Shown in pieces: positions 1 through 64,000 of a stretch of DNA of 64,000 nucleotides. Every line of letters begins with the position of its first letter. The first letter of the stretch is position 1. The notes under the pieces are model-generated. The model did no database searches. It worked only from the letters and a program-made list of their open reading frames with translations, and had not been told where the DNA came from. The position numbers and the translations under genes are program-made. Origin of the DNA: a virus. Lineage: Duplodnaviria; Heunggongvirae; Uroviricota; Caudoviricetes. The stretch lies in IMG/VR virus record IMGVR_UViG_2740892229_000011; one strand, 5' to 3'.

Positions 1-3000
1 CGTGCAGAATCCTCAAAAACGGCAGCCGCATCGTCCGCCAGTTCGGCAGCGTCATCGGCATCATCTGCGTCTGCTTCAAAAGATGAGGCGACCAGACAGG
101 CGTCAGCAGCGAAGGGCAGCGCCACGACGGCATCCACGAAAGCAACAGAGGCGGCAGGCAGTGCGACGGCAGCATCTCAGAGCAAAACTGCTGCTGAATC
201 CGCTGCGACCCGTGCGGAAGCTGCTGCTGATCGTGCTGAAGAGATTGCCGGTGCAGTTGCGATGGAAGACGCAAGCCTTACAACTAAAGGTGTTGTGAAA
301 CTTAGCAGTGCTGTCGACAGCACCAGTGAATCGCTGGCCGCAACGCCAAAAGCAGTTAAAGTAGTCAATGACAATGCGAACAGCAGGGTGCCATCTAACC
401 GAAAAATTAACGGGAAAGCACTGACTGCGGATATCACATTAACGCCGAAAGATATTGGTACTTTAAATTCAATAACGATGTCTTTCTCTGGCGGGGCCGG
501 GTGGTTCAAACTGGCTACTGTTACAATGCCACAAGCGAGTTCCATCGTTTACATCGCATTGATTGGTGGCGCTGGTTACAACGTCGGCTCCCCACATCAG
601 GCAGGCATTTCAGAACTGGTTCTACGAGCAGGCAATGGAAACCCCAAAGGGATTACAGGTGCTTTGTGGAAGCGTACAGCTGTCGGATTAACGAATTTCG
701 CCTGGATCAACACATCCGGCGATACATATGATATTTACGTTGAGATTGGCAATTATGCGACTCGTGTAAATATCCATTGGGATTGTACTGCAAATGCGAC
801 AGTTTCTATTTATACATCGCCAACATATTCAGCTAGTAAGCCTTCCAGCGTTACCGATGGTGTTGTTTATACGATGTATAGCACACATCAGAAACCGACG
901 CCGTTAGATATTGGAGCACTGCCAACAACCGGAGGAACAGTTTCAGGTCCGTTGTCTGTTACTGGTGGGATCACCGGAACATTAAATGGTAATGCAAGTA
1001 CAGCAACGAAATTGCAGACGGCAAGATCTATCGGTGGAGTTGGTTTCGACGGTTCTGCAAATATCAACCTTCCAGGTGTAAATACTACGGGTAATCAGAA
1101 CACCACTGGTAATGCTGCAACTGCTACAAAACTTCAGACGGCAAGAACTATCGGCGGCGTGAGCTTTGATGGTACTGCGAATATTAATTTGCCAGGTGTT
1201 AATACGACTGGTAATCAGAATACAACGGGCAACGCGGCTACTGCTACGAAGTTGCAGACTGCGCGTACTATCAATGGGGTGTCGTTTGACGGCTCGGCAA
1301 ATATTTCCTTGTCGCCAGCAAATATAGGTTGCCCGGCATCTCCTACTGGTTGGTTAACTACAGGAAGTAATGGCGGAGCAATAACAACAGCACAGTTAGT
1401 GACGTTATTGCAAAATAATGGAGCATTTAACACAAAGTCATGGATTGCTCGATGTGCTTGGGCCTATGCCAATAGTGCAACCATACCAAATAGTGAAACT
1501 GGTTGTGGCGTTATTCCATTGGCAGGAGCTGTTATAGAGGTATTTAATAACGGTAGTAGCTCAAACAATTATACGATCCGTATAACAACGGCCACAACGA
1601 CGAGTGTCTCTGGTGCTCTCACTAATGCGGAGTTTATCTATGTATTTAATGGCACAGATTATTCTCCGGGATGGCGAAGAGTATATAACACGAAAAACAA
1701 ACCAACAGCCTCTGATGTCGGTGCATTACCTCTTACCGGTGGTACATTATCTGGAGGTTTGACATCTTCTGGCGAGATCATTTCAAAATATGCAAATGGT
1801 TTCCGCATTGCTTACGGTAGCTTTGGGTTCTTTATCCGTAATGATGGATCGAACACATATTTCATGCTAACAGCATCAGGAGACACATTAGGTTCATGGA
1901 ACGGTTTGCGACCTATTACAATTAATAATACCAGCGGTGCTGTATCAATTGGTAATGGACTAAATGTGACTGGTGGCGTAAATGGTAGTTTGAACGGTAA
2001 TGCTTCAACAGCTACGAAGTTGCAAACAGCGAGAAACATCAATGGTGTTAAGTTTGATGGCTCAGGCGATATCAACATTAATACATTGGTATCTCGTGGC
2101 CGAGTTACGGCGTTAAGCGGCTCTACTCAAGGCACTGCTGGCATTCAAATGTACGAGGCGTACAACAATAGCTACCCGACCACGTATGGCAACGTATTGC
2201 ACATGAAAGGTGCGAGTGCTGCTGGTGAGGGCGAGTTGCTTATTGGCTGGAGTGGTACGAGCGGTGCACATGCGCCAGTTTTCATTCGCTCACGAAGAGA
2301 TACCACAGATGCGGCATGGTCAGCGTGGGCGCAGGTATATACTGCTAAGGATTCAATCCCTGGTGTGAATACAACCGGTAATCAGAATACTACTGGTAAT
2401 GCCGCAACAGCCACAAAATTGCAGACAGCAAGGAAAATTGCTGGTGTGGCGTTTGATGGCTCTGCCGATATTACTTTGACTGCGGCTAACCTTAATGCTT
2501 ATACGAAAACAGAGGTAACAAACCTTCTAAGTTCCTATGCAAGCAGATCATCACTGACAGGCTATAGTGGCAACCTGGATATTATTGCTGAAACACTGGT
2601 TGTCAAATCAGGCGGTAGTGGAGGGTTTGCTATATGGGATATTGGCACAACTACTAGCGGTGCCAATATGTACATTGATCCAAACCCTGGTATCAATACA
2701 GTTTGGCGTTCAACATCTTCAAGGCGCTATAAAAAGGATATTGAAACATTACAAGATCGATATGCTGATGAACTTTTGTCATTAAGACCTGTTTGGTATC
2801 GTTCAATTTGTCGAGGTGACCGAAAGGATTGGGGGTATTACGGCCTTATTGCTGAAGAGGTTGGTGAGATTGCCCCGCAATATGTCCATTGGCGTGAACC
2901 AACAAATAATGATTCTCCAGAAGATATTTCCTCAAATGGTATGGTCGCTGAAGGGGTGATGTATGAGCGTTTGGTTGTACCACTCATTCATCATATTCAG

Positions 3001-3057
3001 CAATTGACCAAAAGGGTTGAGGAGCTTGAAACGAAGTTAAATTCACCTAAAGAATAA
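1..3057 (+). CDS. Tail fibre protein, 5' end truncated by the window edge; C-terminal intramolecular-chaperone (peptidase S74-like) domain
   Basis: Frame 1 is open from nt 1 with no in-frame stop before the first ATG at 262, so the gene continues upstream. Ala/Ser-rich shaft; three tandem ~40-aa repeats 'NTTGNQNTTGNAATATKLQTAR.IGGV.FDG.ANINLPGV' with a fourth degenerate copy; C-terminal 'YKKDIETLQDRYADELLSLRPVWYR...GLIAEEVGEIAP' resembles auto-cleaving tail-fibre chaperone domains. Confidence 0.8.
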   Translation, partial: RAESSKTAAASSASSAASSASSASASKDEATRQASAAKGSATTASTKATEAAGSATAASQSKTAAESAATRAEAAADRAEEIAGAVAMEDASLTTKGVVKLSSAVDSTSESLAATPKAVKVVNDNANSRVPSNRKINGKALTADITLTPKDIGTLNSITMSFSGGAGWFKLATVTMPQASSIVYIALIGGAGYNVGSPHQAGISELVLRAGNGNPKGITGALWKRTAVGLTNFAWINTSGDTYDIYVEIGNYATRVNIHWDCTANATVSIYTSPTYSASKPSSVTDGVVYTMYSTHQKPTPLDIGALPTTGGTVSGPLSVTGGITGTLNGNASTATKLQTARSIGGVGFDGSANINLPGVNTTGNQNTTGNAATATKLQTARTIGGVSFDGTANINLPGVNTTGNQNTTGNAATATKLQTARTINGVSFDGSANISLSPANIGCPASPTGWLTTGSNGGAITTAQLVTLLQNNGAFNTKSWIARCAWAYANSATIPNSETGCGVIPLAGAVIEVFNNGSSSNNYTIRITTATTTSVSGALTNAEFIYVFNGTDYSPGWRRVYNTKNKPTASDVGALPLTGGTLSGGLTSSGEIISKYANGFRIAYGSFGFFIRNDGSNTYFMLTASGDTLGSWNGLRPITINNTSGAVSIGNGLNVTGGVNGSLNGNASTATKLQTARNINGVKFDGSGDININTLVSRGRVTALSGSTQGTAGIQMYEAYNNSYPTTYGNVLHMKGASAAGEGELLIGWSGTSGAHAPVFIRSRRDTTDAAWSAWAQVYTAKDSIPGVNTTGNQNTTGNAATATKLQTARKIAGVAFDGSADITLTAANLNAYTKTEVTNLLSSYASRSSLTGYSGNLDIIAETLVVKSGGSGGFAIWDIGTTTSGANMYIDPNPGINTVWRSTSSRRYKKDIETLQDRYADELLSLRPVWYRSICRGDRKDWGYYGLIAEEVGEIAPQYVHWREPTNNDSPEDISSNGMVAEGVMYERLVVPLIHHIQQLTKRVEELETKLNSPKE

Positions 3058-3117
3058 ACAACTTCAATCGGGGCTGGAACTAAACCAGCCCCTGCTTAAA
3101 AGTATAAGGATATCTTT

Positions 3118-3372
3118 ATGAGCTATGGTGCACAGGTATGGTCGCCATCAAGACAGGAGATGGTCGATGCGTTGGCCCCTGTTTATTACCTCGATTATTT
3201 TACTCCCTCTGGTTCTGGAAGTAGAACATATGAGGTTGAGGCGGGATTGGGAATCGACTATTACATAATGGACGTAACCAATGGGAAATACACAAGTCTT
3301 ACGGTTTCTGGAAATACCATTTCATGGTCTGGAGCTAGTGGCAATTTAAACATATTGGTTTTTCAAAAATAA
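3118..3372 (+). CDS. Hypothetical protein downstream of tail fibre
   Basis: 84-aa ORF, same strand, tightly spaced after tail-fibre stop; no recognisable motif. Confidence 0.4.
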   Translation: MSYGAQVWSPSRQEMVDALAPVYYLDYFTPSGSGSRTYEVEAGLGIDYYIMDVTNGKYTSLTVSGNTISWSGASGNLNILVFQK

Positions 3373-3980
3373 TGTACGGAAGCAAGATATATCGATCTGA
3401 CGGGAAGGTCTGGATGTCTCCTTCTTTGTCTCCTATCGTTTTTCAGAGAAAGCAGGTTGTTTCTTTGTCTGGCGGGACAGAGTTTAACACCCAAATATCT
3501 CCAGATCGTTCACCGATGATTTTTGTTGCCTATTCGAAAGCTGTTTCATTAATAGCCAACAGAATAGTGCGTAACAACCAGGTGATTTACAGTTTCGGAG
3601 GTCAGGGTAGCGACTCTAGTGCCACGATATACGTATTTTCGAAAGGTATAGCCAAAAAAGAAACTTGGGGCATGAGTTTTTTCAATGCACAAGGGGAGGA
3701 AATCTATAATACGGCAAATATCCCACTTTCATTTACCTTTCTTAATAATACGGAGTGGAACAGCTCTGGAGGGCATGTTTTTGATTACCCACCAGCGATA
3801 ATCCCAACATATGCGAATGTGTTCGCTGTTCCAGTACCGGGCGGAGCCATGACAATGGTTTATGGATATGCGGCATATGGAAATACTGTTAGCTCGATAT
3901 TCGTAAACCAACTTAATGGCGGCCATAGTTTTAGCGTAAATGGCAGAGTACCGGTAATAAATAGAAATCTGTATAACTGA
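3372..3980 (+). CDS. Hypothetical protein (tail-fibre-associated position)
   Basis: 202-aa ORF whose start overlaps the stop of the previous ORF; no recognisable motif. Confidence 0.4.
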   Translation: MYGSKIYRSDGKVWMSPSLSPIVFQRKQVVSLSGGTEFNTQISPDRSPMIFVAYSKAVSLIANRIVRNNQVIYSFGGQGSDSSATIYVFSKGIAKKETWGMSFFNAQGEEIYNTANIPLSFTFLNNTEWNSSGGHVFDYPPAIIPTYANVFAVPVPGGAMTMVYGYAAYGNTVSSIFVNQLNGGHSFSVNGRVPVINRNLYN

Positions 3981-3987
3981 TGAGTAA

Positions 3988-4221
3988 ATGATGAAAAGAT
4001 TATTTCTAACAATAGCTGTTGTTCTCTCTCTTACTGGCTGCCAGAAATTGCCGACACCTATATGTTACGGTGAGGCTATCATTGGTGGACAGGAGACAGT
4101 CATACCCATATATGCTGTTAAAAAAGTGAACGACTATACCTTATACAAAGCGGGTAGCATCTATAACTGGCGATGGGTAGGAGTAGGTGCTTTCTCATCA
4201 GTCCGTTGCAATGTTGAATGA
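3988..4221 (+). CDS. Small lipoprotein
   Basis: N-terminus 'MMKRLFLTIAVVLSLTGCQ' is a signal peptide with lipobox LTGC. Confidence 0.5.
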   Translation: MMKRLFLTIAVVLSLTGCQKLPTPICYGEAIIGGQETVIPIYAVKKVNDYTLYKAGSIYNWRWVGVGAFSSVRCNVE

Positions 4222-4290
4222 TAAGTAAGTACACACCTACAACAAGAAGGTGAAATGTGATATAAATCCGCCATCCCGATTTGACTTTTC

Positions 4291-4626
4291 ATGGAGGAAA
4301 ACATGTCGAACGAGATGGCGGGCGTTACAACAGAGCAAGTTGAGCGTATTGCCGCGATCGTTGCTCGGGAGGTTGTTGGCAAATTAGGTAAAGAGCTACG
4401 TGAAGAAATTGGCCAGGAGGTCAATGATCAGCTGAAAACCTACTTTGGTGATATGACCCCGGCGCAACATAGTATTCAACACTCCAACCTGGACAAACTC
4501 CTTAACCGGTTAGATTCCATCTCCAGTGGGTTCTTTGGCGGCATTGTTTCTAAAATAACGTCGTTCATTATTACTGCACTGCTTTTGGGGTTAGCCGCGT
4601 ATGGCGTAAAAAATGGACTGCAATAA
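4291..4626 (+). CDS. Small membrane protein, possible holin-like lysis protein
   Basis: 111 aa with a single C-terminal hydrophobic helix 'ITSFIITALLLGLAAYGV'; sits immediately upstream of the putative lysis genes. Confidence 0.3.
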   Translation: MEENMSNEMAGVTTEQVERIAAIVAREVVGKLGKELREEIGQEVNDQLKTYFGDMTPAQHSIQHSNLDKLLNRLDSISSGFFGGIVSKITSFIITALLLGLAAYGVKNGLQ

Positions 4627-4639
4627 CAGGAGATCAAGG

Positions 4640-5332
4640 ATGAAGACTCCGAGAGGCATTCGTAATAATAACCCCGGTAATCTTGATAAAGGATCACCGT
4701 GGCAAGGTCTGGTTGCGAATCCAGACGAACCGCGCTTTTGCACGTTTAAAGACCCTGTTTGGGGGATTCGTGCGCTGGCGGTGACTCTAATTACCTACCA
4801 CGACAAACGTCGCGCAAAAGACGGCTCAAGTATCGATACCATTCGTGAAGTTATTGAACGTTGGGCACCGCCGAATGAAAACAACACTGACGCCTACATT
4901 AATGAGGTGTCTAAAGCCGTTGGTGTAACCGCAGACATGATCATCGATCTGCATGATTACGACATCCTTCGACCTTTGGTTGAGGCAATCATTCGCCACG
5001 AGAATGGTCGAGGTCCACTAAAAACGCTGAACACCTGGTATGCGGCAGAAGTTATTGAGGAAGGTCTGCGTCGAGCTGGCGTCGTTAAGCCGGTGAAAAC
5101 CGTGAAGGCTGTTCCTGTAACTAAAGAAACCGCTGGCGCAACTGTTACAGCAGGTATTGGTCTGGCGCAGCTGGCCGATGTTATGCCGCAGGTTTCCGCT
5201 GCTATGGATAAAGCACAAGGTCATATCTCTAGCGGGGATACAGTACGCATCATCTTCGGTATTGCCACTATTGTTGTGGCTGGATTTATCGCCTGGTCGC
5301 AGGTAAGAAGACACCAGAAAGGGATGGTCTAA
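4640..5332 (+). CDS. Putative lysis / cell-wall-associated protein with C-terminal membrane anchor
   Basis: Start chosen at ATG 4640 after RBS 'aggag'; motif 'RGIRNNNPGNL'; C-terminal TM 'IIFGIATIVVAGFIAWSQV'; directly precedes the spanin pair. Enzymatic class not established. Confidence 0.35.
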   Translation: MKTPRGIRNNNPGNLDKGSPWQGLVANPDEPRFCTFKDPVWGIRALAVTLITYHDKRRAKDGSSIDTIREVIERWAPPNENNTDAYINEVSKAVGVTADMIIDLHDYDILRPLVEAIIRHENGRGPLKTLNTWYAAEVIEEGLRRAGVVKPVKTVKAVPVTKETAGATVTAGIGLAQLADVMPQVSAAMDKAQGHISSGDTVRIIFGIATIVVAGFIAWSQVRRHQKGMV

Positions 5333-5333
5333 T

Positions 5334-5585
5334 ATGCTAGGCAGCCTGATGACAAAGCTAAAAGTTGCTTTGATTACGCTGGCTGCCGTTCTTTTCGTTC
5401 TTGTCGGCGCTTACACGATGGGCGGAAATGCGGCGCGACGAGCAATGGAAGAGAAGGCAAAACAGGAAGACAGAAAACGACTTCAAAGCACAGTGGATGT
5501 CAAAAATGAAACGGTTAATGAAGTGCGGCAAAAAGATGCCTCTGGTGTTCATCGCGAGCTGCTTGATAAATGGGTGCGTGATTAA
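5334..5585 (+). CDS. Rz-like inner-membrane spanin
   Basis: 83 aa; N-terminal TM 'LKVALITLAAVLFVLVGAY' followed by a charged helical periplasmic segment; an out-of-frame lipoprotein ORF overlaps its 3' end. Confidence 0.5.
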   Translation: MLGSLMTKLKVALITLAAVLFVLVGAYTMGGNAARRAMEEKAKQEDRKRLQSTVDVKNETVNEVRQKDASGVHRELLDKWVRD

Positions 5586-5733
5586 GACGCAGGCTCCAGG
5601 CGTGCTATTCTGCGATGCTGCAAATCCTATCTATGTGAGTAGAGAGGATTTTATGACTGAGGAAACGGAGCGACAGTTGCTTATCCACAATACGATAGGT
5701 GAAAGGCTGTGTGAGTGGGGGCACCTGAACTGA
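5518..5733 (+). CDS. Rz1-like outer-membrane lipoprotein spanin, overlapping Rz in another frame
   Basis: Within the 5401..5733 ORF; ATG at 5518 or 5536 followed by 'PLVFIASC' (lipobox IASC); overlapped Rz/Rz1 architecture. Confidence 0.45.
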   Translation: MKCGKKMPLVFIASCLINGCVIKTQAPGVLFCDAANPIYVSREDFMTEETERQLLIHNTIGERLCEWGHLN

Positions 5734-5957
5734 GGCGATGATTGATGAGTGGTCTCAGTTTACCTTTTATCCTAAAGATGGCATCTTCACTCATATACAC
5801 GCCTGTTCACTCAAGCTCATGTTGAATCATTTAGTAATTTGATGTAGATTTATTAGGCATCCACGTAAGTGGGCACATACAGGCTACGCATCCTCGTAGC
5901 CTTCAACCCCGAGAGGGGTGCCGCAATGACACTTGTGTTAACGGCTAAGGTGGACAC

Positions 5958-6341
5958 ATGCTGAACGAGAAACGTTCTATACAAACTATTCGCGATTGCA
6001 CGAGTATTATCGAGACTCATGTGCTGAATCAGCACAAGCTTGAAGTACGTAAGCTCAATAATGACGCTATTGAACCGGAAGACTCACGCTTCATCGTTAC
6101 CTTCAAAGACGATGTTGAGCGCGCTGGTGCAAGCGTGAAGCCATTAGCTGAAGCAATTTACCTGAATGGTCGTGTTCGTTTTGTAGTCAAGCCAGCTAAA
6201 CAGTACCCTGAGCTGTCTCGTTTTATCGAGGCTTTTTCGGAGGTTATTGAACATTCTATTCGCCGCTTCTTACGCAATCATGGTAGCATTGTCAGCACGG
6301 TTAAGGCTGATGATTCTGCTACAAAATGGCTCCTACACTAG
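5958..6341 (+). CDS. Hypothetical protein
   Basis: 127-aa ORF; no recognisable motif. Confidence 0.4.
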   Translation: MLNEKRSIQTIRDCTSIIETHVLNQHKLEVRKLNNDAIEPEDSRFIVTFKDDVERAGASVKPLAEAIYLNGRVRFVVKPAKQYPELSRFIEAFSEVIEHSIRRFLRNHGSIVSTVKADDSATKWLLH

Positions 6342-7078
6342 ATAGCGCATATTCAAAAGATCTAAGCGAGTTTCCTCATAAAGGGGAGACTCGTGTTCTT
6401 CGTTTTGGCTTTCTTATCAATGAAGCCTCCCTCTATAAAATCTCAGAAATTGAAATCATTGAACCAGAAGATGACATTTGCCTGTATGTCTCTATGGAAC
6501 GTGTAGGTGCGCGCGACCAAGGCGACCTGAGCGAATTCATCTTAGATCGAGCGGATGAAGATGCCCCTGAAGAAGAGATTATCAAAGAGGTGCTCCAGTC
6601 CGGGCTTCTGGACGAAAACAAAAATACGATCGCTGGTAGGATAGCTCTGCGTGAATATAGTTTTGTTGAAGACGGTAATGAGATCGAATGTTACCAGGTA
6701 GCTGGTGTCGAAACTGTCAGAGAGCGTCGTCAGCGAGGATTGTGTCACCGTACCTATCTCTTTCTTCTTCATTGGTATGAGCATTTAGTCTGCGACGATA
6801 CACAAACCATTCCTGGTGCTAAGATCTGGGCAGGGCCTCTCATGCGAACCGGCGATGTGCGTATATACAATGCCAAAACAGAAACGTTCGAAGATGTGTT
6901 AGGTGAGTACGGGATGGGGAAAGAAACCGGATTTTTGCCGTGGAACAGAGGATTGTTGCTTGATGCAGAGTTAAGCTCTTGGCTCCCAAACAAAGTGCAA
7001 GTTAACGTTCAGAAATTTATCGTACTTATCATCTCCCGCAAAACAAGAACTCCAGTAGGTTTATACCTAAAAGATTAA
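6326..7078 (+). CDS. Hypothetical protein
   Basis: 250-aa ORF overlapping the previous stop; followed by an intrinsic terminator. Confidence 0.4.
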   Translation: MAPTLDSAYSKDLSEFPHKGETRVLRFGFLINEASLYKISEIEIIEPEDDICLYVSMERVGARDQGDLSEFILDRADEDAPEEEIIKEVLQSGLLDENKNTIAGRIALREYSFVEDGNEIECYQVAGVETVRERRQRGLCHRTYLFLLHWYEHLVCDDTQTIPGAKIWAGPLMRTGDVRIYNAKTETFEDVLGEYGMGKETGFLPWNRGLLLDAELSSWLPNKVQVNVQKFIVLIISRKTRTPVGLYLKD

Positions 7079-7082
7079 AAAT

Positions 7083-7107
7083 CAGGCGACTTTGGTCGCC
7101 TTTTTTG
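7083..7107 (+). terminator. Rho-independent terminator
   Basis: Hairpin 'aggcgactttggtcgcct' followed by a T run. Confidence 0.6.
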
Positions 7108-7254
7108 TTAACAGCCATTAATTCTCGCCTAAAAATTCTAAGGCAGCACCTACCATTTAACCTTTACACCACAGCCGTAGGCATTTAGGCTATATCACAT
7201 ATAAGAAAACAAGTTGTTTCAGACGATAATTATATACGCAAAGGGAACTCTCCA

Positions 7255-7923
7255 ATGACCAAGATCTTTGTGGTTGGCGGCACAAAGGGCGGGCCTGGCA
7301 AATCCACCGTTGCCCAGCAAATTGCCGTTTGCCTGAAAGTCAAAAAGAAGAAGAAGGTTTATATTACCGATATAGATATTCAGCGCACGACAACGAGCTG
7401 GTGTGAAGACCGTCGACAGAACGAAGACCTTGAGCTGATTCCTTTTGCATACGTTCAGGATGACATCATTAAGCACCTAAAATCGCTTCAGGGTAGAGCT
7501 GAGTTTGTAGTGGTAGATGCTGGTGGCTTCGACTCCGAAATTCAGCGACAAGCGATGCTGATGGCTGACGTTATCATTATCCCGCTGCGTCCTAAGCGTC
7601 GTGATTTGAAATCTTTACGTGACATCGATCCTATTATCGACAATGTTCGCAATGTAAACGATAAAGTGAAGGTCCGCGCGGTCATGAACCAGTGCCCGGC
7701 TTTGCCATCACAAGTGTCTCGCATTCTGGCGGCTAAAGAGATTGTTGAGACGTTTGGCATCGAGTCTGCGCCAGTCAATCTATATAACCGCAACGTCTAT
7801 GATGATGCGGAAGAGTCTGGTCGTTCTATCTTTGAAATGACCGGTAGCGAGCGCGACAAAAAGGCGGAAGCCGAGTTTGAAGAATTTGTAGATTATCTGT
7901 TGAGTCTGGAGGAAGAAGAATAA
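7255..7923 (+). CDS. parA: ParA-type partition ATPase (small, type Ib-like)
   Basis: Deviant Walker A 'GGTKGGPGKST' at the N-terminus; 222 aa; followed by a small partner gene. Confidence 0.85.
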   Translation: MTKIFVVGGTKGGPGKSTVAQQIAVCLKVKKKKKVYITDIDIQRTTTSWCEDRRQNEDLELIPFAYVQDDIIKHLKSLQGRAEFVVVDAGGFDSEIQRQAMLMADVIIIPLRPKRRDLKSLRDIDPIIDNVRNVNDKVKVRAVMNQCPALPSQVSRILAAKEIVETFGIESAPVNLYNRNVYDDAEESGRSIFEMTGSERDKKAEAEFEEFVDYLLSLEEEE

Positions 7924-8282
7924 TGTCCATGAAAATGGGTGACCTAGCAAAGCGCAAAGAGCCTGATGCACCGGCTAAGAACACAACTCCTTTGCGCCAA
8001 CCAGTCAGACCACAGGGACGCCCGACTCGTGGCAAAGAGAAAATTAAAAGCCGCACAATGTCACTGGAAGACGAATACTTCGAACTGCTGGAGATGATGA
8101 AGTTCATCCCTCGCTTCGAGAAGTTCACTCGTTCTGACGTGATTCGAGCAGCCATTTTCCATCTGGCAGAGAAGTCACCGCAGGAAATCGAGGACATCGT
8201 GAAGCTTAACGAGGCGATCACAGCTGCCGACGTTACGATGCGTACCGATGAAATTAAACGAGAGTTGATGAAGAAAGGTTGA
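7923..8282 (+). CDS. Small partition partner (ParB/ParG-like centromere-binding protein)
   Basis: 119 aa, start overlaps parA stop; basic, apparently disordered N-terminus; position is diagnostic rather than sequence. Confidence 0.5.
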   Translation: MSMKMGDLAKRKEPDAPAKNTTPLRQPVRPQGRPTRGKEKIKSRTMSLEDEYFELLEMMKFIPRFEKFTRSDVIRAAIFHLAEKSPQEIEDIVKLNEAITAADVTMRTDEIKRELMKKG

Positions 8283-8333
8283 TTATATTGGGCGTTTGTT
8301 ACGCCCAATATATGAATTAAAGGATTGATACTA

Positions 8334-10028
8334 ATGGAATCGATAGAATCATTTCTAAAAAATTTTCTAGTTTCAGATCATCGGGTTGCCGTCATAAAAG
8401 GAGATTGGGGCGTTGGTAAAACTCATTATTGGAATAGTTTTTATACTAAGCATTCTGAAGGATTAGATTTTAATGCATATTCGTATGTTTCTTTGTTTGG
8501 GGTTAACTCTATTGGTGATATTAAAAAAGCTCTTTATCATTGTGCCACACCAATTAATGAAAAGAAATATAAAGAACTAATTTTATCTGAAACGGATCGA
8601 ACTATGATTCGTTATAGAAATGGGTTTTTGGGATGGTTGAAATACAACTCCTTGTCAAAATTTTTAATACATTTCGGAAAGAACGATTTTTTTGGGTTCA
8701 AAACAGATAACCTGCTGTCATCTCTTGAGTATAAATTTGTTAATAATTATTTGGTTTGTATTGATGATGTTGAAAGAAAAGGTAATTCGCTAGAAGTTAA
8801 AGAAATTATGGGGGTAATTGATGAATTGGCAAGAAGAAAAGGCTGCAAAGTTGTTCTAATTTTAAATGAAGATAATTTACATGATGAAACTGCAAAAAAA
8901 CAGTTTTTAGAGTACAGAGAAAAAGTAATTGATGTCGAAATAAAATACGATCCTACGCCTGAGAAGAACTTACGTAAAGTTTTTTATGAAACTGATTCTG
9001 ATTTTCTTTTGTTAAAAGTCTTAGCAAATGACTTAGACATTAAAAATATCCGTATATTAAATAAAATAAAAACATCTCTGGTTAATCTTAGGAATGAGCT
9101 AAGCTTGGCAGAGGATAAGGTTAGAGAAAGTTTTATCAATAGATTGGTTCTGTTTTCAGTGGTTTACTATTCTGGTGTTCCAGGTGTTGATTATGCCTTG
9201 TTTAAAGAATCAATTAAAAACATACATGTATTTGATTACATGTTAGATGATAAAAAGGATGATTCTGTATATTCATTTATTAATAGTCTTGATATTATTT
9301 ATGAACGAGCGGAAATTGCTTTCGATGATGACATAGATTTTTATCTCAAGAATGGTTATCTTTCTACTGAAAGCAATATTCGAGGTATAATAGAAGAAAA
9401 AAATAAACAATATAAAGAACACAAGGCTTTATGTGAGGTTAACAATGTTTGGGATATTTTTAGTGACTCATTCAAGGACAATGAATCTGAGTTTATTTCT
9501 AAGATAAAATGTGTAATTAACGACAATCTTTCACACATACCTGTTGCTCACTTCATAGGCTTGATTGATATCTTAAATAGATTGGAGATTGATTGTGATA
9601 GTTATATAGAGGCATATGCAGATGCCTTTGTTAGCCAAGATGATGCTTATACTGCTTTTCGGAATTTGTATGTAGAGATATTTGGTAACGAAAAGTTAGG
9701 TCTGCTAATTCAAAAAAAATTGATGGATAAGAAGCCTGAAGAGACTAATTTAGAGAATGTTTTATACAAAATAATTGAAGGCAAATTTAATCATAGTGAC
9801 ATAGCATATCTTAACAGTTTCTCTGAAGATGATTATTTAAAGTGGATATTATCCCGCAATCAGGATGCTTTGGATTTAGTGAGAAAGGGGTTGCTCAGAT
9901 TCAAAAGTATGCAAGAACTAACAGAAGAACAGCAAAAAATCACGAATAAAGCAATAGGTGCATTAACGAAACTGGCCTCTAGATCAAGTCTTAACAAACT
10001 ACGTGTGAGCAGATTGCTTAATAATTAA
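8334..10028 (+). CDS. KAP-family P-loop NTPase
   Basis: Walker A 'GDWGVGKTHYWN' and Walker B-like 'LVCIDDVER'; about 565 aa; conspicuously AT-rich codon usage compared with neighbours; bounded by hairpins at 8287-8309 and 10038-10091. Confidence 0.6.
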   Translation: MESIESFLKNFLVSDHRVAVIKGDWGVGKTHYWNSFYTKHSEGLDFNAYSYVSLFGVNSIGDIKKALYHCATPINEKKYKELILSETDRTMIRYRNGFLGWLKYNSLSKFLIHFGKNDFFGFKTDNLLSSLEYKFVNNYLVCIDDVERKGNSLEVKEIMGVIDELARRKGCKVVLILNEDNLHDETAKKQFLEYREKVIDVEIKYDPTPEKNLRKVFYETDSDFLLLKVLANDLDIKNIRILNKIKTSLVNLRNELSLAEDKVRESFINRLVLFSVVYYSGVPGVDYALFKESIKNIHVFDYMLDDKKDDSVYSFINSLDIIYERAEIAFDDDIDFYLKNGYLSTESNIRGIIEEKNKQYKEHKALCEVNNVWDIFSDSFKDNESEFISKIKCVINDNLSHIPVAHFIGLIDILNRLEIDCDSYIEAYADAFVSQDDAYTAFRNLYVEIFGNEKLGLLIQKKLMDKKPEETNLENVLYKIIEGKFNHSDIAYLNSFSEDDYLKWILSRNQDALDLVRKGLLRFKSMQELTEEQQKITNKAIGALTKLASRSSLNKLRVSRLLNN

Positions 10029-10197
10029 GTATTCATGACCTGTTTCTGTATATAAATAATAAGTAACTTATTAAATATACGGAAGCAGGTCTTTCAAAAG
10101 ATACCCACCAGAACAACTCCCTTCCGTTTCCACTTCCAAAAACTGCCACCAATCGCTATCATCAGCTCATTGTGATAAGTAAGTAACCACCTACCAG

Positions 10198-10947
10198 GTG
10201 AGCCACATGAGCCAAATCTTTTTCGACACCATCGACAACGACCAGTACGACTTCATGACAGAGTGGAATACCGCTGTTATGGATAAGTGGGTTGCTGAAA
10301 ACATTGGTTTGTCGCGCTGCAAAGACGAGGCTGAACTCTTCGAGACGAAGTGGTTTGATTACCGCGACATGCATCCTCTCATGGCCACCTGCCTTTTTAC
10401 GGAGGCATACAAACGTCAGTACTCAAATATCATGCTGACGCACGGTCGCGAACACTTTGAAACAGCTCCGTTCACCACCGGGTTAAAACGCCTGCCTTAT
10501 CAGGAGTTGTCGACTGCCAATAAAACGTCTCTATGGAAAGCACGCCAGTTTGCTGACCGCTATTGCTGCTCATACGACTACTTTATCTCCACCGTTCTTT
10601 CCGCAGCTGCACGACGGCTGTGGGACAAGCTGCCGCGCCCACAGCATTTATGGCAGCCAGAACTGATTGAGATATTTGAAGAGAAATTAGCCAGACGCGC
10701 AACAACCCGTCTGGATGACTCTCTGGTTAGCTTTAAGCATATGGGAGACATGCAGTTCAACCCGATTCAGGAAAGCTATTTTGAATGGATTCTGGAGCGT
10801 TTGCGCACCATCCCTCGCAGTAAGCGCATACGCGCAATTTTCTCCGCTATCTGGCTAATGGAAATCGTTCCAGAGCGCCTTATTTCCGCCCACTTTCCAG
10901 AAGAACTGGAAGAAGCACGGCGGTTTATTGATCCCCTATCTAATTAA
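10198..10947 (+). CDS. Hypothetical protein
   Basis: 249-aa ORF preceded by the dispersed 'gataagtaagtaacc' motif; no recognisable domain. Confidence 0.45.
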   Translation: MSHMSQIFFDTIDNDQYDFMTEWNTAVMDKWVAENIGLSRCKDEAELFETKWFDYRDMHPLMATCLFTEAYKRQYSNIMLTHGREHFETAPFTTGLKRLPYQELSTANKTSLWKARQFADRYCCSYDYFISTVLSAAARRLWDKLPRPQHLWQPELIEIFEEKLARRATTRLDDSLVSFKHMGDMQFNPIQESYFEWILERLRTIPRSKRIRAIFSAIWLMEIVPERLISAHFPEELEEARRFIDPLSN

Positions 10948-10990
10948 CTAATACTAGAAAACAATTTGTTTAAAAAACAAAGGAAAGCAC

Positions 10991-12331
10991 ATGACCGAAC
11001 TTTGCCATACAGGACGCGGGCTGTCCGAAGAGTTTGATGAAGATTTCCAGAACAGACTGACGGCATATTTTTGTCGTGATCACGAGTTTCTTACTCGTGC
11101 GGGAGATCTGGTTGTGCCTAGCCAATTTGCCAATGCGGCCAATGCCATATTGGTTAATATGGTTTCGGGCTATTACCGTATGTACAAGAGCGCGCCTTCT
11201 TCATCTGCGATTCTGGATATGCTTAAGCGTGCGAAACGCGATAAGACCATCCGTGAGGAACTCTTCCCGGATGTTGTTGCTGCGTTTAAGCGCATCCTTG
11301 CAGAAAAATTGTCTGATACCTCGTACATGGTTGACCAGGTATCCACATTCGCAAAAAGTGTAGCGTTTGATGATGCTCTGATTAAAGCTGCTGAACTGAA
11401 AGAGAAGGGCGACTTTCAGGGGGCGATGGCAATCATGGCCAAGGTTCAGCAGATAGGCTCGAACGAAGCGACCGGAATCTATGACTACTACACCTCCGCA
11501 AGTGAGCGATTGAAAGCGCGTGAATATGAGGCTTCAGAGGAGTATGTGCCAAACAGCATTACAACTGGACTCCCTCTGCTTGATAGATTGCTGTACCAAA
11601 AAGGCTGGGCAAAGCGCGAAATGGTGCTCTTCATGGGTTTTGCTAAATCCGGTAAATCGACCGCAATGGGTGAGTTTTCCATAAACGCAACGCTTGCTGG
11701 CTACAATGTTCTGTATCTCTCGCTGGAGGTTCACACCACCATTTTATCCGACCGTTTTGATGCAAGATTGTCGGAGACAGAAATGTCCAAGCTGGTGGAA
11801 CGGCGCGATGAGGTTCATCGTAAGTTGGCAGAGTTGGGAGCCACGAAGGGGATTGGTAGTTTGTGGGTGGTTGAGCGTCCGTCAGGAAGTATGTCACCGG
11901 CAGATCTGGACCGTATGCTTAACAGCATGAAAGCCAACGGCATGGTGCCTGACATGGTTGTTGTCGACTACGCAGATTTGATGCGTGCCAGTTATGACCT
12001 TCGTGATGATCGCGCCAACATTCGTAGTATCTACACCGATTTACGTGCTCTTTATGACAAGCATAACGTTGCTGGAATAACGGCATCGCAGACAAACCGT
12101 GAAGGTGGCGCGTCAGAAGTTGCCACAATGATGCACGCCGCCGACAACATCGAAAAAGTACGTATTGCTGACCTGGTAATAACGATCAACAAAACCGAAG
12201 AAGAAGAAGCGAAAGGAGAGGCTCGTCTCTACTTTGCTGGTTCGCGTAACCAGCAGGGAGGGATCAGCATTCGCGTTAAACAAAACCTCGAACAAATGCG
12301 CTTCATTGAGCGAATCTTAGACGTTACCTAA
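10991..12331 (+). CDS. DnaB-like replicative helicase
   Basis: RecA-fold C-terminal domain with Walker A 'GFAKSGKST' and 'VVVDYADLM'; 446 aa. Confidence 0.75.
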   Translation: MTELCHTGRGLSEEFDEDFQNRLTAYFCRDHEFLTRAGDLVVPSQFANAANAILVNMVSGYYRMYKSAPSSSAILDMLKRAKRDKTIREELFPDVVAAFKRILAEKLSDTSYMVDQVSTFAKSVAFDDALIKAAELKEKGDFQGAMAIMAKVQQIGSNEATGIYDYYTSASERLKAREYEASEEYVPNSITTGLPLLDRLLYQKGWAKREMVLFMGFAKSGKSTAMGEFSINATLAGYNVLYLSLEVHTTILSDRFDARLSETEMSKLVERRDEVHRKLAELGATKGIGSLWVVERPSGSMSPADLDRMLNSMKANGMVPDMVVVDYADLMRASYDLRDDRANIRSIYTDLRALYDKHNVAGITASQTNREGGASEVATMMHAADNIEKVRIADLVITINKTEEEEAKGEARLYFAGSRNQQGGISIRVKQNLEQMRFIERILDVT

Positions 12332-12412
12332 AAAATAAGCGTGGAGAACACCTCCACGCTTGATTCATTGGTGAAACAACTTTTCTTTTGCCAAACCACA
12401 AAAGAAAAACAC

Positions 12413-13594
12413 ATGAGCCTTTATGTTATATCAACATTTAGGTTGGTAACAATATTGCCTGTTAAAAGTGGAATTATCGTGAGCGAGCTGAAAGAGTTAA
12501 TTACCGAATTAGATTTTGAACAATGGTTGGACACTGAAGGTATCGTTTATCGACGTGGAGGCGTGAGTACTCGCGGTCGTGAAGTGAATATCAAGGAGTG
12601 TCCGGTATGCGGCAGCTCCAACTGGAAGGTATATTTCAATCTGACCAGTGGCGTCGGTAAATGCTTCGCTGGTGATCATCCCGAAGAGATTCAGTTCAAT
12701 AAGCTGGTCTTCCTCAAGCACTACAGCGGCAAATCACGACGACAGTTCGAGGAATATGTGCAGAACGCCCTTCTTTCCCAGGGGTGGGCACCAAAGAAAG
12801 AAGAGCTAGTGCTTGCAAGCACAGTCGAGTTAGAGGGGCCAGTTGCACTCCCTCGTCATTACGAACTTCCTATAGATGGCCGTCTTCCAGACTATCTGGT
12901 TGAACGAAATATATCGCCTGAAATGGCAAAGTATTTTGACCTACGATACTGCGTCGAAGGTAAGCACGCCTATGTAGATCCGTATACAGATCAGGTTAAA
13001 GGACAGATATTCGATATGCGAATACTGATACCGGTTTACGATCTGGATGGGGTAATGAAGACATTTCAGGGACGAGACATTACCGGTACAGCAGAACGCC
13101 GCTACCTCTTTCCTATGCAGCTTCCAGCTTCAGGTAAGTTTCTCTACAACGGCTATAATGCAGTCGGCAAACAGACTGTAGTTGTCTGTGAGGGGGCGTT
13201 CGATGTTATGGGGGTTAAACGAGCTATTTTTGACGAAGAAACATTACGTGATTACGTGGAACCAATAGGAACGTTCGGGATGCATCTATCTGGTAACACC
13301 ACTCAGGATGCAGAAGATCAGTTAGGCGCGTTCCTGACGCTCAAGGCGCGTGGGTTACGTAATGTGATCATGATGTGGGATAGTGAAAAGCAAGCTATAC
13401 GAAACACTATGGCCGCAGCCAGGCGACTGACCAGTATCGGTCTTAATGTGAAAATTGCATGTTTGGGCGAGGAAGGACTCGACCCCGGCGATGCGACCCC
13501 GGGGCAGATTATCAAAGCCTACTATTGCGCAAAACCTTACTCACGACGGCTTGAACTTTTAAGCAAGGTAAAAGGCATAGCAGCATTAGTTTGA
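12413..13594 (+). CDS. DNA primase (zinc-ribbon + TOPRIM)
   Basis: 'CPVCGSSNWKV...GKCF' zinc ribbon and TOPRIM-like 'VVVCEGAFDVMG'; start placed at ATG 12413 after the conserved 'aaaagaaaaacacatg' initiation context. Confidence 0.7.
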   Translation: MSLYVISTFRLVTILPVKSGIIVSELKELITELDFEQWLDTEGIVYRRGGVSTRGREVNIKECPVCGSSNWKVYFNLTSGVGKCFAGDHPEEIQFNKLVFLKHYSGKSRRQFEEYVQNALLSQGWAPKKEELVLASTVELEGPVALPRHYELPIDGRLPDYLVERNISPEMAKYFDLRYCVEGKHAYVDPYTDQVKGQIFDMRILIPVYDLDGVMKTFQGRDITGTAERRYLFPMQLPASGKFLYNGYNAVGKQTVVVCEGAFDVMGVKRAIFDEETLRDYVEPIGTFGMHLSGNTTQDAEDQLGAFLTLKARGLRNVIMMWDSEKQAIRNTMAAARRLTSIGLNVKIACLGEEGLDPGDATPGQIIKAYYCAKPYSRRLELLSKVKGIAALV

Positions 13595-14276
13595 ACCAGT
13601 ATTAGTCACGTACACATTGACCGAAAATGATTTAACTTCTGTGTTGAAGTTGTCAGTCATTACCGCGAGGTAGGCATTCTTGGTATCTCTGAATTGCTTC
13701 AGTATGATTTGAACGTTATCGGTGCAAACAAACGAGGTAGCCAGATTGCCTCCTTTCTCTGAAAAATCCTTCAGGAAGGTGCAGTCAACTTTGCCATCAT
13801 TAGCGGTGAAGGTAGCATCATCACCCTGCCAGGTAAATGTAGCGTTAACGCCCTTATCAATGGATTTAGCAATAAGTCGCTGGGTGGCGGATTTTGTTTT
13901 GGCTTTGGAAGCCGGCGCTCGATATTTGCCGCTTTCTTTCAGTTCTGCAATGTAATCACAGCCATTTTTATCTTCTTTATCACAAGCAGCCTGATAAAGC
14001 TCAGCTGCTTTTTTATAGTCTTTTTTAACCCCTTCACCATACTCATACATAATGCCAAGATTTGTCATGGCATCGGCGTTTCCGAGTTCAGCAGCTTTTT
14101 TATACCACTTAATTGCTTCGGCATCGTTGCGTTTAACACCTAAACCGTCATCGTATAAGGTGCCTAATGCGAACATGCCATCTGAACTACCTTGATCCGC
14201 CGCTTTTTTGTAATAAGTAAAAGCTTTTTTATAACTCTTTTGTACACCTTTACCATATTGGTAATACGCACCAAGA
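13586..14276 (-). pseudogene. Sel1-repeat protein, C-terminal fragment split off by IS insertion
   Basis: Sel1-like repeats ('GLGVKRNDAEAIKWYKKAAELGNADAMTNLGIMYEYGEGV'); the frame continues upstream of the listed ATG to the IS junction at 14276 and is in phase with the N-terminal fragment at 16231-16690. Confidence 0.75.
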
Positions 14277-16690
<2,414 letters not shown>

Positions 16691-16923
16691 ATTTTTTGTT
16701 CTGTTGATATAGGATGAACAGTTTAGACGCGGCAAGTGTCAAGTGTGCGAAAAATGGTACTTAAATTTAGTTAATATGTCAGCTTTGTTGATTTAGTTTA
16801 TGGTCGGTAAAGTTACTAGGAAACTAATAACCATAAGAAATAGTACGTCATTTAATTATTGTGGCACTGCTCGTGTTTTGATTAACTAATACCTGCGATA
16901 AATATAAATAAAGGGAAGCCAAC

Positions 16924-17337
16924 ATGAGCAAAAATAAGCTGATTTTAACAGGAGCTTTATTGTCTTTGTTTGCTTTAGTGGGGTGTAAGCCTACAGACGA
17001 GAAGGCTATTGCTCTGGGCCAACAAGCAATTGCGGATGATATGAAAGATCCCACGTCGGTGATGTTTAGGAAAGATAAGTTTGTCAGGACTGATCATGAC
17101 GATGGGAGTGTGACAGGCTTTGTGTGCGGAGAATTGAACGCCAAAAATGGCTTTGGTGCATACGTGGGCTATCACTCATATGTTGTTGAACTCGAAATGA
17201 AGCCAAAGGGCATGTTTTCGAAAGGGGTGGTATACAAAATCCTATCGAAGTCGTTGGCACCTAATGATCCTCATGACTTACAGCGTTATAAGCAGGTCTA
17301 CAGAAAGATGTGCAACAGTGAGGCTGTAGCTCATTAA
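16924..17337 (+). CDS. Lipoprotein
   Basis: 'MSKNKLILTGALLSLFALVGC' signal peptide with lipobox; 137 aa. Confidence 0.5.
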   Translation: MSKNKLILTGALLSLFALVGCKPTDEKAIALGQQAIADDMKDPTSVMFRKDKFVRTDHDDGSVTGFVCGELNAKNGFGAYVGYHSYVVELEMKPKGMFSKGVVYKILSKSLAPNDPHDLQRYKQVYRKMCNSEAVAH

Positions 17338-17462
17338 TGGTGAATGCCGGGCAGACTATAAGCCCGGCATCTTCGTATAGGGAACTATTGCGCCTAAAAT
17401 GATAAGTAGATACATACTTAGTTTTTTGTAAGAATACTTTCATCTGTTAGCTAGGAGTTGGT

Positions 17463-18239
17463 ATGAAAGACGAAATTCAGAAATTGGCCTGTGACATCAT
17501 TGATAAAACAGGTTTAGAAATCAGCGAGGGCAGTCGACTAGACATCATTGGAAAGGCCGTCAATACAGCAATGAATCATATCGCTGCTCGTATGGACGAG
17601 ATCCCGCTACCAGGGTTGCCTTATCTGAAAGTTGAGTTACACGTATGGGGCGAACCTTCTTGTGCACGGCGTTCTGCATTAGTTGTTTTTATTAGCAAAG
17701 AAAACCCGCTCAGTCTTAAAGTGCAGGTTGGAGCATGGCTTGATGGCAGAGTGATCTACACAAATACCGTTTTTTGTCTTTCAAACGACGAAACTATTGA
17801 AGCGGCCATTCAAGAAGCAGTTCTAGCAATGCGCAGCAGCGGTTTGATGAAGAATAACTACGAAGAGTACTTGCGTTCGATAAGTGGTGAAAAGACATTA
17901 TCTCTGAAAGCAGATTTCGTTACCCCGAAAAATCTGTTGGAAGTTTTGATTAATAAAGGGGCTAATAGTGCCGTAAATGTAATCAGAGAGAGTGAATACG
18001 CGTCTCTTTGGGATATGTGCAAAAGCCAGTTGGATCTTGTGCATATCGTTGTTGATGCGGGGAAGGCTTGTGATGGCGTAATGGCGGAATTTGCTGGGAA
18101 GATGGTCAGGATTGCTAACGAATTACCGATGATTAAGCAAGAGGCTAAATCATACGCCACCAATCATGTCACAGAGCTTCTTGCCCCTTATCGCTTAGAA
18201 AGCGATCAGCGCAAGATGATTAGCTGGGGAAGTTGGTAA
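17463..18239 (+). CDS. Hypothetical protein
   Basis: 258-aa ORF; no recognisable motif. Confidence 0.4.
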   Translation: MKDEIQKLACDIIDKTGLEISEGSRLDIIGKAVNTAMNHIAARMDEIPLPGLPYLKVELHVWGEPSCARRSALVVFISKENPLSLKVQVGAWLDGRVIYTNTVFCLSNDETIEAAIQEAVLAMRSSGLMKNNYEEYLRSISGEKTLSLKADFVTPKNLLEVLINKGANSAVNVIRESEYASLWDMCKSQLDLVHIVVDAGKACDGVMAEFAGKMVRIANELPMIKQEAKSYATNHVTELLAPYRLESDQRKMISWGSW

Positions 18240-18306
18240 GCTCTCTGTGTGTCGTTTTTTACGCAAACAATGATAGGTAAGCACAAGATTATTTCTGGCG
18301 GTAATT

Positions 18307-18777
18307 GTGAAAGCTGATTTATCAAAAATCCCTTCTATTTCAGGAAATAACGGTTATTCACTTCGTTGTGAGGAAGTAAAGATAAACGGTGAGTCGGCAT
18401 ATTGCAGCTATTCCGTTTGCCAGCACACCATTCTTGCCTTCAAAGAAAACCGTCTTCCTCGAACTTCTTTCCAGTCGTGCGCAACCGCTATTAAAGCAGG
18501 CAAATGCAAGGCGTTAAAAATGATGGTTGAAGAGATTCGTAAAGGAGAATCTCTGTATTTCGAAGATATGACCGCACTCATTAAGGAGGTTGAAGAACGG
18601 AATAAACAAGCCAGAACTATAAAACGAAAACGTGACAGTGTAACGATTAATAGCATGGTTAAGAAGAGCGCCACATCACAAACAGCGATCACTGACGTGT
18701 ATGCGGCGTTGCTTGAAGAAACAACAAAAGAAACACATGAGCAAATCGATCAACATATGGAGGCAAAACAACAATGA
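18307..18777 (+). CDS. Hypothetical Cys-containing protein
   Basis: 156-aa ORF with several Cys residues (CxxxxC spacing); start overlaps following gene. Confidence 0.4.
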   Translation: MKADLSKIPSISGNNGYSLRCEEVKINGESAYCSYSVCQHTILAFKENRLPRTSFQSCATAIKAGKCKALKMMVEEIRKGESLYFEDMTALIKEVEERNKQARTIKRKRDSVTINSMVKKSATSQTAITDVYAALLEETTKETHEQIDQHMEAKQQ

Positions 18778-20096
18778 AAAAGTTGATCGCACTTAAGCAT
18801 AAGCTGGACGAAATGAAAGCTATGGGAACCAATGCAAAAAAAGAGGCATTGGCCAACATGGATGACTTCGAGCAAAGCATGGTTTCATTGATGCTCAACC
18901 CTTTCATCCGTTTTGGGGTAAAGAAATACAAAGTGGTAGAGCCGCTTAGTGAGTCCGTCCCAAGTGACGAAAAAGCCATTGATATACTGAATAAGCTGGC
19001 CTCTCGCGAGCTGACGGGGAACGCAGCAATAGCTGCTGTTGAGTCTATCGTGGCGTCAATGTGCGCCGATGGGCAGGACGTCTTCCGTCGTTTCCTCTTA
19101 AAAGATCCGAAAGCTGGCGTTGGGATTAGCCTATGCAACAAGGTTTTTGAAAATCCCATTCCGAAATTCGAGGTGCAGCTGGCGTCACCGTATAAAGAAA
19201 AAGGCGACAAATACCCCTTCAAGCCAAACCCTAAAGCAAAATGGCCGATGATTGGCAGCCTTAAGCTCGATGGTTTGCGAGTAATTTGCGAGGTTATTGT
19301 TGACGAGGAAGAGGTTAACTTCCTTTCTCGTACTGGTAATCCAATCACGTCTCTCGATCACTTAAAGCCAGCCATGCTCGAATTAGGCAAACTTTCAGGC
19401 CACAAACACATCTTCTTCGATGGTGAAGGAACAGCCGGTTCATTTAACCAGTCCGTATCTGCATTGCGCAAAAAGAACGTGCAGGCAATTGGCGCTATTT
19501 ATCATGTTTTCGACTTCTTCCTACCGGAATGGCGAGCACAGGCTAAATCCAAAGAGTATGCAAAGACAGGTATGAAGCTGAAAGAGCGCCTGGCTATGCT
19601 GGTGGCGTTGTTCAAAAACGATCGCAGTGAAGGCTACACACAAGACATTCACCTGCATCCGTTCTACATCATCCATAGCCACGAAGACTTCATCGAACGC
19701 TTCATGAAACGCCTGGACGATAACGAAGAAGGGGAGATGGGCAAAGATCCGAACTCTGTTTACGAGTTTAAACGTACCCGCAGCTGGTGGAAGTTAAAAG
19801 ACGAAGACTCAGAAGATGGTGAAATTATCGACTTTGAGCCGGGCGACCCGGACTCTGGTTTTGCCAACACGCTTGGAAAAATTGTTATTCGCCTTGAAAA
19901 CGGTGTGATTGTTCGTGCGAGCGGCATTAAGCATAAATATCTGGACGAGATCTGGAACAACAAAGAGAAGTACCGTGGTCGTATTGTCGAGGTTCATTGT
20001 CACGAGAAAACGCCGGATGGCAGCTTACGCCACCCACGACTGAAATGGCCGCGTTGCTTACGCGATACCGAAGATCGAATCGGAGATAAAGAATGA
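18774..20096 (+). CDS. ATP-dependent DNA (or RNA) ligase
   Basis: Nucleotidyltransferase motif I 'IGSLKLDGLRV' (KxDG); 440 aa. Confidence 0.65.
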   Translation: MKKLIALKHKLDEMKAMGTNAKKEALANMDDFEQSMVSLMLNPFIRFGVKKYKVVEPLSESVPSDEKAIDILNKLASRELTGNAAIAAVESIVASMCADGQDVFRRFLLKDPKAGVGISLCNKVFENPIPKFEVQLASPYKEKGDKYPFKPNPKAKWPMIGSLKLDGLRVICEVIVDEEEVNFLSRTGNPITSLDHLKPAMLELGKLSGHKHIFFDGEGTAGSFNQSVSALRKKNVQAIGAIYHVFDFFLPEWRAQAKSKEYAKTGMKLKERLAMLVALFKNDRSEGYTQDIHLHPFYIIHSHEDFIERFMKRLDDNEEGEMGKDPNSVYEFKRTRSWWKLKDEDSEDGEIIDFEPGDPDSGFANTLGKIVIRLENGVIVRASGIKHKYLDEIWNNKEKYRGRIVEVHCHEKTPDGSLRHPRLKWPRCLRDTEDRIGDKE

Positions 20097-20308
20097 TCGT
20101 ATTAAGTAAAAGGGAGAAAGAAACGCTTCATGAAATCAGTAAGTGGCCGGAGTTCCCTGAGTACTGGAAGCCTAAAACGCGAGCTAAGTTAGAGCGTTTA
20201 GGGTTGGTTGCAAACGTTTCTGAAACGTGGTGCTCGGCCAACTACCAGTTAACTGATAAAGGGAAAGTATTGCTACAGCAATTAGTAGAATCAGGAGCGT
20301 TAAAATGA
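20093..20308 (+). CDS. Hypothetical small protein
   Basis: 71-aa ORF overlapping ligase stop. Confidence 0.35.
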   Translation: MIVLSKREKETLHEISKWPEFPEYWKPKTRAKLERLGLVANVSETWCSANYQLTDKGKVLLQQLVESGALK

Positions 20309-20453
20309 TTCCATACATCTCATTAGCTTTTATGGGTGGCTTCCTTATTGGCTTCGGCATCTGTCGTGATTTAATTAAGCAGGAACTTAAAACCAAAACA
20401 CTGTGCATCGGAAAGCGTGTGTATCGGGTAGTTCATGAAACAAAGGTTAGAAA

Positions 20454-20744
20454 ATGAGCAATTTAACTTCTTGGGACTGGTGGTTGGCCACCTATTTCTT
20501 AGCGGCCGGAGTCGCATTCGCCTTTTACGTAGGTCAGTTAGTCGTAAAACTGTTGCTGATAAAATTTGCTAGTCATAAACGTATCGATGATGGTCTGTGG
20601 CGTCTTGGCACTCTGGTGGAAACTCGCTACGGGCAACTTAAGGAGAACGAAACCATTACTATCCAAGCGAAACGGTTCACTGCCACCATCACAAGAACAC
20701 CTAGTCGTAGAGTGGCCTTGATCAAAAAAGTCACAACCGAATAA
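20454..20744 (+). CDS. Small membrane protein
   Basis: 96 aa; N-terminal TM 'WWLATYFLAAGVAFAFYVGQLVV'. Confidence 0.4.
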   Translation: MSNLTSWDWWLATYFLAAGVAFAFYVGQLVVKLLLIKFASHKRIDDGLWRLGTLVETRYGQLKENETITIQAKRFTATITRTPSRRVALIKKVTTE

Positions 20745-21522
20745 AAACACAATGATAAGTATTTACTTACTTATCTTTTATGTATAAGATGACTTTGTTT
20801 TCGTTGAGACGCGACTGTTTGAACTTAAATACAAGTGCAAACGAAGAAGTCTATCTGGCAGTAGCCTAATAAGCCAAACACCAGCGAGGTCAGTTTCCAG
20901 CCTCGTTACCGAAATGGGACACACTGAGCGAGTGTGATTGCAGAACGCAGGAGGGAACATTCATGTTCCCTCCGATGAAGTAACAGAATGGGCGGTTGGT
21001 ATATTTTCAACTCCATATGACTCCCGGATTCTTAGCCACTGACCGCCCATCCTGTTACGTCATTTTGTTCAATTATGTCGTTTATACTGGGTTAAAAAGC
21101 GGCGACGTAGCCCGGCTGGTATGGTTAGCCAGCACACAACGTTGAGGCCATTACATTTTTATCAATTCTAAGGTTCTATTCACAGAGATACCGGCGAGCG
21201 TTGATATGTAACATGTTGGGCAAACATTCAATCGGAGTAGTGGCCTCAACGTTGTGAAGACAGGATTGTTGTGTAGGTTTAACCACTGTTGCCATTGGTG
21301 CCTGTTTTCACAACAAATGATTCCATACATCACATTGTATAAATTACAAAGTAGGTGCTGTCCTCAGAAACATCATCTACTTAAAGATTTTGCCTTCTAC
21401 TATTGAGCGAAGTCGAAAGCGTCTGGCACTAACGAAAAGTGCAAGTAGCGGTGCGTTTCCTGGCAGAAACTAAACCGTCGCGATTGGCACTGTTGAGTAA
21501 TAAATACTGGCAGTGCTGAATT

Positions 21523-21597
21523 GATGGTGTAGCTCAGCGGTAGAGCAGTTGGCTGTTAACCAACTGGTCGGTGGTTCGAATCCACCCACCATCGCCA
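21523..21597 (+). tRNA. tRNA-Asn (anticodon GTT)
   Basis: Manual fold: acceptor gatggtg/caccatc, D-arm 'agctcagcggtagagc', anticodon arm gttgg-CTGTTAA-ccaac, T-arm ggtgg-ttcgaat-ccacc, 3' CCA encoded. Confidence 0.7.
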
Positions 21598-21602
21598 ATT
21601 TA

Positions 21603-21689
21603 GGGGAGTTAGTCCGTAGGGGCAGCGGGGTAGACTGTAAATCTACTGTCATTGCGACTCGGGTGGTTCGACTCCATCACTCCCCACCA
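21603..21689 (+). tRNA. tRNA-Tyr (anticodon GTA), long variable arm
   Basis: Acceptor ggggagt/actcccc, anticodon arm gtaga-CTGTAAA-tctac, long variable arm, T-loop 'ttcgact', CCA encoded. Confidence 0.6.
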
Positions 21690-21693
21690 AATT

Positions 21694-21769
21694 GCCGGTT
21701 TAGCTCAGTTGGTAGAGCGCCTGCCTTGTAAGCAGGATGTCAGCGGTTCGATCCCGTTAACCGGCACCA
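21694..21769 (+). tRNA. tRNA-Thr (anticodon TGT)
   Basis: Acceptor gccggtt/aaccggc, D-arm 'agctcagttggtagagc', anticodon arm cctgc-CTTGTAA-gcagg, T-loop 'ttcgatc', CCA encoded. Confidence 0.7.
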
Positions 21770-22089
21770 ACACAACAGGTAAGAGCATTGGGCGAATCGG
21801 CGATACTGACCCACAAGCCCGTAAATCGATAGAGTCAGACCAGTGCTCTTACCGTTGTGAGGAAGTGCAGCTCTTTGAAGCAACCAGAAGATAAGCATCT
21901 GGCTTCACAACACAACGATAAGATCATTACGGTTAATCGTCGTTCATGTGCACAATGACTGGTCGAAAGGTAGTGATCTTACCGTTGTGATGAATGCACA
22001 GGCTGATGTGCCGCAACTACAGTAGTGCGCGCTTTGCGGGGCTTGCTACAACCCTGTGTCGGAGTTCAGCACCGACCATCACAATAGCT

Positions 22090-22176
22090 GGAGAGTAGGG
22101 AGCATGGTGCTCAAGCGGTCTTGAAATCCGTCCCATTGTGCAAACGATGATGGTTCGATTCCATTACTCTCCGCCA
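22090..22176 (+). tRNA. Probable tRNA-Ser (anticodon TGA), long variable arm
   Basis: Acceptor ggagagt/actctcc, anticodon loop 'cttgaaa', T-arm gatgg-ttcgatt-ccatt, 3' gCCA; D-arm and anticodon stem pair imperfectly, so less certain. Confidence 0.45.
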
Positions 22177-22333
22177 GACACAGCGTTGAGCGGTTTGGCC
22201 TTTTAATCACCCAGATTAAGACTCCGCTAACATAAACCAGACCGCTCAACGCTGTGATAGACAATTACGGCAGACGTTCTTAACCATAGCTTGCTAACAT
22301 CCTAGCAACACTTTTTTTCAGCGCAAAATTCAA

Positions 22334-22354
22334 AGGGGCTTCGGCCCCTTTTTT
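22334..22354 (+). terminator. Rho-independent terminator after tRNA region
   Basis: 'aggggcttcggcccct' hairpin followed by 'tttttt'. Confidence 0.65.
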
Positions 22355-22397
22355 GCAACTGAAAGAGTCAAGTCTACGAACTTTGTAGGAAGAAATA

Positions 22398-22748
22398 ATG
22401 ACCAGCAAAGAGAACACACCACTAAAAGTCACCCCTGAACACATTGAACAACTCATTCAAAGTGAACATTATTTCACTGCATATGATGCCAGCCACGGGG
22501 ATAACTTCATCTCTGTTTACAATTCAAAAACAGATATCGACAAAGGTCATGAGTCGTTAAAACTCTTAACGTTCTGCGTTATGGTTCTCAAAAATGGATA
22601 TACCGTAACGGGAAAATCTGCGTGCGTAAGACCAGAAATCTTCAACTTTGATGTTGGTCGCGAGTACGCTCGAAAAGATGCTATCGATCAAATCTGGCCA
22701 CTGGAAGGCTATCTCCTGAAGCAAAAGTGGCATGAGGCAAAGCAATGA
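22398..22748 (+). CDS. Hypothetical protein
   Basis: 116-aa ORF; start overlaps glutaredoxin gene. Confidence 0.4.
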   Translation: MTSKENTPLKVTPEHIEQLIQSEHYFTAYDASHGDNFISVYNSKTDIDKGHESLKLLTFCVMVLKNGYTVTGKSACVRPEIFNFDVGREYARKDAIDQIWPLEGYLLKQKWHEAKQ

Positions 22749-22990
22749 CGATCACTATCTACGGACGAGATAACTGCTCATACTGCAAACGTGCAGTCGA
22801 GCTGGCGAAGCAACTAAAGGGACATGGCTACGGTGATTATGAGTACATCGACATCACCACTGCCGGTATCGACAAGGAAAAACTAAGTGAAATTGTTGGT
22901 AAACCGGTAGAGACTATCCCCAAGGTGCTGATCGATGGCCAGCCGATTGGCGGATACACAGAACTGGCTGCATACGTCAGCACCCTCTGA
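22745..22990 (+). CDS. Glutaredoxin / NrdH-like redoxin
   Basis: 'TIYGRDNCSYCKRAVELAK' with a CxxC active site near the N-terminus; 81 aa. Confidence 0.7.
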   Translation: MTITIYGRDNCSYCKRAVELAKQLKGHGYGDYEYIDITTAGIDKEKLSEIVGKPVETIPKVLIDGQPIGGYTELAAYVSTL

Positions 22991-23200
22991 TTTTAACGGC
23001 TCACAGGAGCCGTTTTTATTCCCACCAAACTCACTCCCATTTCCCTTAAAATTCAAAAAACAACGTCAAAATGATTCCATACCTACTATGTATGGAATCA
23101 TTGCTGAAAATGAGTTACTTTTACTCTTGATCCTATAAGAATCTATGCCTAATATACTGTTTACTTATACAGTGCATCGGCGTAACTCGGTGATTGTCAT

Positions 23201-24304
23201 ATGAAAAATAGCTTTGACAGAGCACGCGCTGCGGAGAACACCTCAAAAGAGGCGATAGAGTATCTCGAAAGAGCATCTCAAATGCAGGCCGTTATGATCT
23301 CCCAGGTCAGCAATGACATGAGATTCTCGGACGCATTCATGTTATTCACTCGCTTATCTCTGCTGATAACCAGACGTCGGCCAGAGATCGCTGTTCATTG
23401 TATTTTGATACATGTTTTGCCGCACATTGCCGATGTAAAAGTAAGTGACATTAATAGGTTCATGGTGAACCAACTGGTCAACCCACTAATACTGGATGGC
23501 AAAATTGTTATGGGCCGCCGCGTTTTCTCTCTGATGAAGCAGTTCCTTAGCTGGTGCGCCTTCCAGGGGATGATAGACGTGTCACCGTTAAACGATATGT
23601 CACTTAACAAAGTTGCCGGTGGCGCAAAGCCCACACCTCGCGAGCGGAAGCTGACCGACGCAGAGGTATGGGTGTTCTGGAATATATGGGACTACTTCAA
23701 TGTGTGTGCTGGTACAAAATGGGCGGCCAGGCTATGTCTTGTATCCGCAAGACGACCTGACGAAGTACTGCGGGCTAAAAAAAGTGAGTTCAATCTTAAG
23801 CGTGGGGTTTGGAATCAAGGCAAGAGGAACAAATCTGCCCGTGAGCATTCTCTGCCTTTAAGCTCATTAATGCGCACTTGTATTGAAGAGTTGTTCGAAT
23901 ATGGTAAAGACAGCCAGTGGCTCGTGCCTTCGAATAAAAAAATCGGGAAAGACCTTCCTATGTCTAAAGTGGCAATAGCCCAGGCATTACGTCGTATTCT
24001 GGAACGACCAGAACTGATGGAGCTTGAGCCATTTACACCCCGAGATTTGCGCCGTACTGCGCGTAGTTACTTCCCAGCATTAGGCATAAGCCAGGAGGTA
24101 TCACGTAAAATCATGAACCACAGTCTTGAGGGGATAGATCGGGTCTACGACCGGCACGATTATATGGACGAGATGCGAGACGCCTTAGAAAGTTTCTCGA
24201 CGTACATCGCATCAATCGTAGAGCAACCGGATTTAGACGAAATTGACCACAAATTTAAGGGAGATCGTCTATCAACAGAGCTTATTCGTGTAAATTTTTC
24301 ATAG
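23201..24304 (+). CDS. int: Tyrosine recombinase / phage integrase
   Basis: C-terminal catalytic region 'ARRPDEVLRAK...PFTPRDLRRTARSY...HSLEGIDRVYDRHDY' (R...H-x-x-R...Y pattern); about 1 kb downstream of the tRNA array. Confidence 0.75.
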   Translation: MKNSFDRARAAENTSKEAIEYLERASQMQAVMISQVSNDMRFSDAFMLFTRLSLLITRRRPEIAVHCILIHVLPHIADVKVSDINRFMVNQLVNPLILDGKIVMGRRVFSLMKQFLSWCAFQGMIDVSPLNDMSLNKVAGGAKPTPRERKLTDAEVWVFWNIWDYFNVCAGTKWAARLCLVSARRPDEVLRAKKSEFNLKRGVWNQGKRNKSAREHSLPLSSLMRTCIEELFEYGKDSQWLVPSNKKIGKDLPMSKVAIAQALRRILERPELMELEPFTPRDLRRTARSYFPALGISQEVSRKIMNHSLEGIDRVYDRHDYMDEMRDALESFSTYIASIVEQPDLDEIDHKFKGDRLSTELIRVNFS

Positions 24305-24685
24305 AGACTTTATGGCCTCAACAACCTTTTGTGATGCGCCTTTCTCTTTACCGAATCGCTCGTTATATGCAGCAAGAACCTGTTTTTCGTCCTCGTTAAG
24401 AGGAGCAGTGCCTTCTTTGTATAAAAATGCTGCGAGTTCGGGTTGGCGTTCTTCCAGCACCATCATCATAAGACGACTTGGCTCAATACCCAGTGCCAGC
24501 GCCAGCGGACGAACCTTATCGATAGGCAAAGGAATTTTGCCGCTTTTAATTAAAGAAAGGTTGTTGGCGTTTTTATACCCAATTGTTTTGGCTATCTGGG
24601 CCTGGCTCATAGGTGAGGATTCAATCAACCCTGCGATAAAAGCAGCGTAGCGACTTTCTATAAATTCAATCTTGTTATCAGACAT
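24299..24685 (-). CDS. HTH (XRE/CI-Cro-like) transcriptional repressor
   Basis: 128 aa; 'MSQAQIAKTIGYKNANNLSLIKSGKIPLPIDKVRPLALALGIEP' helix-turn-helix; convergent with int; the upstream region at about 24707-24727 carries the dispersed 'ggtaagtgcttacc' palindrome. Confidence 0.65.
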   Translation of the reverse strand: MSDNKIEFIESRYAAFIAGLIESSPMSQAQIAKTIGYKNANNLSLIKSGKIPLPIDKVRPLALALGIEPSRLMMMVLEERQPELAAFLYKEGTAPLNEDEKQVLAAYNERFGKEKGASQKVVEAIKSL

Positions 24686-24936
24686 GGTTACAACCTTTGC
24701 GCGTTCAATTCTCTCTGGTAAGTGCTTACCGATATTACATCAAAGGTTAGGGTTGTAAAGCTATTATCATTTTTTTCGATAGGCACTTAAAAGACCGGTT
24801 AAAGGCCATTGCACGGAGAAAAATTAGCCCAAAACAGGTAAGAAAATCAACTTGCATATGATATGAATGTATTCAGTATTGATACAAATTTTAGTAGTAT
24901 TCCTTACCATAGTATAAGTTAGAATGGATTGATTGA

Positions 24937-25149
24937 ATGAACACCACTATTTCCAGCCTAATCGCTCTTGAGATCGGACACGTACAGAAATTAGCTGATG
25001 AGTGTGTAGCTGACATCCTCACCGATCTACCGAATGAGCAGATTCAGGTTGGTGTGAATGACACAACTGGATTTATATTCGAACTTAACAACAAACGCTT
25101 CACGCTTCTCAATACCGGCTCCGGGTCTTTAGCCGTCAGAATCTGTTAA
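24937..25149 (+). CDS. Hypothetical small protein, divergent from repressor
   Basis: 70-aa ORF in Cro-like position opposite the HTH gene; no clear HTH seen. Confidence 0.3.
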   Translation: MNTTISSLIALEIGHVQKLADECVADILTDLPNEQIQVGVNDTTGFIFELNNKRFTLLNTGSGSLAVRIC

Positions 25150-25247
25150 CCCCTCTTCTCCCTGCGCGAATGGCTTAGTTCCCTGTTCGCGCAGTGCTAC
25201 ATTAAACACACTAGTAAATAATTTGTTTTCATAACAAAGGATTAGCC

Positions 25248-27356
25248 ATGTCTAAAAAACGTTCCATCAAAGAGGTTCAGGACTTCCGTGACAGTGTAAA
25301 ACGAGTAGTCGCTCTCCTTTCAGGTAAAAACATCCCTGTTGCAGAACGAGGGGACGACGCTTATGTATGCTATAACGATGATGGAGAGCCAATTCTCGTA
25401 AACATCCCATCAATCCCGGATAACGCAACACCGGCATTGATGAATGCTGTGCGCGGATTTCTCGATCATGAGGTTGCTCACATTTTGTTTACCGATATTC
25501 GTGTGTCCAACAAAATGAGAGAAAAAGGACGCGTTCCTTCCTGGTCGCTATGGAATGCCTTAGAAGACGTGTTCATCGAGCGAAAAATGGGTCAGGTCTT
25601 TAACGGAACAAGACGTAATCTGATGGCAACTCAGCGCCTTATAATCGAAAAAGTCTTTAAACCAAAGGCTTCAGAGGCTATTGCTTATTGTGGCAAAGAT
25701 CAGCGCGCGCTTTTTCTAAACTTCTTTCTCTGTCCGGTTGTAAGAGCCTGGGATGGCCAAGCACCGTTCGTAGATTTCATGGATGAATATTGGCCTGTCA
25801 TTGAGAAACCAATTTCATTATTAAAAGAACATGGTATCGATGTGGCCGTGCGTAACATGTCTTGCACCGAGGATTGTGTAAAGGTGGCTGCGACCATAGC
25901 TAAGATCCTCAAAGACACTGAAAGTGAAAGCAAAGGTAAGGAGTCAGCTCCGGGAAAAACTTCCGATCCTTCAGACGCTGAACAGACGGATGCCTCTGGA
26001 GAAAACAATGAAGATAACGAAGATCATGAGACACCCTCAGCGTTAGATAATCACAAATCTATCAAATCAGAATCACACAGTAAGCACAAACATGATAATA
26101 ACGACGGTGATGATTCAGATAATTCTGAATCATCAGAAACAATATTCGATGATACAGAAAATGATAAAGAGGTATCAGATTCTGATGCTTCTGATAACGC
26201 GGTGTCAGAATCATTTACCGCTGACCACGAAAAAAGAAAAACGACAGAAGACGGCTCTTCAGATATCCCAACTCCGTCAAAAATGAGTCTGGAAGAGGCT
26301 TTAGAGGAGCTGGATAGCATAGAAGATGAAGTCGGAGGCATGACAGAAGATGCTCTATCCGAAACGATTAAAAGCGAGTTAACAGAAAGCTCGAAAAGCG
26401 AATACAGGCCATACAATCGCTCATACGACTTCATCGGCTCGATTGATCAGGCAGAAGCCCATATCAAACGGCTTATTAAAACATTCTCCGATATTGATTT
26501 AGGAGGATATCCAATCAGCCGCTATCGCATCGTTCCTGAAGGCAACCAGCTCTTCGACAAATATATTGAAAAGCATCTTTCGTCAGGTGTTTCGTCGACG
26601 CTGGCAAAAGACCTGGAGCGAGCAATAGCAAGCAGAAACAGAGTTCAGTTTATACCGGGCCAGCGTCGGGGGCGCATTCATGGTTCTAGTATCTACAGAT
26701 TAGCAATGAATGATGATCGCGTGTTTCGTAAAAAAGAAGAATCTAAAGCCGTTAACGCCTGTGTTCAACAAGTGATTGATTTATCAGGTTCAATGAGTGG
26801 TATAACGATACAATTGGCTCTTGCAAGTGCATATACCATCGCCGATGCCCTTGATCGAATAAATGTTCCCAACATTATCACCGGCTTCACTACATTTGGT
26901 AGTCATATGGCGGCAGGAGAACTTAAGGCTGTCAAGTATGAGTTCTCTCGCTTTGAATCTTTAATGCTACCTATCATCAAAAATTGGAATGAAAAGGTAA
27001 ATTCTCGCGAAGTTCGCTCACGTATGGGGTGCGTAGGCTACACATTCCCACTTCTTAATAACGTGGATGGTGAAAGCATAGCCAGCCTTGCATCGTTATT
27101 TTCCGGTCGCATGGAGGACAGGAAGATCATGCTTGTTCTGAGTGATGGCGCGCCGTGGGCTGTTGGGAGAGGTTTTGACGCTCATTTGCGTTCGGTTGCG
27201 AAGCAAATTGAAACGCAGACTGACATTGATTTGATGGCAATTGGCATCATGACTGACGCACCGGAGAGATTTTACTCAAATCATGCCCTGGTAACGAGCG
27301 TTGATAGTCTTGGTTCATCTGTAGTTACTGAACTATCTCGTATCATTTTGAAGTGA
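25248..27356 (+). CDS. CobT-like protein with C-terminal von Willebrand A (MIDAS) domain and long acidic linker
   Basis: 702 aa; MIDAS motif 'VIDLSGSMSG'; highly acidic Ser/Asp/Glu tract in the middle; paired with the downstream AAA ATPase. Confidence 0.6.
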   Translation: MSKKRSIKEVQDFRDSVKRVVALLSGKNIPVAERGDDAYVCYNDDGEPILVNIPSIPDNATPALMNAVRGFLDHEVAHILFTDIRVSNKMREKGRVPSWSLWNALEDVFIERKMGQVFNGTRRNLMATQRLIIEKVFKPKASEAIAYCGKDQRALFLNFFLCPVVRAWDGQAPFVDFMDEYWPVIEKPISLLKEHGIDVAVRNMSCTEDCVKVAATIAKILKDTESESKGKESAPGKTSDPSDAEQTDASGENNEDNEDHETPSALDNHKSIKSESHSKHKHDNNDGDDSDNSESSETIFDDTENDKEVSDSDASDNAVSESFTADHEKRKTTEDGSSDIPTPSKMSLEEALEELDSIEDEVGGMTEDALSETIKSELTESSKSEYRPYNRSYDFIGSIDQAEAHIKRLIKTFSDIDLGGYPISRYRIVPEGNQLFDKYIEKHLSSGVSSTLAKDLERAIASRNRVQFIPGQRRGRIHGSSIYRLAMNDDRVFRKKEESKAVNACVQQVIDLSGSMSGITIQLALASAYTIADALDRINVPNIITGFTTFGSHMAAGELKAVKYEFSRFESLMLPIIKNWNEKVNSREVRSRMGCVGYTFPLLNNVDGESIASLASLFSGRMEDRKIMLVLSDGAPWAVGRGFDAHLRSVAKQIETQTDIDLMAIGIMTDAPERFYSNHALVTSVDSLGSSVVTELSRIILK

Positions 27357-27451
27357 ATAAAACAGCCTTAATGATAAGTAACCACTTACGATAGTTAATG
27401 GTATATTTATATAAGAAGTTGAACGCTCATTAGAGAACAAAGGAAAAACGC

Positions 27452-28687
27452 ATGACGACTACTGCACTGCAAAATGAAAAAAATCATTCTGATTACCTTG
27501 TTTGCAAGTGGTGCGGCAAATCATTTCACTATTTTAAGTCCCATGTAGCCAATGGTAATTGCGAGGGCATTCCTGAGTCAGTAAAAGATGCCGATCCTGA
27601 CACCGTACTGAAAATGTACACAACGCAGTTTCCAGATGAGCCAACGCTATCGAAAAAGGCACTTGATGCAATTCAAGCTAAACGTGCCGAGCAAAAAAGC
27701 GAAATGGCCAAATCTTCTGGCTTGACCAGTAGCCCTGGCTACACAGGCACAGTTGAGTACAAGACAGATCTGGTCGCAGCTCACGAACTGCTAAACGTAA
27801 CGGTGGAAGAACTCGGAACAAAACGTGGGACGCCGCTCATGGTTAGCGTCAACGTCAATACGCCGTATCCAGAGTTCGTTCCAGAAGTGAAGAAGGGCTA
27901 CGTATATGGCGACTTCGAACTGATCAAAGATATTTTCATGATGCTTGAACTTGGCATACCTGGCTATTTGTGGGGTCATGCAGGAACAGGCAAATCGTCA
28001 TTGCCTACACAGCTATGTGCTTTGCTCAATCGTCCGTTGATCCGTGCCCAACATACAGCATCAATGGAAGAGGCACATGTTACGGGGCAAATTCTGGCGC
28101 GTGATGGCTCTACGTATTTCGAGCCTGGCTTGCTTGCGCTCGCAATGAAGCATGGCTGGGTTTACCTCGCGGATGAATACGACTTTGCGTTTCCACAGAT
28201 TCTTGGCGTGTATCAGCCAGTGCTGGAAGGTGAAGCGTTGGTCATCAAAGAGGCGACTCCAGAATGGCGTCGCATTACTCCGCATGAACGGTTTGCTTTC
28301 ATTGGCACTGGCAACACGAACGGATCTGGTGATGAAACCGGCTTGTACCAGGGTACAAACATCCAGAACGCCGCGAACTTTTCGCGTTTTGGCATCGTTT
28401 CGAATGTGAAATACATGAGCAAAGAGGCAGAGATCAACATGTTGATAAATGCCGGTATCGTGGGTGAATACGCAGAAAAGATGGTTAAGTTTGCCGGTAT
28501 CGTTCGCGATGGATACGAAGAACACCTTATCAGTCAGCCAATTGGCCCTCGTGAACTTTTGTTGTCGGCCAAGATTGGAATGATGCGAGGCGACTTTGTG
28601 ACAGGTATTGAGCGTTCTTTCATTAACAAACTCCCTTCAGCTTCTGCACAAGCGGCTCGTGAAGTTGTTCAAAAAATATTTGGTTGA
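27452..28687 (+). CDS. CobS-like / MoxR-type AAA+ ATPase with N-terminal zinc ribbon
   Basis: 'CKWCGKSFHYFKSHVANGNC' zinc ribbon; Walker A 'GHAGTGKSS'; Walker B 'VYLADEYDF'. Confidence 0.65.
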   Translation: MTTTALQNEKNHSDYLVCKWCGKSFHYFKSHVANGNCEGIPESVKDADPDTVLKMYTTQFPDEPTLSKKALDAIQAKRAEQKSEMAKSSGLTSSPGYTGTVEYKTDLVAAHELLNVTVEELGTKRGTPLMVSVNVNTPYPEFVPEVKKGYVYGDFELIKDIFMMLELGIPGYLWGHAGTGKSSLPTQLCALLNRPLIRAQHTASMEEAHVTGQILARDGSTYFEPGLLALAMKHGWVYLADEYDFAFPQILGVYQPVLEGEALVIKEATPEWRRITPHERFAFIGTGNTNGSGDETGLYQGTNIQNAANFSRFGIVSNVKYMSKEAEINMLINAGIVGEYAEKMVKFAGIVRDGYEEHLISQPIGPRELLLSAKIGMMRGDFVTGIERSFINKLPSASAQAAREVVQKIFG

Positions 28688-28867
28688 TCGTGCGTAAAGG
28701 ATGTTTCGGCTCTCTTATCGCTGCTTCTGAAACTGGTAAGGCTTGTCTGGTGTGTCCAGACAAGCCTGATTGTCACCAATCAGCAAAAGAAGTTGCGATT
28801 TCGATGCATGGGAAGTTCGTAGGCTTCCCAAATGACAAAATCAAAAAAACCAGAAAGGTAAAAACAC

Positions 28868-31800
28868 ATGAAGGCACTGATGGTTCGAACTGACTTCTCA
28901 CTTGGGGAGTCGGCTTTAAAAGCAGAAAACGCGGTGAAGATTGCCAGAGAAGCTGGCTACACCGCTGTAATTTCAGCAGATAGCATGAATATTGCGAGTG
29001 TTATTCCACTACAACGTGCCGCTGGTGACGACATGGCGGTTATTTGTGGTGTGAAACTAAATATCGTTGATGATCCCACATACGAGCACCGGGCTAAACT
29101 TGCTAAAGAATCTAAGGGATGTATGGAATCATTAGAGCGAGGACGTAACTACTCGTTTACCGCTCTAATTAAAAATGAGAAAGGATATCGCGACATCTGC
29201 GAACTAATGACGGCGGCCAACACACGAGAACAGTTCTACTTTGTACCGCGTCTCTCGCTCGAACAGTTGGTTTCTACATATGCCAAAGGCAACATCATCC
29301 TGCTTACTTCCGACATCGGTAGCGTGTTCCAACGCAACGATTTTGCAAAAATCATAAGCACACTGATTACAGCGGGTGGAAAAGACAACTTCTATAGTGT
29401 GGTTTATCCGCACCCTACCCCATTCTACGACCAGATTAACGTCCGGGCGATGAAAGTCGCCAGCGCATTGAAAATAGAGCCAGTGGCGTTCTATCCCGCT
29501 TATTACGAATCGATCGACGATGCAGACATTAAAGACATTGCGCACATGGTTACGAACAACATCAAAATCGACCAGCCGCATCGTCTGCGTATCCCCCACC
29601 AGCGAGATAACGCCGTCAATGGTCGCCGCCATCTCCTTGAGGCGCTTAAAGCCTTCTCCGTTCGCATGGATGTGCCGGTAACAGCTGCAATGGCCTCAAC
29701 AACGCAGGATACCATTATCGATGCCTGCACATGGCGCTGGCATGAATTGCCGCCAGCACTGCCAAAGATGGCAGACGACGAGCCTGCAACGCTTATGAAA
29801 CTGGCTGTTGCAGGGCTGCGTAAACGTCTTACCACAAAAGAGTTTGGCTACACACCACCTGCTTCTGAGAACAGGGTTTATGTTGAGCGGCTAAAGTACG
29901 AAATGGACACGCTGACTCGCCTGGGATTTTGTGGTTACTTCCTGATGGTACGCGATCTGATGAATCACAGCCGTGAAACTGGCATTCCTGTCGGGCCTGG
30001 TCGTGGTTCCTCCGCTGGCTCTTTGGTGGCATGGTGCATAGGCATAACCAACGTCGACCCTATCCGTCACGGTCTTCTGTTTGAACGTTTCATCAACCCT
30101 GAGCGTCTCGACTTGCCAGATGCGGATTTGGACTTCAGCCAGGCACGTCGCCATGAGGTGATCGAGTATCTGAATGAACGATACGGCGAAGATTACGTTG
30201 CGGGTATTCCGAACTTCACATATCTGGGCGCAGCCTCTGCACTACGTGACACCGCTCGTATTTATGGTGTGGAGTCCGCAGATATGGCGGTATCAAAAGA
30301 GCTGAGGAACGTCGAGGATGATAGCCTTCCATTGGAAGAGCTGCGCGAACAACTGGCAAGTCTCGACAAATACGCGACAAAATACCCTGATGCATTCAAT
30401 GCTGCCTGCAAGTTACAAAGTCTTATGCGTGGCTTTGGTAGACATGCGGCAGGGATGATCGTAGCAGGTGTTCCTCTGACAGAACGTACACCGGTTGAAC
30501 GCCGTGGTGACGCGCGTTGTATCGCATTTGACAAGCGTTACTGCGAGGCTATGGGCCTAATTAAGCTGGACGTACTTGGTCTGGCAACTCTCGATTTGCT
30601 CGATAGTGCAAAACGCTACATAAAAGAGAACACAGGTGAAGATATCAATCTTGATGCCATTTCTCTTGAAGATCGCAAGGTGCTGGATGGTTTTGCTGCT
30701 GGGTACACTCAAGGTGTTTTCCAGCTTGAATCAGGCCCAATGCGCAAGCTGCTTAAAGATTTAGGTGGTGGAATTGAGCCAATGAGCTTTAAAACGGTCG
30801 TTGCTACGACTGCGCTCTTCCGGCCGGGGCCAATTCAGTCAGGCATGTTGGATGATTATGTTTCTGTCGCCAAAGGCTTTATGACGCCGGAATCATTACA
30901 CCCCGTTCTTGATGAACTTACCGCAGAAACAAATGGCGTGATTCTCTATCAGGAACAGACGATGAACGCGACTCGATTGCTTGCCGGCTTCACAATGGCT
31001 GAAGCTGACGGTGTTCGTAAAGCGATCGGCAAAAAAGACATGGAGAAAATGAAGAGCATGGGTGAGAAGTTCATCGTTCAGGCTCAAGCTGGCTGGATCG
31101 ACGTTGAGCTGGAAGATGGCACTACACAGCGCATTCACCGTGCGGAACATTTTAAATGCGAAGACGGAACTCTGAAAACTGTCGAAGAGGCACTTGAGTT
31201 CGGTGCAAAACTACCTATAAACGCAGTACGCGTTACAGCGTCACATCCAGGGCTATCAGAGATGAAAGCGAAGGAGATCTGGACCGCATTCGAAAAGAAT
31301 GGTGCCTACCAGTTCAACAAATCACACTCTGTTGCTTACTCCTTAATCAGTTATCAATCTATGTGGTTGAAAACTCATTATCCCGCAGAGTTTTTCGCTG
31401 CTGCTCTCACTATTCTTGGCGAAGATAAACACCAGGGGCTGGTTAAAGATGCGCTGACCTATGGTATTCGCGTATTGCCACCAGACGTTAACGTGTCATC
31501 TAACCGAATCGAGATCCGCACGCTTGAAGATGGCAGCCAGGTGCTGTATGCGCCCTTCTCTGCTGTGAAGGGGTGTTCTGAGAATGGCTGCCAGGCCATC
31601 ATGAGAGCGCGAGAAAAGGTTGGCGGCAAATTCGAGTCACTTGCGCAATTCGAAGAAGCTGTCGAGAAACGTGCCTGTAATAGTCGAGTGCGCGAATCGC
31701 TGCAAAAAGTAGGGGCGTTTGCATCCATCGAGCCAGGTAGTCTGCCAGCAACTGATCCAGAGCGCCTCCGCGACCAGGCTGAATTGATGGGAAACCTTGT

Positions 31801-32386
31801 CATAGATGCAGTTAAAGCCTCACGTCCGTTTGAGATGAACCCCAAACGTTCGGCTGAGATTAACGTGCTCATGACACGGATGGCGGCTGAAATGGGCTTA
31901 GGTGATGAACTAATCCGCCCCAGCATTGGTATTAAGCCGAAAATCATGATCATTCTGGACAATGCAAACGGCAATGATGCTCGAACCGGTTACTTCATGG
32001 AGAACGGATACGACGATTTTAAGGCCAAGCTGTTGACGGCTGGAGATTTGCGCATGGGCGATCTGTATGTCACAGGCGTTTGCAAAAAGGTGAAAGACAA
32101 AGAAAAGGACTACACCAAAGACGAGATCGGCCAGTTCACCGACTTTATGCGTGAAGAGATCAATCTGGTACGTCCGACCTATGTGCTGACGTGTGGCAGT
32201 CGGGCAACGGCATTGTTTAACAACAAAAACAAGCCATCCGATTTAGTCGGTAGGAAGGAGTATCTTCCAGACCTTGACGTTACAGTCTTTTACGGGTTTA
32301 ACCCCAACATTCTTTACTTCAGACCTGAAGAGGGAGAACGACTAGAAGCGATATTAGCCGACGTAGCAGAAACTATTAAGTCGTGA
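28868..32386 (+). CDS. DNA polymerase III alpha-like (DnaE-family) replicative polymerase with N-terminal PHP domain
   Basis: 1172 aa; PHP-like N-terminus 'MVRTDFSLGESALKAENAVKIAREAGYTAV'; palm region 'GLIKLDVLGLATLDLL' characteristic of the C-family polymerase core. Confidence 0.75.
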   Translation: MKALMVRTDFSLGESALKAENAVKIAREAGYTAVISADSMNIASVIPLQRAAGDDMAVICGVKLNIVDDPTYEHRAKLAKESKGCMESLERGRNYSFTALIKNEKGYRDICELMTAANTREQFYFVPRLSLEQLVSTYAKGNIILLTSDIGSVFQRNDFAKIISTLITAGGKDNFYSVVYPHPTPFYDQINVRAMKVASALKIEPVAFYPAYYESIDDADIKDIAHMVTNNIKIDQPHRLRIPHQRDNAVNGRRHLLEALKAFSVRMDVPVTAAMASTTQDTIIDACTWRWHELPPALPKMADDEPATLMKLAVAGLRKRLTTKEFGYTPPASENRVYVERLKYEMDTLTRLGFCGYFLMVRDLMNHSRETGIPVGPGRGSSAGSLVAWCIGITNVDPIRHGLLFERFINPERLDLPDADLDFSQARRHEVIEYLNERYGEDYVAGIPNFTYLGAASALRDTARIYGVESADMAVSKELRNVEDDSLPLEELREQLASLDKYATKYPDAFNAACKLQSLMRGFGRHAAGMIVAGVPLTERTPVERRGDARCIAFDKRYCEAMGLIKLDVLGLATLDLLDSAKRYIKENTGEDINLDAISLEDRKVLDGFAAGYTQGVFQLESGPMRKLLKDLGGGIEPMSFKTVVATTALFRPGPIQSGMLDDYVSVAKGFMTPESLHPVLDELTAETNGVILYQEQTMNATRLLAGFTMAEADGVRKAIGKKDMEKMKSMGEKFIVQAQAGWIDVELEDGTTQRIHRAEHFKCEDGTLKTVEEALEFGAKLPINAVRVTASHPGLSEMKAKEIWTAFEKNGAYQFNKSHSVAYSLISYQSMWLKTHYPAEFFAAALTILGEDKHQGLVKDALTYGIRVLPPDVNVSSNRIEIRTLEDGSQVLYAPFSAVKGCSENGCQAIMRAREKVGGKFESLAQFEEAVEKRACNSRVRESLQKVGAFASIEPGSLPATDPERLRDQAELMGNLVIDAVKASRPFEMNPKRSAEINVLMTRMAAEMGLGDELIRPSIGIKPKIMIILDNANGNDARTGYFMENGYDDFKAKLLTAGDLRMGDLYVTGVCKKVKDKEKDYTKDEIGQFTDFMREEINLVRPTYVLTCGSRATALFNNKNKPSDLVGRKEYLPDLDVTVFYGFNPNILYFRPEEGERLEAILADVAETIKS

Positions 32387-32511
32387 TCCAATAAACATGG
32401 CCTCTATGGCCATGTTTTCTCTTATCCCCTCATATCCCCTATCCTCGAACTCCTTGCCTTATCATCACAATGATATAATCAATATAAGATGATAAGTAAA
32501 AAGGAAAGCAC

Positions 32512-32943
32512 ATGATCACCGATATTTACGAGAAAATAATGTCTGATCTCGAGTTTGACCGAGACAATCTGGAGGAAGTCTGGCGTAGACAACCCCGCCT
32601 TTTAATGGAGTATGGCTCAAAACTCGCTCATGCAGAAAGAAGTGTCGCAGAGGCAAAACTTAACCTTGAAGCTGTTGAAGCAAAGCTATACGACACAGAG
32701 CGTAAGAACTTGAGTATGAACGGCATTAAGTTCAACGAGTCTGTACTGGACGCTAAGGTTAAAACAAACCCACAGTATCTATCTAAACGTCAGAAGTTGG
32801 ATGACGCACGGCACATAGCAGACATATACAAACATGCTGTCGCCGCCTTTTCGCATCGCCGAGACATGATCGTTCAGGCGTCGAAGATGGCCATTGTTGA
32901 ATTAGAGCGATTAGGCTCCGAACGCTTTATTACTCCCCGTTGA
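32512..32943 (+). CDS. Hypothetical coiled-coil protein
   Basis: 143-aa ORF, helical/charged composition. Confidence 0.4.
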   Translation: MITDIYEKIMSDLEFDRDNLEEVWRRQPRLLMEYGSKLAHAERSVAEAKLNLEAVEAKLYDTERKNLSMNGIKFNESVLDAKVKTNPQYLSKRQKLDDARHIADIYKHAVAAFSHRRDMIVQASKMAIVELERLGSERFITPR

Positions 32944-33060
32944 TTTTTGATAGATAATAAGTAAGTACTGATCTATCATTTAACAGCTCGAAAGAGCCAC
33001 GAATGAACGAAAGCCCAACGCGCATAGCGCCATCGGCCAAATCACAACAAGGAGAAACAC

Positions 33061-34089
33061 ATGTCTAAGACATTACTTGATTTGCTTAACAAAACTCGTG
33101 AAGACATTGCCGCCAAACGTGGTAACAACGTTGATCTGACTCGCTTAAAAGACGGCGTCAACTATATCCGCATCTTCCCGAATAAAGACGACCCAAACGG
33201 TAAGTTCTTCCAGACTTTCGGTATGCACTACGTTAAGTATCAGAACGAGGAAGGTAAAGAAGCAACCAACGCTTATATTTGTGAGCAACATACTCACGGT
33301 CGCGCTTGTCAGCTATGCGAAATGGTGATGGAAGGTCGCGCTCGTCACAAGGGTAACAAAGCAATGGAAGAACGCATCGGTCAAATGCGTGCCACTCCTC
33401 GCTACCTGGTCAACGGCATTCTTTCTGCTCGTGAGGATTTCGCAGATGCTGAGAAATGCCAGTTAATCGAGCTGCCGTCTACTGTATTCGATGATATCTG
33501 CAAAGCAATCACCGAAGACATCGCTGATGATATCGGCAATCCACTGAGCAAAGAGGAAGGCTACGCATTCCTGATTAAACGTACTGGCTCTGGTCGCGAT
33601 ACCAAATATGACGTCTCGCCTAAGCGTAAAGTCTACAAAGGCGATATCGAAGATAAATTCTGGAACACCCAGCATGATCTGATCGCATACGCAAATCAGG
33701 CTGATGAAACTCGTCTTCTGTCGACAGTTCGCACTATGGGTCGTCTGATTGGCATCGCTGCACCAACTGCCGCAGCATCTGCACCAGCAATATCCTCAAC
33801 CGCGAAAACATCGGCTGCGGCACTACCTGGATTTGGCTCTGTCACTGGTCATACAGAAGGAGCGACGGCTGTAGCAACCGCGCACACACCGGCTTCTGAA
33901 CCAACCAGTCTGGTTGATGAAGAAATCCTCCGTGCCGTTGAAACTGAATTTAAACCAGAGGCAAGTTCCGCTGCCGTTGCCGTATCAGTCAAAGAGTCTG
34001 AAGCAGTCGCAGCGACATCTGTAGCAACCGCATCTGCGACGGAAGATGAAGGTCTGGATGACCTACTGAGAGAGCTGGACTCTCTGTAA
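33061..34089 (+). CDS. gp32-like single-stranded DNA-binding protein
   Basis: 'IRIFPNKDDPNGKFF', a Cys/His cluster 'YICEQHTHGRACQLCE', and an acidic C-terminal tail 'EDEGLDDLLRELDSL' parallel the T4 gp32 layout as recalled. Confidence 0.55.
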   Translation: MSKTLLDLLNKTREDIAAKRGNNVDLTRLKDGVNYIRIFPNKDDPNGKFFQTFGMHYVKYQNEEGKEATNAYICEQHTHGRACQLCEMVMEGRARHKGNKAMEERIGQMRATPRYLVNGILSAREDFADAEKCQLIELPSTVFDDICKAITEDIADDIGNPLSKEEGYAFLIKRTGSGRDTKYDVSPKRKVYKGDIEDKFWNTQHDLIAYANQADETRLLSTVRTMGRLIGIAAPTAAASAPAISSTAKTSAAALPGFGSVTGHTEGATAVATAHTPASEPTSLVDEEILRAVETEFKPEASSAAVAVSVKESEAVAATSVATASATEDEGLDDLLRELDSL

Positions 34090-34105
34090 TCCCATTACGT
34101 GACCA

Positions 34106-34134
34106 GTAAGGCGTCTACGGACGCCTTACTTTTT
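34106..34134 (+). terminator. Rho-independent terminator after SSB gene
   Basis: 'gtaaggcgtctacggacgccttac' hairpin followed by 'ttttt'. Confidence 0.55.
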
Positions 34135-34149
34135 GGAAGGAATGTACCG

Positions 34150-35094
34150 GTGAATTATCTCTTCGTAGATGGCAATAGCCTGGGTTATTACCACCAACAA
34201 TCTGACAAATTGCACAACGGCGAAATGGAAGTACAGGCTGCTTTCGGCTTTGTTAAGAACGTCCGTCGTTATGCCTCCATCCTCCATGCCCGACCTATGA
34301 TTCTTTGGGATGGATTTAGTGACAAGCGTCGCGACTTTTACCCGGACTACAAAGCAAATCGCGACGACGATCCTGATATGAAAAAGATGAAGGAAGGCTT
34401 TGCTATCCAGAAGCCATACATCCTCAAAATGATGACCGCGCTTGGAGTTACCCAACTCATTGCAAAAGATGCAGAAGCGGATGATCTGGCCGGGCTGCTG
34501 GTATCCCGCATGGCACCGCAGCCAACCGTTGAACACATCTATCTGTTAACAGGCGATAGCGACTGGCTTCAGTTAGTTCGTGAAAACGTAAGCTGGGTAA
34601 GCCTGCGTGAAGACGCCAAAAACAAGCAGGTTAATTTTGAGCAATTTGCGGAGCTGACAGGATTCGCCACGCCTCGCGCATTTTTGGAAGCAAAAGCATT
34701 ACAAGGCGATAACTCGGACAACATTAGCGGTGTTGGTGGCATTGGTGCTGGCGGTGCGAAAGAGCTGCTGCATGAATGGGGAAGTGTCGCAACGATGGTA
34801 CGCGGCATCAACGACGGCTCAATCGTGGTTAATAAAGGGCGTCATAAGACCGCCTTCAACAAACTAGCGAAGAATGCCTTCAACGAGAAAACAGGCTGTC
34901 GAATGCTCGAAGCGTTCAAGAGAAACATCACGCTAATGAACCTGATTGAGACGAAGTTTCCGCCTACCGAAATCGAAACAATCAAAGGCAATCGTGACGT
35001 GAAAGCATTCGAGCAACTGTGCTACGAGCTGAATTTCCGTTCGTTCCTTGAAGACCTTGAAGTGTTTGTTCTTCCATTCGAAAGGTATTGCTAA
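34150..35094 (+). CDS. 5'-3' exonuclease / flap endonuclease (RNase H-like fold)
   Basis: 'LFVDGNSLGYY', 'YKANRDDDP', 'DAEADDLAG', 'LLTGDSDWLQLV' match 5'-nuclease family motifs. The listed ORF starts at GTG 34099 inside the upstream terminator, so GTG 34150 is preferred. Confidence 0.7.
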   Translation: MNYLFVDGNSLGYYHQQSDKLHNGEMEVQAAFGFVKNVRRYASILHARPMILWDGFSDKRRDFYPDYKANRDDDPDMKKMKEGFAIQKPYILKMMTALGVTQLIAKDAEADDLAGLLVSRMAPQPTVEHIYLLTGDSDWLQLVRENVSWVSLREDAKNKQVNFEQFAELTGFATPRAFLEAKALQGDNSDNISGVGGIGAGGAKELLHEWGSVATMVRGINDGSIVVNKGRHKTAFNKLAKNAFNEKTGCRMLEAFKRNITLMNLIETKFPPTEIETIKGNRDVKAFEQLCYELNFRSFLEDLEVFVLPFERYC

Positions 35095-35360
35095 TGCTTA
35101 AATCGATTATCAATGGCGCTACAACCACCCCTGCCCAACTGGCAAAAGAGATTGTCTTTTATCACGGTGAGTACGCTGTCATCGCACTGCCGTCAATTCT
35201 AGGCGCTGCCGGAATGAAAGCGACAGATCGCGAGTTTGGATTAGTCAGCGAGCAGGTCGTAAAAATCCTCGCTCGTGTATCCAGACTCCTTAACCACGAT
35301 GCGATTGTATTCGATGAATCCGCCGCTTTAAAACGAATCAACGAAACAAAAGGAGCCTGA
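35088..35360 (+). CDS. Hypothetical protein
   Basis: 90-aa ORF between nuclease and recA. Confidence 0.35.
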   Translation: MLMLKSIINGATTTPAQLAKEIVFYHGEYAVIALPSILGAAGMKATDREFGLVSEQVVKILARVSRLLNHDAIVFDESAALKRINETKGA

Positions 35361-35362
35361 TC

Positions 35363-37702
35363 ATGGCAAAAGGAAAATCCGCACTGGCACTTGCTCTGAA
35401 AAAGAAAATCGGTAGCAACGACGAAATTCAGAAAGTAACTCATTGGATTGATACAGGCTTTCCACCGTTAAACAAAGCTATTTCTGGTCGTTACGATGGC
35501 GGCTTCCCATGTGGTCGTATCGTCGAAGTATTCGGTCCTCCAAGTGCAGGGAAATGTGTTACCGCAGACACCATGCTGCTGACGGAGCGTGGAATGGTAA
35601 CAGTGAAAGAGTTGTTTGAGATTGAAGGGTACAAAGCGACATGCACTACTCGCGATGTAGAGCATAACGTTGGACTCATCAATGAAAATGGCGTGATAGA
35701 GAAGACCTCACACCTGACATGGAACAACCGTCGCAAATTCAAGCGTATTAAGCTGGCATCAGGCGGTTATATCGAGGCTACGTTCCGTCACCCAATCCGT
35801 GTGGTTGACGACTTAGGTAATGTCGTCTGGCGACATGCTGAAAAAATCAGTGTAGGCGACACGATTCCTTCAATGGTTGGCACACATCAATTCGGCGATC
35901 AGCACCTGGATGCCAATATCGCAAAACTGATGGGCTATTTAATTGCTGACGGATACGTGGCCTCTGAAAATTCAGTGAATTTTTCTAACACAGATCCTTT
36001 CATCAAGGATGAGTACTACCGCCTCATTTCGCTGGTATCAGACAAGATGCCAGTTACGAGAAAACATAACGGCTCGGAAGACCATGTGCTGTTTAGCAAA
36101 GAGGTGCGTTCGCTGCTTTTTAAAGAATATGGTCTGGAGTATGAGAAAGCTGCTGGCAAGCAGGTTCCGTTGAGTGTGCGTCGCGCCAATAGCGAGGCTC
36201 AAATTGCATTCCTTCGCGGCTACTTTGAGCTGGAATGCCACGTCAATGATGGTCGCTGCATTGAGGTTGTGAGCGCGAGTGGGCTGCTGCTACAGCAAAT
36301 TCGCCTCATGCTCCTGAATCTGGGGATTACGTCAACTATCTCTGAAAAACACGTCGCGGGTTATGAAAATACATATTACCGGCTGTCATTCAGTGGCTCT
36401 AATTACGACCTTTTTCTGTCAACGATTGGTTTCGAATCTCCGGCACGTTTATCAGTGGCAACCAAACGGGACATTGGTTTTGACCGCACTTACTCAGGCT
36501 ATGTTCCGCACATCAGCGGCTTAGTGAAATCACTCTACGAGTCGCTCACCAAGACCACCCGTGAAGACTACGCTCTGGTAGACCACGTTATTGGCCGCGG
36601 CGATCGTGTCGGAATAGACAAACTGCGAGAAATCTATGTCTCCTTCATTGGCAGAAAGAATCGTTTTAACGAGCATCTGTTTGCACAACTGGCAGCGGTA
36701 ATTGGCTCTAACTTGTTCTACGACGAAGTCGTGGCTATTGAGGAAGGTGAAGCACCAACGTTCGACGTAGCGATGCCGGAAACACACTCTTTCTGGTCTA
36801 ACGGGATTATCAGCCACAACACATTCCTTGCAACAGCAGCGATGATCTCCGCTCAAAAACAAGATGGTCTGGCGGTATTCCTCGATCATGAAAACAGTTT
36901 TGACGTTGGCCTGGCTGTAGCCAATGGCCTGAACGCAGATGAGGATGACGGTCAGTGGGTATACAAGCAGCCAGATACCTTCGAAGACTCTGTAGAGTTG
37001 ATCGGCACAATACTTAAATTGGTTCGTGATGAAGAGCTTATCCCCGAATCAGCACCTATCTGTATCGTGGCTGACTCACTTGCGTCTATGGTTCCGAACT
37101 CCAAAGCCGAGAAGTTCGAAAAGATGGCTGAAGGCACTGCCAAAGACAAAGATCAGCTAAACATGAACGACAATACGGCACTGGCTCGTGCGACAAGTGC
37201 GAACTTCCCTACTCTGGCTTTGTGGGCACGCAAATACAACGCCTGCATCATCTTCTTGAATCAGGTTCGCACAAAAATCGGTGTAATGTTTGGCGACCCT
37301 ACTACGTCGCCAGGTGGAGATTCACCGAAGTTCTACGCTTCTGTACGTATCCGTCTTGGTGCATCGGTGATGAAGGATGGTAAAGAGAAGATCGGCCAGG
37401 ACGTAGGCGCAGAATGCATCAAAAACAAAGTTGCACCACCGTATGGCAAATGCACCTGGAAATTCTACTTCGATCCTACTCGTGGCCTCGACGTTATCGA
37501 ATCGCTCGTCGAGTACATGCTGGAAGAAGGATACCTGCCAAAGAACGCCAGCGGGCGAGTTGAAATTGGTGACAAGAAATACACCAAATCGCAGATCGTC
37601 GAGATGTATCGGGAGAAGCCACTGGCTGAAATCATTGCGGCTTTGCAGGCAATCGACGACCGAAGAGCAAAAGACAACCCCACCGAGTCAGTAGAAGAGT
37701 AA
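35363..37702 (+). CDS. recA: RecA-family recombinase interrupted by an in-frame intein
   Basis: N-extein ends with P-loop 'GPPSAGK'; C-extein contains RecA signatures 'IIFLNQVRTKIGVMFGDPTTSPGGDSPKFYASVRIRLG'; exteins total about 357 aa, the size of a RecA. Confidence 0.8.
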   Translation: MAKGKSALALALKKKIGSNDEIQKVTHWIDTGFPPLNKAISGRYDGGFPCGRIVEVFGPPSAGKCVTADTMLLTERGMVTVKELFEIEGYKATCTTRDVEHNVGLINENGVIEKTSHLTWNNRRKFKRIKLASGGYIEATFRHPIRVVDDLGNVVWRHAEKISVGDTIPSMVGTHQFGDQHLDANIAKLMGYLIADGYVASENSVNFSNTDPFIKDEYYRLISLVSDKMPVTRKHNGSEDHVLFSKEVRSLLFKEYGLEYEKAAGKQVPLSVRRANSEAQIAFLRGYFELECHVNDGRCIEVVSASGLLLQQIRLMLLNLGITSTISEKHVAGYENTYYRLSFSGSNYDLFLSTIGFESPARLSVATKRDIGFDRTYSGYVPHISGLVKSLYESLTKTTREDYALVDHVIGRGDRVGIDKLREIYVSFIGRKNRFNEHLFAQLAAVIGSNLFYDEVVAIEEGEAPTFDVAMPETHSFWSNGIISHNTFLATAAMISAQKQDGLAVFLDHENSFDVGLAVANGLNADEDDGQWVYKQPDTFEDSVELIGTILKLVRDEELIPESAPICIVADSLASMVPNSKAEKFEKMAEGTAKDKDQLNMNDNTALARATSANFPTLALWARKYNACIIFLNQVRTKIGVMFGDPTTSPGGDSPKFYASVRIRLGASVMKDGKEKIGQDVGAECIKNKVAPPYGKCTWKFYFDPTRGLDVIESLVEYMLEEGYLPKNASGRVEIGDKKYTKSQIVEMYREKPLAEIIAALQAIDDRRAKDNPTESVEE
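35555..36820 (+). other. Intein (about 422 aa) with LAGLIDADG homing-endonuclease domain, inserted in the RecA P-loop
   Basis: Begins with Cys ('K|CVTADTMLL'), ends 'IISHN' followed by Thr (+1); LAGLIDADG-type blocks 'LMGYLIADGYV' and 'FLRGYFELECHV'. Confidence 0.7.
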
Positions 37703-37706
37703 ACAC

Positions 37707-37731
37707 AAGGCGTCCACAGGACGCCTTTTTT
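37707..37731 (+). terminator. Rho-independent terminator after recA
   Basis: 'aaggcgtccacaggacgcctt' followed by 'tttt'. Confidence 0.65.
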
Positions 37732-37794
37732 ATCTCTTGAAAATATATAAGTACTTACTTATTATTTTCGCATAACAACCACATAGGAAAACAC

Positions 37795-37995
37795 ATGATC
37801 AAAATCTATCTATTGGCAGTAGCCACAGGCCTTTCAGTGGCTCTCATCTACGGTTTACTGGTTCCGTCGCTGATTTCTACCAAGAGTGATTTAGCCGTCA
37901 TGTTTGGAGTTATCGTTGGTTTTGGTGCTCCTGTAATCGGTCTTATTGCTGGTCGTAAGTTTATCAACTCATTAATCAAAGCAAAGGGGAAATAA
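37795..37995 (+). CDS. Small membrane protein (possible NfeD-like partner of SPFH protein)
   Basis: 66 aa, two hydrophobic helices; immediately upstream of the SPFH gene. Confidence 0.4.
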   Translation: MIKIYLLAVATGLSVALIYGLLVPSLISTKSDLAVMFGVIVGFGAPVIGLIAGRKFINSLIKAKGK

Positions 37996-37998
37996 GTA

Positions 37999-38829
37999 AT
38001 GAAGAAAGGTTTACTTGCAGTTGCTCTGGCGGCTATTTGCACAATGGGTCTTACTGGCTGTGATCGCGTGGAGCCTGGATACGTTGGCATCAAAGTAAAC
38101 AAATTAGGTGAAGACAAAGGGATCGGTGAAGTGGTTGGCGTTGGTCGCCAATGGACAGGTCTTAACACCGAACTTTACGTATTCCCGACCTTCAAACAAA
38201 TGAAGACCTACGACGAGCCGTTCACATTCCAGATGAGTGACGGTACTGCTATTGGTCACAAAATTGGCGTTGCGTATCTGGTTAATCGTGACAAGGTAAC
38301 GACGGTGTTCCAGACCTATCGCAAAGGCGTAGACGATATCACCGAATCAGATCTGCGTCAGAAAATTGCCGACTCTCTAAACCGTTTGGCCAGCCGTATG
38401 ACCACTGACTCATTTATCGACGGTGGTAAGGCGCAATTGCTGGACAACGCACTGAAAGATATTCAGAAAGAGATGTCTCCGGTTGGTATTGAGGTACTGA
38501 GCCTGTCATGGGTTGGAAAGCCTGATTACCCAAAAACTGTCATTGAATCTATTAACGCCAAAGTAACGGCTAACCAGCGTACTCTGCAACGTCAGCAGGA
38601 AGTTGAACAACGTAAAGCTGAGGCGAATATGCTACGTGAACAGGCTAATGGTGAAGCTGATGCTATCCGTGCTCGTGCGCAAGCAGAAGCAGACGCCATT
38701 CGTCTGCGCGGTGAAGCTCTGCGTCAAAACCCGAACGTTATGGAACTGGAAGCCATCAATAAATGGAATGGCCAGTTACCGCAGTACATGACTCAAGGGG
38801 CTAACACTCCTTTCATTACAGTGAAATAA
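37999..38829 (+). CDS. SPFH / band-7 (prohibitin-like) lipoprotein
   Basis: Signal/lipobox 'MKKGLLAVALAAICTMGLTGC'; SPFH-like core and C-terminal coiled coil 'QRKAEANMLREQANGEADAIRARAQAEADAIRLRGEA'. Confidence 0.6.
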   Translation: MKKGLLAVALAAICTMGLTGCDRVEPGYVGIKVNKLGEDKGIGEVVGVGRQWTGLNTELYVFPTFKQMKTYDEPFTFQMSDGTAIGHKIGVAYLVNRDKVTTVFQTYRKGVDDITESDLRQKIADSLNRLASRMTTDSFIDGGKAQLLDNALKDIQKEMSPVGIEVLSLSWVGKPDYPKTVIESINAKVTANQRTLQRQQEVEQRKAEANMLREQANGEADAIRARAQAEADAIRLRGEALRQNPNVMELEAINKWNGQLPQYMTQGANTPFITVK

Positions 38830-38846
38830 CTCCCCTAAAAAGTTCA

Positions 38847-38871
38847 GGCGTCCAGTTGGACGCCTTTTTTA
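38847..38871 (+). terminator. Rho-independent terminator
   Basis: 'aggcgtccagttggacgcct' followed by 'tttttt'. Confidence 0.65.
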
Positions 38872-38920
38872 TCGCAATTATCTTATTAAGAAAACAATTT
38901 GTTTAAAAGAATAAGAAAAC

Positions 38921-39346
38921 ATGACAGCTATTAAGAAACTCTACGATGCCGCAAACGTGGCTCTGGATGTTATTGATGATGAAGCAGCAAAAGGCTTTCC
39001 TGAACCTGATTGGGCGCATCAGCTACGAAACGCTATCGCCGAAATGAATCCACCAGATCCGACCACCGACGAGACAGACTGGCAGCGATTTATCCGTATG
39101 TACGCTCAGGAAATAGGTCCAACGCCAACGGCAGAGCAAGCAATGCTGCTGAAATACTTCAAAGAGGCGGGAGAGGATTTACCAATTGATGACTCAGCAT
39201 ATTGGTTCCACTGCGCATGGCGTAAGTATGACGTGATATTCACACAAGGCATGGGGAGCAAAGATATGGTTGTGTGGCATCTACTCCATATAGACACAGC
39301 CGTTGACAGAGTTATTGAACAGTTTTTCCCTAAACAAGAAGATTGA
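38921..39346 (+). CDS. Hypothetical protein
   Basis: 141-aa ORF preceded by the 'agaaaacaatttgtttaaaa' palindrome. Confidence 0.4.
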   Translation: MTAIKKLYDAANVALDVIDDEAAKGFPEPDWAHQLRNAIAEMNPPDPTTDETDWQRFIRMYAQEIGPTPTAEQAMLLKYFKEAGEDLPIDDSAYWFHCAWRKYDVIFTQGMGSKDMVVWHLLHIDTAVDRVIEQFFPKQED

Positions 39347-39401
39347 TCGCCTATTCATAACTAACAAAATAAGTAAACACTAACCACAAAAGGAAAAACA
39401 C

Positions 39402-39677
39402 ATGAGAGTTTTAGTTCGAATCGTTACCAGCACTGTCTATGACGTGTTTCCGCTTTTTATGGTCAAAGCCGATGGCCTTAACGACGAAGAAACTGACGCG
39501 CTGATCCAGCGTATTCTCGTTGAATATACAGGTCATGACGCTGATTCAGTGATGGTTGATGATGATGGTGTTTGTTGGCATAACGGCAACTGTTGGTACG
39601 TAGAAGAGACTCAACAAATCAGTGATGAAGATGCCGCACATCTTGAGCGTATTTTAAGCATCAGCACTTTTGAGTGA
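39402..39677 (+). CDS. Hypothetical acidic protein
   Basis: 91-aa ORF with the conserved 'aaaaggaaaaacacatg' initiation context. Confidence 0.4.
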   Translation: MRVLVRIVTSTVYDVFPLFMVKADGLNDEETDALIQRILVEYTGHDADSVMVDDDGVCWHNGNCWYVEETQQISDEDAAHLERILSISTFE

Positions 39678-39716
39678 GTTTACAGTAAAATTTATATAAG
39701 TTAGTGTCTACCTATC

Positions 39717-39896
39717 ATGAAGATTTTTATTGAATACTTGTTACTCATCGTTTCAATAGCTTTTGTCATCGACTGCATTTTCACCGGTGTCATTCGTAAA
39801 GTCTTTTCCCCGGTGAACGACGTAGTCATAAACGCTTTGGCTATCGTGCTCGTATTTAATTCAGCATTTGATGTAATCAAAGAGGTGGCAGCATGA
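39717..39896 (+). CDS. Small hydrophobic membrane protein (59 aa)
   Basis: ORF below the 60-aa track threshold found by hand: 'MKIFIEYLLLIVSIAFVIDCIFTGVIRKVF...'; its stop overlaps the next start. Confidence 0.3.
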   Translation: MKIFIEYLLLIVSIAFVIDCIFTGVIRKVFSPVNDVVINALAIVLVFNSAFDVIKEVAA

Positions 39897-40228
39897 AGGC
39901 CATCCCATTCGCGCTGTTGTTCCTTTCTTCGATCGTTGTGGCCGACACCACTGTTTATCAGTGTGAAATGTCTGTAGCCGACGTTAAGAATGGCGCTCTT
40001 ACCGACGTCATAAAAGCACCATATGGAGCGATGGTCGTAGACAGCGGCGACCAGTTCTATGTTGTGCGTGACGATCGAGTGTTGTCATCCCCATATCTCA
40101 CAAATCGTAATGGCAAATTAACCGGCGTCGGAGAAGACCACTTCGTATACAACAAATACAAGGGCTTCTATGGTGTTCACGCTTCTCAGCAAAGCTACCT
40201 TTTCGATGACTGCAAGGAGGTTGGATAA
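39893..40228 (+). CDS. Secreted small protein
   Basis: Signal peptide 'MKAIPFALLFLSSIVVA'; 111 aa. Confidence 0.4.
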   Translation: MKAIPFALLFLSSIVVADTTVYQCEMSVADVKNGALTDVIKAPYGAMVVDSGDQFYVVRDDRVLSSPYLTNRNGKLTGVGEDHFVYNKYKGFYGVHASQQSYLFDDCKEVG

Positions 40229-40440
40229 TGGCATTAACACTGGCAGGTCTGGAAATCGAGAAAACAAGCGGCTACTGGCGTGCTAAGGGTTTCAAGCAGC
40301 CTGGCATTCTTGAGCGTCTGGAACGTGAAGATGGGTATATCGTCCACCAGCGGCGTGAATGGCGTATGTACGATCCAGAAACAGGAAAACTGACTACAAA
40401 AGCCGGAACACTTTGGGGTCTGTTAAAGAAAATACACTAA
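40228..40440 (+). CDS. Hypothetical small protein
   Basis: 70-aa ORF overlapping previous stop. Confidence 0.35.
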   Translation: MALTLAGLEIEKTSGYWRAKGFKQPGILERLEREDGYIVHQRREWRMYDPETGKLTTKAGTLWGLLKKIH

Positions 40441-40479
40441 ATGCAAACTGACTGCGGTACGTTCCGCAGTCATATTTCA

Positions 40480-41030
40480 TAGTCGTCACCGCTGACAGCA
40501 TACACAATCAACTACCGCTGATAGCATATCGAGAGTCTATCTCACCGCTCACAGCATACTTTACTCGATTTTTTACCGCTGACAGCATACTTAAGACATT
40601 GCATGAATAATGTGTACCGGTATGGGTATAACCAGAACAAAATTACCGCTGGCAGCATACGAAGGTCTGACATATACCATTAATTACCGCTGATAGCATA
40701 TCCAAACAAAAATTCCTCAATAAAACACCGCTGACAGCATACGTTCTATCAGGGAGCAGCAGGCAATAAATGCCTTTCACTACAAGCAATCAGCGCAATA
40801 GCAATAGAATGTTAGTGAGCGCAAACCTATATGGAATGCACTCTTCGAGGTTAGTAACCACTGGGGAGGTATGACAGAGCATTGAGTGGTGATAGATGAT
40901 TTACCGCCCACAGCATACGTTCATCTCACTATACCGCTGGTAGCATATATTTAACCGTTTACAGCATACTTTTCAGAAAAATAGCCGCTGATAGCATACA
41001 TTTCACCGCTGACAGCATATCAAAGCAGTT
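40480..41030. repeat. Iteron array downstream of repA (incA-like copy-control locus); about 12 copies of a 16-bp repeat
   Basis: Repeats of consensus 'ACCGCTGACAGCATAC' (variants accgctgatagcatat, accgctggcagcatac, etc.) at irregular 25-45 bp spacing, with a break at about 40760-40900. Confidence 0.8.
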
Positions 41031-42114
41031 TGAGACTATTGGAAAGGATCTCAATCATCTTGATATTTTCAGGCGTCAAATTCTGCGAAAGTTCGGTTAT
41101 CTTGTTGATAATGTTCTGTTTGGCATCAATTTCCCCAGCTTTCTCATCTAGTTTTTTGGGTTCGATGTCTTCAGGTTTTGGCGGTGCGACTTTGAGTTTT
41201 GGATTGCGGCTGTGAATCTGGATATAGATCGACCGCCCTCGCTTAATCTCGCTGTATTCGAGATAACCCAAATCTTGGAGAGCTTTTAAGCCGTTGCGTA
41301 TAGTCTGATTCTGCGAGCTGACATTCCTGCTACTCAAATTGAGTCGCGCACGCAATCGAGCAAGCGATACCGGCGCAGGCTTGGTTGGAAGACTTTCGAT
41401 GAAGGTGTACAGAGCCTGTGCTGTTTCTTTGCGTGGTAGCTTATTGATAACCTTTAACTGCAAAAGAACCTTATGGTCAAAGCGATATAGTTCGGCCAGC
41501 TTCGGTTCTGCATAGAACACCACCGTATCTTTCTGCTCGTTGTAGTCCACGCTATTGATGAGGTGCACCATCAGAAGCGAGATCTTGTTAGAGCCGTCGA
41601 CGTTCTTTTCTTCATACGTTCTCTGGAAAGACAGAGTTGTACGCATGATCTTCAAAAGACTGTTTGTAAGCCGGTCGCGGAGTGTTTTGCGGATCTGTGA
41701 CGATGGATAGCCACAAAACTTCGCAAATTTCGTGATGCTTAACTCGACACGACCGTTAGGTTCGCCGTATTCTGCCAGCGAACGCACAACGCCCACCCAC
41801 GTTTTGAAATCATGATCCATGTCGAGACGAGGACCGGTTATCTTGATATCGGAATAGCCTTCAGAACGGGCTACTTCGAGCTGAACAAGCTCCTTTGAAG
41901 CATCGATCTCATTTGGCTTGTTACGCTTGCTGTATTTTGTCCCCTTGAGCGTGGGCACGAACAATCCCAGCCGCATCAACGCAATTGGTTGGACTGTATT
42001 GTTGCTATTAGGGACAAGTTCCCCTGTGTACAATTCAAGGGAACCTTCTTCAAAGTTGTCGAGATTATCTTCTACTTCTTTGTTATTTTTACCTTTTTTA
42101 TTTTTTGTGGACAT
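41020..42114 (-). CDS. repA: Plasmid replication initiator RepA (iteron-binding)
   Basis: About 365-aa ORF flanked on both sides by the same iterons; start placed at ATG 42114 ('MSTKNKKGKNNK') because the upstream 40 codons of the listed ORF read through the iterons. Confidence 0.7.
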   Translation of the reverse strand: MSTKNKKGKNNKEVEDNLDNFEEGSLELYTGELVPNSNNTVQPIALMRLGLFVPTLKGTKYSKRNKPNEIDASKELVQLEVARSEGYSDIKITGPRLDMDHDFKTWVGVVRSLAEYGEPNGRVELSITKFAKFCGYPSSQIRKTLRDRLTNSLLKIMRTTLSFQRTYEEKNVDGSNKISLLMVHLINSVDYNEQKDTVVFYAEPKLAELYRFDHKVLLQLKVINKLPRKETAQALYTFIESLPTKPAPVSLARLRARLNLSSRNVSSQNQTIRNGLKALQDLGYLEYSEIKRGRSIYIQIHSRNPKLKVAPPKPEDIEPKKLDEKAGEIDAKQNIINKITELSQNLTPENIKMIEILSNSLKLL

Positions 42115-42124
42115 GTGGACACCT

Positions 42125-42360
42125 TTGTCATTCAACCGCTGACAGCATACTTGATTTGCCGCTGACAGAATACCAAAAACAGTTGGCAGCATACGGTGAA
42201 CCGCTGACAGACTATCAATTACCGCTGACAGCATACATGAACATGGCTTCAGACCAGTCGTGGCGCGGCTTACAGCGATCGGGGATCTTATTTGATCTAT
42301 ACAAGGATCTATCTATGGATCTCTTTATTAGGATCTATCCTGTGGATATGTGAATAATTA
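42125..42360. promoter_or_regulatory. Replication origin (P1 oriR-like): iterons, GATC-containing heptamer repeats and DnaA-box-like site
   Basis: Four to five iterons (42128-42240: 'accgctgacagcatac', 'ccgctgacagaatacc', 'accgctgacagcatac'...), then repeated 'ggatct' units each containing GATC (42280-42340), then 'tgtggatat' (about 42341-42349) resembling a DnaA box. Confidence 0.65.
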
Positions 42361-42435
42361 AAACAGGCATTTACTACCTTCGGCGCACCTGGTGGGTTAT
42401 CGTTGCCTCGGCTAACAATCACAGAAAAATGACAT

Positions 42436-43080
42436 ATGGATCTAAAACGCACGCGCTGGGTTCGTCGTCTTGAAGACGGCTCCTACACTATCGAATCAAA
42501 TTCCAACCTGAATAAGCAGAAGTTGCTTTGTGACATCTGCGGTATAGCGGCGAAGTGCCCGATCTACGAAACCAGAATTAAACTTGATAAGGCTGGTGTG
42601 AATTTTCATTTAAACAGTTGCATCAGGTACGTTCCATTACTCGCATTTCGTAAACCGATCATCGGATTGGATGCTCCCTACTTCAACACACTCCGTTCAG
42701 GTGTGACGTGGCGAGATCGTTTATCACCAGACAAGCTGATTTGCCTCGTATCCGCAGACACAGGGAAAATCATCCGTTTTGGGAAAGTAGACAAGGTTTA
42801 CTCAGGCCCAGTAGACGAAATGTTGCGGAAGCACAGCCGGTTTAATCATCTCTGTATGGGTGGTGAGAAAATCGAGAAAGTAGAAGAAGTGATCCGCAAA
42901 TCCTACGGACACTTTCTGACCAAAGATAGCCTGCTCACCGCAATCTACATCAGACATGTAAAACGTGAGTTCGACCTCGAATACCACAGCGAAGAAGAGC
43001 TTAACCTTGTTGACCCACGTCCAAAAGCTGGCGTCATAAGCATAAACGCAGCGCGTAAAAAGCCCACTGACGCGCTGTAA
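42436..43080 (+). CDS. Hypothetical protein adjacent to origin
   Basis: 214-aa ORF; no recognisable motif. Confidence 0.4.
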   Translation: MDLKRTRWVRRLEDGSYTIESNSNLNKQKLLCDICGIAAKCPIYETRIKLDKAGVNFHLNSCIRYVPLLAFRKPIIGLDAPYFNTLRSGVTWRDRLSPDKLICLVSADTGKIIRFGKVDKVYSGPVDEMLRKHSRFNHLCMGGEKIEKVEEVIRKSYGHFLTKDSLLTAIYIRHVKREFDLEYHSEEELNLVDPRPKAGVISINAARKKPTDAL

Positions 43081-43334
43081 CCCTCCAGATCGTATATTGG
43101 CGTAGATAGAATCTACGCCCCCTCAAAATAGCTCTCATAGCGTTCTACAGTGATCCTGTCTTATTTTTAGTCATACAGACAAGCAAAGTTGCGCCACGAT
43201 AAATAGGTATATACTTACTTATAAATTTTGTATATTAAGGCGCTCGTTTCATTCCTAACATACCGTTATGCATAGTTGTTTACCTCCTCATTGCTCTTAG
43301 AATTTGTATCAAAATAACCACAAAGGAAAAATAC

Positions 43335-44420
43335 ATGACTTTGCCATACGGCGTCATTTCTGACTGCCACTACCACAAATGGGATGCGTTCTCCACGACG
43401 AACGCTGAGGGGCTTAACTCCAGACTTGAAATACAGTTGGAAGCAACGAAAGAAGCAGCCATCGCCATGAAGAAGGCCGGTTGTAAGTACATGTTGGTTG
43501 CCGGTGATACATTTCACGTCCGAGGAACTGTGTCCCCTTCTGTTTTGCATTACGTAACTGAAACGTACAAGTGGATTATCAACGAGCTTGATCTGACAGT
43601 AGTAATGCTGGCCGGTAATCACGATCTTGAAACCAACGATTCAGTATATAGCGCCAACGCAGCAGCATCGCTGAGTTCTATCGGCGTGGTAATCGTATGT
43701 GGCAAGCGCCCACACTCAATAAAAATTGGTGATGTGACTGTCCACCTGATTAGCTGGCGTAACAATCATGCGGAGCTTATCAGCGATCTGAAAGCATTAC
43801 GTAAGAGCGTAGAAGGTGATAATCATGACGTTGTTATCCATACATCCATTAACAAAGCCATTCCAACAATGCCTGACGTCGGTATCGATGCGCAGGAGTT
43901 AAAGGATATCGGCTTTCGTCTCGTGCTTAGTGGGCATTACCACAACCACAAAGAGGTCATTCCTGGAGTTATCAGTGTCGGTGCACTGACTCATCAAAAT
44001 TGGGGAGATGTTGGATCTCTGGCTGGCTACATGATCGTAAACCCGGACGGCAGTTTCAGTCACTACGAAACCAGTGCGCCTAAATTCATTAACCTGGAAG
44101 ATGATGTTGCTGATGACCAAATTCGCGGCAACTACGTGCGTTTCCGCGCCGTAATTGAGAACGATGAAGAAGGCATTAAGTACCAGAACATCCTCAAAAC
44201 AATGGGTGCAAAAGGTGTCGTGTGCAACTTCATCCGTAAGTCATCAATGATGGAAGGGACAGCCAGCACAACTGAAACCAGCAAAATCGATAGCCTGGGA
44301 GAGTCGGTATCTGCTTATTGCAAGATTGTCCACGATACTGACGGCGGATTTGATCTGAGCAAATTGGATATTTTGTGTCAGGAAATCCTCACCGAAGCGG
44401 AGAGTTCGGAGGCTGTGTGA
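43335..44420 (+). CDS. sbcD: SbcD / Mre11-like nuclease (calcineurin-like phosphoesterase)
   Basis: Metallophosphoesterase motifs 'SDCHYH', 'VAGDTFH', 'LAGNHD', 'SGHYHNH'. Confidence 0.7.
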   Translation: MTLPYGVISDCHYHKWDAFSTTNAEGLNSRLEIQLEATKEAAIAMKKAGCKYMLVAGDTFHVRGTVSPSVLHYVTETYKWIINELDLTVVMLAGNHDLETNDSVYSANAAASLSSIGVVIVCGKRPHSIKIGDVTVHLISWRNNHAELISDLKALRKSVEGDNHDVVIHTSINKAIPTMPDVGIDAQELKDIGFRLVLSGHYHNHKEVIPGVISVGALTHQNWGDVGSLAGYMIVNPDGSFSHYETSAPKFINLEDDVADDQIRGNYVRFRAVIENDEEGIKYQNILKTMGAKGVVCNFIRKSSMMEGTASTTETSKIDSLGESVSAYCKIVHDTDGGFDLSKLDILCQEILTEAESSEAV

Positions 44421-44653
44421 AGCAAAGTCGTTATGGGAGCTTTCGAGACTTTGCCATCACGATGAAAAGACTTGAACGAGGCCAGACGGTGATGTTTCAC
44501 AAGCCCTACCCGCCACAAGGAAATCCCGTAGCGTTTTATCTTGGAAGGTTAACAAGAAAAGGCGTATTGAGGCGCAGATCCTTCCCGGCGCATACGGAGT
44601 TCAGATTGAAAGAAGGCCAAAAGCTAACACACGGTATCAGAGGTGTTATATGA
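44417..44653 (+). CDS. Small basic hypothetical protein between sbcD and sbcC
   Basis: In-frame GTG at about 44417 after 'ggagg'; the listed ORF 44375..44653 overlaps the sbcD 3' end. Confidence 0.25.
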   Translation: MKQSRYGSFRDFAITMKRLERGQTVMFHKPYPPQGNPVAFYLGRLTRKGVLRRRSFPAHTEFRLKEGQKLTHGIRGVI

Positions 44654-46566
44654 AGTTTTTAAAGCTCCAGGTTGAGAATTTTATGGCTATCGCCAGCGCG
44701 GAGGTCGAGTTAGATCAGCGTGGTTTAGTGCTCATTCAGGGTGTTAATAGTGATGATAGTTCCGCATCAAGTAATGGCTCTGGAAAGTCAACTCTAATGA
44801 ATAGCCTGATGTGGTGTCTTTATGGCGAAACAGCTCATGGTGTGAAGGGTGACGATGTGTTGTCTACCGACCATGAAAAGAACTGTCGTGTTGCAGTAAC
44901 CATCGAGGATGAAGGCAAGAGATACGCAATCATTCGTCACCGTAAACACAAAGAGTTCAAAAATCGTCTTATCGTTCGTGGTGAAGATGGCGATATGACG
45001 AAAGGCAAAGATGCGCTGACGCAGGAGTTCGTCGAGCGTCTGATCGGTGCATCTAAAGAGGTTTTCATGGCTTCCATCTATGCGAGCCAAGAAGCTATGC
45101 CAGATTTACCTGGAATGTCCGACAAAAACCTCAAAACCATCGTAGAAGAAGCCGCTGGCGTTGACAGACTGACACGCGCCTACGCTATTGCTTGTGAGCG
45201 AGCTAATGCAGCTGCCGCACGTATGGATGTGGTTAAAACCAAATTGGAGTCGACAATCTCGACCATTGAGGCAACACAGTCAGAAATTGAGTCAGCGAAA
45301 GCCTCCTCTGAATCATGGGAGCAAGAGCGTTTTAAACGTTATGACGATGCCCTGGCTGGGCTGGCCAGTGCCGAAGTTGAGTTAACGGAAGTTGAACTTG
45401 AGATCCGCACTCTGCCCGAACAGATACGTGATACCGAGAAGGCAATCGAAAGTGAGCGCAAAAAGTTAGCCTCAAAAGAAGAACATGACGCCAAGTTGCT
45501 CAAAGTTCGTGGTGCGATAACTGATATTCGGGCAAGCATCAAAGCTACAGAAAATAGTCAGGCTGATGCAATGAACCGCGCGCGTAATTTTAAGACCAAA
45601 GCAGAAGAGGTTGGTACTAAAGTGGGATCACCATGCCCTACTTGTGGCAAAGCCTACTGCGAAGAAGATCTATCAACGGTGAAGGAGAATTTCATTGAAC
45701 AAGCACGACAGGAAATTGGTCAGGCGAAGACACTTGCAGAGGCAATGGCTAAACACAAAACGAATCTTGAGAAAGCGTTAAGCATTGAGTCTGCCCTTGT
45801 TAAAACGACACCTGATGTAACGGCTATCATTGCCCGGATTGAAGAGCTTACGAAACAACTCTCATCTTTGCGTCATCGTGAGAAGGAGGTTGTTGCTATT
45901 GAGTCTCTTGTGACTCGTGCTCGTACTGAGGTCGATCGTATATCAAAAGAGATTAATCCGTTTATTGCTCTTATCGCCAGACACGAAAATAACTTGGTAT
46001 CCAGTAAGTCTACCTTCAAGTCCTTAAAAGATGAGTTGAAGGCTATTCAGGAACAAACGTTGCTATTGGAAAAAGCTCGTCAGGTCTACTCTCCTGCCGG
46101 GGTGCGTTCTCATATTTTGACGTCTGTTACGCCTTTCCTGAATACACGCACTGCCGAGTATCTCAATACGTTGTCTGACGGGAATATTACTGCTGAGTGG
46201 TCGACGATGGATGTCACTAAAAAAGGTGAGTATCGCGACAAATTCAACATTAGTGTGCAGAAGAAAGGTTCAAGTAAGTCGTTCCAAACCCTCTCTGGTG
46301 GTGAGAAGCGGAAGGTTCGCATTGCGTGTTCTTTGGCATTGCAGGATCTGGTTAGTAACCGGGCGAGTAAAAACATCGATTTGTTTATCGGCGACGAAAT
46401 TGACGATGCACTCGATACAGCCGGTCTTGAACGCCTCATGGGTATTCTGGAGTCCAAAGCTCGCGAGCGAGGTACTGTGCTGATTATCTCCCATAAAGAG
46501 ATGAAGTCATGGTTCCGGGAAACTATTACGCTGGAAGTTAAAGAGGGGCGCAGCTATGTCGTTTAA
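44650..46566 (+). CDS. sbcC: SbcC / Rad50-like ATPase with zinc hook
   Basis: Walker A 'NGSGKSTLMN', central coiled coil with 'CPTCG' zinc hook, C-terminal signature 'LSGGEKRKVRIACSLAL' and Walker B 'LFIGDEIDDALD'. Confidence 0.75.
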   Translation: MKFLKLQVENFMAIASAEVELDQRGLVLIQGVNSDDSSASSNGSGKSTLMNSLMWCLYGETAHGVKGDDVLSTDHEKNCRVAVTIEDEGKRYAIIRHRKHKEFKNRLIVRGEDGDMTKGKDALTQEFVERLIGASKEVFMASIYASQEAMPDLPGMSDKNLKTIVEEAAGVDRLTRAYAIACERANAAAARMDVVKTKLESTISTIEATQSEIESAKASSESWEQERFKRYDDALAGLASAEVELTEVELEIRTLPEQIRDTEKAIESERKKLASKEEHDAKLLKVRGAITDIRASIKATENSQADAMNRARNFKTKAEEVGTKVGSPCPTCGKAYCEEDLSTVKENFIEQARQEIGQAKTLAEAMAKHKTNLEKALSIESALVKTTPDVTAIIARIEELTKQLSSLRHREKEVVAIESLVTRARTEVDRISKEINPFIALIARHENNLVSSKSTFKSLKDELKAIQEQTLLLEKARQVYSPAGVRSHILTSVTPFLNTRTAEYLNTLSDGNITAEWSTMDVTKKGEYRDKFNISVQKKGSSKSFQTLSGGEKRKVRIACSLALQDLVSNRASKNIDLFIGDEIDDALDTAGLERLMGILESKARERGTVLIISHKEMKSWFRETITLEVKEGRSYVV

Positions 46567-47299
46567 ATTAAGCCGCTCGCAGTTTTTGCAGGTATTTGCA
46601 GTGATGCAGTCGATAAAACTGATCAATGGGCATACTTCCAATGGTGCGGCTCCACGTATTCTGTGGGGCAGCAACAATATTGACGGAGTACAATTCGCCG
46701 CGTTGCTTGGTCTAATATCCGAGACACCATTGATGCAAAGTTTGAAATCACTACCACCTGGATGTATTGCGCCGATCCTGATTAATCCTTTTGTTGAGGG
46801 GGGATATCTTCCCAACGTCGGGCCTGGGTTTATTGCATCCCATGAAACTGAAGATCTTAACATTAATAGCGAAGGGTTCTTTGGGGGAATGGGTGCGCAT
46901 CACTGTATGGCTTTCACGAACCTTATTCGACTTGCCAATAAGCGGGTGGATAGTTTGGCATCGCCAGGTGATGCTTTTACTGGTTTCCTTATCCAAAGGA
47001 GGGATAAAAAGTACAGTGCGGACAAACTACAGTTTGTTGGTAAGTATGGAGAAATGGTAGAAATCGAACTTCAGCTCCCTCATGTTTTAGCAAACGATAG
47101 TGCAGACAGTCGGAGGCTGTTGGGCATCATGCGTCATTTCATAGCAAGTGGCGTTAAACATGCCGTAGATAAACGTGTCACGCAGGAAAATGAGTATTCA
47201 GACTTTGCAAACTATCCCCAACCAACGTTGCAAACGGCAATAGTAACCAATTCGTTGGAGGCGAGATTATTGGAAAACCCTATATGGGGAACATGGTAA
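46556..47299 (+). CDS. Hypothetical protein
   Basis: 247-aa ORF overlapping sbcC stop. Confidence 0.4.
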   Translation: MSFKLSRSQFLQVFAVMQSIKLINGHTSNGAAPRILWGSNNIDGVQFAALLGLISETPLMQSLKSLPPGCIAPILINPFVEGGYLPNVGPGFIASHETEDLNINSEGFFGGMGAHHCMAFTNLIRLANKRVDSLASPGDAFTGFLIQRRDKKYSADKLQFVGKYGEMVEIELQLPHVLANDSADSRRLLGIMRHFIASGVKHAVDKRVTQENEYSDFANYPQPTLQTAIVTNSLEARLLENPIWGTW

Positions 47300-47308
47300 G
47301 GAGACTAT

Positions 47309-47878
47309 ATGAGTAAAAAAATCAGCGTAGTTGGTGTTGATCCCTCTATGAGCAACTTTGGGCTTGCTGTGGGCACTTTAGACCTTGAAACGGACGAACT
47401 TGAGATTCACGGCCTTACTCTTGTTGAGACTAAAGCGGGGAGTAACAAAAAGACCGTTCGTGTGAACAGTGACGATCTGCGCCGTGCCAGTGAAATATGG
47501 CGTGTTGCGAAGCCAATCATTGATAAGGCGAATATGGTTTTTTGTGAACTACCGGTTGGGAGCCAAAACTCTCGTTCGCAGACGTCTTACGGTATTTGTA
47601 TCGGTGTACTTGCGTGTGTGGATAAGCCATTGATCCAGGTCACTCCAAACGAAATCAAGCATTTTGTTGGCAATAAACTTACTACATCGAAAGAAGAGAT
47701 TATCCAGTGGGCTACGAAAAAACACCCTAAAGCACCGTGGCTGCGTCGTAAGCAATCTGGACAGGATGTTCTCGTGAACAAAAACGAACATTTGGCTGAT
47801 GCGGTGGCTGCCATCCATACCGGTATGCAAACGGATCAGTTCCGCCAGGTTCGCGATGTTCTTAAGTCTCTCATTTGA
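47309..47878 (+). CDS. RuvC-like Holliday-junction resolvase (putative)
   Basis: N-terminal 'ISVVGVDPSMSNFGLAVG' resembles the RuvC catalytic N-terminus; 189 aa. Confidence 0.45.
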   Translation: MSKKISVVGVDPSMSNFGLAVGTLDLETDELEIHGLTLVETKAGSNKKTVRVNSDDLRRASEIWRVAKPIIDKANMVFCELPVGSQNSRSQTSYGICIGVLACVDKPLIQVTPNEIKHFVGNKLTTSKEEIIQWATKKHPKAPWLRRKQSGQDVLVNKNEHLADAVAAIHTGMQTDQFRQVRDVLKSLI

Positions 47879-47951
47879 TTTCATTGATAGGTAAGTGCTT
47901 ATCTATTAACATGGGCCACTATATTTAGTGGCCCTCTTTATTTGGTGATAC

Positions 47952-50267
47952 ATGATAAGCATCGTAAAACGTAACGGCCAAACAGAGCCGTTATCCGAAG
48001 AAAAATACAACCGCGTCGTAATGTATGGCGTAGAAGGCATTCGTGGCGTAAGCGCATCCGCTGTAGCAATGGGAGCTGCGGCCAGCATTTTTGATGGGAT
48101 GACCACCAGCCAGTTGCATGAGGCTTTGGTTAAATCTGCCGCTGATTTGATCTCACCAGAAGCACCAAATTACTCACAGGTGGCTGCCCGCCTGAACATT
48201 TTTAAAATCCGCAAAGATGCCTTCGGTCGTTACGACTATCCGAACTTCTACCAACACATTGTCAAGAACGTTAACAAGGGCGTTTATGACAAGGATTTGC
48301 TGACACATTATTCGTTTGAAGAGATCGAAGAACTCGGCAATTACATTAAGCCGAAACGTGACGATCTTTTTGGCTATGCAGCTACGGTGCAGTTGCAAAG
48401 CAAATACCTCGTTCAAAACCGTGTTACTGGTGAGATTCATGAGGGGCCGCAACATATCTATATGCTGGTAGGCATGTGTCTGTTCCAGAATTGGGAAGAC
48501 GACTGCGCTGGCAAAACACGTATGGAGATGGTCAAAGGTTTCTATGACGTTACAAGTACGTTCAAACTGTCTCTGCCCACACCAATCATGGCCGGCGTCC
48601 GTACTCCAACCCGTCAGTTCTCCAGTTGTGTGCTGATTGAGTCTGGCGATAGTCTGAAAGGGATTAGTGCAGCTTCAGCCGCAATTATCGACTACGTTTC
48701 ACGTCGTGCTGGAATTGGTATTGGTTTTGGCCGTATCCGTGCGCTGGGCAGCGAGATCCGCAATGGTGAAGCCACCCATACCGGAGTTATTCCATTCCTG
48801 AAGCATTTCCAGACGGCTGTTAAATCTTGTTCGCAAGGTGGTGTTCGTGGTGGCGCAGCAACAGCGTTTTACCCGATCTGGCATCTTGAAGTTGAAAGTC
48901 TGCTGGTGGTGAAAAATAACCGTGGTATTGATGAAAACCGCGTTCGCCATCTTGATTACGGCGTCATGAGTAACCGTCTAATGTACCGTCGACTCGTCAG
49001 AAGCGAGAACATCACTCTGTTCAGCCCGCATGATGTGCCTGATATGTACGAAGCCTTCTTCACAGACCAGGAGCTGTTTGAAAAGCTGTACCATAAATAC
49101 GAAGCCGATGATTCAATTCGCAAGAAGTCAGTACCTGCCATTGAGCTGTTCTCATCTCTGATGCAGGAACGAGCGTCCACGGGCCGAATTTATATTGCGA
49201 ACGTAGATCATATTAACGAGCATGGCGCTTTCATTCCTGCTCTTGCACCTGTTCGCCAGTCAAACCTGTGCATGGAGATCACTCTACCCACTCGTCCACT
49301 GGCATTTACCGACGACCCGAACGGTGAGATCGCGCTATGCACTTTATCCGCTTTTAACCTCGGAGCCATCCGTTCACTGGAGTCTCTTAAAGAGGTGGCG
49401 TTCTATGCCGTTGCTGCACTGGATTCGTTACTGGATTATCAAGACTATCCGATGGAGGCAGCCGAAGTGCCTGCCAAAGCTCGTCGTAGCTTGGGAATTG
49501 GTGTAACCAACTTTGCTTATTACCTGGCAAAGAATGGCGTTCGTTATTCTGATACCGCTGGCAATAAACTGGTGCATGAAACGTTCGAAGCTATCCAGTA
49601 TTACCTTCTTGATGCCAGCTGCCGACTTGCTGAAGCAAAAGGTGAGTGTGACTGGTTTGAGCAGACCAAGTACGCAATTGGTCAGTTGCCGATCGACCAT
49701 TACCGTTCTTCATTAGACGAAAGTGGCGAAACCAACTTTGAGTTAAAGATGCCGTGGGAAGAACTGCGTGAACGTATTGCAAAATACGGCCTTCGCAACT
49801 CCACACTGACGGCACAAATGCCATGCGAGACTTCCAGCCAGATCACTAATTCCACCAACGGCATCGAACCGCCTCGTGGCCCGGTGTCGGTGAAATCTTC
49901 TAAGGACGGCATCGTTAAGATGGTCGTGCCTGAGTTTGAAAAACTGAAGGAACAGTATGAATACCTGTGGGATATGCCGGACAACCGCGGCTATCTGACA
50001 AAGGTGGCGATCATCCAGAAGTTCTTTGACCAGGCTATTTCAGCCAATACCAACTATGACCCTTCTCGCTTTGAAGGCGATAAAGTCCCAATGATGACGC
50101 TACTGTCAGATTTGCTTCTCGCCTACAAGATGGGAGTTAAAACGCTTTACTACCACAACACCAGAGATGGGGCAGGAAAGCGTGATGACGACGAACCGCA
50201 GAATCCACTGACGCAAGCTGTAGCCGTCGAGCCAGAAGATGAGTGCGACGGAGCCTGCAAAATCTGA
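47952..50267 (+). CDS. nrdA: Ribonucleotide reductase class Ia alpha subunit
   Basis: 771 aa; N-terminal ATP-cone-like 'IVKRNGQTEPLSEEKYNRV'; active-site region 'SNLCMEITLP' and C-terminal redox Cys pair '...DECDGACKI'. Confidence 0.85.
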   Translation: MISIVKRNGQTEPLSEEKYNRVVMYGVEGIRGVSASAVAMGAAASIFDGMTTSQLHEALVKSAADLISPEAPNYSQVAARLNIFKIRKDAFGRYDYPNFYQHIVKNVNKGVYDKDLLTHYSFEEIEELGNYIKPKRDDLFGYAATVQLQSKYLVQNRVTGEIHEGPQHIYMLVGMCLFQNWEDDCAGKTRMEMVKGFYDVTSTFKLSLPTPIMAGVRTPTRQFSSCVLIESGDSLKGISAASAAIIDYVSRRAGIGIGFGRIRALGSEIRNGEATHTGVIPFLKHFQTAVKSCSQGGVRGGAATAFYPIWHLEVESLLVVKNNRGIDENRVRHLDYGVMSNRLMYRRLVRSENITLFSPHDVPDMYEAFFTDQELFEKLYHKYEADDSIRKKSVPAIELFSSLMQERASTGRIYIANVDHINEHGAFIPALAPVRQSNLCMEITLPTRPLAFTDDPNGEIALCTLSAFNLGAIRSLESLKEVAFYAVAALDSLLDYQDYPMEAAEVPAKARRSLGIGVTNFAYYLAKNGVRYSDTAGNKLVHETFEAIQYYLLDASCRLAEAKGECDWFEQTKYAIGQLPIDHYRSSLDESGETNFELKMPWEELRERIAKYGLRNSTLTAQMPCETSSQITNSTNGIEPPRGPVSVKSSKDGIVKMVVPEFEKLKEQYEYLWDMPDNRGYLTKVAIIQKFFDQAISANTNYDPSRFEGDKVPMMTLLSDLLLAYKMGVKTLYYHNTRDGAGKRDDDEPQNPLTQAVAVEPEDECDGACKI

Positions 50268-50367
50268 CATATGGTGGGGCATATCCCCACCTTATCTTTG
50301 ATTTGTAAGCCTTGTTTAAACACATAAGATAACAACTTGTTTAAACACATCAAAAAAGGAAAAACAC

Positions 50368-51510
50368 ATGTCATATTCAACGTTCCGTTTGGGTGCTAAT
50401 GATGCAACCAAAGAGCCTATGTTCCTCGGACAATCTGTCAACGTGGCACGTTACGATCAGCAAAAATACCGTGATTTTGAAAAGTTGATTGAACGTCAAT
50501 TGTCTTTCTTCTGGCGGCCGGAAGAAGTTGATATTTCGAGCGATCGTATCGACTTCAACACGAAGCTGCGTGACCACGAACGTCACATTTTTCTGAGCAA
50601 TCTCCGTTATCAAACGTTACTCGACTCAGTTCAGGGACGTAGCCCAAATGCAACGCTGCTGCCGCTTATCTCTATTCCTGAACTGGAAACGTGGGTTGAA
50701 ACATGGTCTTTCTCTGAGACTATCCATAGCCGCAGCTACACCCACATTATTCGTGGCATGGTGGACGATCCGAGCATTGTTTTTGACGGTATTGTTACGG
50801 ATGAAGAAATCATCAACCGAGCGATCAGTATCTCTGCTGAATATGACAGGCTTTATGGGATGACCTGCGAGCGCCAGTCGTTAGGTGAGAAAGAGTTTGA
50901 ACGTCTGTACGTAAATGAATATGGCTGGGAGCCATACCCTTTGCACCGTCAGCTTTTCCGCACGTTGGTGTCCATTAATGCGCTTGAGGCGATCCGTTTC
51001 TATGTAAGTTTTGCATGTACGTTTGCCTTTGGCGAACGGAAGTTGCTTGAGGGTAACACCAAAATTATGCGCTTTATTGCCCGTGATGAAGCTCTGCATT
51101 GCGAAGGAACTGAACGCATGATCCGCTTCATGCGTACCGGTCGCGAAGGTTTATTGTGGAAAGAGATTGCTGCTGATGAAGAAAACGTCATTTACGACAC
51201 CATGAAATCAGTCGCCGAACAAGAAATGAACTGGGCAGACTATCTCTTCAAAGACGGTTCGATGATTGGTTTAAACGCGGATATTCTGAAGACCTATGTA
51301 AAATACCGAACCAATCTGGCTATGAATCGTCTTGGCCTGAAGGCTTTATTTCCAGAAGTTACCACAGATCCGCTGGTCTGGATGAACAAGTGGTTGTTAA
51401 CCGACACACTGCAAATTGCACCACAAGAGGCAGAGCAAAGCACATATCTGGTAGGTCAGATCGATTCTACCGTGGACAAGGCTTCTCTAAGCCAGTTTGC
51501 AGACCTGTAA
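50368..51510 (+). CDS. nrdB: Ribonucleotide reductase class Ia beta subunit
   Basis: 380 aa; di-iron ligand regions '[13 protein letters not shown]' and '[10 protein letters not shown]'; adjacent to nrdA. Confidence 0.8.
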
Positions 51511-51587
51511 ACCGATACAAAGCATTATGTGGCCTGGCAACGCTGGGCCACAATGGATCACAAGAATTAAGAAGGAACAAAACTAGC

Positions 51588-52457
51588 ATGAACTTTACCA
51601 AACTGACTGACCACCTGAAACTTGCCACCGATCGTCTCATTGGATTTAAGCCAGAACCATATGAGTTGCATGAAGGTCATGGTGTAGCTACTGAAAGTAT
51701 TTACAAGATGGTCGATCAGTTTCATGAACTCTTCCAGCATCCGAGACGCGTTATGCCGACACCAGAGCTGCTTCGTCTCCGTGCAAGCCTGATTCATGAA
51801 GAAGCTGTAGTGGAAGGTATTCCAGCTGCAATGAATGGGGATATTGAGCAACTGCTGGATGCAATGGCCGACTTTTTATACGTTGGTGTTGGTACGATGG
51901 TCGCCATCAAAGGTGGTATTTCTACCGGCATGACCTATTACACGCAGGAACAGAGCATTGATCGCTTTATGCAGACAATTTTTGTGCCCGGTAACACTGT
52001 TTTCGATGATATGGCAATGCCATTTCAGGAAGCTCGTGAGGCGTCATGTATGCTCGAAGAGCTGGCAGATAAACTTGAGAACAAGACTGTTAAGGATTCT
52101 GAGCTGATTCAGGAACTGCGCCGTGTCATGAACAAAATCTATGTGGCGTGCATGATGACCTATCGACTGGCTGATTTCCTCGGTATCAATGTAGTCGAGC
52201 TGGTTGGCGAAATTCATCGGTCTAACATGACAAAATTATGGCCTGCTGATGTAGAGGAACGTCGCCAGGCTGTGGCCAACTGCAAATACGACTCTTCAGA
52301 CCTGGGATTTCGCCATGCTGATGGTACCGATAAGATGATCGGTTTTCGAATTTCCGATGGAAAGATTCTGAAGTCTCCAACCTATAGTGATGTCGATTTA
52401 TCCTCCTTTGTTGAGCAAGCTAAAGCCTCAGCAATGTACGGAATGATCAAAAAATAA
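51588..52457 (+). CDS. Hypothetical protein, possible all-alpha NTP pyrophosphohydrolase (MazG-like)
   Basis: Start at ATG 51588 after RBS 'aaggaaca'; 'LIHEEAVVEGIP...DIEQLLDAMADFLYV' resembles the EExxE...D metal-binding pattern of that family; weak. Confidence 0.3.
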   Translation: MNFTKLTDHLKLATDRLIGFKPEPYELHEGHGVATESIYKMVDQFHELFQHPRRVMPTPELLRLRASLIHEEAVVEGIPAAMNGDIEQLLDAMADFLYVGVGTMVAIKGGISTGMTYYTQEQSIDRFMQTIFVPGNTVFDDMAMPFQEAREASCMLEELADKLENKTVKDSELIQELRRVMNKIYVACMMTYRLADFLGINVVELVGEIHRSNMTKLWPADVEERRQAVANCKYDSSDLGFRHADGTDKMIGFRISDGKILKSPTYSDVDLSSFVEQAKASAMYGMIKK

Positions 52458-52525
52458 TTGTAGGTAGTTATCTATCTATGTATATTGTGTTGGCGCGTTA
52501 AATTCCTGAAACAACTATTCGTTTT

Positions 52526-52551
52526 TGGTGGCCTATGGCCACCATTTTTTT
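52526..52551 (+). terminator. Rho-independent terminator
   Basis: 'tggtggcctatggccacca' followed by 'ttttttt'. Confidence 0.65.
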
Positions 52552-52601
52552 ATCTATCTGGCCTTGTTCCCTCAATAAATGTAAACTCACGTAATGAATA
52601 A

Positions 52602-53732
52602 GTGGTTACTTATCTTTGTGAGGTTTTTGTGTCACTCCTTTTGAATCGTGAGCATACGAACGGTCAGGTAACAAACGCATCGTATGCAAAAGTTATTGAG
52701 ACGGTGCTTAAAAGCGGCGTGCAGGCTGATGATCGCACAGGCACTGGTACTTTAAGCACCTGCTACGTTCCCTCTTACTACATGCTTACTGGTGGGACTG
52801 TGCCGCTTATTTCTGGAAAGGCGGTAAATCTTAAGCCACTGCTTGTCGAACTTGAGTGGTATCTGAAAGGCACGGGCAACATCCAATTTCTCAAGGATAA
52901 CGGCGTTAAGATTTGGGATGCATGGGCCGATGAGAATGGCGATTTGGGGCCGGTTTACGGTAAGCAGTGGCGTCGATGGGAAGATACCCGCATCGTGAGC
53001 CATAGTGAATATCTGAGCAAGATCGATACTTTCCGTGAACGCGGGTACAAAGTCGAGGGATACCTGGGTATCAGTGAAGATCGCGTAGTGCTGTCCCGTG
53101 AAATCGATCAGCTACAGCGTATTGTCGATACACTGCGCACGAACCCTACCGATCGTCGCATCATGCTTAACGCATGGAACGTAGGCGAGCTTGAGGATAT
53201 GAAACTGCCACCTTGCCACTTTGTCTTCTCTTTGTGGAGTCGTGAGCTGGATTTTGAAACCCGTTTAACGATGGCAACTGACATTGGTCTTCAACACAGT
53301 CGCCTCGGTTACGAGTCTATCTACACCAAGATGCTATACGATCTGGAGATGGACGGCAGTGTTACTGAAGCTGAACTGGATGAACTTGGAATCCCCAAAC
53401 GCATCCTCAACTCCTGCCTCGTACAGCGTAGCGTAGACACTTTTGTTGGTATGCCATTCAATATTGCTGGCTATGGCATTCTCACTCATTTTCTCGCGAA
53501 GATTACGGGTCACATGGCCGGTGCATTTGTGCATTTTGGCTTTGACGTGCATTTGTACAACAACCACATGGAAGGTGTGTGTGAGCTAATGAAACGACAA
53601 GCTCCAGAGCATTCAGATCCGGTCGTTATTTTCCCTCATGAATGGTCAGAGTTGGATGATTTCAAATGGGACGAGATTTTAATTCTTGGCTATGACCCTC
53701 TACCGTGGATCAAGGTTCCAGTGGCGGTGTGA
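52602..53732 (+). CDS. Thymidylate synthase family protein (ThyA / dUMP-modifying), enlarged with insertions
   Basis: 'DRTGTGTLS', catalytic 'LPPCHFVF', and 'MPFNIAGYGILTHFLAKITGH...FGFDVHLYNNH' match ThyA-family motifs; 376 aa is about 100 aa longer than typical ThyA; exact start uncertain (listed start is GTG). Confidence 0.7.
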   Translation: MVTYLCEVFVSLLLNREHTNGQVTNASYAKVIETVLKSGVQADDRTGTGTLSTCYVPSYYMLTGGTVPLISGKAVNLKPLLVELEWYLKGTGNIQFLKDNGVKIWDAWADENGDLGPVYGKQWRRWEDTRIVSHSEYLSKIDTFRERGYKVEGYLGISEDRVVLSREIDQLQRIVDTLRTNPTDRRIMLNAWNVGELEDMKLPPCHFVFSLWSRELDFETRLTMATDIGLQHSRLGYESIYTKMLYDLEMDGSVTEAELDELGIPKRILNSCLVQRSVDTFVGMPFNIAGYGILTHFLAKITGHMAGAFVHFGFDVHLYNNHMEGVCELMKRQAPEHSDPVVIFPHEWSELDDFKWDEILILGYDPLPWIKVPVAV

Positions 53733-53733
53733 T

Positions 53734-54147
53734 ATGGCAAGAGGTATGTATGTCTTATGCGAAATTGAAGGTGTGCTGGCAAATACCAGTCATCGTAAAT
53801 CTGTATCTGACGCGGATGCAGGCCAGCTCATTGCCGGTGATGAACTCATTTTCCCCACCAGCCGTATGTTGCGTGGTTTTGCTCGCTCAGGGGCTGAAGT
53901 GGTGCTTATCAGTAGCCGCTCTGAAACTCTTGAAGCGCCCACTAAACGATGGCTGAAAGATTTTGGCGTTGATTACGACTGGCTTCATCTCGTACCGAAT
54001 AGCACCAGTTATGAGAAGCATATTAAACGCACATTAGCGGAGCATAAAGGCGATCTGCTTATCGCTGCGCTGGTGCACGATCCTCGACTCCGTGCCGCTT
54101 TAGCTGACTCTCATCATAGACCGGTCATCTATGAGGTGAGCAAATGA
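53734..54147 (+). CDS. Hypothetical protein
   Basis: Start at ATG 53734 immediately after the thymidylate synthase stop; 137 aa. Confidence 0.35.
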   Translation: MARGMYVLCEIEGVLANTSHRKSVSDADAGQLIAGDELIFPTSRMLRGFARSGAEVVLISSRSETLEAPTKRWLKDFGVDYDWLHLVPNSTSYEKHIKRTLAEHKGDLLIAALVHDPRLRAALADSHHRPVIYEVSK

Positions 54148-54620
54148 AGATGATAGCTGCTGTTGGCCGTAACTATGAGATCGGCATAGCGAACGAACTG
54201 CCCTGGCGTTGTTCTACCGATCTGAAGCTATTTAAGAGACTCACCAAAAACGCCACTGTCGTTATGGGGCGTAAAACGATGGAAAGTCTCAAACGCCCTC
54301 TTCCAGAGCGTCATAACCTCGTTTTGACGCGCTCTCATGGCTTTGTACCAAATGGATTCTACCCTGCTGGTGTGGATGATGTGTTGCGATTACCAGAGCC
54401 TGTGTGGGTGATTGGCGGGGAACAAATTTACTCGCTATTCATGCCGCATGTTGAAGAGATTTGGCTCTCCCACATCGGCGTTGATGTGCCAAACGCCGAT
54501 GCATTCTTCCCGGCAAGCATGATGCGTAATTTAGGCTTTGTGCCTGTTGAAACAGTTTTTACCCAACGAGCCAGCGAGGAAGAGCCTGGCTTTTCGCAGA
54601 TCGTATACAGAAGGTCGTAA
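54144..54620 (+). CDS. Dihydrofolate reductase
   Basis: 'MIAAVGRNYEIGIANELPWR...VVMGRKTMESL...VIGGEQIY' matches DHFR family signatures; 158 aa. Confidence 0.8.
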   Translation: MKMIAAVGRNYEIGIANELPWRCSTDLKLFKRLTKNATVVMGRKTMESLKRPLPERHNLVLTRSHGFVPNGFYPAGVDDVLRLPEPVWVIGGEQIYSLFMPHVEEIWLSHIGVDVPNADAFFPASMMRNLGFVPVETVFTQRASEEEPGFSQIVYRRS

Positions 54621-55264
54621 TGGATTACCGGATTGGGATCACTGGTGCTCAGGGCAGTGGGAAAACAACCCTGGCAAAATATATCGACAAACATTACGGA
54701 ATCCCTTACGTGGATGCTGGGGTCGGAAGTTTGATGAGCCGACTCGGTGTTCGAGTAGGTGAGTCTATGCCTCTATATGAGCGGCTTCAGATTCAAATGG
54801 AAATAGCAAAGCATATAGAGCTACTTACGCGTGGTGTTGAAGGCTTTGTTATCGATCGCACACCTGCTGATGTTATGGCCTACACGTTGGATTTGGTCGG
54901 CCATACCAATGAAGATCGATGTATTGAGTTAGCCCTCGATATCGAAAAGTTTTGCCACAAAACTGCTATTTCAAACTTTAACGCCATTGCTGGCCTACGC
55001 CCGGGGGTCGCTCTCTCAGAGCGAGATTACTTGCGGTCACAACGAGCATCATTAGACCGTCTGTATGTCGCTCGTATTGATGCGTTGATGTGCGGGGAAC
55101 TGACAAAAATTCACCTGCATCCGCAAAGGGGAGATCTGCAAACCTTCGTCGTTTCCAACCGGTATCGCACAGTTGAAGCAAGAGCCAGATCAGTAATGAG
55201 AATGCTCGATAACGCGGTAGAAAAGATAGAAAACCGCTTCTGTGGCCGAGTAACCGTTCATTAG
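54620..55264 (+). CDS. P-loop nucleotide kinase (putative dNMP kinase-like)
   Basis: Walker A 'GITGAQGSGKTT' at the N-terminus; 214 aa; nucleotide-metabolism gene neighbourhood. Confidence 0.5.
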   Translation: MDYRIGITGAQGSGKTTLAKYIDKHYGIPYVDAGVGSLMSRLGVRVGESMPLYERLQIQMEIAKHIELLTRGVEGFVIDRTPADVMAYTLDLVGHTNEDRCIELALDIEKFCHKTAISNFNAIAGLRPGVALSERDYLRSQRASLDRLYVARIDALMCGELTKIHLHPQRGDLQTFVVSNRYRTVEARARSVMRMLDNAVEKIENRFCGRVTVH

Positions 55265-55325
55265 AAATTGTTCGCCTCTTCGACATTGCGACAATAAAAC
55301 TCTCAAAATGGGTTAAGGATAAAAA

Positions 55326-55745
55326 ATGTTTAGTGAAATGTTGCTTGAAGATGAACTGGATCGGAAAACAACAGAGGCTTTGATTCGTGTAGCGGACGAA
55401 CATTCCCGGTCGCTTATGAGCGATCGAGAGGCTCGTCTGGCTATTCGTGCCATATTCGAAACTGCGCAGGGGCTTGTTGGCGCACAAGTAGGTGAAGCCA
55501 TTAACATCGCCATGTCTCAGTTCAGTGAAGACAGTAAAAAGCCTCTGTTTCCTATGCATTTGATGCTGGCTGGTGGCACGGTGCTTTATATCTCTGTTTG
55601 TCTGGATAGCAACCAAATCAATATTCTCAACACTGCGTCAGGTAAGTGGAAAGATCCGATTGTCTGTGAAACCAGTGAAGAAACTTTGAAAAAAGCGGCT
55701 CAATTTGTACGTAGCGCACTACTTAAGGGCGCTAAGAAGTTGTAA
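55326..55745 (+). CDS. Hypothetical protein
   Basis: 139-aa ORF. Confidence 0.4.
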   Translation: MFSEMLLEDELDRKTTEALIRVADEHSRSLMSDREARLAIRAIFETAQGLVGAQVGEAINIAMSQFSEDSKKPLFPMHLMLAGGTVLYISVCLDSNQINILNTASGKWKDPIVCETSEETLKKAAQFVRSALLKGAKKL

Positions 55746-55754
55746 GGAGTTCTG

Positions 55755-56312
55755 ATGACAACGATTGTTGCAGGCATCGATATCGAGTCTACGGGACTGG
55801 ATTTCCTTGCTGGTCATAAAATTATTGAAATCGCAATTACCCGCTATGAACTGGAGACACAGAGACATATTGATAGTCTGGAGATGCGTTTTAACCCTCG
55901 CAGAAACATAGATCCGAAAGCTCAAGCCGTTCATGGCATTTCATTAGAACAGCTCGCAGCTGAACCTTTGTTGTCAAATCATGCCAGCGAAATTGGCGCT
56001 TATATGGGGGCATGTAGTGCGTGGATTGCTCATAACGGCGAAGCGTTTGATATACCATTTATTCGACACGAGTTTTCAGGGTATGGAGTAAGACTGCCAG
56101 ACGTTCCCGTTATAGATACTATGTTATCGGGATTGTGGGCCACAGAAGACGGTAAACGTCCTCGCCTTGAAGAATTGGCCTTCTCTCTTGGCTTTATATA
56201 CGATCATGCCAAAGCACATAGTGCCTTATATGACACAAACTTAATGATGCAATGCTTCTTTAAGGCACGTAATAAATACGGATTTTTTAAATTACCCTCT
56301 GAAATTGTGTAA
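55755..56312 (+). CDS. DnaQ-like 3'-5' exonuclease (DEDDh)
   Basis: Exo I 'GIDIESTGL', Exo II 'HNGEAFDIPFI', Exo III 'HSALYDT'. Confidence 0.75.
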   Translation: MTTIVAGIDIESTGLDFLAGHKIIEIAITRYELETQRHIDSLEMRFNPRRNIDPKAQAVHGISLEQLAAEPLLSNHASEIGAYMGACSAWIAHNGEAFDIPFIRHEFSGYGVRLPDVPVIDTMLSGLWATEDGKRPRLEELAFSLGFIYDHAKAHSALYDTNLMMQCFFKARNKYGFFKLPSEIV

Positions 56313-56317
56313 AACAA

Positions 56318-56356
56318 AAGCCTGCTTTAAAGAGAGTTTGAAGCAGGCTTTCTTTT
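56318..56356 (+). terminator. Rho-independent terminator
   Basis: 'aagcctgctt...aagcaggctt' hairpin followed by 'tctttt'. Confidence 0.65.
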
Positions 56357-56472
56357 AAAGAACAGTCGCCTTTCAATCATTTCCTGCCTGTATTTAATAC
56401 TTTTCCGCCTGATAGGTTTAGTCAAAATGTAGCCATCGAAACGCAAATGCAACTAAACAGAAGGAGACTTAC

Positions 56473-57282
56473 ATGAGTTCGGTTGAAAATGTAATGACAA
56501 ATGATGATCTGGATGAGCTGACAGCCATGTTGCAATCACTTGATGAACCAGTAAAAAAAGCTGCACAGGTTGAAAATACTGATGATATTGACGATCTGCT
56601 TCTCGGCCTCGATGCTGGCGTAGCCATGAGTTCTGATGATGTTGCCGAAGAACTGTTCAATGAAGAAAAAGCAGGTGATTTCAGCTCCGCTTTAAATGAG
56701 TTGGAGTTAGCTCATGAGCCTATAAACGTAATTAAGGCTGAAAGTGTTGAATCTGCCGAAAACGAGCCAGAACAATTGGGATTTATTGAGGTTGAAGAGT
56801 GTGTTGAGGTTAATGATGAATTAAAAGTTCAACAGTCAAATGATAGCAATACAAATAAAATAGCTCGTACTGCAAGAGGTCCTCGTTTTACTTTAAGTGA
56901 TAAAGATGATTTGTTTTTCAATAAAGCAGGCTTAGAAAAAGATATTTTCTTAGACGCTTACGAAAACGCGCCTGTCAAAGCAAAGGATAAGATATTAAAC
57001 CTTCTTAATTGGTTTAGCGGAGGTCCAGATATTAGTGTTTACACGGTAATTTCCATGAGACACCTTCTCACAGAAAAGAAGGCTACAAGTAATAGTATTA
57101 AGATTGCTTTAATGAGCAATCCAGAAAAACCGTATCCGCTTAACACTGCGTCAACTCAGGCTGGGCAAATGATGGCTGTATTTCCAGCTACAGGAATTGC
57201 TGTTAGAGACGGTGGAAATCTAACATTGAACGAAGAATCACCGATCGTTAAGAAGTTTGTCGCGGAGTACACTATTGGATGA
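56473..57282 (+). CDS. Hypothetical acidic protein
   Basis: 269-aa ORF with a strongly acidic N-terminal half. Confidence 0.4.
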   Translation: MSSVENVMTNDDLDELTAMLQSLDEPVKKAAQVENTDDIDDLLLGLDAGVAMSSDDVAEELFNEEKAGDFSSALNELELAHEPINVIKAESVESAENEPEQLGFIEVEECVEVNDELKVQQSNDSNTNKIARTARGPRFTLSDKDDLFFNKAGLEKDIFLDAYENAPVKAKDKILNLLNWFSGGPDISVYTVISMRHLLTEKKATSNSIKIALMSNPEKPYPLNTASTQAGQMMAVFPATGIAVRDGGNLTLNEESPIVKKFVAEYTIG

Positions 57283-57464
57283 CGTTCCCCTACTGAAAAT
57301 AAAGCCCATAGAGAGCTTTATAGTGCTGGGTAAGCTAACCCATACCCAGCACCACAAAAACGCGCCAGAGAGCTTCTTGTTCGCATTTCTGGCGCGTTTT
57401 ATTTTATTGCCATACATAAAATCAAATGCAAAAATAGGTAATCACTTACCTACCGAGAAAGAAG

Positions 57465-58058
57465 ATGATTGCAGCCGAAAAAATCAAACAGCGAAAGCGC
57501 GACAACTCTCTTCGTGACCTCTGGAGAACACCTGATTGGCTGTTTTCTGCCATTCAACGTTATCTTGGAGTGACATTTGATGTTGACGTTGCCTGCAACA
57601 AGGACAATGCAAAGCTGCCTATTTTCATAGGCGTTGAGCGCGATGCTTTGAAATCTGAATGGGGGCAGCCAGGTACAATTGCCTTCCTCAATCCACCCTA
57701 CTCCAAAATCTCCCCCTGGATTGATGCGGCTATACGTGAGCAGGCTCGCGGAGTTACAACAGTGATGCTAATTCCTCAATCCCTCGATACAAAGTGGTAT
57801 GAGCGTGCAACAGAGTGTGCGAATGAGACGATTATTCTGTCTGGTGGCCGCGTAGCGTTTGTCGAGCCTGACGTCAATTTGGGTCAGGTAGAAGTAAACA
57901 TCAACCCCGGTGGCAGTATGCTCGTTGTTTTTCGAGGATTCTGTCAGGACGCTGGGCACTCTATAAGCAAGATCCCTTTGGACGTCATGAAAAGTCTGGG
58001 AGGGTATGATCCTGCGAATGTGATCAGGAAAAAAAGACCATCAAAGAAGGCTGCTTAG
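57465..58058 (+). CDS. Phage-type DNA N6-adenine methyltransferase (Dam-like)
   Basis: 'FLNPPYSKISPWIDAA' (NPPY catalytic motif); 197 aa. Confidence 0.7.
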   Translation: MIAAEKIKQRKRDNSLRDLWRTPDWLFSAIQRYLGVTFDVDVACNKDNAKLPIFIGVERDALKSEWGQPGTIAFLNPPYSKISPWIDAAIREQARGVTTVMLIPQSLDTKWYERATECANETIILSGGRVAFVEPDVNLGQVEVNINPGGSMLVVFRGFCQDAGHSISKIPLDVMKSLGGYDPANVIRKKRPSKKAA

Positions 58059-58080
58059 TTTGTTCTGGCGTCTGTAATTA

Positions 58081-58150
58081 GCCTGCTTCTGTATATAAAT
58101 AACTACATATTAATTATTAATATACGGAAGCAGGCTGTTTTATATCAGAG
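58081..58150 (+). terminator. Long AT-loop hairpin (terminator-like); second copy of the element at 10038-10095
   Basis: 'gcctgcttctgtatata...tatacggaagcaggc' then 'tgtttt'; near-identical stem sequence at 10038-10091. Confidence 0.5.
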
Positions 58151-58218
58151 ACTCCCAGACCTGAACACCACTACAGAATCCACTAGAACCCCTTCCCAGA
58201 CGCTTTAAAATCGATTTT

Positions 58219-58473
58219 ATGAACCACTTTAAGGAAACCAACATGTCATACCCGACTAATGTCGTTGCGCTCGTAGAGAGCGATTTTCTGGCCCAGGCTC
58301 GTGAAATGATGAAAGATCGTGAGCAGGCTTTCAACTTGTACGAGTGGGCAATTAAGTGCTTGCATCTTGGCGAGCATCGCGAACTTGTTGAACAGCTTTT
58401 AGGTGAGTTGATCAATGAGGTGTTTGCCTTGAATGTTCAACTACATGGTCGAGAAAATAATCAATCAAAATGA
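58219..58473 (+). CDS. Hypothetical small protein
   Basis: 84-aa ORF. Confidence 0.4.
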   Translation: MNHFKETNMSYPTNVVALVESDFLAQAREMMKDREQAFNLYEWAIKCLHLGEHRELVEQLLGELINEVFALNVQLHGRENNQSK

Positions 58474-59056
58474 TAGATAAGTACAAACTATTCATAAAGT
58501 GAATTGTAAGTGCTAAGATCTGATAGTTTCCAGTCGTAGACTGGAGGCTCGACCTGATGGGTGGGGGTAAGCGTCACTGGCGTCAGGTTTAAAAAAGCTC
58601 ACTACCAGCGTAGAACCGGTGCCGTATAGGTGTCGGGGAAGGGGGAACCAAAGTGAGCGGAGACAAGGGTCACTTTATGATTGTCGAGTCTGGGGTGTTT
58701 CGAGAGGTTGAATCCAGTACTCCCCTTCATAAAGTGTGGGAAGATCTCGGTTCTGGGGTGCTGTCATCCATAACTTCCCAAGTCTAAGCTGGCAGTAGAC
58801 TTAGACCATAGCTTTTCAGGTTATGAAACGACCAGGTTGGTGAGGAATTTTATACTCACCTCCCTGGGAGAGTATTACCTGAAAAGACAACCTCTCACTT
58901 CGTTCGAGGTGAACTTCACTCACTTCGTTCGTTCAGTTCAGGTTTATAAAAACCTGTTCTGGGAAGTAATTTGTTTATTTTAATAATTATTAACACGCAC
59001 GCGTGTGCGCACGCGCGAGGAAAAAAATCGGCGCGGCGCTTGATTCAGGAGTTTAT

Positions 59057-59647
59057 ATGACGACGAAGACACCAGCCCGATCGCAAGCAAAAACTCGCAA
59101 AAAAGCCAAAAACAAAAATTCTCCCCGCACCAATCCCACAACGCCTGTCGTAGAGTTCAATCCCCAGCTTAAAACCGTGAAAATCTTCAGTGATGGCTCT
59201 TGCCTTAAAAATCCGGGTGGCCCGGGCGGTTACGGTATCGTTCTTCAGTATCGTGGAGAGGAACGCGAGTTCTCAGATGGTTTTCATAGCACCACCAATA
59301 ACCGCATGGAGATGATGGGGGCACTTATCGGGCTGGAGCGTTTGAAATATCCATGCAACGTTATTTTGCACTCTGATAGCCAGTATCTGAAAAACGGCAT
59401 GACACAGTGGATGAAATGGTGGAAACGCAATGGATGGATGACTTCTGACAAAAAACCGGTAAAGAATGTTGATCTGTGGAAGCGTCTGGATGAGGCCGCA
59501 AGTCGACATAATGTTCGCTGGAAGTGGGTTAAAGGTCACGCCGGGCATCGTGAAAATGAAATATGTGATCGACTCGCGAAGATCGCAGCTTTTTCAGCAG
59601 CAGATATGCCTCACAAGAAAGATATTGGTTTTGTTTATAACAAGTAG
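59057..59647 (+). CDS. rnhA: Ribonuclease HI
   Basis: '[23 protein letters not shown]', '[10 protein letters not shown]', '[23 protein letters not shown]', '[22 protein letters not shown]' match RNase H family signatures; start set at ATG 59057 after 'aggag'. Confidence 0.8.
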
Positions 59648-59795
59648 TAAGTAAGTGTTTACCTATCATTTTAAATCATGTATCTTATCGGCGTCAGGAT
59701 GACAATGTGTCGGTAAGACACAGTTCCAGGATGGAACGAGAAAGGCGGCTGGCAATCGCCAGCCGCAACTCTTTCTGACACTGGATGGGGTCCAC

Positions 59796-60290
59796 ATGGC
59801 ACGTCAAACCTATTTCACTTCTGCAACTAAACGTCCTCGTTCTTTACGTCAAATTTTGGCCGAATTATTTAGCGGTCGTGTTATGTCACGTCTTGATGAA
59901 CTAGAGACTACCGTTCGGTTGCTGAATGAACGTTTAGATAATCAAGCGTCAGTTGTTGCGAACGTGGGGGCGATTGTTGCCTCTGGTTCTTCACGCGAAG
60001 CGAAAAATGCACGGCCTTTAGTGAAGGAGAAAAACAACAAGGACAGTTCGAATGGAAAATTTTCAAAGAAAGAGGCTGAAACCAATGGCCTACGTTCTCA
60101 TTATAGTTTCACTGGCGACGGTAGCCGTTCCAGCCGGTCAGTGCCTTTTGATGCCGGATTCATCCATCACCACACCTTCGTCGACGACAATTACCACCAC
60201 TCCAGTGGAGCGTCCTGTCACTCTGGATGGGATGGCGGTGGATGCGATACCTCAAGTTCATCCAGTTACTCAGGATCATGCTGTGACTAA
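59796..60290 (+). CDS. Hypothetical protein with Ser/Cys-rich C-terminus
   Basis: 164-aa ORF; low-complexity tail. Confidence 0.3.
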   Translation: MARQTYFTSATKRPRSLRQILAELFSGRVMSRLDELETTVRLLNERLDNQASVVANVGAIVASGSSREAKNARPLVKEKNNKDSSNGKFSKKEAETNGLRSHYSFTGDGSRSSRSVPFDAGFIHHHTFVDDNYHHSSGASCHSGWDGGGCDTSSSSSYSGSCCD

Positions 60291-60299
60291 GGCGGTTGT

Positions 60300-60488
60300 A
60301 TGAACTGGTTTTCAAATCACTTTGGAAAAATTTGGCTGGCAATTCTTGCCCTCATGGCCGCCGGTTGGGTATCGAACATTATAAAACTTGTTTGCTCTGG
60401 CGATCTCCAGTTTCAGGCTGGTATGACCTTGGCTCGTGTAGTTGGGATTTTTATTTTTCCAGTCGGTTCGGTACTTGGTTATTTCTGA
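60300..60488 (+). CDS. Small membrane protein
   Basis: 62 aa, two hydrophobic helices. Confidence 0.3.
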   Translation: MNWFSNHFGKIWLAILALMAAGWVSNIIKLVCSGDLQFQAGMTLARVVGIFIFPVGSVLGYF

Positions 60489-60581
60489 CGGTTGTTAGTG
60501 CATATGCATTGACCGTCTTTGCGTAAGCAATTTATTTAACTAGAAAACAACTTGTTTTGACAAATAACAAAAGGAAAACAC

Positions 60582-61007
60582 ATGTTAGGTTTCTTCAAAA
60601 AGAAAACTCGTAAAGCAGTTATCGAAGTCAAAAAAATGGAGAACCGTGATGCGGTTGAGGCCACCGTGTGGGGCGCGTACATGATCTCCTATGCCGACGG
60701 CACATGTGACGCAAAAGAAATTGCCATTCTTGAGAAGACAATTGCAGCTCTGCCTGCGTTTTCTCCGTTTGCTGGTGAAATTGCCCAAATGAGCGCCAAT
60801 ATCCGTGCTCGTTACGAAGCGTCCCCTCGTTCTGCTAATGCACAGGCTATTCGTGAGCTGTCTGATATTGCGGGTACTCCAGAGGCGGTCGATGTTCTGT
60901 GTCTGTGCCTTGATATTGCCGATCAGGATGGCATTGGTGAACAAGAAGAGCAGGCACTGAAAAAGATCGCCCAGGCGCTTCAGTTGTCACTGGATGCTTA
61001 TCTCTAA
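60582..61007 (+). CDS. TerB-like (tellurite-resistance TerB domain) protein
   Basis: 'WGAYMISYADGTCDAKEIAILEKTIA...VLCLCLDIADQDGIGEQEEQALKKIAQAL' resembles the TerB helical metal-binding fold as recalled; 141 aa. Confidence 0.5.
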   Translation: MLGFFKKKTRKAVIEVKKMENRDAVEATVWGAYMISYADGTCDAKEIAILEKTIAALPAFSPFAGEIAQMSANIRARYEASPRSANAQAIRELSDIAGTPEAVDVLCLCLDIADQDGIGEQEEQALKKIAQALQLSLDAYL

Positions 61008-61304
61008 TGCTTGAGAGATTCCGGCTTGTGATCGTCATTGCTCTTCTGGTGATGGCGGTGTTGGTGGATTTTACGGGAAAGATGATGTCTGTCATTTCTG
61101 ATGGCGTCCTCATTGGTTTGGCGATCTACTTCGCTTATCCGTTAGTTCGTAAAGCAAAGTGTTAATGACAAGGGCCATTTGGCCCTTGTGTTTCGTTGAC
61201 CGAAATAGAGAGTTTGCACCTTTACGTTTAGCTTGCTCCCCTCATATGCCACATCACAATAAAGCCAATAAGAAAACAACTTGTTTAAGCATTAAGGAAA
61301 ACAC

Positions 61305-61871
61305 ATGTGCGAGAAATGCAAAGCAATAGCTGATGAACAAAACGCCCTATTCGAAGAAATGGATGCTAATGAACTTGTCAAAATGTTAGCCATTCTTCGA
61401 GGAATAGAAGACGTTTCCATATTTGAGAGACTGTTTACAATACTTAATTTTAATTCCACCTTTGAAGAGCCAACTCAGATTGTAGCTTTGGCACACCATT
61501 TCGGTGTTCATTACCTTGCTGAAAAAGAGAGAGTTGATAAGTTGCAAGCGACTTTGGATATGGTGAGCGAGACTCAAGGAACTCATGACGGTAACAAAAG
61601 TGAGACGATTATTGCCAGCAAAGATCGTGAAATTGCCGGGCTTAAATCCTCTCTAATGATGTTGATGTCTGCAATTAACCTTATGTCTTCTAAAGCAGGT
61701 TATAAAATGCCATCACTAAACAGCGACGATCCGATGGCCGTTCGCCAGCTTTTAGGTGCAATGGCCGACCAGCTCGACGACACAAAGAGTCGCCTTGAAG
61801 ACATGATGCGGGAGCTCACGCATCGCCATGACTTGAATAAGCAGCCGCACAAAACGCAATACGCACTCTAA
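61305..61871 (+). CDS. Hypothetical protein
   Basis: 188-aa ORF preceded by the 'agaaaacaacttgtttaa' palindrome. Confidence 0.4.
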   Translation: MCEKCKAIADEQNALFEEMDANELVKMLAILRGIEDVSIFERLFTILNFNSTFEEPTQIVALAHHFGVHYLAEKERVDKLQATLDMVSETQGTHDGNKSETIIASKDREIAGLKSSLMMLMSAINLMSSKAGYKMPSLNSDDPMAVRQLLGAMADQLDDTKSRLEDMMRELTHRHDLNKQPHKTQYAL

Positions 61872-62012
61872 TACTGCACCAGTCGACAGGGGGCGAAAGC
61901 CCCCATTTTTACGCCTTTAATCTGCTGTAACGCCTATGAATACAGCTTTTATGCCTTTTCAAGTTTGCGATAATTACACCAATCAGAAAACAAATTATTT
62001 AATGGTGTAATT

Positions 62013-63701
62013 ATGAATACAGCCCTTTCCATCATCGACGATGCCAGCTCAAACACGGCTATCGACTATCGTCAGGAAATGAATGTCATCCACGAAATCG
62101 TGGCCGAGTGCGAGAAAGAGATCGCCTTCATGTATCAGGTACACGACTTCGTTTATGGCGACGAACGCCACAACATGATTAATCGCCTGCTGAGACTAAA
62201 CCATCGACCAGATGAAGATCGCTCGCGTTTAAATCGAGGTTGGTTGGATAAAGTCGATCTGGAATGGGTGAAACAGAATATTTGGGCCGAGTACTGGAGG
62301 AAGGTCACGGACATGACTAACGTTTTGCTGATCATGCCAGCTTCCCGTCGAGATGAGTGGCGCGAGCAGTTTATAGAGGGCAAACAGGAAGTCATCAAAA
62401 CTGACAGAACCGGCTACCAGATGAAGGTTAAAGAGTTCGTTGGTGTACCGGAGTTCAAAGCAGAAACGGTCATACCCACGATGCTTAATTTGCTGAATGA
62501 CAGGCACAAATATCTCTCTGAGCGCGTGTATGGCTTGTTTAAGGCGCTGAGTCCTGCGCACAAGACAAATAAGACAAACGGTTTCAGCGAGCGTCTGATA
62601 ATCGCTGACTGCATTTCTGATTTCTGGCGGGACAGCGTTAGCGTGAACTATCGCAAAGAGGACTACATCGACGATCTGCGTGTCTTGCTTCATTTCTTCG
62701 CGCACAAAGAATTTATTACCATCAACCGCACTGCTGAGGTGCTATCAGCTGCGTATCGGGCAAACGACTGCCAGACCGGTGACTGGATGAACGTCGATGG
62801 AAATCTGATGCGCGTGAAGATGTTCAAGAACGGCAACGTTCACTTTGAAATACATCCTGACGTGGCCTGGAAGTTGAATGAGGTGCTGGCTTACAGTATG
62901 CCTGCTGCAATCCCCGCGCCATGCCGAACTGCGCCAAAAACACGGGCACCAAAGCAGTTCGGGTTAATCCAGAAGACGATCTCCATGCCGGTTCGCACTG
63001 CGCTTCGTGACGGGCGATTGAGCAAAGACAAAGGCGTATGGTACTTCTCTGATTCAGCTCTCCAGAAGTCGCAGGTGGAAGAGCTTGAGCGCACACTGAG
63101 CTTCATTGGCGGCGTGCAGGAGAAAAAGCACTGGCAGTTCCCGTATGAGATCGGCCATACGCTAAATACGATTGTGGCTACCGGATTAATACCGGATACA
63201 AAATCACACCAGTTCTACCCTACCCCACGCTTGATTGCTGAGTACGTTGCCAGAGCCACTGAATTGAAGCCTGGTGAGAAGCTGCTGGAGCCTCAAGCCG
63301 GACGTGGGGATCTTCTGGCCTATATTAACGCCGATCTGGAAGATGTTACCTGTATAGAAATCGCACCTCTCTTCGCTGATATCCTGCGTGGAAAAGGGTA
63401 TACGAACACGATTTGCTGCGACTTCATAAAGTGGTCTGAGGACAACGCAGGTTATCAGTTCGACAAAATCGTTATGAACCCGCCGTACTCGCTTGGTCGT
63501 CATAGAGAGCACACGATGGCTGCGCTGGGGCATCTGAAAGTCGGCGGGCGTCTTGTAGCAGTATTGCCGGGCACTGCACCAATACTGGACTGGATGACGA
63601 TGGATAATTACGTTTATGCCAGAGGGAAGTCGTTTACCAACGAGTTTGAAGACACAGGGATCACAGTCAGCGTATACGTTTTCAAACGCGTTAAAAGATA
63701 G
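62013..63701 (+). CDS. Two-domain protein: N-terminal domain of unknown function fused to C-terminal N6-adenine DNA methyltransferase
   Basis: C-terminal SAM-binding motif 'LLEPQAGRGDLL' followed by catalytic 'VMNPPYS'; about 400 N-terminal residues without a recognisable motif. Confidence 0.55.
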   Translation: MNTALSIIDDASSNTAIDYRQEMNVIHEIVAECEKEIAFMYQVHDFVYGDERHNMINRLLRLNHRPDEDRSRLNRGWLDKVDLEWVKQNIWAEYWRKVTDMTNVLLIMPASRRDEWREQFIEGKQEVIKTDRTGYQMKVKEFVGVPEFKAETVIPTMLNLLNDRHKYLSERVYGLFKALSPAHKTNKTNGFSERLIIADCISDFWRDSVSVNYRKEDYIDDLRVLLHFFAHKEFITINRTAEVLSAAYRANDCQTGDWMNVDGNLMRVKMFKNGNVHFEIHPDVAWKLNEVLAYSMPAAIPAPCRTAPKTRAPKQFGLIQKTISMPVRTALRDGRLSKDKGVWYFSDSALQKSQVEELERTLSFIGGVQEKKHWQFPYEIGHTLNTIVATGLIPDTKSHQFYPTPRLIAEYVARATELKPGEKLLEPQAGRGDLLAYINADLEDVTCIEIAPLFADILRGKGYTNTICCDFIKWSEDNAGYQFDKIVMNPPYSLGRHREHTMAALGHLKVGGRLVAVLPGTAPILDWMTMDNYVYARGKSFTNEFEDTGITVSVYVFKRVKR

Positions 63702-63760
63702 GTAAATACTTACTTAATTTGTGTAAGAATGTAGTTACTAAACGATAAGAGAAAAACACA

Positions 63761-64000
63761 TGAACAACCTCCAGTTAGAGCATTTTAACGTCACAGGCCA
63801 TTCTGATTTTCCTTTCAAGTTTACATTGAAAGGTTATGCAGAGGATGCGGTAGGCCAGATCATTATTGATAAAGGCATCGTTAAGTTTGAGGGGAATTTT
63901 GATGAATCCGCGAAAACATTCATAGACTTCGTTGCCAAACGTTGGAGCGAGCAATGGAAAGACCTGGAAAAGCGCGCTAGTGAGTTTGATCGGTTCATGG
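63761..64000 (+). CDS. Hypothetical protein, 3' end truncated by window edge
   Basis: ORF opens at ATG 63761 after 'aagagaaaaacacatg' and is still open at nt 64000. Confidence 0.4.

What the first reader, a model, noticed from the sequence alone, without database searches (positions are those of the whole stretch)
8283..10100. AT-rich single-gene island encoding a KAP-family P-loop NTPase, wedged between the partition genes and the replication genes
The gene at 8334-10028 carries the KAP-type Walker A 'GDWGVGKT' and Walker B 'DDVER' and is visibly far more AT-rich than its neighbours (long A/T runs, Lys/Asn/Ile/Phe-rich protein). That compositional contrast suggests separate acquisition. It is insulated by a hairpin upstream (8287-8309) and a long terminator-like hairpin downstream (10038-10091). 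KAP NTPases are poorly characterised and recur in defence-island-like contexts, so a phage-plasmid carrying one as cargo is a candidate anti-phage or exclusion function.
Basis: partly seen in the sequence, partly recalled or inferred. Interest (0 to 1): 0.7.

Follow-up and report, generated by a model that had tools for sequence, protein, structure and literature searches.

The report
Candidate anti-phage NTPase in phage-plasmid hotspot
A single AT-rich gene for a soluble KAP-type ATPase sits in a swap-in/swap-out slot of an SSU5-like E. coli phage-plasmid where sister elements carry proven anti-phage genes, so it is a good but untested and not very surprising candidate defence gene.

Summary
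A 564-aa ORF (8334-10028, +) has GC 0.31 against 0.46 for the rest of the window (z = -7.3). It carries GDWGVGKT and DDVER, passes Pfam's KAP_NTPase threshold, and is flanked by two real hairpins.

The window is an SSU5-like E. coli phage-plasmid, 100% identical to NZ_CP027358.1 over the 7 kb compared. The gene fills a variable slot between the ParA partner gene and the replication module. Only 28 of 264 complete E. coli genomes with this backbone carry it. Sister elements hold PD-T4-3, PD-T7-5, DUF2971/PDC-S31 or unknown genes there, and one slot is empty.

One correction: the long downstream hairpin (10037-10091) belongs to the conserved backbone, not the island. The upstream hairpin is cassette-specific.

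The protein has an AAA+/ORC-like KAP domain and an alpha-solenoid C-terminus. It has no transmembrane helix, no recognisable effector fold and no conserved partner gene. It is related to PADLOC's untested candidate PDC-S49, under purifying selection (dN/dS 0.23), and most divergent at the C-terminus.

Best reading: a stand-alone, ATP-gated anti-phage sensor expressed from the plasmid state. Function is inferred, not shown. It is a new member of a known kind; interest is moderate.

The parts
7255..7923 (+). parA (ParA/MipZ-type partition ATPase); conserved backbone to the left of the slot
   Evidence: ORF. Annotated as AAA family ATPase / ParA. Pfam CbiA/ParA/MipZ hits on orthologues.
7923..8282 (+). 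Small ParA-partner gene (119 aa), ParB-like by position only. Its stop codon is the left boundary of the variable slot.
   Evidence: No Pfam hit; phrog_5111, unknown function. In every relative the sequence diverges immediately after this stop codon.
8284..8312 (+). Cassette-specific GC-cored hairpin (12-bp perfect stem, 5-nt loop) with no U-tract. It travels with the KAP cassette.
   Evidence: The identical hairpin accompanies the 84%-nt KAP allele (L010). Every other cargo has a different hairpin at the same position.
8320..8324 (+). Shine-Dalgarno-like AAGGA, 9 nt before the ATG
   Evidence: Read directly from the sequence.
8334..10028 (+). KAP-family P-loop NTPase gene (564 aa plus stop); the cargo
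8334..9095 (+). N-terminal KAP/AAA+-like NTPase module (residues 1-254). It includes Walker A at 8400-8423 and Walker B at 8763-8777. A non-hydrophobic helical insert of low model confidence covers residues 98-126.
9096..10025 (+). C-terminal all-alpha, solenoid-like domain (residues 255-564). It is the most divergent part between alleles and is the putative sensor or specificity region.
10037..10091 (+). Long hairpin of the conserved backbone, followed by a T-run. It is the right boundary of the slot and is terminator-like, lying ahead of the replication module. It is not part of the island.
   Evidence: Present next to every cargo, in the empty slot, and in SSU5, Klebsiella and Salmonella relatives. 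15 conserved pairs; of the variant pairs, all but one remain G-U/A-U-compatible on the + strand.
10198..10947 (+). First gene of the replication module (249 aa, unknown function); conserved backbone to the right of the slot
   Evidence: phrog_2500. It is followed by a DnaB-like helicase (10991-12331) and a primase.

Best explanation
**What it is.** The gene is exchangeable cargo in a defence hotspot of an SSU5-type phage-plasmid. The slot runs from the stop codon of the ParA-partner gene to a conserved backbone hairpin ahead of the replication genes. Cassettes are swapped there by homologous recombination between the conserved flanks. That is inferred from three observations:
- there is no integrase, transposase or terminal repeat;
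- the breakpoints fall at the same two places in all relatives;
- the flanks are 96-100% identical around unrelated cargo.

**Expression (inferred).** The KAP gene lies 51 nt downstream of the partition operon, on the same strand. The gap contains no promoter-like site, and the intervening hairpin has no U-tract. It is therefore probably transcribed by read-through from parAB, at a low level, while the element lives as a plasmid.

**Mechanism (inferred).** The protein is a soluble, stand-alone ATP-gated switch.
- Its variable C-terminal alpha-solenoid recognises a component of an incoming phage or other mobile element.
- Recognition licenses nucleotide-dependent oligomerisation and hydrolysis by the AAA+/ORC-like KAP domain. 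The conserved motifs are Walker A K29, Walker B D144/D145, and the conserved N178, R195 and R240.
- There is no membrane anchor, nuclease, protease or other effector fold. The assembled NTPase itself is therefore the likely effector, binding or remodelling a phage replication or assembly factor or phage DNA rather than killing the cell through a toxin.

**Shown versus inferred.**
- Shown: family membership, variability of the slot, defence genes in the same slot, domain architecture, purifying selection.
- Inferred: expression, trigger, output and the phenotype itself.
For: **KAP profile and motifs.** Pfam match above threshold with invariant NTPase motifs.

**Related defence candidate.** All 44 sampled family members hit PADLOC PDC-S49. 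PDC families were defined by being embedded in BREX, DISARM or type I RM loci (bioRxiv 10.1101/2024.01.29.577857).

**The same slot holds defence genes in sister elements.**
- PD-T4-3, PD-T7-5 and PDC-S31 homologues occupy it.
- An independent survey found PD-T4-3 and PD-T7-5 in E. coli/Shigella SSU5 phage-plasmids.
- PD-T4-3 is active in its native host.

**Dispensable for the replicon.**
- The gene is present in 28 of 264 backbone-carrying genomes.
- An otherwise intact 108.6-kb element has an empty slot.

**Recurrent in this slot.** 40-44%-identical homologues fill the same slot in Klebsiella and Salmonella phage-plasmids.

**Stand-alone.** There is no conserved neighbour across an ICE, solitary chromosomal sites and an IS-flanked site. 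The gene also assorts independently of the upstream variable module.

**Functional and evolving like a specificity module.**
- dN/dS is 0.23 overall.
- Divergence is concentrated in the C-terminal domain.
- dS rises along the gene, indicating a mosaic history.

**Structure.** AAA+/ORC/STAND-like N-domain including similarity to RADAR RdrA, and an alpha-solenoid C-domain.

**Precedent.**
- EF_KAP and three metagenomic KAP proteins protect against phage. EF_KAP needs both Walker B and its unknown C-terminal region, and is not abortive (PMC13552941).
- The single-gene KAP-domain system 'Reve' from a P4 hotspot protects against siphoviruses (bioRxiv 10.64898/2026.02.27.708500).
- PifA of F excludes T7.

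**No mobility signature.** No transposon-like flanking repeats.
Against: - No experiment on this family was found. Its RefSeq accessions appear in no searchable paper.
- PDC-S49 is itself explicitly untested. The match covers mainly the NTPase half (residues 3-223 of 564) at modest scores.
- DefenseFinder-based surveys did not flag it.
- Guilt by association in a hotspot is probabilistic: two other occupants of the slot and SSU5's own genes have no defence annotation.
- The protein lacks the transmembrane helices that feature in most descriptions of KAP and Tmn action, and it lacks any effector fold, so the proposed output is speculative.
- Read-through expression is inferred from sequence only. 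AT-rich genes in enterobacteria are often silenced.
- The proposed role of the conserved Asn/Arg residues as sensor and arginine-finger residues was not checked in 3D coordinates.
Confidence: 0.55

Rival explanations
1. Inter-element competition rather than defence against lytic phage. The NTPase would exclude or destabilise competing plasmids, phage-plasmids or satellites, for example related SSU5-type elements entering the same cell, and so protect the resident element's niche.
For: - The gene lives almost only on mobile elements: phage-plasmids, an ICE and temperate phages.
- It sits beside the partition and replication functions that define incompatibility.
- Its N-domain resembles DNA-bound AAA+ switches (ORC/Cdc6, TnsC, MuB).
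Against: - The validated neighbours in the same slot (PD-T4-3, PD-T7-5) are anti-phage systems.
- Tested KAP proteins act on lytic phages.
- Solitary chromosomal copies among housekeeping genes fit host defence as well as this idea does.
- No evidence discriminates between the two; they are not mutually exclusive.
Confidence: 0.15
2. Selfish or neutral passenger. The gene would be an addiction-type or simply hitch-hiking AT-rich gene with no benefit to host or element, possibly silenced by H-NS, and kept because the slot tolerates any insert.
For: - Very low GC in every host.
- No known effector fold.
- The slot also holds genes of unknown function and can be empty.
- The function is unproven.
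Against: - Purifying selection is clear (dN/dS 0.23), with invariant catalytic motifs across 44 distant homologues.
- Length and architecture are conserved across a family with 547 50%-identity clusters at E <= 1e-30 (the 150 best listed are nearly all full-length).
- The same family recurs in the same slot across genera.
- One 99% allele occurs on at least 928 contigs.
Confidence: 0.12
3. Counter-defence or infection-helper protein used by the phage-plasmid itself, for example to neutralise a host immune system or remodel host complexes during its own lytic or establishment phase.
For: - Hotspots of mobile elements mix defence and anti-defence genes.
- SSU5-type elements carry anti-defence genes such as Rad.
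- The protein could be expressed early from the plasmid-maintenance region.
Against: - Homologues occur as solitary chromosomal genes away from any phage.
- A large 564-aa NTPase-plus-sensor architecture is typical of immune sensors, not of small inhibitor proteins.
- The related family PDC-S49 was defined inside host defence loci.
Confidence: 0.06
4. Replication or partition accessory factor. Given its ORC/Cdc6-like fold and its position between par and rep genes, the protein would act as an initiator, helicase loader or segregation ATPase of the phage-plasmid.
For: - The gene lies directly upstream of the replication module.
Against: - The gene is absent from about 89% of E. coli plasmids with the same par and rep genes, and from SSU5 itself.
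- One 108.6-kb circular element with an empty slot has its par and rep genes annotated intact.
- It is replaced by nucleases and unrelated genes, some on the opposite strand.
- No winged-helix or other DNA-binding domain was detected; the C-domain is an alpha-solenoid.
- Homologues sit in chromosomes without replicon genes.
- ORC-like fold hits are also reported for the KAP-domain defence protein Reve.
Confidence: 0.03

Closest known systems
PADLOC phage-defence candidate PDC-S49 (single-gene, untested; Payne et al. preprint 10.1101/2024.01.29.577857)
   Same: It is the best profile match for this protein (E 2.3e-22) and for all 44 sampled family members. Its models are about 620 positions long (619-629). 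It is a single-gene candidate.
   Different: The match is confined mainly to the NTPase half (residues 3-223), at scores far below those expected of a true cluster member, so this is a sister family. PDC-S49 was defined by embedding in BREX, DISARM or RM loci, whereas this copy sits in a phage-plasmid slot. Neither has been tested.
EF_KAP and three metagenomic KAP P-loop NTPase defence proteins (PMC13552941)
   Same: Both are single proteins made of a KAP NTPase plus a C-terminal region of about 300 aa with no known domain. EF_KAP needs both Walker B and that C-terminal region, and its defence is not abortive. This is the closest functional precedent.
   Different: EF_KAP has two transmembrane helices, one of them inside the NTPase domain. 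The protein here has none. Hosts are Firmicutes.
PifA of plasmid F (T7 exclusion)
   Same: Both are KAP-family proteins annotated 'P-loop NTPase fold protein' and encoded on an enterobacterial plasmid, with PifA a few kb from F's ccd, repE and sopAB genes. The GxWGxGKT and DDxxR motifs and the post-Walker-B segment align.
   Different: PifA is 741 aa against 564. Similarity is only at motif level (BLASTP E 0.079; hhalign probability 31%). PifA has the regulator PifC next to it, whereas this gene has no partner. PifA causes membrane leakage and abortive infection, which cannot be assumed here.
Reve (single-gene KAP-domain system from a P4 satellite hotspot; bioRxiv 10.64898/2026.02.27.708500)
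   Same: Single gene; HHpred hits to KAP PF07693; Foldseek best hits to the ORC ATPase module, as found here; cargo of a mobile-element defence hotspot; protective against siphoviruses.
   Different: It is a P4 satellite hotspot, not a phage-plasmid. No sequence was available, so homology is untested. The DNA of this gene is found only on plasmids among 5,426 E. coli genomes.
[quoted passage not shown]
   Same: Both are single-gene, plasmid-borne NTPases with a solenoid-like sensing arm, and defence depends on the ATPase.
   Different: Tmn has two transmembrane helices inside the P-loop domain, forms a membrane decamer and exports Mg2+ (abstract). No Tmn model in PADLOC hits this protein, and this protein has no transmembrane segment.
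STAND/AVAST-type immune NTPases and RADAR RdrA
   Different: There is no effector domain. The nSTAND3 match is below threshold (16.4 against 27.2 bits). There is no partner deaminase as in RADAR.
Defence hotspots of P2 phages and P4 satellites
   Same: Both have a fixed slot bounded by conserved genes, with unrelated single- or two-gene systems exchanged between near-identical elements.
   Different: This slot lies between the partition and replication modules of a phage-plasmid. I found no description of this particular slot in the papers I could search.

Membership tests
KAP family P-loop NTPases (Pfam PF07693) | Profile match at or above the curated gathering score | tested here: met
   24.5 bits against a cutoff of 20, E 1.9e-5, residues 12-254 matching profile positions 12-278 of 293. 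PF07693 is precomputed on nearly all homologues.
KAP family P-loop NTPases (Pfam PF07693) | Walker A GxxGxGK[ST] and Walker B hhhhDDxxR | tested here: met
   GDWGVGKT (23-30) and CIDDVER (142-148). G23, W25, G26, G28, K29, T30, D144, D145, E147 and R148 are invariant in 44 sequences.
KAP family P-loop NTPases (Pfam PF07693) | Two or four transmembrane helices associated with or inserted in the NTPase domain (as the family is described in the papers read) | tested here: not met
   The maximum 19-residue Kyte-Doolittle hydropathy is 1.35 here and at most 1.6 in all 44 homologues. The insert between Walker A and B (residues ~76-133) is helical but not hydrophobic. PifA is also reported to lack TMHs, so this does not exclude membership.
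KAP family P-loop NTPases (Pfam PF07693) | Alpha-helical (superhelical) region C-terminal to the NTPase | tested here: met
   Residues 255-564 are all-alpha with pLDDT 87.8. Only helical-repeat or solenoid structural neighbours were found.
PADLOC PDC-S49 | Full-length match to a PDC-S49 HMM | tested here: inconclusive
   The best model aligns only residues 3-223 to profile positions 8-214 of 624 (E 2.3e-22). A weaker model aligns residues 4-388 (E 1e-5). All 44 relatives hit, with best E 2e-29. This indicates a related, probably sister, family.
PADLOC PDC-S49 | Found embedded in BREX, DISARM or type I RM loci | tested here: not met
   None of the seven contexts examined is such a locus. This feature defined how PDC-S49 was discovered, not its function.
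Tmn / YobI family | Tmn profile match and two TM helices inside the P-loop domain | tested here: not met
   The only PADLOC hits at E <= 1 were to PDC-S49 models. No TM segment is present.
PifA (F plasmid) orthologue | Full-length sequence similarity to PifA, and a linked pifC | tested here: not met
   BLASTP E 0.079 over 17 residues. hhalign probability is 31% over 72 columns around Walker B. There is no pifC-like neighbour.
PifA (F plasmid) orthologue | Exclusion of T7 triggered by gp1.2/gp10 | not testable with these tools
   Needs plaque assays.
STAND NTPases (AVAST-like) | STAND profile above threshold and an effector-NTPase-sensor tripartite architecture | tested here: not met
   nSTAND3 scores 16.4 bits against a cutoff of 27.2. 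There is no N-terminal or C-terminal effector fold.
Orc1/Cdc6-type replication initiators | AAA+ fold plus a winged-helix DNA-binding domain, and conservation with the replicon | tested here: not met
Mobile-element defence hotspot | Fixed slot between conserved genes with unrelated alternative cargo in near-identical elements | tested here: met
   Flanks are 96-100% identical and breakpoints fall at the parB-like stop codon and the backbone hairpin. Seven other cargo-bearing states and an empty site were found.
Mobile-element defence hotspot | Known defence systems among the alternative cargo | tested here: met
   PD-T4-3 (E 1.3e-23), PD-T7-5 (E 1.8e-139) and PDC-S31 (E 1e-40). PD-T4-3 activity is reported, and the same systems were reported in SSU5 phage-plasmids.
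Anti-phage defence protein (functional class) | Reduces phage plating or propagation when expressed | not testable with these tools
   No published test of this protein or its accessions was found.

The most novel reading that the evidence does not exclude
This would be the first representative of a large, transmembrane-less and effector-less KAP/AAA+ family acting as a self-contained antiviral sensor-effector. The family has 547 clusters at 50% identity with E <= 1e-30; the 150 best listed are nearly all full-length matches of about 530-610 aa.

In this reading, ATP-driven assembly on a phage factor or phage DNA is itself the block to infection. The family would mark a previously undescribed par-rep defence hotspot of SSU5-type phage-plasmids. 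It might also supply a hidden immunity gene to the widespread Shigella sonnei/E. coli elements in which standard tools report no defence system.
Probability: 0.3. Interest if true: 0.6.

Novelty: new member of a known kind. Interest (0 to 1): 0.42.

Why it matters
SSU5-type phage-plasmids are common in clinical E. coli, Shigella, Salmonella and Klebsiella. A 99%-identical allele of this gene occurs on at least 928 assembled contigs.

If the gene blocks phages, three things would follow.
- It would add a soluble, partner-less KAP family to the immune repertoire.
- It would show that the par-rep junction of these elements is a defence hotspot where new systems can be mined; two unknown occupants are already visible.
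- It could affect phage-therapy susceptibility of strains carrying the element.

It is not a conceptual surprise. KAP-domain single-gene defences and mobile-element hotspots are both established, and PADLOC already lists a related candidate.

Tried and rejected
**Searches that found nothing**
- NCBIfam: no hit.
- PDB sequence search with the family profile: nothing meaningful.
- Viral structure library (BFVD): only generic AAA ATPases.
- Literature searches for 'PDC-S49' and for the RefSeq accessions: zero papers.
- Vassallo et al. main text does not contain the strings PD-T4-3 or PD-T7-5, so their validation is cited from other papers and my own knowledge.

**Tools or data not available**
- The afdb50 fold library was not available.
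- The Reve sequence could not be obtained from the supplement, so its relation to this family is open.
- F plasmid under accession AP001918.1 was not in the collection; NC_002483.1 worked.

**Ideas considered and rejected**
- The island as a transposon or integrase cassette. There are no flanking repeats or recombinase.
- The downstream hairpin as the island's own terminator. It is backbone.
- A replication-initiator role. The gene's distribution rules it out.
- Positive selection as the explanation of C-terminal divergence. dN/dS is below 1 everywhere and dS also rises along the gene, so mosaic recombination with relaxed or diversifying pressure fits better.
- Low GC as proof of recent foreign origin. 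It is a family-wide trait.
Full report
**1. Observation**

The ORF at 8334-10028 (+) encodes 564 aa from an ATG preceded by AAGGA; RefSeq annotates the same CDS. It contains GDWGVGKT (residues 23-30) and DDVER (144-148).

Its GC is 0.306 and its GC3 is 0.253. All other 1695-nt windows of the 64 kb have mean 0.460, sd 0.021 and minimum 0.402, so z = -7.3. It is the lowest-GC block of the window.

Both hairpins are real. The one at 8284-8312 has a 12-bp perfect stem (dG -17.9, z -4.7). The one at 10037-10091 has dG -28.7 and z -7.5. In each case 0 of 200 shuffles fold as well. The consensus terminator scan called neither.

**2. The element**

The 7 kb around the gene is 100% identical to E. coli 2013C-4991 plasmid unnamed3 (NZ_CP027358.1, 110 kb). 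It is 98% identical over the shared backbone parts to Escherichia phages Cyrano, PhiR41_1 and CMS-2020a, and about 82% to Salmonella phage SSU5. The window is therefore an SSU5-type phage-plasmid.

To the left of the gene lie an endolysin and spanin genes, two unknown genes, parA and a 119-aa partner gene. To the right lie a 249-aa unknown protein, a DnaB-like helicase and a primase.

**3. The gene is variable cargo in a fixed slot**
- In PLSDB, 738 records match the backbone region and only 23 carry the gene.
- Among 5,426 complete E. coli genomes, 264 carry the backbone, always on plasmids, and 28 carry the gene.

Between the same two flanks, sister elements carry the following:

| Slot content | Strand | Example |
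|---|---|---|
| 255-aa GIY-YIG protein | - | L006 |
| DUF2971 protein | + | Cyrano, L007 |
| DUF2971 protein plus a 390-aa protein | + | L008 |
| 352-aa unknown protein | - | L004 |
| 225-aa unknown protein | - | L009 |
| Three genes | + | SSU5 |
| Second KAP allele, 84% nt / 76% aa identical | + | L010 |
| Nothing (202 nt between the two flanking genes) | n/a | pCMZE123_2 |

Alignment of the junctions shows the left breakpoint exactly at the stop codon of the ParA-partner gene. The right breakpoint lies just 5' of a long hairpin. No integrase, transposase or terminal repeats are present. Flanks are 96-100% identical while the cargo is unrelated or 70-90% identical. Exchange by homologous recombination in the flanks is the simplest mechanism; this is an inference.

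**4. The hairpins, re-assigned**

*Downstream hairpin.* It is backbone. It is present in the empty-slot element, next to every cargo, and in SSU5, Salmonella and Klebsiella relatives. Fifteen pairs are conserved. Of the variant pairs, all but one keep pairing on the + strand RNA (C/U opposite G, A/G opposite U), and one position shows UA, CG and UG; the exception is a C-A at that position in L010. It is followed by TCTTTT in most relatives and TCTTTC here. It is best read as a terminator-like insulator ahead of the replication module.

*Upstream hairpin.* It belongs to the cassette. The diverged KAP allele has the identical hairpin. Every other cargo except SSU5's own brings a different GC-cored hairpin 1-11 nt after the same stop codon. 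Several of these are followed by T-runs. The KAP one is not, and the 51-nt gap contains no promoter-like site. I therefore infer read-through transcription from parAB.

**5. The protein**

*Profile matches.*
- Pfam KAP_NTPase passes its threshold (24.5 against 20 bits).
- PADLOC gives only PDC-S49, mainly over residues 3-223, and all 44 sampled homologues hit it.
- PHROGs gives a full-length match to phrog_4740, unknown function.

*Family size.* The family is large and uniform. It has 547 clusters at 50% identity with E <= 1e-30, and the 150 best listed are nearly all full-length proteins of 530-610 aa.

*Invariant positions.* These include the Walker motifs, Y194-R195-E196-K197, N238/R240/K244, G341, W504 and N554/R557.

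*Transmembrane segments.* No member has a hydrophobic segment compatible with a transmembrane helix.

*Structure.*
- The AF2 model has pLDDT 84, with a low-confidence helical insert at residues 98-126.
- No nuclease, protease, pore or other effector fold is detectable.

**6. Evolution**
- Homologues only 40-44% identical occupy the same slot in Klebsiella and Salmonella SSU5-type elements.
- More distant ones (30-36%) sit inside the transfer genes of a Salmonella salamae ICE, alone among housekeeping genes in Pragia and Vreelandella, and next to IS66 and a T5orf172 gene in Oleispira.
- Remote KAP relatives occur in SPbeta-like, Burkholderia and Campylobacter temperate phages.
- No neighbour is shared, so the gene works alone.
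- In every host examined the gene is 5-24 GC points below its flanks. AT-richness is therefore a family trait.
- Between the two E. coli alleles dN/dS is 0.23. It rises from 0.11 (residues 1-130) to 0.31 (401-564), dS rises from 0.31 to 0.89, and protein identity falls from 94% to 57%. The gene is constrained and mosaic, with its C-terminal third diverging fastest.

**7. Function**

The decisive indirect evidence is the company the gene keeps.
- The GIY-YIG occupant matches PD-T4-3 (E 1e-23).
- The 390-aa occupant matches PD-T7-5 (E 2e-139).
- The DUF2971 occupants match candidate PDC-S31.
- A survey of clinical isolates independently reports PD-T4-3 and PD-T7-5 in E. coli/Shigella SSU5 elements.
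- PD-T4-3 restricts T-even phages in a native host.

There is also direct precedent for KAP-type defence.
- KAP P-loop proteins fused to unknown C-terminal regions are potent defences. EF_KAP needs both Walker B and its C-terminal region, and it does not act abortively (PMC13552941).
- The single-gene KAP-domain system Reve from a P4 hotspot protects against siphoviruses and shows the same ORC-like fold hits.
- PifA of F is the classical case, but it is only motif-level similar to this protein.
- PDC families were defined by embedding in BREX, DISARM or RM loci and are explicitly untested.

I therefore read the gene as a stand-alone ATP-gated anti-phage (or anti-MGE) sensor. It would protect the lysogen and thereby the resident phage-plasmid. 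The solenoid would act as sensor and the assembled NTPase as effector.

Every step from expression to output is inference.

**8. Rivals**

A replication or partition role is excluded by distribution. Inter-element competition, a neutral or selfish passenger, and counter-defence remain possible at lower probability (see Rival explanations).

**9. Novelty and score**

This is a new, untested member of a kind that is already known: single-gene KAP-type defence candidates in mobile-element hotspots. A related PADLOC candidate already exists.

I did not find the par-rep hotspot itself described in the papers I could search. The soluble, effector-less architecture leaves an open mechanistic question. 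The allele is also very common (at least 928 contigs). Together these justify moderate interest (0.42) rather than the 0.7 first proposed.

Noticed in passing
window 5958-7078 (compare L002 491-1325, L021 805-1603): There is a second variable slot, between the spanin genes and parA. This window has two + strand unknown genes (127 aa phrog_2594; 250 aa phrog_3307). Cyrano and the S. sonnei-type elements instead carry a TacT/KacT acetyltransferase toxin with a TacA antitoxin on the - strand. It assorts independently of the KAP slot.
   Followed up: partly
window 10037-10097: The backbone hairpin ahead of the replication module is conserved across E. coli, Salmonella and Klebsiella SSU5-type elements. 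Its changes are, with one exception, wobble-compatible on the + strand only. It may be a transcriptional insulator, or possibly a replication or regulatory element of the phage-plasmid.
   Followed up: partly
L004 3844-4902 (-) and L009 1567-2244 (-): Two other occupants of the same slot have no Pfam or PADLOC match: a 352-aa protein (phrog_22329) and a 225-aa protein (phrog_1353). By position they are further untested defence candidates.
   Followed up: partly
L021-L023; proteins P0013, P0026, P0028: A 99%-identical KAP allele is on at least 928 contigs. Many are labelled Shigella sonnei and are about 109 kb. A 2025 survey reports no DefenseFinder system in the S. sonnei pWPMR2-like clade of SSU5 elements. 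I did not verify whether that clade is the one carrying this gene.
   Followed up: partly
L011, L013, L015, L016, L017, L019 (KAP homologues): The family is AT-rich relative to its surroundings in every host checked, for example 0.311 against 0.547 in a Salmonella salamae ICE and 0.268 against 0.452 in Pragia. This points to persistent horizontal movement or selection for low GC rather than one recent import.
   Followed up: partly
window 13586-14731 (-): A Sel1/TPR-repeat protein gene lies after the primase. In this window the frame is open for only 196 aa (13586-14176) and is broken upstream, whereas RefSeq annotates a 381-aa protein at the corresponding place in NZ_CP027358.1. This may be a frameshift, or the window may differ from that record there.
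   Followed up: no
window 7923-8282: The 119-aa gene after parA has no Pfam match. It is annotated 'RelE/ParE putative toxin' in phage Cyrano but sits where a centromere-binding ParB/ParG-type partner is expected, so its identity is unverified.
   Followed up: no
window 56001-57000: This is the second-lowest GC block of the window (0.391) and may be another cargo region.
   Followed up: no
L020 4446-7761 (plasmid F): In F, pifA (RefSeq 'P-loop NTPase fold protein') and pifC lie a few kb from ccdAB, repE and sopAB. That is another KAP gene placed near a plasmid's replication and partition region.
   Followed up: no

What the first reader, a model, noticed from the sequence alone, without database searches (positions are those of the whole stretch)
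20745..22397. About 1.6 kb nearly ORF-free structured region containing a four-tRNA array and several long perfect hairpins
No ORF over 60 codons of convincing coding character occurs from 20745 to 22397. The region contains four tRNAs (Asn, Tyr, Thr, probable Ser) and long inverted repeats: 'cacacaacgttgaggccat' / 'atggcctcaacgttgtga' (21128-21255), 'cacaacaggtaagagca' / 'tgctcttaccgttgtga' (21770-21870), 'cacagcgttgagcggt' / 'accgctcaacgctgtg' (22180-22255), 'aacagaatgggcggt' / 'accgcccatcctgtt' (20985-21058) and an 11-bp perfect stem at 20936-20960. Several stems share a CACAAC / GTTGTG core. Candidate roles are a large structured ncRNA, tRNA-processing elements, a packaging or attachment site for the adjacent integrase, or a lytic origin.
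Basis: seen in the sequence. Interest (0 to 1): 0.55.

Follow-up and report, generated by a model that had tools for sequence, protein, structure and literature searches.

The report
Mobile phage noncoding-RNA island with tRNAs
The ORF-free stretch is a single noncoding-RNA operon, shared by several families of enterobacterial phages and phage-plasmids, that strings together four tRNAs, a family of long RNA hairpins, small-RNA-like elements and an unexpected tmRNA-like "tag" template whose function is unknown.

Summary
Positions 20745-22397 are non-coding and hold four + strand tRNAs (Asn, Tyr, Thr and an atypical Ser-UGA). They also hold 4 of the only 5 long Watson-Crick hairpins in the 64-kb window (shuffles: 0).

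The region reads as one transcription unit, inferred from sequence only. A conserved promoter overlapped by a palindrome lies at 20754-20790, and tandem terminators lie at 22291-22355.

It is built of four kinds of module:
- a conserved 5' RNA carrying a tmRNA-like tag frame (ANEEVYLAVA*, no usable start codon);
- five long-stem hairpins with CACAAC/GUUGUG bases;
- three interleaved elements closed by a GUUGUG...CACAAY helix, whose P1 relatives resemble the prophage sRNA family STnc100;
- the tRNAs, which come and go between relatives.

The hairpin stems covary, and G.U outnumbers A.C 54:15, so they are + strand RNA structures, not DNA sites.

The same island occurs in SSU5-like and P1-like phage-plasmids, including Y. 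pestis pMT1. It also occurs without tRNAs in Shigella phage DS8 and in a lambdoid prophage.

My best reading is a polycistronic RNA in which the hairpins act as processing or stabilising punctuation. Origin, packaging-site and integrase-site readings are not supported. The function is untested.

The parts
20754..20790 (+). Putative sigma-70 promoter: -35 TTTACT at 20762-20767, a 17-nt spacer, and -10 TAAGAT at 20785-20790. It is overlapped by the perfect palindrome GATAAGTA-N6-TACTTATC (20754-20775), a candidate repressor operator.
   Evidence: Read from the sequence. The palindrome is repeat I13. The hexamers and their spacing are conserved in six relatives, including K. pneumoniae, where the -10 is TATGAT. 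The match is only 8 of 12, below the scanner's threshold, so it was not called.
20795..20836 (+). Highly conserved 5' leader of the 'U' RNA (UUGUUUUCGUUGAGACGCGACUGUUUGAAC...).
   Evidence: Nearly invariant across SSU5-like relatives and alignable with P1 and D6.
20837..20872 (+). tmRNA-like tag frame: GCA AAC GAA GAA GTC TAT CTG GCA GTA GCC TAA TAA, which reads ANEEVYLAVA**.
   Evidence: the frame is always 10 codons plus a stop. Eight SSU5-, P1- and DS8-type variants appear (ANEDTYLAVA, ANDNQYLAVA, ANDDLMMVAA, ANDDVVLMAA and others), with synonymous changes among them; a ninth, ANEEMYLAVA, occurs in the lambdoid prophage. Most relatives have no in-frame ATG, GTG or TTG and carry an in-frame stop 5-7 codons upstream. 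Weak partial Rfam tmRNA hits cover only this segment.
20884..20973 (+). Three short hairpins after the tag: 20884-20906, 20920-20936 and 20950-20973.
   Evidence: Compensatory changes are seen between relatives: CGAGG/CCUCG against CGGGG/CCCCG, and GGAGGGAACAU against GGAUAGGGCAUG and their partners.
20975..21063 (+). Long-stem hairpin module E (about 25 bp).
   Evidence: It is orthologous to the P1 module at L002 1214-1308, with pairs changed on both sides.
21114..21133 (+). Small conserved hairpin GGCUGG-loop-GCCAGC.
   Evidence: Read; conserved.
21135..21256 (+). Long-stem hairpin module A (20-bp stem, 82-nt structured loop).
   Evidence: (z = -6.9).
21251..21314 (+). Interleaved element A', closed by GUUGUGAAGACAGG/CCUGUUUUCACAAC. 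It shares its GUUGUG hexamer with module A.
   Evidence: (I6). Compensatory changes in K. pneumoniae.
21315..21522 (+). Partly conserved structured spacer upstream of tRNA-Asn.
21523..21769 (+). tRNA-Asn(GUU) 21523-21597, tRNA-Tyr(GUA) 21603-21689 and tRNA-Thr(UGU) 21694-21769.
21771..21859 (+). Long-stem hairpin module B (bulged A after CACAAC). It starts 2 nt after the CCA end of tRNA-Thr.
   Evidence: The same stem carries at least 8 different loop sequences in other phages.
21854..21911 (+). Interleaved element B' (GUUGUGAGG...CUUCACAAC).
   Evidence: P1 carries it almost unchanged, with one base different in the closing helix.
21911..21989 (+).
   Evidence: (I2).
21984..22085 (+). Interleaved element C'. 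It has a 9-bp closing helix GUUGUGAUG/CAUCACAAU, an internal hairpin GCACAGGCUGAUGUGC, and a 3' hairpin GUCGG-AGUUCAGCA-CCGAC that abuts the closing helix, giving a tRNA-like layout.
   Evidence: for the fold. Searches show eight sequence types sharing this architecture, with covariation in the closing helix. The P1-type variant hits Rfam STnc100 at 33-40 bits against a cut-off of 47. The window copy itself gives no STnc100 hit.
22090..22176 (+). Atypical tRNA-Ser(UGA) with a long variable arm. Its acceptor and T stems can also be drawn in an 8/4 arrangement like tRNA-Sec.
   Evidence: The phage D6 annotation notes the same problem.
22179..22256 (+). Long-stem hairpin module D (20 bp). The loop carries the conserved motif AAGACUCCGC.
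   Evidence: (z = -10.4), where the loop motif is kept in E. coli, Klebsiella and Enterobacter copies.
22291..22355 (+). Tandem intrinsic terminators: TTGCTA-loop-TAGCAA followed by T7 (22291-22318), and GGGGC-TTCG-GCCCC followed by T7 (22335-22355).
   Evidence: Read and conserved in K. oxytoca (L007 loop text). The scanner did not list either one. For the second, a likely reason is that A-T pairs extending the stem use up part of the T run.

Best explanation
Positions 20754-22355 form one + strand noncoding-RNA operon. It is a mobile 'RNA island' exchanged among enterobacterial phages.

A repressor-controllable promoter drives a polycistronic transcript of about 1.56 kb that ends at two terminators. 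The transcript is a chain of independently folding modules:
- a conserved 5' RNA with a tmRNA-like tag template;
- five long-stem hairpins (E, A, B, C, D) with stems of about 20-27 bp, CACAAC/GUUGUG bases and a conserved U.G wobble;
- three interleaved elements closed by a GUUGUG...CACAAY helix and related to STnc100-type prophage sRNAs;
- four tRNAs that are interchangeable cargo.

The proposed mechanism is inferred, not shown. The two-helical-turn stems would be cut by a host double-strand-specific endonuclease, most plausibly RNase III. RNase P would cut at the tRNA 5' ends. Together these cuts would break the precursor into mature tRNAs and stable small RNAs, and the hairpin halves left behind would protect the new ends. 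On that reading the hairpins punctuate the transcript and stabilise its products.

The tRNAs would then supplement or replace host tRNAs, either for codon supply or to escape tRNA-cleaving defence systems, as has been shown for the tRNA-Tyr of phage T5.

What is shown: the anatomy, the strand, the covariation, the modularity and the distribution. What is inferred: transcription, the identity of the nuclease, and the biological role.
For: The four tRNAs are confirmed. Long hairpins are concentrated here, 4 of 5 in 64 kb against 0 in shuffles, and they are thermodynamically exceptional.

Across 18 paralogous and orthologous stems, 96.7% of cells are paired and 12 of 20 pairs changed on both sides. 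Slid controls pair at 34-54%. G.T wobbles number 54 against 15 A.C, so the + strand is the one that folds. In 20 of 27 modules the + strand folds more stably than the - strand.

The hairpins begin within 0-3 nt of tRNA 3' CCA ends. The promoter hexamers, leader and terminators are conserved across genera.

The array is combinatorial in more than 100 P1-like and SSU5-like contigs. Asn or Arg, Tyr, Thr, Ser and the individual hairpins are each present or absent independently. Some P1 and SSU5-like segments are near-identical.

In P1 the homologous array lies downstream of the C1-controlled ban promoter, according to the P1 record's own annotation.

Stand-alone units with their own TTGACA-N17-TAGATT promoter and terminator occur between the tail genes of phage DS8. 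A further copy lies between Q and the lysis genes of a lambdoid prophage.

The P1 relatives of the interleaved elements match Rfam STnc100 with E = 1e-7 in a local search. STnc100 is a prophage sRNA family related to PasD (bioRxiv 10.64898/2026.05.13.724894). A phage tRNA-Tyr rescues phage from retron-Eco7 (PMC11555353).
Against: No transcript, 5' or 3' end, or cleavage data were available. An RNA-seq catalogue of Y. pestis sRNAs lists nothing at the pMT1 copy, although that study selected RNAs of 50-500 nt from uninduced cells.

The promoter matches the consensus at only 8 of 12 positions. RNase III is inferred only from stem length and position; nothing tested it.

Two features suggest more than a generic cleavage site. 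The stem sequence is strongly conserved, not just its pairing. The loops are large (24-82 nt) and partly conserved, for example AAGACUCCGC in module D and T-arm-like hairpins in some P1 and lambdoid copies.

The hairpin sequences used were chosen because they form inverted repeats, so their high percentage paired is partly circular. Only the changes on both sides and the wobble asymmetry are informative. CRISPRi knock-down of the P1 region had no effect on plaque formation.
Confidence: 0.55

Rival explanations
1. The long hairpins are themselves precursors of regulatory or decoy small RNAs, and the variable loop is the functional 'cargo'. The conserved stem would be a common scaffold or protein-binding platform (Hfq, ProQ or a tRNA-handling enzyme). 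The island would be a battery of sRNAs, like STnc100/PasD, that reprogramme the host or blunt its defences. This overlaps with the best explanation and differs mainly in what the hairpins are for.
For: The same stem (CACAAC-A-GGTAAGRGCATT ... CYCTTACCGTTGTG) carries at least 8 unrelated loop sequences in different phages. Loop motifs are conserved among orthologues: AAGACUCCGC in D, and CACAGAG and AUGUYGGG in A. Several loops contain T-arm-like hairpins: GGGTTCGAATCCC in P1, GAGTTCGACTCTC in a P1-like or SSU5-like viral contig (IMG/VR), and GCGGTTCGACTCCGC in the lambdoid copy. The neighbouring elements are related to known Hfq-associated prophage sRNAs. The units behave like morons, with their own promoter and terminator.
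Against: No seed-to-target complementarity was tested. No terminator-type 3' end (hairpin plus U tract), typical of Hfq sRNAs, follows the individual hairpins. There are no expression data.
Confidence: 0.3
2. The island is a rearranged, phage-borne relative of tmRNA. The tag frame (ANEEVYLAVA*) would be a template for trans-translation or a decoy of it. A tRNA-like partner would be supplied by one of the T-arm-bearing hairpins or by the elements closed like acceptor stems, possibly after processing and CCA addition.
For: The frame is 10 codons plus a stop and starts with GCA AAC GA. It is conserved as a peptide pattern, AN[DE][DEN]x[YMV][LM][AVM][AV]A*, across four phage groups whose surrounding nucleotide sequence has diverged (about 75% identity between the window and SSU5). 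There are synonymous changes, no usable start codon, and A at position -4 in the sequences read by eye (window, SSU5, Cronobacter, P1). By my own rough calculation from codon frequencies, a chance match to such a pattern in 64 kb is of the order of 1e-6. tmRNA covariance models repeatedly pick out exactly this segment at weak scores. In the lambdoid copy the standard tmRNA model also picks a T-arm about 130 nt downstream. T-loop-like hairpins abut the closing helices, as in tRNA.
Against: No tRNA-like domain is detected by ARAGORN or by Rfam. There is no G3.U70 pair and no encoded CCA at any candidate acceptor end. All Rfam tmRNA scores are far below the gathering score. The window's own long hairpins have no T-arm. 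In a tmRNA the tag lies between the two halves of the tRNA-like domain, which is not the order seen here.
Confidence: 0.2
3. The hairpins are DNA-level recombination sites, analogous to integron attC sites, that are folded as single strands and used to shuffle tRNA and RNA cassettes, possibly by the nearby tyrosine integrase.
For: They are imperfect palindromes of 64-122 nt, conserved mainly at their ends (…AAC / GTT…), with variable centres. The cassette content of the array varies in a combinatorial way. Accessory DNA is inserted or begins right next to hairpins: caf1R in pMT1 and Tn3 in Citrobacter, and there is a break inside a hairpin loop in SSU5. A Phage_integrase protein is encoded 850 nt downstream.
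Against: The ends do not fit the attC consensus RYYYAAC/GTTRRRY: CACAAC and GTTGTG break the YYY and RRR runs. Stems are near-perfect over 20 bp and lack the attC spacer and extrahelical-base layout. Most relatives have the hairpins and no integrase nearby. tRNA gains and losses have breakpoints at tRNA ends, not in the stems. Hairpins E and A lie inside a block kept in the same order from Klebsiella to Yersinia. Orientation always follows the tRNA strand.
Confidence: 0.06
4. The hairpins and spacers are decaying remnants of former tRNA genes and repeated recombination scars, with no present function.
For: Degenerate T-arm-like motifs are seen in some loops. The array is highly mosaic. The P1 region is non-essential.
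Against: Pairing is maintained through many two-sided substitutions. The strand asymmetry would not be kept in junk. The 5' RNA and hairpins E and A are highly conserved across genera. The unit has been acquired independently, with its own promoter and terminator, by unrelated phages.
Confidence: 0.07

Closest known systems
Phage tRNA gene clusters with associated stable RNAs (phage T4 tRNA cluster with rnaC/rnaD, 'species 1 and 2' RNAs)
   Same: Both pack tRNAs tightly on one strand with structured non-tRNA RNAs of about 120-140 nt beside them. T4 rnaC folds into long hairpins plus a T-arm (CCGGGUUCGAAUCCCGG), like the T-arm-bearing hairpins of P1 and the lambdoid copy. The function of the extra RNAs is unknown in both.
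   Different: No sequence similarity and no CACAAC/GUUGUG signature. The T4 RNAs are single copies, not a repeated family. T4 has no tag-like frame.
STnc100 (Rfam RF02076) / PasD prophage-encoded sRNAs
   Same: The P1-type interleaved element aligns to STnc100 over model positions 31-147. The match includes the closing helix, the GGUGAAU motif and the terminal CACCGGGAGGCACCCGGCACC hairpin. Both are carried by enterobacterial phages, often next to tail genes.
   Different: Scores of 33-40 bits fall below the gathering score of 47. The window's own copies (A', B', C') give no hit and share only the architecture. Here the elements are embedded in a polycistronic array, not free-standing genes with their own terminators.
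tmRNA (ssrA), mRNA-like domain
   Same: A 10-codon frame that starts with GCA AAC GA and has no start codon, preceded by an A-rich stretch with A at -4, and ending in a hydrophobic, Ala-rich tail plus stop. From memory, the E. coli tag is ANDENYALAA.
   Different: No tRNA-like domain, no G3.U70, no CCA, no detectable pseudoknots, and a different order of parts. All covariance-model scores are far below threshold.
RNase III processing hairpins between cistrons (T7 early region R1.1-type sites; the stems flanking 16S and 23S rRNA)
   Same: Double-stranded stems of about two helical turns, lying between functional RNAs in a polycistronic transcript and sharing a family-wide consensus. tRNAs are released from the same precursor. 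This comparison rests on established knowledge, not on a test made here.
   Different: The loops here are 24-82 nt and partly conserved, unlike the small loops or internal bubbles of T7 sites. Cleavage has not been shown.
Murine gammaherpesvirus 68 TMERs (tRNA-like element followed by pre-miRNA hairpins)
   Same: This is an analogy in mechanism only. A tRNA or tRNA-like unit is followed directly by long hairpins, so tRNA-processing enzymes define the hairpin ends.
   Different: A eukaryotic virus transcribed by RNA polymerase III with microRNA output. There is no homology.
Integron attC sites
   Same: Imperfect palindromes of about 60-120 nt with conserved …AAC/GTT… ends and variable centres, lying next to variable cassettes.
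   Different: The core consensus is not met. There are no extrahelical bases or central spacer, no integron integrase, and the cassettes are RNAs. The structure follows the transcribed strand.

Membership tests
tRNA (Rfam RF00005) | Cloverleaf scoring above the gathering score (29 bits), with an anticodon | tested here: met
   Asn 75.5, Thr 73.1 and Tyr 39.7 bits. ARAGORN agrees.
tRNA (fourth gene, Ser-UGA) | Score above the gathering score of a tRNA-clan model | tested here: inconclusive
   ARAGORN calls Ser(tga) with a long variable arm. Rfam's best match is tRNA-Sec at 41.1 bits, below the cut-off of 47, and nothing passed at gathering threshold. The D6 record notes that tRNAscan-SE could not call the isotype.
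tmRNA | Tag reading frame with a resume codon, no start codon, and a hydrophobic/Ala C-terminus followed by a stop | tested here: met
tmRNA | tRNA-like domain: acceptor stem with G3.U70, T-arm, and a 3' CCA | tested here: not met
   ARAGORN finds no tmRNA in the window or in any phage locus fetched by that point (L001-L148); its single call, in L142, lies in a bacterial MAG that matched the DNA pattern by chance. There is no T-loop motif outside the four tRNAs. The candidate closing helices have no G.U at position 3 and no CCA.
tmRNA | Covariance-model score above the gathering score (RF00023, RF01850, RF04321) | tested here: not met
   11-24 bits against cut-offs of 47-84.
STnc100 (RF02076) | Score above the gathering score (47 bits) | tested here: not met
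   P1 scores 33.4 bits and a P1-like plasmid 40.1 bits. The window copies give no hit.
STnc100 (RF02076) | Architecture: a closing helix, a 5' GGUGAAU motif, and a terminal hairpin abutting the 3' strand | tested here: met
   Eight sequence types, including the window's C', pair at 94% of cells, and 4 pairs changed on both sides.
RNase III processing site | Roughly 20 bp or more of near-continuous double-stranded RNA on the transcribed strand | tested here: met
   Stems of 20-27 bp, with the wobble asymmetry indicating the + strand.
RNase III processing site | Cleavage by RNase III in vivo or in vitro | not testable with these tools
   No RNA end data were available.
Integron attC | R''/R' cores RYYYAAC / GTTRRRY | tested here: not met
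   The cores are (A)CACAAC and GTTGTG(A); the third base of each triplet breaks the consensus.
Integron attC | Association with an integron integrase and ORF cassettes | tested here: not met
   The integrase matches the generic Phage_integrase family only and is absent from most relatives. The cassettes are RNAs.
Bacterial Y RNA (YrlA, RF02553) | Covariance-model match of a long stem plus a tRNA-like domain | tested here: not met
   No hit in the window at E up to 10. The only P1 hit (25.6 bits against a cut-off of 69) lies over the genuine tRNAs.
MITE / REP-type repeat | Near-identical copies including the interior, with terminal inverted repeats and target duplications | tested here: not met
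   The copies share stems but have unrelated interiors, and the stems differ by compensatory changes.
Replication origin / pac site | Iterons or other direct repeats, or a skew inflection | tested here: not met
   The direct repeats are essentially tRNA T-arms and hairpin arms. Cumulative GC skew shows no turn near 21 kb.

The most novel reading that the evidence does not exclude
Enterobacterial phages of at least four kinds carry a conserved, start-codon-less, ssrA-like tag template inside a structured RNA that also contains tRNA-like hairpins. The four kinds are P1-like phage-plasmids, SSU5-like phage-plasmids (including pMT1 of Yersinia pestis), Deseoctovirus and lambdoid prophages. If this is a working phage analogue of tmRNA, or a decoy for it, the phage could tag proteins with its own degron or interfere with SmpB/tmRNA ribosome rescue. 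It would be the first tmRNA-type system with a rearranged or split architecture carried by these classical phages.
Probability: 0.2. Interest if true: 0.9.

Novelty: new variant of a known kind. Interest (0 to 1): 0.66.

Why it matters
Phage tRNA arrays and prophage sRNAs are each known. This analysis shows that in P1-like and SSU5-like phage-plasmids they belong to one modular, horizontally exchanged RNA island.

About 5% of complete E. coli genomes (259 of 5,426) carry the 5' part of this island, positions 20790-21320. RefSeq annotates nothing there.

In P1 the homologous hairpins lie under the annotated plp and upl ORFs, which are probably artefacts.

The island provides a defined, genetically tractable place to ask three questions. 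P1 is easy to manipulate, which makes these tractable.
- How do phages mature accessory tRNAs from long transcripts?
- What do the enigmatic stable RNAs next to phage tRNAs do? This has been open since the T4 species 1 and 2 RNAs were described.
- Do phages manipulate ribosome rescue through a tmRNA-like tag template?

Tried and rejected
1. Rfam scans of the window and relatives at permissive thresholds. No family except tRNA passes its cut-off. Y RNA, DicF, GOLLD/ROOL-type large RNAs and the C/D-box look-alikes were all rejected.
2. A covariance model of the hairpin stem (R1). The large variable loops make it insensitive; it recovered only C and D, at E of about 0.04. I used pattern and pairing searches instead.
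Nothing was found.
4. A conventional small ORF for the tag. Rejected because most relatives lack a start codon and have an upstream in-frame stop, and the alternative-frame mini-ORFs are not conserved (and reading).
5. attC, MITE, origin, pac and attP readings. See the membership tests.
6. Expression evidence. The Y. pestis sRNA catalogues list two pMT1 sRNAs, and I checked that both lie elsewhere on the plasmid. The P1 genome paper (PMC523184) is not held.
7. CsrA-type GGA motifs, k-turn (C/D box) motifs and AlaRS-type G.U identity in the stems were considered by eye and dropped, because they are not conserved across copies.


Full report
**Checking the observation**

The window is an SSU5-like phage-plasmid. 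It is 100% identical over this region to E. coli plasmid NZ_CP027358 and close to Escherichia phages CMS-2020a and Cyrano.

Between a 96-aa ORF ending at 20744 and a Phage_gp49_66-family ORF starting at 22398 there is no credible coding sequence. The mechanical ORFs there are 80 aa or shorter and overlap tRNAs and hairpins. Relatives differ by many indels that are not multiples of three.

ARAGORN finds four + strand tRNAs: Asn 21523-21597, Tyr 21603-21689, Thr 21694-21769 and Ser(UGA) 22090-22176. Rfam confirms the first three at gathering score. The fourth is atypical: its best match is tRNA-Sec at 41 bits against a cut-off of 47. The phage D6 annotation flags the same difficulty.

There are small slips in coordinates and in one base. 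A fifth long hairpin at 21908-21992 was missed.

The hairpins fold with z-scores from -4.5 to -10.4 against dinucleotide shuffles. Only five gapless Watson-Crick hairpins of 15 bp or more exist in the whole 64 kb. Four of them are in this 1.6 kb, and shuffled windows give none. The CACAAC/GTTGTG hexamer occurs 9 times within 855 bases, against 39 in the whole window.

**Anatomy**

Read together with six relatives, the region looks like one transcription unit.

At 20754-20775 a perfect palindrome, GATAAGTA-N6-TACTTATC, overlaps a conserved TTTACT-N17-TAAGAT promoter at 20762-20790. Sequence conservation starts abruptly about 5 nt downstream of the -10 hexamer. At the other end, two intrinsic terminators (22291-22318 and 22335-22355) follow the last hairpin. 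These terminators are conserved in K. oxytoca.

Four kinds of module lie between promoter and terminators.

1. A 5' 'U' RNA at 20795-21063. It consists of a near-invariant leader, a short frame at 20837-20869, three small hairpins whose stems change by compensation between relatives, and a long hairpin E.
2. Long-stem 'L' hairpins E, A, B, C and D. Their stems are 20-27 bp and their loops 24-82 nt.
3. Three 'S' elements between them: A' 21251-21314, B' 21854-21911 and C' 21984-22085. Each is closed by a helix that begins with the GUUGUG ending the preceding L hairpin and ends with CACAAC or, in C', CACAAU.
4. The tRNAs.

L hairpins start 0-3 nt after a tRNA's CCA end. In Cronobacter and Klebsiella the CCA is itself drawn into the stem.

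**RNA structure or DNA site?**

I aligned 18 L stems, paralogues from this window plus copies from P1, Cronobacter, Enterobacter and Klebsiella. Loops were replaced by GAAA, and the single bulged A was removed from four of them.

In that alignment 96.7% of cells pair, and 12 of 20 pairs show changes on both sides. With the partner slid by 1-3 columns, pairing falls to 34-54%. The percentage paired is partly circular, because the sequences were found as inverted repeats. The two-sided changes at homologous positions are not circular.

Non-Watson-Crick positions in the stems are G.T 54 times and A.C 15 times. In 20 of 27 modules the + strand folds more stably than the - strand. A U.G wobble at stem position 17 is kept in 11 of 18 copies and is never A.C.

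A double-stranded DNA palindrome would be symmetric in these respects. The structure is therefore selected on the + strand, the strand of the tRNAs. That argues for RNA.

The S elements share their architecture across eight sequence types. They have a 9-bp closing helix that covaries (GUUGUGAUG/CAUCACAAC, GUUGUGGUG/CACCACAAC, GUUGCGGUG/CACCGCAAC). They also have a 5' hairpin, and a 3' hairpin that abuts the 3' strand in the way a T-arm abuts an acceptor stem.

**Relatives and distribution**

The 5' U RNA and hairpins E and A are conserved at about 75-80% identity in SSU5, pHCM2-like Salmonella plasmids, Enterobacter, Cronobacter, Klebsiella, Citrobacter and Yersinia pestis pMT1. In pMT1 the caf1 capsule locus begins right after hairpin A.

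P1 and its relatives carry a homologous island downstream of the C1-controlled ban promoter. It contains U-like RNA, tRNA-Asn, tRNA-Thr, L and S modules, then tciABC, tRNA-Ile and ban. Some segments (B' and C') are identical or nearly so between P1 and this window.

In P1 the L and S modules lie under the - strand ORFs plp and upl. The window has no equivalent ORF, and knock-down of those P1 genes has no phenotype.

An exact-pattern scan of viral contigs returned more than 120 loci, all P1-like or SSU5-like. Their architectures are strikingly combinatorial: Asn or Arg, with or without Tyr, with or without Thr, with or without individual L modules, with or without Ser. One and the same stem carries at least eight unrelated loops.

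A degenerate two-arm pattern found the family in only about six of 185,579 species genomes. All six were Enterobacterales or an unclassified metagenome bin: Escherichia, Pantoea, Mixta and Citrobacter.

Two further contexts matter most for interpretation.

- Shigella phage DS8 (Deseoctovirus) has a stand-alone unit on the opposite strand between two tail genes. It has a TTGACA-N17-TAGATT promoter, U RNA, two L modules, an S element and a terminator, and no tRNA.
- A lambdoid prophage in an E. coli chromosome has L, U, L and S in the leader between the Q antiterminator and the lysis genes, again with no tRNA.

The island is therefore an autonomous, mobile noncoding unit, and the tRNAs are optional cargo. 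The U core plus hairpin A (positions 20790-21320) is present in 259 of 5,426 complete E. coli genomes, almost always on plasmids, and RefSeq annotates nothing there.

**Comparison with known families**

No Rfam family other than tRNA reaches its threshold anywhere in the region.

The P1-type S element aligns to STnc100 (RF02076) over model positions 31-147 at 33-40 bits. That is E = 1e-7 in a local search, but below the gathering score of 47. STnc100 is a prophage sRNA recently shown to share ancestry with PasD of enteropathogenic E. coli (bioRxiv 10.64898/2026.05.13.724894). The window's own S copies do not hit the model and are linked to it only through shared architecture.

T4's species 1 RNA (rnaC), which lies beside the T4 tRNA cluster, also combines long hairpins with a T-arm but shows no sequence relationship.

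Y RNA, attC, MITE, origin and attP readings each fail a defining feature, as listed in the membership tests.

**The tag-like frame**

Positions 20837-20869 read GCA AAC GAA GAA GTC TAT CTG GCA GTA GCC TAA, which translates as ANEEVYLAVA*.

The homologous position reads as follows in relatives:

| Source | Tag |
|---|---|
| SSU5, pMT1, Enterobacter | ANEDTYLAVA |
| Cronobacter, Klebsiella | ANDNQYLAVA |
| Lambdoid prophage | ANEEMYLAVA |
| P1 family | ANDDLMMVAA, ANDNLMMVAA, ANDDLMMAAA |
| Pantoea | ANDDLMLAAA |
| Phage DS8 | ANDDVVLMAA |

The frame is always ten codons plus a stop. Synonymous differences occur (TAT/TAC, GCC/GCT, GCA/GCT, CTG/CTT). In the four sequences I read by eye (window, SSU5, Cronobacter, P1) there is an A four bases upstream of the GCA. 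In most relatives there is no ATG, GTG or TTG in frame, and an in-frame stop lies 5-7 codons upstream.

This is the signature of a tmRNA tag template. From memory, the E. coli tag is ANDENYALAA. tmRNA covariance models repeatedly pick out exactly this segment, but at 11-24 bits.

The other half of a tmRNA is missing. ARAGORN and Rfam find no tRNA-like domain in the window or in any phage locus fetched by that point, L001-L148. There is no G3.U70 and no encoded CCA. Nothing resembles E. coli ssrA beyond the tag.

Some L loops in P1 and in the lambdoid copy contain good T-arms, and the S elements have a tRNA-like layout. The window's own L hairpins do not. I therefore record this as the most novel reading that the evidence does not exclude, not as the explanation.

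**Best explanation and its limits**

The anatomy is best explained as a polycistronic noncoding RNA whose long stems act as punctuation.

Stems of two helical turns on the transcribed strand lie immediately 3' of tRNAs and between other structured RNAs. That is the arrangement by which RNase III, together with RNase P, dissects rRNA-tRNA operons and T7 early transcripts, leaving hairpins that protect the new ends. This last point is established knowledge, not something tested here.

The tRNAs would supplement host pools or escape tRNA-cleaving defences, as shown for the phage T5 tRNA-Tyr against retron-Eco7 (PMC11555353).

Two facts go beyond this minimal reading. The stem sequence itself is strongly conserved. 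The stems also carry diverse, partly conserved loops. The main rival is that the hairpins are themselves small regulatory or decoy RNAs on a common scaffold, and the two readings are compatible.

None of this is supported by expression data. The only catalogue I could check, Y. pestis sRNA-seq, lists nothing here. The P1 genome paper was not available.

**Verdict**

The tRNAs, and in part the STnc100-like elements, are known kinds. Three things were described in none of the papers I could search: the long-hairpin family, the conserved 5' RNA with its tag-like frame, and the recognition that all of these form one mobile island shared by P1-like, SSU5-like, Deseoctovirus and lambdoid phages.

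Noticed in passing
window 20837-20872: A tmRNA-like tag frame (ANEEVYLAVA**) with no usable start codon. It is conserved as a peptide pattern in SSU5-like, P1-like, DS8 and lambdoid copies, and no tRNA-like domain was found to go with it.
   Followed up: yes
window 22090-22176: The 'tRNA-Ser(UGA)' is non-canonical. It scores best against the tRNA-Sec model (41 bits, below the cut-off), can be drawn with an 8/4 acceptor/T arrangement, and has a U.U mismatch closing the anticodon stem. Copies in P1-like and Klebsiella elements behave the same way (44-45 bits).
   Followed up: partly
L002 (phage P1 NC_005856) 1629-2198, i.e. record 69472-70041: The annotated P1 genes plp ('putative lipoprotein') and upl lie on the strand opposite to the hairpin and STnc100-like RNA modules. 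The homologous window segment has no such ORF, so they are probably annotation artefacts.
   Followed up: partly
L008 (Y. pestis pMT1 NZ_CP045150) 2500-3020: In pMT1 the RNA island is cut off right after hairpin A, where the caf1R-caf1M-caf1A (F1 capsule) locus begins. In a Citrobacter plasmid a Tn3 transposase follows hairpin E, and in SSU5 the last hairpin is broken inside its loop. The island borders a hot spot for accessory DNA.
   Followed up: partly
window 21123-21155: A 33-nt stretch at the 5' arm of hairpin A matches, at 100%, a sequence annotated 'CRISPR' in the chromosome of E. coli NZ_LR778147 (1705873-1705905). This is apparently a natural spacer against this phage-plasmid family.
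   Followed up: no
L149/L051 (Shigella phage DS8 NC_054650) 2366-3208, minus strand: An unannotated 840-nt gap between tail genes holds a complete stand-alone copy of the RNA unit (promoter, tag ANDDVVLMAA*, two long hairpins, an STnc100-like element, terminator) with no tRNA.
   Followed up: yes
L150 (E. coli NZ_AP022095 chromosome) 2860-3310: A lambdoid prophage carries the same unit between the Q antiterminator/pR'-tR' region and the holin gene. Its tag is ANEEMYLAVA*, and one long hairpin has a loop containing a canonical T-arm (GCGGTTCGACTCCGC).
   Followed up: partly
window 58080-58136: The only other long perfect-type hairpin in the window (17-nt arms AGCCTGCTTCTGTATAT/ATATACGGAAGCAGGCT, 23-nt loop). 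It is unrelated in sequence to the CACAAC family.
   Followed up: no
window 8001-10000: A marked drop in G+C content (0.31-0.36 against about 0.46 elsewhere) together with high GC skew, suggesting a foreign insert.
   Followed up: no
window 34213-34273: A palindromic candidate starting with CACAAC, picked up weakly on both strands by the hairpin-stem model (13.3 bits, E = 0.09).
   Followed up: no

Follow-up and report, generated by a model that had tools for sequence, protein, structure and literature searches.

The integrase of an Escherichia coli phage-plasmid is most likely not used for chromosome entry and probably forms an SOS-regulated, Cre/loxP-like maintenance module with an adjacent palindrome

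The 64,000-nt window, by which we mean the whole stretch of DNA that was analysed, comes from an SSU5/pHCM2-type phage-plasmid and carries four tRNA genes, a tyrosine recombinase gene (int) and a convergent HTH regulator gene side by side. This raises the question of whether the recombinase takes the element into the host chromosome. The initial annotation had read the locus as an integrative lysogeny module whose attP is in a tRNA gene or close to one, on an element that also carries RepA/iterons and ParA, and had proposed either a dual lifestyle or a recombinase repurposed for multimer resolution. The plasmid functions were recovered: a Rep3-family initiator (41020-42234, minus strand) lies beside 12 iterons with the unit ACCGCTGACAGCATA (40483-41021), the replicon as a whole spanning 40483-42234 on the minus strand, and a ParA/MipZ-like partition ATPase is encoded at about 7255-7923 on the plus strand. 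The iteron sequence shows no relation to the arms of the palindrome P near int (described below). Positions 21000-25200 are about 100% identical to the E. coli plasmid NZ_CP027358.1 and 98% identical to the phage-plasmid Cyrano. SSU5-type phage-plasmids have been reported as exclusively extrachromosomal (PMC9600943).

The recombinase ORF was confirmed at 23201-24304 on the plus strand, and ARAGORN and Rfam identified tRNA-Asn (21523-21597), tRNA-Tyr (21603-21689), tRNA-Thr (21694-21769) and tRNA-Ser (22090-22176) on the same strand, with 1,025 bp between the end of the last and the int start codon, in agreement with the distance of about 1 kb given earlier. A tyrosine integrase, a convergent repressor and tRNA genes all within 1 kb would suit a dual lifestyle, in which Int joins a host tRNA gene to an attP situated within the tRNA array or beside it and the element also exists as a chromosomal prophage. 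The closest characterised relatives of Int are, in addition, prophage integrases (25-34% identity). On the other hand, int-HTH DNA was found in 252 of the 5,426 complete E. coli genomes searched, and all of its 254 places were plasmid and none chromosomal, so the integrated copies that the initial annotation had proposed to look for in sequenced isolates did not turn up. A search in the sense of its check for attB matches to the tRNA 3' ends gave, at the sensitivity used, only 16 weak chromosomal places for the tRNA array against 768 plasmid places on SSU5-like and P1-like elements; the chromosomal match among those listed was one of 71 bp and 89% identity to a tRNA-Thr gene. All four tRNA genes are complete, and they are shared with P1-like elements, which do not integrate. 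Moreover, among relatives the number of tRNA genes and their distance from int vary, or tRNA genes are missing near int, where int and the palindrome P upstream of it (described below) are unchanged. Judged from these comparisons, the tRNA genes are unrelated cargo and not an attachment site. No excisionase was recognised adjoining int, whose neighbours are grxA and the HTH gene; a 70-aa ORF at 24937-25149 could be assigned only to PHROG 2627, a family without an assigned function. Together with the Int protein, which has no arm-binding domain, these results make a dual lifestyle very improbable. The initial annotation had itself tied that lifestyle to detectable chromosomal integration as opposed to action at a plasmid site alone, and computationally we found no integration in E. 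coli and a site on the plasmid. The 'integrase' of this E. coli phage-plasmid is thus most likely not used for chromosome entry.

The int product, of 367 aa, consists of a core-binding and a catalytic domain. It was matched by Phage_integrase in Pfam (PF00589, E = 2.9e-10) and also in PHROG, while its sole NCBIfam match, PRK09692, scored 33.9 bits against a cut-off of 434. Pfam found the arm-binding domain PF13356 in the nearest outgroup, the P4-type integrases, and not in Int or its family. In a set of 29 sequences, the catalytic residues R185, R284 and Y316 do not vary and K211 and H307 hardly vary, and the His-II position is an arginine (Arg281) throughout the family. Fold and residues are thus those of tyrosine site-specific recombinases, His-II excepted, and this deviation may count against a recombination reading. 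The AlphaFold2 model (pLDDT 84.5) is helical in residues 1-56. Foldseek matched it with a probability of 1.00 to lambda Int, Tn1549 Int, Xer, IntI and Cre; the closest matches were lambda Int(75-356) and Tn1549 Int(82-397), spans that correspond to those proteins minus their arm-binding domains. IntI ranked below lambda Int. Membership of the Cre family proper was considered and rejected, as a sequence search of the PDB gave no match and the Cre fold matches were weaker, with E-values of about 1e-2 for Cre chains versus 1e-6 for lambda Int and Tn1549 Int and with Cre ranking 35th or lower.

About 100 bp upstream of int lies the palindrome P, AATGATTCCATAC-CTACTAT-GTATGGAATCATT (23070-23102), with perfect inverted arms of 13 bp and an asymmetric 7-bp spacer. 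It occurs once in the window, where none would be expected by chance, and it was present upstream of int in all relatives examined, with invariant arms and differing spacers. An exact-arm scan of IMG/VR yielded 101 loci, and in all but three P was accompanied by an int homologue at a distance of about 100 bp (about 45 bp in a clade of about 60% Int identity); of the exceptions, two have inserted sequence after the LexA box and one has P at a contig end. P is strictly coupled to the int gene. Ten spacer variants occur between arms of the E. coli type and track the Int clades; six more occur with the other arm, and all 16 are of 7 bp. In distant relatives, whose Int is 44-50% identical, both arms are altered symmetrically to TGACTCCAGAC, giving the site ATGACTCCAGAC-N7-GTCTGGAGTCAT with T5C and T10G in each arm, and the Photorhabdus site has an arm form intermediate between the two types. 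This co-inheritance and the covariation of arm and protein point to P as the cognate target that Int would bind. The pair also has the make-up of a simple-site system, namely two inverted arms separated by 6-8 bp (13-7-13 in P) and a recombinase with core-binding and catalytic domains only, without arm-type sites. At 10-12 bp to the left of P lies an A-tract motif, AAAATTCAAAAAAC (23048-23061; consensus about RATTYAAAAAA), which keeps a constant distance from P in most clades next to unrelated flanks and is possibly an accessory or bending element. P is often a mosaic breakpoint; in one relative (L080), identity is 92-95% to its left and 75% to its right.

Between P and int, a putative int promoter was read from the sequence, TTGATC and TAATAT with a 17-nt spacer (23127-23155, plus strand). 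A generic promoter scan omitted it, the first hexamer being under the scan threshold; both hexamers are kept in relatives with divergent flanks. With about 25 bp between it and the −35 hexamer downstream, P could also, or instead, be a regulatory binding site. A LexA (SOS) box, TACTGTTTACTTATACAGT (23155-23173), overlaps both the −10 hexamer and the region of the transcription start; it is the sole one in the window and in the phage-plasmid backbone and one of two in the 110-kb plasmid. Of 99 loci whose Int has 75% identity or more, 94 retain its CTGT-N8-ACAG, with 14 different sequences in the inner 8 bp, and the box is also found in Serratia; it is absent from the Klebsiella clade of about 60% Int identity, from Xenorhabdus and Providencia elements and from megaplasmid copies. 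As in promoters of the LexA regulon, the box covers core elements and is conserved, which suggests that LexA represses int and that the promoter is SOS-controlled. In a lysogen of Cyrano, whose Int is 99% identical, int was transcribed at about half the level of the repressor gene, and its transcript level, a log2 value of 5.6 in LB, reached 10.3 in macrophages, where the SOS response is induced (PMC9928086 S1 Table). Cyrano genes near int were likewise up in macrophages (PMC9928086 S1 Table), so the rise is not specific to LexA control.

We consider it probable that int and P form a Cre/loxP-like plasmid-maintenance module, regulated by the SOS response, for multimer resolution and possibly cyclisation. 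Two Int monomers would occupy the two 13-bp arms of each P, and synapsis would bring together two such sites carried by a plasmid dimer or by an infecting genome with terminal redundancy. Strand exchange across the 7-bp spacer would then give monomer circles, as with Cre at loxP in the phage-plasmid P1. Arm-type sites and an excisionase would be dispensable because Int has just the core-binding and catalytic domains. In the clade with the LexA box, int transcription would be kept low by LexA and go up in the SOS response, and the HTH gene would form a separate immunity module with its own autoregulated promoter. The copy number of Cyrano is about 5.5 per cell, at which plasmid dimers would endanger segregation. 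XerCD is already present in E. coli, and many plasmids are resolved through it; this may count against a dedicated resolution role of Int.

The wider distribution of Int bears on the same reading. Members of the family were found in 924 PLSDB plasmids, including pMT1 of Y. pestis, and the int-bearing contigs in GTDB genomes and IMG/VR are of plasmid size. Among the distant relatives with 44-50% Int identity, a solitary int with its palindrome lies amid metabolic genes on a 508-kb plasmid of Pantoea vagans, a 723-kb Rahnella replicon and a 437-kb Erwinia contig, and neither phage genes nor an HTH gene was found near these copies. The multimer-resolution alternative of the initial annotation thus gains from the adjacent lox-like site, the covariation and the solitary megaplasmid copies; 'repurposed' is probably not the right term, as the family lives on plasmids throughout. 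Some int-carrying records of 130-324 kb, a few exact-protein matches on contigs of 0.2-0.9 Mb, sites of the other arm type on megaplasmids and the mosaic breakpoints at P could instead reflect rare or host-specific integration at a P-like, non-tRNA chromosomal site, or Int-mediated fusion with replicons that carry P-like sites. However, BLAST found no chromosomal match covering P in the 5,426 E. coli genomes (cores shorter than 11 bp would escape), the GTDB and IMG/VR contigs are plasmid-sized as noted, and a 240-kb plasmid has the ordinary grx-cargo-P-int order, so that fusion did not occur at P there. We regard such events as quite unlikely to explain the locus.

Three exact copies of one P arm surround int at conserved positions, each facing P, and the plain resolution model leaves these half-sites unaccounted for. 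Half-site A, AATGATTCCATACATC, which is one P arm plus ATC (20304-20319, plus strand), overlaps the start codon of a small gene (MIPYI..., PHROG 6302), with position and orientation conserved across clades. Half-site B, with the same sequence (21316-21331, plus strand), is non-coding and lies 192 bp before tRNA-Asn. Half-site D (29118-29133, minus strand), again the same, is inside dnaE, where it encodes GCMESL, and keeps its codon offset in clades whose Int is as little as about 60% identical; distant DnaE proteins do not conserve this peptide, which places the constraint at the level of the DNA. One relative (L004) has a single fused A/B site and is without exactly the 1.0-kb A-B segment that is present in its close relative L034.

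The region to the left of P is variable. A terminator-like hairpin after grxA (22995-23022, plus strand) forms the left edge of the cargo interval, the grx-P interval holds different genes in Cyrano, pJN2-26, pEc-JB2-4 and others, and P is adjoined by over 15 left flanks and cargo sets that are unrelated to one another. This variety would be expected if Int inserted circular cassettes at P in the manner of an integron; LexA control, known from integron integrases, and the precise absence, in one relative, of the 1.0-kb A-B segment with direct half-sites at its ends would fit as well. Capture of this kind is nevertheless hardly to be expected here: in L002, L003, L005 and L006 the cargo is not flanked by another P or by a half-site, even when up to 2 mismatches are allowed, the left homology break of Cyrano falls within grx, none of 187 plasmids of this clade has the fused A/B junction, and IntI is outranked by lambda Int in the structural matches. 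As the cargo is not bounded by second sites, membership of the integrons was rejected.

The HTH gene (24299-24685, minus strand) encodes 128 aa and converges on int, their 3' ends overlapping by 6 bp, as had been annotated. The protein matched PHROG 8, 'transcriptional regulator', at 1.3e-11, and Pfam HTH_19 weakly (E = 7.8e-4, 19.7 bits versus a cut-off of 30.2); Pfam detected no S24 peptidase (self-cleavage) domain, and no relative was found in the PDB. Its 99%-related counterpart in Cyrano, CYRAN_45, is annotated as a putative repressor and expressed in the lysogen. The earlier label of 'repressor' is therefore plausible from the PHROG 8 match and from Cyrano, although the HTH_19 score is below cut-off, and the gene is plausibly a phage immunity repressor and a module separate from int. 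The promoter scan placed its promoter, TTTACA and TAATAT with a 16-nt spacer, at 24759 to 24732 on the minus strand, and a palindrome, GGTAAGTGCTTACC (24717-24730), spans the predicted start and is likely an autoregulatory operator. This block (24717-24759), which a divergent early gene adjoins, is nearly invariant in six divergent relatives.

All phage-plasmid relatives, including those of only 44% identity, have int and the HTH gene convergent, with 3' ends that overlap or abut so closely that a terminator would not fit between them. No significant structure was found 3' of int, and the first terminator-like hairpin on the plus strand (24525-24541) lies within the HTH gene. SOS-induced int transcription could thus run antisense into the repressor gene and help to flip the lysis-lysogeny switch, as the main role of the locus, and Int at P and the half-sites might additionally organise or repress the early region. 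Such a regulatory role would agree with the sole LexA box of the backbone being in the int promoter, with the conservation of the half-sites as DNA, and with a repressor that lacks a self-cleavage domain, yet ciprofloxacin induces Cyrano 39-fold. In Cyrano, int transcripts exceeded those of the HTH gene only in the condition in which the early gene CYRAN_46 was highest (PMC9928086 S1 Table). On the other hand, convergence persists in the Klebsiella, Xenorhabdus and Providencia elements without the LexA box, another SOS-responsive factor with a non-canonical box may act instead, and the megaplasmid int-P pairs exist without the HTH gene or the LexA box, which argues for recombination as the ancestral function. 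Regulation as the main role therefore seems unlikely to us, and plasmid maintenance by int and P is the reading that we compare with known systems.

Like IntI/attI, int appears to be controlled by LexA and is preceded by its presumed site, on the far side of which the gene content varies; unlike in integrons, no attC-like second sites bound the cargo, P is double-stranded and palindromic, and IntI matches the Int model less well than lambda Int does. With the P4/CP4-57-type integrases (PF13356 + PF22022 + PF00589), Int shares the 25-34% identity and the motifs ..DLRRT.., ..NH.. and ..YDRHDY... Its family, however, is without the N-terminal arm-binding domain of about 60 aa, resides on plasmids and not at chromosomal tRNA sites, and has a perfect palindrome as its presumed target in place of an attP with arm sites. 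Plasmid and transposon resolution systems include ResD/rfsF of F, Rsd/crs of Salmonella virulence plasmids, TnpI/IRS of Tn4430 and XerCD at cer/psi. By analogy with these, a recombinase beside its own site on a low-copy replicon would be expected to turn multimers into monomers. Extra copies of the binding motif serve as accessory sites in TnpI/IRS; in these resolution systems such sites lie within about 100-200 bp of the core, whereas the half-sites here are 1.8-6 kb away and on both sides. The closest parallel in working would be Cre/loxP of P1, for which dimer resolution and cyclisation of the infecting genome are the expected roles (PMC7969092). Int is not a sequence relative of Cre, the spacer of P has 7 bp versus 8 in loxP, P lies directly upstream of int with a LexA box in the int promoter, His-II is an arginine, and conserved remote half-sites surround the gene. 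Nevertheless, both are tyrosine recombinases of a phage that lives as a low-copy plasmid, both act or would act at a single simple site with two 13-bp inverted arms and a short asymmetric spacer, and both pairs are free of arm-type sites and an excisionase, so that the int-P module can be described, by analogy, as Cre/loxP-like in working and outside the Cre sequence family.

Open reading frame prediction and the Pfam, PHROG, ARAGORN and Rfam results agreed with the initial annotation in placing an integrase gene, a convergent HTH gene and a tRNA array together on an element that also carries a plasmid replicon. The int gene (23201-24304, + strand) encodes a tyrosine recombinase of 367 amino acids with a match to Pfam Phage_integrase (E = 2.9e-10) and, weakly, to the integrase central domain. 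The 128-amino-acid product of the HTH gene (24299-24685, - strand), a putative repressor, matched HTH_19 below the family cut-off and PHROG 8 'transcriptional regulator' at 1.3e-11, and the 3' ends of the two genes overlap by 6 bp. The genes for tRNA-Asn, Tyr, Thr and Ser (21523-22176, all + strand) were predicted by ARAGORN and confirmed by Rfam, and a gp49-family gene and a glutaredoxin gene, grxA, lie between them and int. A Rep3-type initiator gene (41020-42234, - strand) adjoins 12 iterons (40483-41021), and a ParA/MipZ-like ATPase is encoded at about 7255-7923. Positions 21000-25200 were ~100% identical to NZ_CP027358.1, a non-mobilisable E. coli plasmid of 110 kb. Their identity to pLF82, an SSU5-like phage-plasmid known as 'Escherichia phage Cyrano', was 98%; Cyrano produces virions, has ~5.5 copies per cell and is induced 39-fold by ciprofloxacin (PMC9928086).

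Elsewhere in the window, an IS21-family insertion sequence of 1,954 bp (14277-16230) encodes IstA (340 aa, with an rve domain) and IstB (260 aa) and is bounded by imperfect terminal inverted repeats of 28 bp, with what looks like a 5-bp target duplication. NZ_CP027358.1, otherwise 99.99% identical, lacks it and has an intact TPR-protein gene at that position. The replication region contains a 780-aa ORF of the type 'LAGLIDADG family homing endonuclease' (about 35363-37702). In a Xenorhabdus relative (L118, 12481-14802), a LAGLIDADG_3 insertion, probably an intein, lies within the CobS-like AAA protein.

The initial annotation had likened the layout to an integrative module with attP in or near a tRNA gene, had proposed either a double lifestyle or a recombinase repurposed for multimer resolution, and had called for a search for integrated copies. 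Int-HTH DNA was found in 252 of 5,426 complete E. coli genomes, and all 254 places were on plasmids, none on a chromosome. No chromosomal sequence covered P, a palindrome upstream of int, when a 76-bp query centred on the site was used; only chance-level flank matches (E = 7) were returned, which left no candidate for a chromosomal attB resembling P. Rare integration or cointegration at P-like sites is improbable. The tRNA array occurred at 768 places on plasmids, SSU5-like and P1-like phage-plasmids alike, and at 16 chromosomal places, of which the one listed is a 71-bp match (89%) to a tRNA-Thr gene. The tRNA genes are complete, variable cargo shared with P1-like elements, and relatives that have kept int have three, one or no tRNA genes nearby. 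Because chromosomal copies are absent in E. coli, the array is shared with P1-like elements and the number of tRNA genes near int varies, the proximity of int to the tRNAs is incidental. Thus the integrative reading did not hold: tRNA-directed integration, for all that the gene order recalls it, is highly improbable, and the element very probably makes no use of a chromosomal prophage state in E. coli.

An Rfam search over the non-coding DNA around the tRNAs found nothing except tRNAs. The non-coding DNA at 20750-21520 and 21770-22260 is full of long hairpins with the common motif CACAACG.../...CGTTGTG, for example 21135-21154/21237-21256 and 22179-22198/22237-22256, which have 20-nt arms that are 95% complementary. 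Outside the window, record positions 20593-24350 of NZ_CP027358.1 (L124) contain chromosomal-type metG and apbC genes beside lambdoid prophage fragments, and a near-perfect LexA box, TACTGTATATGCATACAGTA, stands upstream of an S24 peptidase gene there. These features point to an earlier exchange of DNA with a chromosome or prophage, unrelated to P.

P (23070-23102) is a perfect palindrome, AATGATTCCATAC-CTACTAT-GTATGGAATCATT, located ~100 bp before the int start codon and just past the grxA terminator. It occurs once in the window, where none is expected by chance, and comparison with the iterons showed these to be unrelated to its arms. The P-int pairing was checked in every relative whose fetched DNA ran through the int gene, and P was present upstream of int in Cyrano, Klebsiella pJN2-26, two further E. 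coli types, Kluyvera, Y. pestis and Buttiauxella, with identical arms, different spacers and divergent flanks. Scanning IMG/VR for exact copies of the arms gave 101 loci; apart from three, each has an int homologue ~100 bp from P (~45 bp in the ~60%-identity clade). The spacers in these loci fall into ten variants, every one of 7 bp, which follow the Int clades. As for the three loci with no int match, P stands at the contig end in L071, and in L069 and L085, both Klebsiella-type contigs, unrelated sequence beginning GTGCGCC... (from about 13230 and 4320, respectively) stands directly after the int promoter's LexA box, between the promoter and int. We suspect this insert to be a group II intron, and int presumably lies beyond the end of the stored locus.

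A protein search delimited an Int family of ~113 clusters, all from Enterobacterales and 44-100% identical, below which identity drops sharply to the P4-type integrases (25-34%). All members at 44-50% identity have a homologous palindrome directly upstream of the gene. The sites read GTGACTCCAGAC-TTAATAG-GTCTGGAGTCAT in Rahnella, GTGACTCCAGAC-TTATTAG-GTCTGGAGTCAT in Pantoea, GTGACTCCAGAC-CTATTAA-GTCTGGAGTCAT in Erwinia, ATGACTCCAGAC-TACATAG-GTCTGGAGTCAT in Providencia and GTGACTCCAGAC-TTAGTTA-GTCTGGAGTCTC in Xenorhabdus, and the Photorhabdus site, CTGACTCCAGAT-TTTATAG-GTCTGGAATCAA, is intermediate. Two arm positions are changed in these relatives, the same ones in both arms, while the spacer length is kept; such a symmetric change around a constant spacer is as one would predict for a recombinase paired with its own core site. 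Members of ~60% identity from Nissabacter and Serratia retain the E. coli-type arm. Int very probably has P as its cognate site. One spacer was seen in both orientations relative to int (CTATTAA vs TTAATAG), and this in both arm clades (L006 vs L009 and L120 vs L116). Most spacers have CTA beside the left arm or TAG beside the right one, so their true asymmetry is limited to 1-3 central bases.

The recombinase family is present in 924 PLSDB plasmids, from Klebsiella (342), Escherichia (227), Enterobacter (91), Pantoea (74), Yersinia (63, including pMT1 of CO92) and Salmonella (49). On a 508-kb plasmid of Pantoea vagans, a 723-kb Rahnella replicon and a 437-kb Erwinia contig, int is a solitary gene among metabolic genes, with neither phage genes nor an HTH neighbour. 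R185, R284 and Y316 did not vary in an alignment of 29 sequences, and K211 and H307 hardly varied; the His-II position is Arg281 across the family and His in the P4-type outgroup. The N-terminal arm-binding domain of the outgroup (PF13356) has no counterpart in the family. An AlphaFold2 model of Int (mean pLDDT 84.5) consists of a helical N-terminus followed by core-binding and catalytic domains, and its top structural matches were residues 82-397 of Tn1549 Int and 75-356 of lambda Int, which are those proteins minus their arm-binding domains, followed by Xer, IntI and Cre. Searches of PDB sequences with Int and the HTH protein found no relatives. By descent, Int is an arm-less offshoot of the P4-type integrases.

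The interval between grxA and P (22990-23069) is empty in the window and holds unrelated genes in relatives (L002 4587-5463, L003 1595-3371 and L005 4835-6002), among them a YafO-family toxin pair and CYRAN_43 of Cyrano, which is very highly expressed at about 700 times background (PMC9928086). On its left, P adjoins at least 15 unrelated sequences, most of them with an A-tract motif 10-12 bp from the arm. Our first impression that homology breaks exactly at the outer edge of P was revised, as the conserved A-tract motif reaches ~25 bp leftward and the flanks vary beyond it. P is also found at mosaic breakpoints, as in the relative L080, which is 92-95% identical to the window left of P and 75% to its right. 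Capture of cassettes at P could be imagined from such variable cargo; no second site bounding the cargo was found, so the interval is a permissive hotspot rather than a cassette system, and cassette capture was rejected as very unlikely.

The 16-mer AATGATTCCATACATC, made up of one P arm and ATC, has three exact further copies in the window, half-sites A (20304, + strand, at the start codon of a small gene), B (21316, + strand, non-coding) and D (29118-29133, - strand, inside dnaE). No others were found in the 110-kb plasmid with one mismatch allowed, and no second arm stands beside A, B or D. Their position and orientation are constant in all clades with the E. coli-type arm, down to ~60% Int identity; upstream half-sites are always on the + strand and downstream ones always on the - strand, so that every copy faces P. 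Clades at 84-86% identity have an extra minus-strand half-site within int. The DnaE loop in which D encodes GCMESL shows no conservation among distant DnaE proteins, so the constraint is on the DNA rather than on the protein. In the other-arm clades, no half-sites were found within 8-10 kb on either side, and hence no covariation with the arm was seen. In the relative L004, A and B are fused into one site, and exactly the 1.0-kb A-B segment present in its close relative L034 is missing. This is the sole natural case: a synthetic fused junction had no match in 187 plasmids of the window's clade, so A-B recombination is rare and frequent Int-mediated excision was rejected. An origin of the half-sites as hybrid scars of recombination at P is also unlikely, since A and B point the same way and 'ATC' mismatches the spacers of the local P sites. 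The half-sites could possibly serve accessory Int binding, DNA looping or nicking, or act as polar elements around a resolution site.

A putative int promoter (23127-23155; TTGATC, 17-nt spacer, TAATAT) lies between P and the start codon, and its -10 hexamer is overlapped by a LexA box, TACTGTTTACTTATACAGT (23155-23173). The window has no second LexA box; the 110-kb reference plasmid has one more, upstream of an S24 peptidase gene in an acquired segment. CTGT-N8-ACAG is retained in 94 of 99 loci with Int at least 75% identical, in 14 versions with differing inner 8 bp, which indicates selection on the box itself. The box is present in Serratia and absent from the ~60% Klebsiella clade and the distant members. 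According to RNA-seq of Cyrano, int reaches 49.5 normalised counts in LB, about half of the repressor's 95.8, and climbs from log2 5.6 in LB to log2 10.3 after 6 h in macrophages, an environment that the authors describe as genotoxic with a raised SOS response (PMC9928086). Neighbouring Cyrano genes rise as well, and the increase is therefore compatible with LexA control without proving it.

The HTH protein has no S24 peptidase domain according to Pfam. Its gene has a promoter of its own (24759 to 24732, - strand; TTTACA-16-TAATAT), a palindrome, GGTAAGTGCTTACC, spans the predicted start, and this promoter block is nearly invariant in six divergent relatives. In Cyrano, the gene is annotated as a putative repressor and is expressed in the lysogen (PMC9928086). 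Opposite to it lie a divergent early gene and then CobT-like, AAA and DnaE genes. The first divergent gene in all phage-plasmid relatives encodes 70 aa (24937-25149, PHROG 2627), and its Cyrano counterpart, CYRAN_46, shows the region's strongest rise in macrophages, from log2 4.3 to 10.8. The convergent overlap or abutment of int and the HTH gene is kept in every phage-plasmid relative down to 44% identity, and the HTH gene is missing beside the megaplasmid copies of int; together with its own promoter block, this absence marks it as a separate module. No significant structure was found downstream of int, and the first terminator-like hairpin on the + strand after int (24525-24541) is within the HTH gene. 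The HTH gene is possibly coupled to int through antisense transcription.

The best-supported reading of Int-P is that of a Cre/loxP-like module, and its role is probably, if by no great margin, multimer resolution or cyclisation. Int dimers would bind a pair of P sites, carried by a plasmid dimer or by a redundant infecting genome, and strand exchange across the 7-bp spacer would restore monomers. Expression of int would be low under LexA and raised in SOS, when RecA-driven dimers and lytic development both occur. We found no literature on the function of this recombinase or on the packaging mode of SSU5-type phages, which bears on cyclisation. Simple resolution does not account for three features, namely control by LexA, the conserved half-sites, of which one lies in a polymerase gene, and the obligatory convergent overlap with the repressor gene. 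A primarily regulatory role, combining SOS-driven convergent transcription with the Int half-sites, is unlikely. We likewise regard as doubtful that the recombinase module is wired into an SOS-sensing lysis-lysogeny decision, the 'integrase' being both plasmid resolvase and part of the induction switch. In such a switch, cleavage of LexA would activate the int promoter, the site of the backbone's only LexA box; int transcripts would run antisense through the overlapping repressor gene, whose product has no self-cleavage domain; and Int would occupy the oriented half-sites A, B and D, with the early replication region being reorganised or nicked.

Phage-plasmids of the SSU5/pHCM2/pMT1 type are common in E. 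coli, Klebsiella, Salmonella Typhi and Yersinia pestis, and the uniform annotation of the family as 'site-specific integrase' invites the wrong inference of an integrative lifestyle. A self-contained lox-like module accounts for elements that are never found integrated, and gives efforts to cure or destabilise these plasmids a defined target. With at least two natural recombinase/site specificities, the TGATTCCATAC and TGACTCCAGAC arms, the family also provides candidate orthogonal genetic tools. In recent reviews, phage-plasmids are said to 'typically lack integrases' (PMC12977533). We rate Int-P as an uncharacterised plasmid-borne simple-site tyrosine recombination system. As a module it would work like Cre/loxP of P1, although Int is no relative of Cre, and it goes beyond the textbook simple-site case in its LexA control, its remote oriented half-sites and its obligatory overlap with a repressor gene.
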